Positions 1 through 23,545 of a DNA stretch of 23,545 bases are shown in pieces. Below the pieces are notes generated by a model. The model had not been told where the DNA came from. It ran no database searches and saw only the letters and a list, made by a program, of their open reading frames with translations. How positions within the stretch are numbered: the first letter of the stretch is position 1; each line of letters opens with the position of its first letter. Both the position numbers and the translations under genes were made by a program. The stretch is from Candidatus Hydrogenedentota bacterium (GTDB lineage Bacteria > Hydrogenedentota > Hydrogenedentia > Hydrogenedentales > SLHB01). Location of the stretch: positions 1 to 23,545 of the forward strand of contig DUZM01000009.1 of assembly GCA_013349485.1 (NCBI GenBank), given 5' to 3'.

Positions 1-1151
1 CGGCGGGAAGAGGCGGTCGACATTGGTTTCGTAGATCTTGCGCAGCGTTTCGTCGTCGAGATTCAGGCCCTTGAGCGCGCCGTAGGGGTTGTCGCCGCCT
101 TTGACGGCGTACTTCGAGCCGGTTGCGGCCATCCAGAAGTAGTAGGCGTCCTTCTCGAGCACGTCGCGGCACGCGCGCAACACCGACTCGATCCACTCGG
201 GCGTCTTCTCTGAATTGCCGGTGACCACCATGTCCGTGCCGAAAAACACGCGATCGCTGTATTTCTCGAAGAACGCCCGAAACACGTCCCGGTGCCGGCT
301 GACCATCCCAAGCCCGTTGACCAGAATGCCCCGCGTTCCGAAACTTGTGTCGGTATACAGGTTCGGGTACGTGTCCAGCAATTCCTGGAACGCCCTAAAC
401 GACCTTCCCTTAGGATTATAGAACGTTACGCCAAAATGAGGAATTATCACCGTAAGTTCCGGAAACCGCGCCATAACCCGACGGAATTCCTTGCCGTAAA
501 GCCGCATGTTTACGTGCCAGCAAATCGGCAGCCCGCTCTCCTCACAATACGCGTATATGGGCAACATCTCTTCCGTATCCAACGGCTTCTCGTAAAACTG
601 CGCGTGGCCTGAGTATAGCTTCAGCCCTTTTGCGCCTTCCGCAACGTACGCCTTGAGCTTTTCGAGGTTGCCCGGGTCGCCAGGGCGCAAGGTGCAGAAC
701 GGGATGATTCTTTCAGGCATCTCTTTGGCCGCGTTAAGAATATCGCGTGAATTCTTCTCGTTATACTCCGCAATCCCGAAACCGCTGCCCATCAAGGTCC
801 GGGCCGAACTTGCCACAAAAAGCGTCCGCTCTATCCCAGTCGCTTTGCAGGCTTTAAGATACTTGTCAAGATGCGATCTCTTGTACAAGTGCTCATGGGC
901 GTTTACAACGTGAAATTCTTTCAGGCCCGGATCAACGACAGCAAGCGCTGCGGCCCCGGGCCCGGTGAACTTTGCCGGCCGCGCGCTGCTGACCTTTGTC
1001 ACGGTGTATGTGACGAAGTTCGACACCGCAACCAAAAGGACGACATAAAAAGTGCTGTTGGCAAGCGTCTCTCGCCTCGACGCCTTGGACCTCGCGCCGG
1101 TAGATATCACCTCCGCTTCCTCGACGGCGTTTTTGCTTTCTTCCCCGAGCA
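1..1151 (-). CDS. Amidohydrolase-2 family metal-dependent hydrolase with N-terminal membrane anchor; partial, the C-terminus runs past the window start
   Basis: A manual reverse-strand translation gives an uninterrupted ORF from the ATG at 1151 to position 1. It is absent from the ORF track because it has no stop inside the window. The N-terminus is MLGEESKNAVEEAEV..., followed by a hydrophobic TM segment FYVVLLVAVSNFVTYTV. The metal-binding HxH motif VNAHEHL is present. Amidohydrolase-2-like blocks TVIIPHFG, FFGTDMV and a DRLFPP tail are also present. A GTG at 1178 is an alternative start. Confidence 0.7.
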
Positions 1152-1320
1152 TAAGGCTTGTGTTCTTCCCACGGCCCACACCGGTGGCGTATTCCTACGC
1201 CTCCGGCCACGCATCATTCACGTCTTCACCAAACCATAGCCAAACACGCCCGAAAACGCAAGGCTCAGTTTGCCGCCAATAAGCAATGCACCTGCCGCGG
1301 CAGAATCCCGCAGAATTCCA

Positions 1321-1349
1321 TTGCGATTCCGACGCATAATTTCTATAAT
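1321..1349 (+). promoter_or_regulatory. Sigma70-like promoter candidate for the secretion-ATPase gene
   Basis: TTGCGA (1321-1326), a 17-nt spacer, then TATAAT (1344-1349). It sits about 45 nt upstream of the ATG at 1394 and is divergent from the amidohydrolase gene. Confidence 0.35.
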
Positions 1350-1393
1350 AATCGGTGCTGCTTCGGGCGCAACAGGGCGAGAGGGCTAAAACT

Positions 1394-3370
1394 ATGGCAA
1401 AAGAAGATCCACACGCTAAATTGGGGGATGAGCTTGTTAAACAGGACCTTATCACCCGCGAGGAACTGACCACTGCCCAAAAACGTGAGCAAGAAACGGG
1501 CACGCCTTGGTACAGACAATTGATCCAAATGAAGAAAATGCCGTTGGGCGTTTTTGAGGATGTTCTGAGACGCGAGTTTCACTCCAAGACGGCCCGAGAT
1601 GAACATCAGGCGCTTGGAAACACGCTCCTTGACCTCAGTGCCATCTCCGAGGAACAGCTTACCGAGGCCCTGGCCGAGCAGAAACGAAACGGGCGTTTAC
1701 TGGGTAATATTCTTCTCGATAGAGGCTACGTGACACGGCAAACGATTGCCATTGCGCTGAGCAAACAGTACGGAATGGAGTACACCGACCTCTCTCAATG
1801 TCCCAGCGCCAAGGAAGCCCTTGACGCCGTTCCTGAGAGCATGGCGCGGAAAAATCACGCTATTCCCGTTCGACTGGAGGGCGATAAACTAACGGTTCTT
1901 GTCGCAACACCCCAAACAAGGGACCTGTTGCAAGATATGGGGATACTCCTCGGCTTGCGGCTTCACGCCATTTTAACGACAACGGATGATATTAGGGCTG
2001 AGATTTCACGGCGTTACGAGGAATTCAGAGACAAACGGAAACGGAAGCGAATACCAGAAAAGGCCCCGGCAACCAAGGCTAAGCCGGACGTTGCCAAAGG
2101 ACCTCAATCAGTTAAGAAGAAACCAACAACGCAGAAGGAGACTGAAATCGTGGCTACCGAATACGAGCAGATAGAGGTCGAAGAAGCTGAAACAGGCCGC
2201 TTCGAAGAGATTGCGCAACAGGCAACCGGAATGCCTGTTATAAAACTTGTTTCTACGATTATCGAAGGCGCCGGCAATTCCGGGGCCACCGACGTTCATC
2301 TCGACCCACAGGAGCCCGAAATGCGCGTCCGATATCGCATAGACGGGGTACTTCACGACGTCATGAGTATTCCGGCCGATATCGAGCAAGCCGTCATTTC
2401 ACGAATCAAAATCATGTCTGATATGGACATAACCGAGACACGCCACCCACAAGACGGCCATATCAGCATGCAGATCGGCGAACAAGAATACGATATTCGC
2501 GTCGCATCAATGCCAACATTCTTAGGCGAACGAGTCGTACTGCGCCTCTTGGATCAGACCTCGGTCTTGGCAGGGGTCAAGGATCTTGGCCTCGAGAATG
2601 AGGATCAGAACACCTTAACGAGGCTTATTAAACAACCTTATGGTATGGTTCTAGTGACCGGGCCGACAGGAAGCGGTAAGACGACCACCCTCTATGCAGC
2701 CCTCAACCAAAAGAACGTAATGACGGAGAGCATCGTCACGCTCGAAGATCCTGTTGAGTATCAGTTGTCAGGAATTAATCAAGTCCAAATTGACGATGAT
2801 ATCGATCTAACCTTTGCTAACTCACTCCGAGCCGCGATGCGGCAAGATATTGACGTACTTCTTGTGGGCGAGATCCGGGACGTCGAGACGGCCCGAATTG
2901 CAATTCGAGCCGCTATGACCGGCCACCTTGTGTTCAGCACACTACATACAAACGACGCACCCGAAGCAATCAGCACTTTGCGAAATATGGGTATACCGTC
3001 GTATCTTATCTCCAGTGCTTTGACGGCAGTTATCGCTCAACGTCTAGTGCGGCGAATCTGTGAGAAATGCAAGACACGATATACACCAAACAAGGCCTTA
3101 CTTAAATCTATCGGCCTTCCGGAATCACTCAAATCTTTGTATAAAGGTAAGGGATGCGATTACTGCTATCATACAGGCACAAAAGGGAGAACGGGCATTT
3201 TTGAGGTCTTGGAAGTAACGCCTGAAATCAGACGGATGATTGCTGCGGAGGAATCCACTGAAAAAATCGCCAAAATGGCCAAACTAAAGACTATGGCAGA
3301 AAGATGCCGTCTTAAAGCAAAAAAAGGCATTATCACCCCCGAGGAATTCCTGCGTGTAATAAGGACCTGA
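1394..3370 (+). CDS. Type II/IV secretion-system ATPase of the GspE/PilB/MshE family with tandem N-terminal MshEN-like domains
   Basis: Walker A GPTGSGKTTT, the Asp box and VGEIRD, and a His box are all present. There is a C-terminal tetracysteine motif (CEKC...CDYC). Two N-terminal T2SSE_N-like segments are present, for example KLGDELVKQDLITREELTTAQKREQ and ALGNTLLDLSAISEEQLTEALAEQ / RLLGNILLDRGYVTRQTIAIALSKQ. A Lys-rich linker (KRKRKRIPEKAPATKAKPDVAKGPQSVKKKPTTQKE) follows. The ATG at 1394 is preceded by GAGGG at 1381-1385. An in-frame GTG at 1355 is the alternative start used by the ORF track. Confidence 0.9.
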   Translation: MAKEDPHAKLGDELVKQDLITREELTTAQKREQETGTPWYRQLIQMKKMPLGVFEDVLRREFHSKTARDEHQALGNTLLDLSAISEEQLTEALAEQKRNGRLLGNILLDRGYVTRQTIAIALSKQYGMEYTDLSQCPSAKEALDAVPESMARKNHAIPVRLEGDKLTVLVATPQTRDLLQDMGILLGLRLHAILTTTDDIRAEISRRYEEFRDKRKRKRIPEKAPATKAKPDVAKGPQSVKKKPTTQKETEIVATEYEQIEVEEAETGRFEEIAQQATGMPVIKLVSTIIEGAGNSGATDVHLDPQEPEMRVRYRIDGVLHDVMSIPADIEQAVISRIKIMSDMDITETRHPQDGHISMQIGEQEYDIRVASMPTFLGERVVLRLLDQTSVLAGVKDLGLENEDQNTLTRLIKQPYGMVLVTGPTGSGKTTTLYAALNQKNVMTESIVTLEDPVEYQLSGINQVQIDDDIDLTFANSLRAAMRQDIDVLLVGEIRDVETARIAIRAAMTGHLVFSTLHTNDAPEAISTLRNMGIPSYLISSALTAVIAQRLVRRICEKCKTRYTPNKALLKSIGLPESLKSLYKGKGCDYCYHTGTKGRTGIFEVLEVTPEIRRMIAAEESTEKIAKMAKLKTMAERCRLKAKKGIITPEEFLRVIRT

Positions 3371-3390
3371 ACCTCAAAAAATTTTGAGGT
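3371..3390. terminator. Palindromic stem-loop immediately after the ATPase stop codon
   Basis: ACCTCAAAA-aa-TTTTGAGGT forms a ~8-bp, AT-rich stem. It lacks a clean downstream U-tract, so it is a weak intrinsic-terminator candidate. Confidence 0.3.
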
Positions 3391-3630
3391 CTAGGATCGG
3401 CTCTAGGACACTCGGGAGAGTCCAAGGAATTGCCCCACACCTACATAAAGTCGATATGCTGAGATGTTCCCAAATAATATAATTGCATTTCTTAAGGATA
3501 TGACTCTTTGCTTTTCTAAATCCCCTTTGATACGATTGCCGCATAATGGCCTCGCGGCTGATCGGCGAGCCACAGACCCGTCCGTTCAAGCCGTACGCGG
3601 GCCGGACACACGGCTCGAGGCGTGGGGCCG

Positions 3631-3670
3631 TTCAGACGATCGCCTGGGGTCGTCTGAATAGATGTTTTAT
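3631..3670 (+). terminator. Perfect 9-bp inverted repeat hairpin with a T-rich tail
   Basis: TTCAGACGA (3631-3639) and TCGTCTGAA (3650-3658) are separated by a 10-nt loop and followed by tagaTGTTTTATa. The hairpin closes a ~120-bp GC-rich pocket inside the AT-rich island and lies just upstream of the DnaA boxes. Confidence 0.35.
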
Positions 3671-3682
3671 ACGGACAAATTA

Positions 3683-4019
3683 TGTGGATAATCTGTGGAT
3701 AACCCCGGCGTGGAACATCAGCCAGCATGTCACTCATTGCCTCAGTTTATCATGCAAGTTTATGAATCATCATGAGTTACCACGACAATCTATAACTTAT
3801 AGGGGATTTCCGGAATGTCCATAACTTATTTTAAAAAAACAACTTACAGATACTATACGAACCGACGCAATCCAAAAACAACAACAAAATAGAAATGTTT
3901 CACAATCATCTACGGAACACATCATTGACACCAAAACAAACCAATTTACACTCAAAAACACCTGTGGACAATCACCAGTGTAATCTGACAAACTAGCTTG
4001 AGAAAGGCACTGTGGATCC
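3683..4019. promoter_or_regulatory. DnaA-box cluster in an AT-rich region upstream of dnaN (oriC-like)
   Basis: Two perfect TGTGGATAA boxes (reverse complement of TTATCCACA) lie at 3683-3691 and 3694-3702, head-to-tail and 11 bp apart. TGTGGACAA at 3963-3971 has 1 mismatch. TGTGGATCC at 4011-4019 has 2 mismatches. All four are in the same orientation and sit in a very AT-rich, G-depleted tract. Confidence 0.5.
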
Positions 4020-4301
4020 TATGTGATCAATTTCTGGAAACCAATCCAGAAATTCACACCGAACACTGAGATATACATTAAATGTCTAAAAACCATATTA
4101 AACTAACGACAGGCAATCCCAAAAAGACTGACAAATTCTTCACAAGTTATTCAACTTATAACCATATCACACTAGGCTTCTTACAGCGTTTTACACAAAT
4201 TTGCAGGCACTATTACGAAGATGACTAAATTATACTATAGTAATTCTTCTTTACTTCACTAAATATAAAACTTCCTAAAGCGAAACCACGGAGAGCTAAC
4301 A

Positions 4302-5408
4302 ATGAAAATCGTAATTCCTCGTGAAGATCTTCTTAATACAGTCAACAAAGTTAAGACCGTTGTGTCTCCTAAATCAGCGTTGCCCATTCTTTCACACATT
4401 CTTATGGAGTCACAAGAAAGCAGTGTTCGTCTATCTGCTACCGACTTAAAGGTTAGTATTGAATGTTCGGTGGACTGCACTGTTGAAGAGCATGGTTCTT
4501 TGACAGTTTCATCGCAGCGTTTATCATCAATATTGTCTGAGCTTCCAAATGTCGATATTGCGCTGCAGCTCTTAGAAAACAATATTATCTTGTTGGAATG
4601 TAACCGCATACAAACAAGGCTGTTTAGTATGTTGCCGGAGGAATTTCCTTCCATTCGCACCTTTGAAAGTATTGAACCGTTGGTTTTTGGTCAAAGTATG
4701 TTAAAGCGTTTACTTTCAAGAACTTCCTTTGCTATCTGTTCTGATCAGGCCCGGTATAATTTAACTGGGTTGTTGGTGGAAATCTGTGAGGGTAAATTGA
4801 CGGTCGTTGCAACCGATGGTCGCCGTATGAGTCTATGCACTGAAAGAGAAGGTGTACCAGAAGGTATCGAAGTTAAGATAGTGATCCCTGGAAAAATGAT
4901 AAATGAATTAGAACGATTGCTTGCGGATGAAGGTAATGTAGATGTCCTCATTGATGAAAATCAAGCTGCTTTCACATTTGGCAATGTGCGTCTAGTTACA
5001 GCCCTTATTGAAGGAAACTTTCCAAAGTATGACATGGTAGTGCCCAAGAAACATGATAAGGAAGCAATATTGAATACGTTACAGTTTCTTGAAGCTGTGC
5101 GCCGTACTCGGACAATGACAAACGAGAAATTTAACTCTGTAAGGTTTGGGTTGACTTCGGGTGTAATGACGTTGAAGGTAGTTACACCTGAAGTGGGTGA
5201 ATATCAGGAAGAATTTCCGATCGAATATGACGGTGAGCCCATTGAGATTGCCTTTAATCCAGACTATGTGCTTGACGTCTTGCGTCGTATAGATTCAGAA
5301 AAAGTATGTTTAGTATTGAAGGATTCTATGAATCCAGGTCTGATTAAGCCGGCCAGTGAAGAACCCGTAGATAATTATCTTAACGTCGTTATGCCTATTC
5401 GTATATAG
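4302..5408 (+). CDS. dnaN: DNA polymerase III beta subunit (sliding clamp)
   Basis: The 368-aa product aligns along its whole length to E. coli DnaN. Matched blocks include MKIVIPREDLL, PILSHIL, ATDGRRMSL, EGNFPKYDMVVPK, NEKFNSVRF, IAFNPDYVLDVL and a C-terminal VVMPIRI. The RBS is GGAGAG, 7 nt upstream. By eye the gene is about 40% GC, clearly below its neighbours. Confidence 0.95.
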   Translation: MKIVIPREDLLNTVNKVKTVVSPKSALPILSHILMESQESSVRLSATDLKVSIECSVDCTVEEHGSLTVSSQRLSSILSELPNVDIALQLLENNIILLECNRIQTRLFSMLPEEFPSIRTFESIEPLVFGQSMLKRLLSRTSFAICSDQARYNLTGLLVEICEGKLTVVATDGRRMSLCTEREGVPEGIEVKIVIPGKMINELERLLADEGNVDVLIDENQAAFTFGNVRLVTALIEGNFPKYDMVVPKKHDKEAILNTLQFLEAVRRTRTMTNEKFNSVRFGLTSGVMTLKVVTPEVGEYQEEFPIEYDGEPIEIAFNPDYVLDVLRRIDSEKVCLVLKDSMNPGLIKPASEEPVDNYLNVVMPIRI

Positions 5409-5565
5409 CAAAGTACTTAAGTGTATGTAGATATATTTGTAGATTTTTTTGTCAGAAACGTTTAACAGAGAAGTGGGGAGTTTCGAGCAAGAAAATCGAA
5501 AGAAAGCAATTTCCTGTCAGTAGTTTGTTTTCCGGCCGTTTCTTTCTGAGCCCAGAGGTGAAATT

Positions 5566-8500
5566 CTATCCAAGCCCGTCCGCTGGTTCAACCGATGCAG
5601 CCGGTCCCACCTCGAGATCATCTGAGAAGTCCTGCATAGCTTCTTCAGACAATATAGCTTGGGTATCCTGATAGTGTGGGCTACCGGTTCCTGCCGGGAT
5701 AAGATGTCCGATTATCACGTTTTCCTTCAACCCACGCAGATAATCTCGTTTACCGGACAAGGCGGCGTCGGTCAGCACCCGAGTGGTCTGTTGAAACGAA
5801 GCAGCAGCAATAAAGCTTTCGGTGCTTAGGGCCGATTTCGTGATGCCTTGGAGAATAGGCTCGGCCTCGGCCGGTCGGCCGCCTTTGGCCAATGTTTGCT
5901 CATTAGATTCCTGGAATCGGATCCGATCTACTTCTTCGTGGGCTAAGAAAGGGGTATCGCCGGGATCGTCCTTGATTTTCACTTTCCGCAACATTTGACG
6001 AATGATGATCTCGATGTGTTTGTCATTAGTACGCACGCCCTGTAAGCGATACACGTGCTGAACTTCATCCAGAAGATATCGACGCAATGCGTCTTCGCCT
6101 TGCACTTCGAGAATATCGTTTGGGATGACGGGGCCGTCTGTAAGCCGCTGGCCCGCCATAACGCGATCGCCGGTTTGGACATTCAAATGTTTTCCAGGTG
6201 GGATAACGTATTCGCGTTCCTTGCCGACGGGCGGCATAACTCGAACTTTCCGCATGCCCTTTGTAGCGCCGCCGAGTTCTACGATTCCGTCAATGTGACT
6301 TATTATGGCGGGATCCTTTGGTTGGCGCGCTTCGAATAGCTCCGCGACCCGGGGTAACCCGCCAGTAATGTCCTTTGTCTTGCTGAATTGCCGCGGTGTT
6401 TTGGCCAGCAGATCGCCTGCCCGGACCTTGGCGCCGTCCTCGACGACGACGTGGGTCTGTGCCGGCACGGTCGCGTAGGCCAATACTTCGTCATTCTTAC
6501 CCAAAATCGTGATCTGGGGGTGCAGATCTTGCTTATGATCCGTAATGACACGTTCGATAAGACCTGTGTCCGGGTTCGTATCCATGCGCATGGTTACGCC
6601 TTCGACCATGCCCTCGAGATGCACCATCCCACTGGCCTCCGCCACGATGGACACGTTGTAGGGATCCCACTCGAAAAGGAGTTGACCCTTCCGGAGTTTC
6701 TTGCCGTCCTCGGCGAAAACCGTGCAACCTGACGGCACCGGATAACGCTGAACTTCCTTCCCTTCAGCATCGAACACGGCCAGTTCGCCGCCGCGGTTCA
6801 CTACGACGAGGTTGCCGTCTCGGTTCTTGGCTGTGCGCACGTTGCGGTGCTCGACGGTGCCGGAGTCGGGCATACGGATCTCGCTTGCTTCGACTTGGCG
6901 CGTTGCAGTACCGCCGACGTGAAACGTCTGCATGGTTAACTGGGTGCCCGGCTCGCCAATGGACTGAGCTGCAATGATTCCCACGGCTTCACCAAGTTCG
7001 ACCAGCTTGCCTGTAGCCAAGTTTCTGCCGTAACACTTGGCGCATACGCCCCGCTTTGCTTGGCACGTTAACACCGAACGAATACGCACGCCAGGAAGCC
7101 CCGAGTCAACTATCTGGCGGGCTTTCACTTCGTCGATTTCGTCCCCGGCCCGGACAATCGGTTCTTTTCTTCCTGGCACACCGACGTCGTCGAGTACATA
7201 ACGGCCGACCAGGCGTTCCTCGAGTGGGGCAACGACCTCTGCGCCGTCCATTAAGGCTTCCATCCAAATGCCATTGAGCGTGCCGCAGTCGACTTCCTCA
7301 ACGCTCGCGTCTTGCGCAACGTCGACCAAGCGTCGGGTAAGGTAGCCGGCGTCGGCCGTCTTGAGCGCCGTGTCCGCCAACCCTTTGCGTGCGCCGTGCG
7401 ATGAAATAAAGTACTCGACCACCGACAATCCTTCCCGGAAGTTTGACGTGATCGGCGTTTCGATAATGTCGCCGCTCGGCTTGGCCATCAGGCCGCGCAA
7501 CCCCGCCAACTGGCGCACTTGCTGTTTGTTTCCGCGCGCCTTGGAACTCATCATCAGATAGATGCCGCTGAACCCTTGGTCGTTCTCGGCCATCCGGCGC
7601 AACATGGCAGACGAAACCGATTCGGTCGTCGTGGTCCATTGATCGATGATCTTGTTATATCGTTCGCCCTCGGTGATAAGTCCATTCTGATACATCTCGT
7701 CGATACGCGCGACCTCGGATTGAGCAGATTCAATAAGCTCTTCTTTCTCGGGCGGTACAAGCATGTCGGATACGGCGATGGAGATGCCGGCCAAGGTTGC
7801 GTACTTGAACCCGACCGCCTTCAACGCGTCCAGCAGGCCGATGATTTTCTCGTGACCCAACCTGGCGTAACCGCTTGTGATGATGTCGCCGATTGACCCC
7901 TGATTCTGCTCGCGGTTGACGTCTTCGAGGGTTATCTCGTTCGGAAGCGCTTGCCAGAAGAGAACGCGCCCGACCGTCGTGTCGATAATGCTGTTGTTGT
8001 GCCGGATCTTGACGGCCGCATGCAGTCCAGTTTCGCCCGTCTCGTAGGCCAGAATCACCGACGCTGCATCCACAAAGATCTTGCCCGGCCGTTTGATCCC
8101 CGGCAGTCTTAGCTCGCCCCTTTTGACTTTCTCAGGGATCCGATACACATGCCCCTCTCGCCATTCGCCCCAGGCCTTCTGCCACTCCCCCTTTGCGCCT
8201 TCCCGACGCTTGGTGACGTAGGCAATGCCAAGGACGATGTCCTGGCTCGGGGTAACGATGGGGCGGCCGTAGGACGGCGAGAAAATGTTTGTGCTCGAAA
8301 GCATAAGCAACCGCGCCTCGAGCTGCGCCGCAGGCATAAGCGGCACGTGCGCCGCCATCTGGTCGCCGTCGAAGTCCGCGTTGAACGCCCGGCAGACCAA
8401 GGGGTGGATGCGAATCGCCTTCCCTTCTATCAGCACCGGCTCGAACGCCTGTATGCCCAAACGGTGCAACGTGGGTGCACGATTGAGCAAGACGGGATGA

Positions 8501-9738
8501 TCCTTGATGACGTCCTCGAGAATGTCCCAGACCTCTTCCCGCCCTTGTGCAATGGTTCGCTTCGCCGCTTTGATCGTCGTCGCGATTCCGCGTTCCTTCA
8601 GTTCGTGAATGATGAATGGCTCGAACAGCTCGAGCGCCATCTTCTTCGGCAGGCCGCACTGATGCAGTTTAAGTTCGGGACCTACGACAATGACGGAACG
8701 GCCCGAGTAGTCCACGCGTTTCCCGAGCAAATTCTGGCGGAAACGCCCTTGTTTGCCCTTCAGCATATCACTGAGCGATTTGAGTGGGCGGTTCCCTGCG
8801 CCGAGCACCGTGCGGCCGTGTCGCCCATTGTCGAACAGGGCGTCCACGGCTTCTTGGAGCATGCGCTTTTCATTGCGCAGGATTACTTCAGGGGCGCGTA
8901 GCTCGATAAGCCGCTTGAGCCGGTTGTTGCGATTAATCACGCGCCGGTAAAGGTCGTTCAGGTCGCTCGTGGCGTATCGCCCACCCTCGAGCGGCACCAG
9001 CGGGCGCAGGTCCGGCGGGATGACGGGTATGACGTCGAGCACCATCCAGGTCGGGTTGTTCCCGCTCTTGCGCAGCGCTTCGACTACTTTCAGTCGCTTG
9101 ATGGTCTTGGTTCGGGCCTGCATGCTGGACGTGTTGGCAAATGCGGCGTGAAGCTCGGCGCTTAGTGCGTCCAAATCTACTTCTTCAAGCAGCATTTTGA
9201 CGGCTTCGGCGCCCATCTTCGCGGTGAATCGGTCGCCCCACTCCTCCCGCGCGTCCTGATACTCGTCCTCGGTCAAAGTCTGCATCTTGTCGAGGGTGCT
9301 GTCGCCGGGATCGATTACCACGTAGTTCTCGAAATAGATGATGCGTTCGAGGACGCGAATGCTCAGGTCGAGCAGGTTGCCGATGCAGCTCGGCGTGTTC
9401 TTGAAGAACCAGATGTGGGTAACCGGCACGGCGAGTTTGATGCAGCCCATTCGTTCCCGGCGGACTTTGCTCTCGGTGATCTCGACGCCGCATCGGTCGC
9501 AGGTGATGCCGCGGTGTTTCACTTTCTTGTACTTTCCGCAACCGCATTCCCAGTCCTTGACGGGGCCGAAAATGCGCTCGCAAAAAAGCCCGTCTTTCTC
9601 AGGCTTGAATGTGCGGTAGTTTATGGTCTCCGGCTTTTTCACCTCGCCTCGGCTCCATTTCAGGATTTCCTCGGGGCTGGCAAGCCGAATCATCAATGCA
9701 TCGAATCGTTCACCGGTTGTTGCGACGTATTTAGGCAA
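5566..9738 (-). CDS. rpoC: DNA-directed RNA polymerase subunit beta'
   Basis: The 1390-aa product carries the N-terminal zinc-binding CGCGKYKK...CDRCGVE motif and the catalytic [15 protein letters not shown] motif. It is typical beta' throughout. Confidence 0.98.
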
Positions 9739-9741
9739 GGT

Positions 9742-12700
9742 CTACTCCTCCAACGGTTCTTCTTCTTCATCGAGTTCGGCAGCCGTATCCACTTTGACCA
9801 ATTTAATGACGTCCAGGCAGAGACTCTGCATTTCCCGCATCAGTACGTTAAATGACTCCGGCGTGCCCGGTTCGACCTCGCGTTCACCTTTCACAACGGC
9901 TTCGTACGCCTTCGTGCGCCCCTGAATATCGTCCGACTTGATGGTCAACAGTTCCTGAAGCGTGTATGCCGCACCGTAAGCCTGCAGCGCCCATACCTCC
10001 ATTTCGCCGAATCGTTGCCCGCCGAATTGGGCCTTGCCCCCGAGTGGCTGCTGCGTCACCAGTGAGTACGGCCCTATGGCCCGGGCGTGGATCTTGTCGT
10101 CGACAAGATGGTTCAGTTTCATCATATAGATGTAGCCGACGGTCACCTGTTGGTCGAATACACGGCCCGTCCGGCCGTCGCGCAGCCCGATTTTCCCGGT
10201 TTCGGGAAGGTTTGCCTTCTTCAGGAAGTCGCGGATGACGTTTTCGGAGGCCCCATTGAAAACGGGCGAGGCGACTTTCATTCCGAGCGCATGCACGGCC
10301 CACCCAAGGTGGGTCTCGAGCAGTTGGCCTACATTCATGCGCGAGGGAACCCCCAGCGGATTCAGCAGGATTTGCACGGGCGTGCCGTCGGGCAGGAAAG
10401 GCATGTCCTCGGCGGGCAGGATTTTCGCAATGACGCCCTTGTTGCCGTGGCGGCCTGCTACCTTGTCGCCGACGGCCAAGCGGCGTTTTGTGGCTACAAA
10501 CACCTTTACCTGCTTGATGACGCCGGGCGGTAGTTCGTCGCCTTTCCGGAGCATGTCTATTCGGCTGTCCCGAAACGCAATGAGTTTGGCTTCCTCCATG
10601 GCGGCCATGTTAACCAGACGGGTCAGCTTCTGTTGGGTTTTCTTGTCTTCGATCTTGAGTCGCGCCAGCACGCTGTAATCGAGTTTGTCGAGATGGGCCA
10701 CTTTGATCTTTTTGCCCTTCTCGAGCGCCAATTCGTCCGTTCTGTGGTCGACGACGTCCTCAAGGATCTTGAGCCCCACAAGGTCGTCGCGCAAGAGCTT
10801 GAGAAAGATGCCGCGGATCTCGTCGATCTTTTCTTGGTATTGTTTTCGGAGTCTGTTCACTTCGGCGTTAAGCGCGGACTTCGAACCGCCGTCCGCTGTC
10901 TTGTCGCGGCGGCTACACACGCGTACGTCGACGATCACGCCTTCGGCCCCGGGCGGCAGGGTCAACGAGGCGTCCCGCACGTCCTCGGCCTTCTCGCCGA
11001 AGATGGCCCGCAGCAGCTTTTCTTCGGGCGCCAGTTCGGTTTCCCCTTTGGGGGTGACTTTGCCGACTAGGACGTCGCCGGGTTTTGCTTTTGCGCCGAT
11101 CCGGACAATCCCGTTCTCGTCCAGGTTTCTCAGAGCCTCCTCGCTCACATTCGGAATGTCGCGGGTGATTTCTTCCGGGCCGAGTTTCGTGTCCCGGGCC
11201 TCGATGTCAAACACCTGGATGTGGATTGACGAGAACACGTCTCCTTTCACCAGGTCTTCGCTGATAAGAATTGCGTCCTCGAAGTTGTAGCCTTCCCAAG
11301 GCAGGAACGCGCACAGGACGTTCCGGCCAAGGGCCAATTCGCCCCGATCGGTGGCGGGGCCGTCCGCAATGATATCGCCCGCTTCGACTTTGTCGCCCTT
11401 CTCGACGATTGGACGCTGATTGATGCAGGTGTTCTGGTTTGATCGGATGAACTTTTTGAGGTGGTATTCGTCCTCGTCCGCCCGGAACGGATTGTCTTGG
11501 GCGTCCCGTTTCGAGTGGCGGATGCGGACGATCTCGCTGTCCACGTACTCGACTACGCCGGAGCGCTCTGCGCAAACGACCGTGCCTGTGTTCTTTGCGG
11601 TTACGTGTTCAAGCCCTGTGCCGATCAGCGGCGAGTCCGTTTGAAGCAGGGGCACGGCCTGACGTTGCATATTCGAGCCCATCAGCGCCCGGTTGGCGTC
11701 GTCATGCTCGAGGAATGGGATGAGCGCTGCGGCCACGCTCACAAGCTGCTTCGTGGATACGTCCATATAGTCCACCTGTCGCGGCTCGACTTTCGGAAAG
11801 TCGCCCCGGTGACGCGCCAACACCTGCGGATTGACGAACCGCCGGCGCTTGTCGAGCGGCGCGTTCGCCTGAGCAATGATATAGTTGTCCTCGTCGTACG
11901 CGGAAAGGTACTCGACTTGACCGGCGACCTTCCCGTTGTCCACTTTGCGGTAGGGCGTCTCGAGAAAACCGTATCGATTTACGCGAGCGTACGTAGACAG
12001 CGACGCCATCAAGCCGATGTTGGGACCTTCAGGGGTCTCGATCGGGCAGATTCTACCGTAGTGCGTTGGGTGCACGTCCCGCACTTCGAAACCGGCCCGT
12101 TCGCGGCTCAACCCGCCAGGGCCCAAGGCGCTTAACCGGCGCTTATGAGTCAGCTCAGCCAGAGGATTGATCTGTTCCATGTAATGAGAGAGTTGGCTCC
12201 GGCCGAAGAAATCCTTAATTACGGCGCTGACGGGTTTTGGGTTGACTAGGCTCTGAGGCGTGAGTTGGTCTTCGTCCTGAAAATTCATGCGTTCGCGGAC
12301 GGTGCGTTCCATGCGCACCAGGCCGACGCGCACCTGATTGGCGAGCAGTTCCCCCACCGCGCGCACCCGGCGGTTGCCCAGGTGGTCGATGTCGTCTAAC
12401 ACTCCCTCGCCGCCTCGCAGCCGTACAAGATACTTAAGCGTCGCCACCACATCTTCCGGCGTTAGCGTTTTGGTTTCTTGAGGAATCTCTAACCCTAACT
12501 TCCTATTGATCTTATAGCGGCCAACCGGGGCAAAATCGTACCGGCTCGGATCGAAAAACAGCCGGCGGAAGAAAGTCCGCGTTGTTGAATCCGTTGCCGG
12601 GTCGCCAGGTCGGATGCGGGCGTAGATTTCCCGGAGAGCATCCTCTTGACTCTGGGTCGAATCCTGACATAGCGTGTTAATGATAGACGAATCCCTGGAA

Positions 12701-13602
12701 ACATCCTCTGCATTGATCAAAACCAACGTCTTTACATGAGACTTCGTGAGCCGGTCAATGGCGATCTCTGTGAGTTCTTCCGCGGCATCAACCAGAATTT
12801 CGCCGGTCTCAGGGTCGATTACGTCGCTCGCGACGATCCGGCCGGCCAGTTCCTCGATATAGATCGATCTACTCCCGATTTTGACCTTACTCCGGCCGAC
12901 GGCGGCCTCCTCGATGCGGTAGAAGAGCTTGAGAATGTCCTCGTTCTCAACGTATCCAAGGGCCCGCAGAATGGTCGTGGCCAGAATGCGCGAGCGGCGG
13001 TCAATGGTAAGCCACAGCAGGTCGTTGATGTCATACTCGAACTCGAGCCACGCGCCACGGTACGGAATGACCCGCGCAGAGAGCAGTGCTTTCCCGTTCT
13101 GGTGAATCTTGGTTTCGAAAGATACGCCGGGGGACTTGTGCAACTGACTTACGATCACCCGCTCGGCGCCGTTCACAATGAACGTCCCCGTGGGCGTCAT
13201 CAGCGGCAACTCGCCTAGAAACACTTCCTGCTCCACTATCATTCGTTCGCGGACCTCGTTCGACGTGCCGACTTCTTCATATCGGACTAGGCGAAGCAGC
13301 GCTTTCAGAGACGCCGCATACGTCAGGCCCCGCTGTTGGCATTCCTCGATGGTGTACTTGGGAGGGGTGAAAGAGTAATGGACGAACTCGAGTCGCGTCA
13401 GGTTGTCCGGGGAGGCGACAGGAAACACGTCGTGGAAAACCTCTTGAAGCCCCATGGGCAAACGCTCATCGGGAGGCACGTCCCACTGAAGGAAATCACC
13501 GTACGACTTCGTTTGAATCTCAATCAGGTCGGGGAGGTCCATTTCGTCGGGTATGCGCCCAAGAAAGGGACGGTCTTTGGACATATCGTGCGCTACAGCC
13601 AT
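9742..13602 (-). CDS. rpoB: DNA-directed RNA polymerase subunit beta
   Basis: The 1286-aa product matches typical beta-subunit blocks throughout, for example the N-terminal [39 protein letters not shown]. Its stop is 3 nt upstream of the rpoC start. The RBS is AGGAGA. Confidence 0.98.
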
Positions 13603-13764
13603 GCAGACGGATCTCCTAATCGATTGGGCTATTGATAGTTAAGACATGTTGGGGCGGACACACCCCCACACGGCGTCAACGTGATCTCGGGGTTTGCCTA
13701 AGGAAATCGCCACATCCGGTCTCTTTGACGAAGACAGATCTCTCCTTTTGGAAGCCAAACAAAA

Positions 13765-13794
13765 ACTATACCAAAAAACCATAGCCTATGTCAA
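13765..13794 (-). promoter_or_regulatory. Strong sigma70-like promoter candidate for rpoB-rpoC
   Basis: On the minus strand: TTGACA (13794-13789), an 18-nt spacer, then TATAGT (13770-13765). This predicts a ~150-nt leader before the rpoB ATG at 13602. Confidence 0.4.
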
Positions 13795-13877
13795 ATATCC
13801 GGGAAAGAATTTTCTGGGAACAGCCCTGCGCGTCAATACCCCAGAATCTCACGCAGGCCTACTGCGCCATGCGCACA

Positions 13878-14642
13878 TCACCAAACTGTACACCCGCCGT
13901 CTACTACGAGGTTTTGGCCTGTTATGTAAGACGCGCCGCTCGAAAGCAGAAAAGCGACGGGCGTCACAAGTTCCTCCGGATTGCCGATTCGTCCGAGGGG
14001 TATCTTGTTCTCGAGGCGCGAGATAAAGTTGAGGTCTTGGCGAACGTCGCCGCTGGGAAATGCCCCCGGGCTGATCGCGTTGACTCGTATGGCGTATTTG
14101 GCGAGATAACATGCCGCGTATTTTGTGAATTGGATGAGTGCGGCTTTGCCGGCGCCGTAATTTGGGGGGTTATTGAATTGCGGGGACTCGGCATAGGCTC
14201 GGGGATCGGGAGATACGATGCCGTAGATGGAAGCGACGTTTACCACGGCGCCTTTTGTTTCCTTCAGAAATGGCAGCGCGCTTTGGAGCATCGTGAATGC
14301 AACGCCAACTGCGCCGTCAATGCCCGAACGCCACTGGTCGATGGTCATGGTCTCGAGGGAACCGCCTTCGCCAAAGTAGGCGTTATTGACCAGACCATGG
14401 ATGCGTGTGCGATCCGATTTAAGTCGGGCAAAGGTGTCTGCGATACTGGTCTCGTCGGCCAAATCGACGTAGCAGACCTCGATGCCGTTTCCTCGGAGGG
14501 CCTCGAGTTTGTCTGTCTTCCTGTCGTCTCTGGCCGTGGCTATAACCGTTGCGCCGAGTTCGCGCAGGCCGATGGCAATCGGAAAGCCAAGATGCCCCGT
14601 GCCCCCCGTTACAAGTACGGTCTTGCCGCCTAGATCGATCAT
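13878..14642 (-). CDS. SDR family NAD(P)-dependent oxidoreductase
   Basis: The likely start is MIDLGGKTVLVTGGTGHLG, which is the Rossmann TGxxGxxG motif. The NNA motif and the catalytic YGAGK (YxxxK) are present. The ORF track's upstream extension to 14723 lacks SDR-like sequence. The start lies 1 nt from the upstream AKR stop. Confidence 0.85.
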   Translation of the reverse strand: MIDLGGKTVLVTGGTGHLGFPIAIGLRELGATVIATARDDRKTDKLEALRGNGIEVCYVDLADETSIADTFARLKSDRTRIHGLVNNAYFGEGGSLETMTIDQWRSGIDGAVGVAFTMLQSALPFLKETKGAVVNVASIYGIVSPDPRAYAESPQFNNPPNYGAGKAALIQFTKYAACYLAKYAIRVNAISPGAFPSGDVRQDLNFISRLENKIPLGRIGNPEELVTPVAFLLSSGASYITGQNLVVDGGCTVW

Positions 14643-14643
14643 G

Positions 14644-15534
14644 TTATAGCTCCCATTTTGAGGGGTTGACAAGGGCCTCGTCATGTATCGAGAACGGCGA
14701 GAAGTCGAACTCGAGGCCCGCAATCGAGGCGAAGTCGGCCGCGTTCTTCTTGAACTCGTTGGACGTACGTACGCCCATCAGCACAATATCCACTTCCGGC
14801 TGTTGATTCACAAAACAGAGCGCGGCCTGCACGAGGGACAGGCCGGTTTCGTTGACAAACGAATCGAGTCGGTGTCTGGTTTCCGCCACCGCACTGAGCG
14901 GGGCGGGGATAGTGGATTCAGGCATCAGGAGCAGCCCCTGTAAGAAAACCGAGCGCGCATGGATCTCGATGCCTTTCTGCTTCAGGACGCTCAGCAGGCC
15001 GCTCTCGATAAAGCGTTGGTCAAGGATGCTCAGAGGCAGTTGAATGAGGTCGATATCGTACCTGGCTAGAAGCGCCTCGAGTTGGGCGGGCTCGTATACG
15101 GAAACGCCTCGTTTCCCGACGCGGGCCTCTTGTTTGAGCCGGCCCATCGCTTCGAATACGAATTCGCCCCCGGGGACAAGCAGATTGTTTGCGTCATGCA
15201 CCAGTAATGCGTCCACGGAAGATTGGCGCAAGTTCGCCAAAGACCGTTCAAAAGTACGCTCGACCTCCTCGGCTTCCGCTCGCGAAATCCGGGCGCTGCC
15301 AAACTGCGGCGTTTTCGTGACGATGCGGAAGTCATGACTGCCCAGTTGAGCCAGAGCGTCGCCCAAGACGGCCTCGCTTCCGCCGTAGCAAGGTGCGGTA
15401 TCCAGCGTTTGGATGTGGCTGCTCCGAGCCGACTCGAGGATGGTCAGGACCTCTTCGGGCGTGGTTTGCCCCAATGTGTTCGCGATGCCGTAGTCCATTC
15501 CAAAATGGACGGTTCCCAAGCCAAGCTTTGCCAT
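14644..15534 (-). CDS. Aldo/keto reductase family oxidoreductase
   Basis: The likely start MAKLGLGTVHFGMDYG is a typical AKR N-terminus and the rest is AKR-like throughout. The ORF track's upstream extension (MQRRIHVQLRRCARR...) is Arg-rich and probably not coding. Confidence 0.8.
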   Translation of the reverse strand: MAKLGLGTVHFGMDYGIANTLGQTTPEEVLTILESARSSHIQTLDTAPCYGGSEAVLGDALAQLGSHDFRIVTKTPQFGSARISRAEAEEVERTFERSLANLRQSSVDALLVHDANNLLVPGGEFVFEAMGRLKQEARVGKRGVSVYEPAQLEALLARYDIDLIQLPLSILDQRFIESGLLSVLKQKGIEIHARSVFLQGLLLMPESTIPAPLSAVAETRHRLDSFVNETGLSLVQAALCFVNQQPEVDIVLMGVRTSNEFKKNAADFASIAGLEFDFSPFSIHDEALVNPSKWEL

Positions 15535-15550
15535 ATCCTCAATACCTAAG

Positions 15551-15576
15551 GCAAAATAGACGGGCCCGAGGCCCGT
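15551..15576 (-). terminator. Intrinsic terminator after the NYN gene
   Basis: On the minus strand the GC stem ACGGGCC-tcg-GGCCCGT is followed by CUAUUUUGCC. It lies between the NYN stop (15710) and the AKR start (15534). Confidence 0.45.
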
Positions 15577-15709
15577 GCAGGCCCGACGAGCGCAACGCCG
15601 CAGTTGCACGTGGATGCGCCGCTGCACTAGGATTTGTTCGGGCTAGTAGGGCTGGCGACCGTAAGACAAATCCGTGTGGTAGCCTCTGTGCTTGGCTGGC
15701 TATCGCGAA

Positions 15710-16237
15710 TTACTCCTCGAGCTTCTTCCGCAACTTTCGCAGGCGCCGTAAGGCCGATTCGTCGAGGTGGTCCTCGACGCGGCTTAGGTCGCCCGGTGTT
15801 TGATACAAGTGTTTGGTGGTTGTCTTTAGTTCCTTGGACGCCGCTTCGACTTCGGCGAGGAAGTTCGTGGGGGCCATCACGAGGGCGCCAAGGGCTCGGC
15901 ACAAGTCGCGTATGCCGCGATCGCCGCTGACTATCACGAGTTCCCGGCGGTTGGTTGCGGAAAAGACCTCGCGCTCGATGACGGTGTCGGCGGACTGATG
16001 TCCCGGTGAATAGACGATCTCGAGGCCGGGCGCTCCGCGGAAAGGCGCCTCCGTTTCCGACTGGCGGCCGCGGCCGTCGAAAATGACCCGGACGCGGTGT
16101 CCCGTGGCCGCACAGAACCGTGCCGCAGTTTCGATTAAACTGTCGCGGGCCGTCTCAAAATCATGTCTCGCCAGCGCCTGGAGCTTCGGACAATAGTGAA
16201 TCACGTTGTACGCATCGATATAGTAAGTATATGCCAT
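15710..16237 (-). CDS. NYN-domain (YacP/Rae1-like) predicted RNase
   Basis: The N-terminus MAYTYYIDAYNVIHY matches the YacP-like NYN/PIN signature (LLVDGYNVI). The product is 175 aa. Its start is 9 nt downstream of the alr stop. Confidence 0.75.
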   Translation of the reverse strand: MAYTYYIDAYNVIHYCPKLQALARHDFETARDSLIETAARFCAATGHRVRVIFDGRGRQSETEAPFRGAPGLEIVYSPGHQSADTVIEREVFSATNRRELVIVSGDRGIRDLCRALGALVMAPTNFLAEVEAASKELKTTTKHLYQTPGDLSRVEDHLDESALRRLRKLRKKLEE

Positions 16238-16246
16238 GCAATGCGC

Positions 16247-17368
16247 TCAGTTGACGTAGACCCGCTCGACGCGCGGGCCAATGCCGGTGAGAATGTCGTA
16301 CGGTACAGTCTGGGCGCGCTCCGCCAGTTCTTCCACCGAGATCCACTCGTTGCCGTCTGTGCCGACCAGGACGGCCGTGTCGCCTGCCGAAACATTTTGG
16401 ACTTCGCTCACGTCGACGACGATCTGATCCATGGATACGCTGCCGCGCACCGGACATCGTTTGCCGCGAATCAACACATCCGCGCGGTTGCCGAGGCCGT
16501 ATTTGTACCCGTCGGCGTAGCCCACGGGGATGACGGCGGCCCGCATGTGGTTCTCGCTCTTGTAGGTACGGCCGTAGCCGACGCTTGAACCCGCTTCGAG
16601 TTCCTTGACGAGTGTGATGCGGGCTTCCCAACGCAGCGCGGGGTGCAGCGCCACGCCTTCAGGACGGTTGCCGGTAGGCCAAACCCCGTACGTCATCAGG
16701 CCGGGCCGTACCATGTCAAAGGCGCTCGTCGGGTAGTTGATAATCGCGGCGCTGTTCGCCGCGTGCGCCGTCTCATAGGGAATGCCGATCTTGTCGAGTT
16801 GGCGCAGCAGTTGCTTGAAAAGCCGAATCTGGTTCAGCGTGAAGTCATCGTCCGGGGCGTCGGCGACCGGGAAGTGGGTGGCGATTCCTTCGATATCGAT
16901 GTTCGAAATGCGCGTTAGATACTCGAGTTCGGCAGTGACGGAGTCGATATCGAAGCCTTGACGCCCCATTCCCGAGTCGATTTTGCAGTGAATTGGGAGT
17001 ACTTTGTTAGCGCGTCGAGCGTGTTCGCCCACCCGTTCCGCGGCGCTTGTGTCCGAAATCATGAGGCGAAGATCGTGCACAACCGCCGCGATCAGGCCGT
17101 CGGGCGGCGGTTGGCCCAATACCAGTATCGGGGCCGTGATGCCCGCTTCACGCAAGGCAATCCCTTCATTGACGGTTGCCACGCCCAGCATCTCGACGCC
17201 ATACTCGACGGCGCGCCGGGCCACCGGAATCGCGCCGTGTCCGTATCCGTCCGCCTTGACAACGGCCTGAATGGCGCAGTTTCTGGGAATCAGGCGCTGA
17301 ACAACGCTCAGGTTATGGCTGTAGGCGGCCAAGTCGACAATCGCGCGCGTTGGGGAGGCCATCTGCAT
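16247..17368 (-). CDS. alr: Alanine racemase
   Basis: The PLP-lysine motif VVKADGYGHG is near the N-terminus. The product is 373 aa and alanine-racemase-like throughout. Confidence 0.9.
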   Translation of the reverse strand: MQMASPTRAIVDLAAYSHNLSVVQRLIPRNCAIQAVVKADGYGHGAIPVARRAVEYGVEMLGVATVNEGIALREAGITAPILVLGQPPPDGLIAAVVHDLRLMISDTSAAERVGEHARRANKVLPIHCKIDSGMGRQGFDIDSVTAELEYLTRISNIDIEGIATHFPVADAPDDDFTLNQIRLFKQLLRQLDKIGIPYETAHAANSAAIINYPTSAFDMVRPGLMTYGVWPTGNRPEGVALHPALRWEARITLVKELEAGSSVGYGRTYKSENHMRAAVIPVGYADGYKYGLGNRADVLIRGKRCPVRGSVSMDQIVVDVSEVQNVSAGDTAVLVGTDGNEWISVEELAERAQTVPYDILTGIGPRVERVYVN

Positions 17369-17369
17369 G

Positions 17370-17969
17370 TTACAGATCCCGCAGGCGCAGCGCCTGCCAG
17401 TTTATGCGGACGAATTTGTAGCCGGAGTACAGCGTGAAAAAACCCACAAGTATTATGGCCCAGTACGAAGCGTGCCACACCGCCGTCTGAAAAAACCCAG
17501 TAAACGCCGCGTCCGCAAAGAACATTGTCAGCGCCTTGGCCACAATCGCGAAGAATAGAAAGGCAAATATGTACACCATTTGGATGATGGCCTTGGTTTT
17601 GCCCCACACATTCGCCCCGATAACCACACCTTCCGACGCCGCCAGTGACCGTGCCCCCGTGATCAGAAACTCGCGGGCAAGGATCACCACAACCGCCCAC
17701 GCCGGCATCCGAAGTTCGTCCAGCGTCATCAAAACCAGGAACCCGGCCGCCAGCAAGACCTTATCCGCGACGGGGTCGAAAAGTTTCCCGAAATTCGTGA
17801 CGAGATTCCGCTCGCGCGCGATCTTGCCGTCGTAGTAATCCGTGATTGTGGCGGCGACGAAAACCGGATAGGCAAGGATGTAGGCCACGACATGATCGAC
17901 CGCCATGAGGCCGACAAAGACGAATGTCATGAAGAACCGTGCAAGTGTAAGCTGGTTTGCAGGGTTCAT
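17370..17969 (-). CDS. pgsA: CDP-diacylglycerol--glycerol-3-phosphate 3-phosphatidyltransferase (CDP-alcohol phosphatidyltransferase family)
   Basis: The CDP-OH phosphatidyltransferase signature DYYDGKIAR...NFGKLFDPVADK is present. The product is a 199-aa polytopic membrane protein. Its stop abuts the alr start. Confidence 0.8.
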   Translation of the reverse strand: MNPANQLTLARFFMTFVFVGLMAVDHVVAYILAYPVFVAATITDYYDGKIARERNLVTNFGKLFDPVADKVLLAAGFLVLMTLDELRMPAWAVVVILAREFLITGARSLAASEGVVIGANVWGKTKAIIQMVYIFAFLFFAIVAKALTMFFADAAFTGFFQTAVWHASYWAIILVGFFTLYSGYKFVRINWQALRLRDL

Positions 17970-18204
17970 AGCCTATCCGTGCTGAGAGATGCGCGTTCCA
18001 ATTGCATCCTCCCAATTTGCCTCGGATGTGGCCCCGAAGCGCGTGACCAGCGACAGTAACGAACCCGGGGACATTGTACCAAAGTCCGCGGCAAGTAAGG
18101 AACCTCTTGCAGGGCAGAGGCATAGTGTCGAACCGCGCTGTTGGCGGGTCGGGGCGCGGCGTGCGTAGTCGGGTGTGCATCGTGCGGGAAAATGCATATT
18201 GCGA

Positions 18205-18233
18205 TTGACAGATACCTGCAATGAATATATCAT
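18205..18233 (+). promoter_or_regulatory. Sigma70-like promoter for the NfeD-flotillin operon
   Basis: Consensus TTGACA (18205-18210), a 17-nt spacer, then TATCAT (18228-18233). It lies ~85 nt upstream of the ATG at 18321. Confidence 0.45.
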
Positions 18234-18320
18234 CTTCCTAAGTGTATAGAGCTAGCGGAACGTTGGTCGGATTTCGGTCGAGAGCGGATCGATCTGGCCA
18301 ATTTTTCCAGGAGTCCGGTC

Positions 18321-18941
18321 ATGATGACATTCTTCGTTGTTTGCGCGGCCGCAGGCGGCACGATAATGGTGCTTCAGCTTCTTCTCTCGCTGATCGGCCT
18401 TGGCGGCGACCACGACATAGACGTTCACGACGGCCACGTCGATTTCGGCGGCCATAGCATCGATATGGGCGACCATGATTTCGGCGATTACCACTTGGCA
18501 GGCGATCACGCCGACCACGGCTCGTCCGCGTTTTTCGGGGTGCTTAGCTTTCGTTCGCTGGTGGCGGCGGTGACGTTTTTTGGGCTTGGTGGCACGGCGG
18601 CGCTGGCGTCCGATCTGCCCGTGTCCCTCTCTGTGGCGATCGGGTGCGGCTGCGGCGCGGGGGCGATGGTGCTTGTGGGATGGCTCATGCGTCTCTTGCA
18701 TACGCTCGGTGAAGAAGGCAACGTCCAGATCGAGCGCGCGGTGGGCCAGACCGCCACCGTGTACCTGTCCGTTCCGGGCAAAAGAAAGGGCGCCGGCAAA
18801 GTGACCGTGAAGCTTCAGAACCGCACCATGGAATACCAGGCAATTACGTCGAACGCGAAAGAGTTGCCGACCGGGGCTCACGTCGTAGTGGTGGGCGTGG
18901 CAAGTCCGGACACGCTCGAGGTGGCCGAGGCGTCCGATTAG
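18321..18941 (+). CDS. YqiJ/NfeD-like inner-membrane protein (flotillin partner)
   Basis: The 206-aa product has an N-terminal TM helix. It is followed by a His/Asp-rich loop (GGDHDIDVHDGHVDFGGHSIDMGDHDFGDYHLAGDHADHG), further TM segments, and a C-terminal beta-rich, OB-like domain. The RBS is AGGAG. It lies directly upstream of a flotillin gene, as in yqiJ-yqiK operons. Confidence 0.7.
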   Translation: MMTFFVVCAAAGGTIMVLQLLLSLIGLGGDHDIDVHDGHVDFGGHSIDMGDHDFGDYHLAGDHADHGSSAFFGVLSFRSLVAAVTFFGLGGTAALASDLPVSLSVAIGCGCGAGAMVLVGWLMRLLHTLGEEGNVQIERAVGQTATVYLSVPGKRKGAGKVTVKLQNRTMEYQAITSNAKELPTGAHVVVVGVASPDTLEVAEASD

Positions 18942-18965
18942 CGGCGGCTCGGAAGGAGAACTACC

Positions 18966-20603
18966 ATGGATATTTCCGCTCTTGCTATTGCGCTGATCGT
19001 GCTTTTCGTGGCCGTGCTGTTCCTCGCGTTCGTGATCTTATTGTCGAAGCGATACAAGCGGTGCCCAAGCAATTGCGTGCTTGTCATATACGGCAAGGTT
19101 GGCGGCCGGGGGTATAGCGCCAAGTGTATTCATGGGGGCGCGGCGTTCGTTTGGCCGCTGTTTCAGGACTTCGCCTACCTGAGCCTCGAGCCGAGCCAGA
19201 TCGAGATTCCGCTCAAGGATGCGCTGTCCATGGAGAACATCCGCGTGAACGTGCCGAGCGTCTTCACCGTGGCAATCGGCACCGAAGACGCCATCATGCA
19301 GAACGCGGCCATCCGCTTGCTCGGATTGAATACGCAGCAGATTAAGAAGCAGGCCGAGGACATTATCTTTGGCCAGCTTCGTCAAGTAATCGCCTCGATG
19401 GGCATCGAGGACATTAACCGCGACCGCGACAAGTTTCTCCACAATATCCAGACCTCGCTTGAGCCGGAGCTGCGCAAGATTGGCTTGGTATTGATCAACG
19501 TCAACATTACCGACATTACGGATGAGTCGGGCTATATCGAGGCCATTGGCAGAAAGGCCGCCTCGCAGGCAATCCAACAAGCCCGGGGCGACGTCGCCGA
19601 ACAGGAGAAACTGGGTGAGACACGCGTGGCCGAGGCCGATCGCGACAAGGCCGTCAACGTGGCCGACGCCCAAAAGCAACGCAATATCGGCATACGTTCG
19701 GCGCAGAAGGAACAAGCGGTTCGCGTGGCTGAGCTGGACAAAGAACAGCAGGTCGGCGAGAAAAGCGCCCAGTTCCAGCGTGAAGCCCAGGTAAAGGACG
19801 CGGAACGTGAGAAACGTGTCGCGGTGGCTGACGCCGAGGCGACGGCCGTCGAGGGCGAAAACTTGGCGAAGGCGCGCGTGGCGAACGCCCAGGCAGGACT
19901 CCAGGTGAAGGAGGCGGAGGCGTATCAGCTCGGCGAGACCCGTACGCGCGAGGCCGAGGCGGCCGTCCTCGAAGCCCAGAACCTGGCGATGGCCAAGGCG
20001 GCCATCGCCGAGGCGGAGCGTATCGAGCAGGAGCGGCGCGCGCAACTCGAGGCGCCCGCGAAGGCCGAAAAGGCCCAGACTATCGTCGATGCGGAGGCCT
20101 CGGCCGAGCGGCAGCGCATCGAGGCCCAAGGTGAAGCGGCGGCCATTTTCGCGAAACTCGAGGCGGAAGCAAGGGGCCAGTTTGAGACTCTCGCCAAGAA
20201 AGGCGAGGGGTTGCGACGGATTGTGGAGGCGTGCGGCGGGTCGCAGGAAGCCTTCCAGATCCTCATGCTCGAACATCTCGACAACTTGGCCGAGGCCTCT
20301 GCGAAGGCGATCTCGAACATCAAGTTTGACAAGATCGTTGTGTGGGAAGGCGGGGCCAAGGACGGCGCAAGCAGCACCGCGAACTTCCTTCATAACATGG
20401 CCCGCACGTTGCCGCCCGTGCTGCAGACTATGCGCGACATCGGCGGGGTCGAGATCCCGGAGTACTTGGCCAAACTGGCCCCGGAAGACGGTGCGCCGCC
20501 GGGTAAACCCGATGCGGCCCGGGCGCCTTCGCGGCCCAAGACGGCCGCCGGCCCGTCGCCTGACGCGAAAGGCCAACAACCGCCGCCGAAACCGGCGCCA
20601 TAG
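18966..20603 (+). CDS. Flotillin/SPFH-domain protein (YqiK/FloT-like)
   Basis: The 545-aa product has an N-terminal TM anchor, an SPFH/band-7 core, a long Glu/Ala-rich coiled-coil region, and a Pro-rich C-terminal tail. The RBS is AAGGAG. Confidence 0.9.
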   Translation: MDISALAIALIVLFVAVLFLAFVILLSKRYKRCPSNCVLVIYGKVGGRGYSAKCIHGGAAFVWPLFQDFAYLSLEPSQIEIPLKDALSMENIRVNVPSVFTVAIGTEDAIMQNAAIRLLGLNTQQIKKQAEDIIFGQLRQVIASMGIEDINRDRDKFLHNIQTSLEPELRKIGLVLINVNITDITDESGYIEAIGRKAASQAIQQARGDVAEQEKLGETRVAEADRDKAVNVADAQKQRNIGIRSAQKEQAVRVAELDKEQQVGEKSAQFQREAQVKDAEREKRVAVADAEATAVEGENLAKARVANAQAGLQVKEAEAYQLGETRTREAEAAVLEAQNLAMAKAAIAEAERIEQERRAQLEAPAKAEKAQTIVDAEASAERQRIEAQGEAAAIFAKLEAEARGQFETLAKKGEGLRRIVEACGGSQEAFQILMLEHLDNLAEASAKAISNIKFDKIVVWEGGAKDGASSTANFLHNMARTLPPVLQTMRDIGGVEIPEYLAKLAPEDGAPPGKPDAARAPSRPKTAAGPSPDAKGQQPPPKPAP

Positions 20604-20684
20604 GGTGAGAATCTTGGGCGCGACAAACGTCCGTCAGACAGCGCGCCGCCGCGCTTGCCACACGGTATCGTTATCGCCGTTCAG

Positions 20685-20709
20685 CAGCGAATCACGCGTT
20701 TGATGATTC
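20685..20709 (+). terminator. Hairpin ~80 nt downstream of the flotillin stop
   Basis: GCGAATCA and TGATTCGC are separated by a 9-nt loop (cgcgtttga). There is no U-tract, so this is a weak terminator candidate. Confidence 0.25.
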
Positions 20710-20946
20710 GCGAAGCAACTGGATGCTCCTCACGAATACCACACCGCCGTTATTGCGGGCACCGAGACTTCAAGCGATGAAATCCTCTCGATGGCGACCA
20801 ATACTCGAAACCGCATTGATTGGGGGAAGCAAATTGCCACGCCGCTCGGGGACACGCTCCTCACAATTGTAATACTAAGTTGCTTTCAAAGAGATGCTAA
20901 TTCGATGGGGCCAACAGTGCTTTGCATGACGATGGCTTTTTTACGC

Positions 20947-21026
20947 GTCATTCTGAGCAACGCGAAGAATCTCACTCTCACAGATACGTTGACGAGTTCG
21001 AGATCCTTCGCTTCGCTCAGGATGAC
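20947..21026. repeat. 80-bp imperfect inverted repeat: 27-nt arms around a 26-nt loop
   Basis: The left arm GTCATTCTGAGCAACGCGAAGAATCTC (20947-20973) pairs with the reverse complement of the right arm GAGATCCTTCGCTTCGCTCAGGATGAC (21000-21026) at 23 of 27 positions. It sits in a locally AT-richer part of a 555-bp intergenic spacer. Confidence 0.5.
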
Positions 21027-21158
21027 AGCAAGGCCACGGCTTGCCTGAAGTCACATAAGTTGATGTTTGAATGCAACTTGGTATAAAGAGGAGCAAGACG
21101 GACGTCATTACATTATGGGAAGATCCTGTAAGAGACGGTACGAACCGGAGGGGCGCCG

Positions 21159-21755
21159 CTATCGTCGTCGGCGGCTTCCTCTGGCTGGCGAGGTCTGGAG
21201 TAGGGCGGCGACACGTTCACGTAACTCGGCGATGTGAAAGGGTTTCTTGAGATAGTCGTCGAAACCGTGTTCCGGCAACTGGGCCGCGTCTTCCTCGGTA
21301 ATATAGCCGGAAATCGCCAGTATCCGCGTCGTGCGCGTCTCGGGTCGCGCGCGCACGCGCTCGCACACCATGCGGCCGTCCATATCAGAAAGGTGAATGT
21401 CGAGGATGATCAGGTGTGGGTTGTGCTCGACGACTTGCGCGCCCGCGTCGAAACCCGTGGAGGCGATGCTGATGCTGTACTCCTTGTTCTCGGCCAGTGC
21501 TGCGGGGATAATGTCGAGGTAATAGGGGTCGTCGTCCACGACCAAAATCCGCTGTTCGCCTTCCTCGAGGCGCTCGAGCGGTATGCCGTGACTTAGCATG
21601 AACTTCTTGAGGCTTTCGTACGGAATCCGCCGATCGCCACCCGGGCCGAGCCGATACCCCTCGATCTGGCCCAGGTCAAACCACCGGGAAACCGTGTCCG
21701 CCGACACGCCACAGATCGCAGCCACTTCGCCGCTCGTGAAAACCTTGTCTCTCAT
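21159..21755 (-). CDS. Response regulator with N-terminal excisionase-type HTH and C-terminal receiver domain
   Basis: The N-terminal HTH segment is FTSGEVAAICGVSADTVSRWFDLGQIEGYRLGPGGDRRIP (MerR/excisionase-family HTH_17-like). The receiver domain motifs ILVVDDDP, ILDIHLSDMDG and KKPF are present. The likely start MRDKV at 21755 has a GGAG RBS. The ORF track's extension to 21854 is probably not coding. Confidence 0.8.
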   Translation of the reverse strand: MRDKVFTSGEVAAICGVSADTVSRWFDLGQIEGYRLGPGGDRRIPYESLKKFMLSHGIPLERLEEGEQRILVVDDDPYYLDIIPAALAENKEYSISIASTGFDAGAQVVEHNPHLIILDIHLSDMDGRMVCERVRARPETRTTRILAISGYITEEDAAQLPEHGFDDYLKKPFHIAELRERVAALLQTSPARGSRRRR

Positions 21756-22194
21756 CCACGCGCTCCATCTAACCGCCGGCCTGGCCAGCGAGTAAATCGA
21801 GATTCTCGGGGTATGCGGCACTATGCCTACAAATCCTAGCATGTTATGCCGCATATTTCAAGCCGAATCCCCAGCACATTTTAGGGATTTCGTGAATTTT
21901 TCGCAGTTTAGCGCCCGTCTGACAAAGCGGCTTTGCCTAGACAGAAAAGCGGGGCGTAATGGAGACAAGGGAACGCGGCGCCGACCTCGAACGCGGCCGC
22001 AGGACGCGCGGAGCGAAACGCTTGGCACGATTCACATTGCCATCGTTCGTTCCATCGTTGATCGTAGGTGCGGAACGGTTTCTTCCTGTGCCGCAACCCC
22101 CTGCTCCGCCGGTTTGACAGTCGCGTCCGCAACGAAGCGCGTGGTATTATGGGAACAGAAGACGCCGCGACTATAGTTGCTGGGAGAGCTACCG

Positions 22195-22986
22195 ATGGAA
22201 GACTTGGCCCGGTTCGAGACCCCGGAGAATGTCACGGTGTCCTACCCGCTCGCCGGCCCCGGCACGCGGTTTGTGGCCTATTTCTTCGACGAAGTGATTC
22301 TGTTCGTGGCCATCACCTTGCTGCTGATTCTCTTGGGACTCGGGAGCGCCGTGGCCGGCACGGCCGGCCTTCTCGGGAACATGGGCGGCGACGCCCTCGG
22401 CGCGATCGCGGTTTCTGTCGTGGTGGTGGTCATCGGGTTTGCTCAGGTTGGTTACTTTGCATTATGCGAATGGTTCATGAACGGGCAAACGCTTGGGAAA
22501 CGCGCCGTGAACGTCCGCGTCGTGATGGAGAACGGCTTCTCGCTGAGTGTTGCGGGGGTGCTTGTACGCAACATCATCCGCCTGTTGGACGCCATACCGC
22601 TGCTGTGGATTGTGCCTATAGTGACGCACAAACGCCAACGGTTCGGCGACATGGTCGCCGGCACTATTGTCATCTCAGAAGAGGCCCACCCGCTTGCCAG
22701 TGTCCGGGAACAACTTGGCACGCGGCCGGCCCACGAGGCGCAGTTCACATTCACTTACGGCCAACTCGACAAAGTGGACGCATCGGAACTGGAGACCATT
22801 GAGATGTTCCTCGAGCGTTGTGGACGCCTCGGCGGCGCCGAGCGGGCCCGGCTGGCCGGGCAGTTGGCCGGCGAGATTATCCGGCGCCTCGAGTTGCCGC
22901 CCGTGGATAACGCGCCCCAACAAGAACGTTTCCTCCAAGATCTTGTTGCGGCCAGTGTGCGACGCGAAGTCAGGGAGCTTGGATGA
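22195..22986 (+). CDS. RDD-family integral membrane protein
   Basis: RDD-domain features are present: hydrophobic helices, GQTLGKRAVNVRVV...RFGDMVAGTIVI, and a soluble C-terminal tail. The ATG at 22195 follows GGGAGAG. A TTG at 22177 is the alternative start used by the ORF track. Confidence 0.7.
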   Translation: MEDLARFETPENVTVSYPLAGPGTRFVAYFFDEVILFVAITLLLILLGLGSAVAGTAGLLGNMGGDALGAIAVSVVVVVIGFAQVGYFALCEWFMNGQTLGKRAVNVRVVMENGFSLSVAGVLVRNIIRLLDAIPLLWIVPIVTHKRQRFGDMVAGTIVISEEAHPLASVREQLGTRPAHEAQFTFTYGQLDKVDASELETIEMFLERCGRLGGAERARLAGQLAGEIIRRLELPPVDNAPQQERFLQDLVAASVRREVRELG

Positions 22987-23118
22987 CCGATGCCCTAACG
23001 CGCAACGGACGCGCGGCTTCTGCATCGTGTTCGCCGCTACCGTTTCCAACACGAGTACACAGGCGCCCGAACATAGAACCGTTTTCGGGTATTTCGAGCA
23101 CACGGAGGAACAGCGTGT

Positions 23119-23545
23119 ATGCCGGGGAAGGACAGAGCGTTTCATTCGACCGACGTTCATGAAATGCGTAACGCGATTGCGCGTGTGGTGACCGCCACGA
23201 CCGTGACGGATATGCATACCCACCTATATCCACCGGCCTTTGGCGACTTGCTGCTTTGGGGCATTGACGACCTACTGACGTATCACTATCTTGTCGCCGA
23301 GGTGCTCCGCGTTTCGGCTATCCCGTATGAGCGGTTCTGGGCGCTCGGCAAGAAAGAACAGGCCGACCTGGTATGGCGCGAGCTTTTTGTCGAGCGGTCG
23401 CCGTGCAGCGAATCGTGCCGGGGCGTCTTGACCGTGCTCAATGCCCTCGGACTTGACGTAAGCGTGCGCGATCTCGACGCCTATCGCAAGTATTTCGCGG
23501 AACAAGACCCGGCCGCCCACGTGGACACGGTGTTTCGCCGCGCCA
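23119..23545 (+). CDS. Amidohydrolase-superfamily enzyme, glucuronate isomerase (UxaC)-like; partial, the 3' end is outside the window
   Basis: A manual translation from the ATG at 23119 (RBS GGAGGA, 8 nt upstream) gives an open frame to the window end. The segment DMHTHLYPPAFGDLLLWGIDDLLTYHYLVAEVLRV resembles the UxaC N-terminus (DYHCHLPP...GDHYKWRAMR). It is absent from the ORF track because it has no stop inside the window. Confidence 0.45.
   Translation, partial: MPGKDRAFHSTDVHEMRNAIARVVTATTVTDMHTHLYPPAFGDLLLWGIDDLLTYHYLVAEVLRVSAIPYERFWALGKKEQADLVWRELFVERSPCSESCRGVLTVLNALGLDVSVRDLDAYRKYFAEQDPAAHVDTVFRRA

Follow-up and report, generated by a model that had tools for sequence, protein, structure and literature searches.

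A dnaN-linked intergenic region as the probable chromosomal replication origin of a Candidatus Hydrogenedentota bacterium

We predict that an intergenic region at approximately 3683-4262 of a 23,545-nt stretch of a Candidatus Hydrogenedentota MAG (contig DUZM01000009.1, positions 1-23,545, hereafter called the window) is probably the chromosomal oriC of this bacterium, of the type that is linked to dnaN while dnaA is encoded elsewhere. The region lies within a low-GC block (~3400-5560) for which an earlier note had offered three readings, namely a chromosomal origin with an unlinked dnaA, a DnaA-regulated dnaN promoter, and a horizontally acquired second clamp gene on a replicon-like module. 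The first of these is backed by a position-fixed array of DnaA boxes, by a module of box, trios, and AT-rich DNA beside dnaN, and by a phylum-wide switch in GC skew. The block is thus most likely the origin of the chromosome together with the native clamp gene, and not a foreign island.

On its left, the block is preceded by a plus-strand gene (1355-3370) for a PilB/GspE-like secretion/pilus ATPase with an N-terminal MshE-type c-di-GMP motif and an MshEN domain. The assignment comes from Pfam (T2SSE, 3.6e-128; MshEN, 2.4e-16) and NCBIfam, where the matches to PilB and GspE fall under the equivalog cut-offs and the c-di-GMP motif domain is found. The next gene on the same strand is dnaN (4302-5408), encoding a DNA polymerase III β sliding clamp of 368 aa. 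Its description as bona fide proved correct, as the protein contains all three clamp domains (PF00712, PF02767, and PF02768) and scores 299.4 bits against TIGR00663, for which the cut-off is 137.65. Also as described, dnaN converges with rpoC (5566-9738, minus strand) across a 157-bp AT-rich spacer (5409-5565, GC 0.369), and the canonical dnaA-dnaN-recF-gyrB context is missing, with no dnaA, recF, or gyrB within the window. For comparison, we collected dnaN loci from 79 species, nearly all of them named Hydrogenedentota, and examined synteny and box arrays in 62 non-redundant Hydrogenedentota loci with the order ATPase-spacer-dnaN. In these 62 loci the ATPase gene immediately precedes dnaN on the same strand and the outer flanks vary; the junction of dnaN with rpoC, including its AT-rich spacer, is specific to the species of the window, and the downstream neighbour of dnaN differs in all relatives. 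In one locus (L005), two candidate ORFs for parAB near dnaN had no Pfam match.

The 931-bp spacer between the ATPase gene and dnaN contains the DnaA-box array. At its left edge are the two perfect boxes reported earlier, 11 bp apart from start to start (TGTGGATAA at 3683-3691 and 3694-3702, reading TTATCCACA on the minus strand), for which the chance expectation of two perfect 9-mers in a spacer of this length is ~0.007. The two degenerate boxes reported in the same orientation are likewise present, one with a single mismatch at 3963-3971 (TGTGGACAA on the plus strand; position -333 of the phylum array) and one with two mismatches at 4011-4019 (TGTGGATCC on the plus strand; position -286, aligned to the consensus ACTGTGGATAAG). 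Altogether the interval 3683-4197 carries two perfect boxes, one with one mismatch, and two with two mismatches, where a count of at least three boxes per intergenic region serves as an oriC criterion, and no alternative cluster of boxes occurs in the 23.5 kb. An equivalent tandem pair is found in 53 of the 62 relatives at about -600 to -620 from the dnaN ATG and in the same 11-bp register. More generally, boxes with at most one mismatch occupy conserved offsets from the dnaN ATG (approximately -614/-603, -333, -286, -246, -183, -160, -106, and -30), with a mean of 4.3 such boxes per spacer across 62 species. In the 700 bp upstream of dnaN they are 25-fold denser than elsewhere in the 62 loci, and perfect boxes are 47-fold denser. 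The array remains beside dnaN even in loci without the ATPase gene. The copy in the window is degenerate, with just three boxes of at most one mismatch and several conserved box positions lost.

At the dnaN end of the array is a candidate unwinding module, which across the phylum consists of a box, a degenerate box, a GC cluster, CTA-type trios, and an AT-rich stretch, in that order, at about -90 from the dnaN ATG. In the window, alignment to the phylum consensus TT(A/T)TCCACA-g-TTTCC-CAG-cC places the module-proximal boxes at 4189-4209 on the plus strand, where TTTTACACA, with two mismatches and in plus orientation, is followed by the degenerate second box AATTTGCAG and then GCA. Next comes a repeat resembling DnaA trios, CTA TTA CGA AGA TGA CTA (4210-4227, plus strand), equivalent to trios of the 3'-GAT-5' type on the bottom strand. 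Three of its six triplets fit [CT]T[AT] and only two consecutive ones have the conserved middle base, where the published BUS pattern has three or more NAN repeats on the same strand, no farther than 16 bp from a box in the correct orientation (PMC8287927). At the same position in relatives, 40 of 77 loci have four or more fitting triplets out of six and 18 have five or more, where the background rate is 1e-5 per position. The stretch that follows (4228-4262) is, by its base composition, a candidate DNA-unwinding element: the 30 nt 3' of the trios, from 4228 onward, have an A+T content of 80% in the window, and in relatives the content of this stretch ranges over 53-93% and is mostly 60-90%. 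A BUS to the left of the tandem pair, the direction in which the orientation of the pair points, was considered and rejected because a trio-like repeat is absent there; the module is on the dnaN side.

This arrangement has the same order and orientation as incC (oriC2), between dnaA and dnaN, in Bacillus subtilis and Clostridioides difficile, where one DnaA box or a tandem of boxes is followed by a short cluster of GC, by top-strand trios of the 5'-CTA type, by an AT-rich DUE, and finally by the start of dnaN (PMC8287927, PMC6669920, PMC7561715). The geometry of the window trios matches that of the C. difficile trio, 5'-CACCTACTACTATTACTACTATGA-3' (PMC7561715), and the consensus of the Hydrogenedentota module is CC-CTA-CTA-CKA-YGA-CTA-CTT-gttttatatataaa. 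There are also differences, in that the third and fourth trios of Hydrogenedentota are usually NGA rather than NTA, the copy in the window matches at only three of six triplets, and the origin is not bipartite around dnaA as in Bacillus and C. difficile because dnaA is missing on the upstream side. If the region works like the basal unwinding system of Bacillus, DnaA would occupy the tandem boxes of high affinity (3683-3702) together with the weaker ones across the next ~500 bp, a DnaA oligomer would nucleate at the plus-oriented box at 4189-4197 and extend over the CTA-type trios at 4210-4227, and the AT-rich stretch at 4228-4262 would then open, ~40 bp ahead of the dnaN start codon. Box array, trios, and AT-rich element together make up the predicted oriC (3683-4262), which is supported by box density, fixed offsets, and the switch in skew.

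At the dnaN locus, GC skew switches sign, being negative on the left and positive on the right. With the two conserved genes excluded, mean skew is -0.045 to the left of the locus and +0.026 to the right (right greater than left in 41 of 49 loci, p = 4e-8), and when skew is corrected for gene orientation the right side exceeds the left in 45 of 54 species (p = 4e-8), although these p-values overstate independence because the species are phylogenetically related. For the chromosome scale, we used two closely related assemblies that share an identical DnaN. In the 5.11-Mb chromosome (OY782877.1), the left flank of dnaN has a skew of -0.05 and the right flank one of +0.155, and the value 0.53 Mb to the right of dnaN is +0.166; in the 3.55-Mb contig, the value 0.78 Mb to the left is -0.16. 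Within the window, the cumulative curve dips only locally near 4.2-4.6 kb and reaches its global minimum at ~13.8 kb, because the minus-strand rpoBC has slightly negative plus-strand skew. Skew is negative on the left side, slightly negative over rpoBC, and positive beyond 13.8 kb. Past rpoB, minus-strand genes too have positive skew, in keeping with a position to the right of an origin. A leading-strand bias in gene orientation is absent around the locus, where 55% of coding bases on the left and 45% on the right are on the plus strand.

With an origin at this position, transcription of rpoBC would run head-on toward it, an unusual arrangement; rpoBC is co-directional with the predicted fork in the 5.11-Mb chromosome and in a 1.61-Mb contig. 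This orientation could indicate that the locus is a former or secondary origin, with an inherited array from which initiation has moved in the species of the window, which would also explain the decay of several conserved boxes and the weak trios. A relative represented by a 2.03-Mb contig fits such a history as well, since it keeps the array without a local skew switch and has rpoBC 137 kb to the right in the 'wrong' orientation, with the 'wrong' skew. We nevertheless regard a displaced origin as very unlikely: the two boxes of highest affinity are perfect and the AT-rich element is intact, the positive skew beyond rpoB holds even in minus-strand genes, the 23.5 kb offer no other box cluster to which initiation could be assigned, and a local inversion explains the rpoBC anomaly equally well.

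The base composition of the block had been taken to suggest a foreign origin. The block itself is indeed low in GC (dnaN, 0.405), but the flanks, described as 55-65%, are less uniform, with 0.503 in the upstream ATPase gene, 0.575 in rpoC, and 0.584 in the rest of the window. Similarly, the figure of ~35% given for the upstream spacer holds for its right half (3800-4301, 0.347) and not for the whole (3371-4301, 0.406). At third codon positions dnaN has a GC3 of 0.363, the lowest among 51 species, against 0.65-0.78 in neighbouring genes. This contrast, the junction with rpoC that is unique to the species of the window, and the incompleteness of the MAG, which makes a second dnaN elsewhere possible, are what favours an acquired module that carries a xenologous second clamp and its own origin-like site. 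We find that scenario extremely unlikely. DnaN has >100 full-length homologues at 68-76% identity, all of ~368 aa, and those with names are Hydrogenedentes bar two, the closest being without exception from this phylum; the window protein is also 100% identical to an NCBI 'Candidatus Hydrogenedentes' protein. Judged from these identity matches, dnaN is the lineage's own clamp gene. The order ATPase-array-dnaN and the box offsets are shared with 62 other species, no tRNA gene was detected in the window, and no mobility-related domain was found in the window proteins scanned. The compositional edges are gradients, with GC3 dropping from 0.58 to 0.43 along the ATPase gene and the 3' end of rpoC lying within the GC3 trough (0.51-0.56 in the last ~270 codons against ~0.74); the drop at the 3' end of rpoC is absent in three relatives whose rpoC does not adjoin dnaN. 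Import of a low-GC module from within the phylum was also rejected, as the nearest DnaN relatives come from high-GC genomes in which dnaN has ~50% GC and a GC3 of 0.58-0.68, so that no low-GC donor is evident. Foreign origin is therefore the wrong explanation for the low GC, given a native clamp, phylum-wide synteny with the ATPase gene, graded edges, and no tRNA gene or mobility-related domain among those found. Instead, the GC of dnaN is below that of its locus in 61 of 62 species, and the block shows in exaggerated form a depression of GC that is centred on oriC and dnaN throughout the phylum and whose cause could be mutational or selective. The synonymous-site GC drop, which spans several kb, is extreme in the species of the window. 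This removes a false lead, since a core replication gene of deviant composition is here not foreign DNA.

The predicted origin lies directly upstream of dnaN, and dnaA is not adjacent to it. No DnaA homologue was detected within 10 kb of dnaN in the loci from 79 species by tblastn, for which the query was an E. coli DnaA sequence validated by a match of 1.6e-42 to one locus (L095). A metagenome scan seeded with the DnaA-like AAA+ domain recovered ordinary dnaA genes only from other phyla, mostly followed directly by dnaN. From Hydrogenedentota, the sole DnaA-type gene found lacks domain IV, the box-binding domain; it encodes an MshEN fusion, of which ~25 orthologues were recovered. The scan also yielded a few very long proteins (L124-L126) that have a C-terminal DnaA AAA+ domain and likewise no domain IV. 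A canonical Hydrogenedentota dnaA with domain IV was thus not found within 10 kb of dnaN in these loci or in the metagenome scan, and a second box cluster beside dnaA is therefore possible.

The possibility of a competing origin beside dnaA bears on the reading in which DnaA acts on the spacer for regulation alone, through a dnaN promoter or leader or through a datA-like titrating cluster, and replication starts elsewhere. The dnaN promoter has to be within the spacer, the window has few good boxes, and a candidate promoter is evident upstream of them. This is a sigma-70-like motif, read from the sequence at 3508-3536 on the plus strand (TTGCTT, 17 nt, and TACGAT preceded by TGa), which points to the origin and dnaN. 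In 21 of 53 relatives the motif TTGCTT-N17-TAGCAT stands 33-35 nt upstream of the tandem pair, against a background of 0.0014 per 130 nt. The motif, by its place upstream of the pair, probably puts transcription toward dnaN under the control of DnaA. The proposal of a DnaA-regulated dnaN promoter is accordingly compatible with the data and probably true in part, but it leaves the skew switch and the trios unexplained. A purely regulatory role predicts neither the change of skew with origin polarity in 45 of 54 species, nor the chromosome-scale skew in the lineage of the 5.11-Mb and 3.55-Mb assemblies, nor a module of box, trios, and AT-rich DNA at a fixed position, and regulation and origin function normally coexist at origins. 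We consider it unlikely that the spacer serves regulation only. The region resembles the oriC of E. coli, which is flanked by gidA and mioC, and DnaA-autoregulated promoters such as that of dnaA, in having a promoter motif that reads toward the origin with high-affinity boxes a short way downstream. This likeness suggests, by analogy, DnaA-sensitive transcription into or beside the Hydrogenedentota oriC; the box arrangement and flanking genes differ from those of E. coli, and the Hydrogenedentota promoter is known only as a conserved motif.

An origin next to dnaN with an unlinked dnaA is a layout already known from cyanobacteria, where it is general, and from Sorangium (PMC2650636, PMC4674748), and Hydrogenedentota are probably a further case. 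Because such origins are well documented, the novelty estimate of the earlier note was too high. As predicted for the window, oriC in Synechococcus, Cyanothece, Microcystis, and Sorangium cellulosum is intergenic and directly upstream of dnaN, dnaA is elsewhere, and the gene to the left is unrelated, being hemL or the unnamed ORF cce_1862 in cyanobacteria and a kinase gene in Sorangium. In those groups, the proximal box tends toward TTTTCCACA (PMC2650636, PMC4674748), compared with TTTTACACA in the window and TT(A/T)TCCACA in the phylum consensus. Relative to Cyanothece and Microcystis, in which three boxes are described, the Hydrogenedentota array is longer, at ~580 bp with up to ~10 conserved box positions. 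It differs further from the cyanobacterial and Sorangium origins in that it belongs to a different phylum, has a PilB-like ATPase as fixed left neighbour across that whole phylum, and is predicted here from sequence alone. The result is a well-supported origin prediction for an uncultured phylum, with a conserved map of DnaA boxes and a Bacillus-like unwinding module, which further supports an ancient origin and wide distribution of the box-trio-DUE system. The prediction likewise supplies a fixed point for peak-to-trough estimates of growth rate and for the rotation of Hydrogenedentota MAG assemblies.

A more speculative idea, to which we assign a low probability, is that c-di-GMP signalling is wired to replication initiation in Hydrogenedentota through MshEN domains. 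Two observations suggest such a link. First, the MshEN-containing ATPase has been kept beside oriC in ~62 species while all other neighbours change. Second, the conserved phylum protein without domain IV fuses MshEN to a bona fide AAA+ domain III of DnaA, and at the origin it could form mixed oligomers with DnaA or cap the filaments that DnaA forms. Were this idea true, the several-kb trough in synonymous GC centred on the origin would be a second unexplained sign that the biology of this origin is unusual.

Other contents of the spacer were also surveyed. Neither Rfam, at both gathering and permissive thresholds, nor ARAGORN identified an RNA gene in the spacer, the sole match being a chance snoRNA (E = 0.5). 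An ORF at 3546-3824 on the plus strand, which overlaps DnaA boxes and has no Pfam match, and an ORF at 4259-4660 on the minus strand, which runs antisense to dnaN, were treated as spurious. Between the promoter motif and the box pair, the window carries a species-specific GC-rich insert of ~115 bp (3546-3660, plus strand); in relatives, just ~33-35 nt separate the promoter motif from the boxes and the GC-rich segment is absent. The insert matches no Rfam family, and a mobile repeat was rejected as its identity because no further copy occurs in the compared loci. Its predicted fold of -59.9 kcal/mol is mildly better than that of shuffled sequences (z = -2.2), and it ends in a terminator-like hairpin with a 12-bp stem (3630-3659) followed by AGATGTTTTA.

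The window is a contig of an uncultured Hydrogenedentota bacterium, and its 931-bp spacer at 3371-4301 holds the predicted oriC of Hydrogenedentota. It lies between a plus-strand gene for a PilB/GspE-like ATPase (1355-3370; domain matches give an MshE-type c-di-GMP motif and an MshEN domain) and plus-strand dnaN (4302-5408), whose product has three clamp domains, scores 299 bits against TIGR00663 (cut-off 138) and is 100% identical to an NCBI 'Candidatus Hydrogenedentes' protein. Beyond a second spacer of 157 bp (5409-5565) follow rpoC (5566-9738) and rpoB (9742-13602), both on the minus strand. No tRNA genes or Rfam families were found in the window, and four further public contigs carry identical copies of the locus. 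Directly 3' of the ATPase stop codon, at 3371-3390, there is a perfect 20-nt palindrome, ACCTCAAAAAATTTTGAGGT; it is a possible terminator or protein-binding site and received no score in the terminator scan.

The DnaA boxes reported in the earlier note proved real: two are perfect (3683-3691 and 3694-3702), one has a single mismatch (3963-3971), and one has two mismatches (4011-4019). We mapped boxes with at most one mismatch across the phylum by their distance from the dnaN ATG, which placed a tandem pair at about -614 and -603, single boxes in the same orientation at about -333 and -286, an oppositely oriented box at about -246, and additional boxes at about -183, -160, -106 and -30. The window boxes, at -619, -608, -339 and -292, agree with this map. 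The 700 bp preceding dnaN are 25-fold richer in boxes than the other ~20 kb per locus, and 47-fold richer in perfect boxes; the array accompanies dnaN even in loci that have no ATPase.

Aligning 55 spacers also brought out a module, ~90 bp upstream of the dnaN ATG, that is strongly conserved: a TT(A/T)TCCACA box is followed by a second, degenerate box, then a short GC cluster, triplets with the consensus CTA CTA CKA YGA CTA CTT, and a final stretch of mostly 60-90% A+T. The module resembles that of Firmicutes, with the same element order and orientation as the basal unwinding system (PMC8287927, PMC6669920), and its triplets match the C. difficile trio 5'-CACCTACTACTATTACTACTATGA-3', located between dnaA and dnaN on the upstream side of the unwinding element (PMC7561715). 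Of 77 loci, 18 have five or more of the six triplets agreeing with [CT]T[AT] and 40 have four or more, against a background of 1e-5 per position. The window copy (4189-4262) reads TTTTACACA, then CTA TTA CGA AGA TGA CTA; with three of six triplets fitting, it is weak but recognisable. The spacer is strongly strand-asymmetric at 3830-4200, where the top strand is C/A-rich (GC skew about -0.3, AT skew about +0.27). In cyanobacteria the origin as a rule sits immediately 5' of dnaN, with dnaA at another site, and the same has been described for Sorangium (PMC2650636, PMC4674748), and the Hydrogenedentota oriC is likewise predicted upstream of dnaN with dnaA not adjacent. Because both this layout and the Firmicutes-like module are known, the predicted oriC belongs to an already known kind of origin.

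With the two conserved genes left out, the cross-species mean of plus-strand GC skew is -0.045 left of the locus and +0.026 right of it; the right side has the higher skew in 41 of 49 loci (p = 4e-8), and the difference is seen within either gene orientation. Regressing out orientation leaves a side effect of +0.034, and the right side is then higher in 45 of 54 loci (p = 4e-8). This switch from C-rich to G-rich has the polarity of an origin and not of a terminus. Distant skew was sampled in one lineage, from two relatives' assemblies with identical DnaN: on a 5.11-Mb chromosome it is -0.05 in the left flank of dnaN, +0.155 in the right flank and +0.166 at the rpoBC locus 0.53 Mb to the right, and on a 3.55-Mb contig it is -0.16 at the hisS locus 0.78 Mb to the left. 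At both distant loci the sign is equal in genes of both orientations. The rpoBC genes are co-directional with the predicted fork in the 5.11-Mb chromosome, as are rpoBC and the ribosomal-protein operons of a 1.61-Mb contig. No leading-strand gene-orientation bias was present within 10 kb on either side in the dnaN loci L005-L088, where GC skew is clear; there, the plus strand carries 55% of coding bases to the left of the predicted origin and 45% of those to its right.

The composition of the block had raised the possibility that dnaN is a second, horizontally acquired clamp gene. Measured GC is 0.405 in dnaN, 0.347 in the right half of the upstream spacer and 0.369 in the dnaN-rpoC spacer, close to the earlier estimates for the block; the 55-65% estimated for the flanks holds for the remaining window (0.584) but is too high for the left flank, where the ATPase gene reaches only 0.503. 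The contrast is mainly synonymous, dnaN having a GC3 of 0.363 against 0.65-0.78 in eleven neighbouring genes, and the block edges are gradients: GC3 drops from 0.58 to 0.43 along the ATPase gene toward the spacer, and the last ~270 codons of rpoC have 0.51-0.56 compared with ~0.74 in the remainder of the gene. In three relatives whose rpoC is away from dnaN, that gene shows no drop of comparable size. The position-dependent trough spans 2400-6400 in the window, with its centre at 3800-5400 and a GC3 of ~0.72 elsewhere. Across the phylum, dnaN is lower in GC than the rest of its own locus in 61 of 62 species (mean 8 points), and lower in GC3 than distant genes in 42 of 51, the window dnaN showing the most extreme deficit of these (-0.36). 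The phylum-wide trough is weaker, at a mean of -0.085 for dnaN and -0.04 to -0.05 for genes 0-2 kb downstream. The synonymous GC drop is centred on the predicted origin and extreme in the window species.

The relationships of the clamp also speak against acquisition. More than 100 full-length DnaN homologues share 68-76% identity, the named ones all from Hydrogenedentes but two, and a scan of species-representative genomes gave 79 loci, nearly all named Hydrogenedentota. In 62 non-redundant loci dnaN is immediately preceded by the gene for the same PilB-like ATPase, in the same orientation and across a gap of 388-1294 bp, and the outer genes vary between genomes; this MshEN-type ATPase is kept beside the predicted origin phylum-wide. 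The closest DnaN relatives (76% and 73% identity) come from genomes of 59-64% GC with a dnaN GC3 of 0.58-0.68, and no low-GC donor is apparent among the nearest relatives. Given the phylum-wide synteny and the same-phylum homologues, we reject a foreign origin of the block.

A DnaA-autoregulated dnaN promoter, also suggested earlier, is compatible with the origin reading. In 21 of 53 relatives a sigma-70-like promoter motif, TTGCTT-N17-TAGCAT with an upstream TG (TGn), precedes the tandem boxes by 33-35 nt (background rate 0.0014); the window has it at 3508-3536, directed into the predicted origin. With this conserved motif upstream of the tandem boxes, it is plausible that transcription toward oriC and dnaN responds to DnaA. 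In this species only, a 115-bp GC-rich insert (3546-3660) separates the motif from the boxes; it had no Rfam match and no second copy was found. The insert terminates in a terminator-like hairpin (3630-3659; 12-bp stem, then a T-rich tail), which could define a ~125-nt transcript.

The dnaN-rpoBC junction was found in the window species only. Here rpoB-rpoC (5566-13602) is convergent with dnaN and separated from its usual upstream rplKAJL genes. The pair would run head-on to a fork leaving the predicted origin, and because its plus-strand skew is slightly negative, cumulative skew in the window reaches its global minimum at ~13.8 kb and has no more than a local one at ~4.4 kb. Genes beyond rpoB, including those on the minus strand, have positive skew, which suggests that a fairly recent local inversion brought rpoBC beside dnaN. 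In relatives rpoBC is situated elsewhere, co-directional in two of three long contigs. The third (CAXXYE010000009.1, 2.03 Mb; loci L033, L091 and L095) keeps the dnaN-linked box array and trios without the upstream ATPase. No local GC-skew switch was seen at its dnaN. Its rpoBC lies 137 kb to the right, oriented head-on and with skew opposite to prediction; at 1.1 Mb to the right, another locus shows the predicted sign. This suggests a large rearrangement beside the predicted origin.

The main gap in the origin argument is that a canonical Hydrogenedentota dnaA was not found in the dnaN loci (within 10 kb on either side) or in a metagenome scan. No DnaA homologue lay within 10 kb of dnaN in any dnaN locus searched by tblastn with E. 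coli DnaA, a query validated by a 1.6e-42 match elsewhere. Most canonical dnaA genes from the metagenome scan have as their next gene a dnaN that is only 22-35% identical to that of the window, and these therefore belong to other phyla; a few, of unassigned taxon, have no dnaN next to them. The validating match was a chance find, a 685-aa protein in the hisS locus of the 2.03-Mb relative (L095:5021-7078, minus strand). It combines an MshE-type c-di-GMP motif and MshEN domain, a long low-complexity linker, and a DnaA AAA+ domain III that is 41% identical to E. coli DnaA residues 137-366; DNA-binding domain IV is absent from this protein and all its orthologues. These orthologues occur in ~25 metagenome loci (L096-L118 and L137 among them) that appear to be Hydrogenedentota, and where downstream sequence is available the next gene always encodes a paralogous PilB-like ATPase, and in most cases a gene for a PilT-like one comes after it. 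Proteins of 1365-1774 aa (L124-L126) form a second family, with a C-terminal DnaA AAA+ domain and likewise no domain IV.
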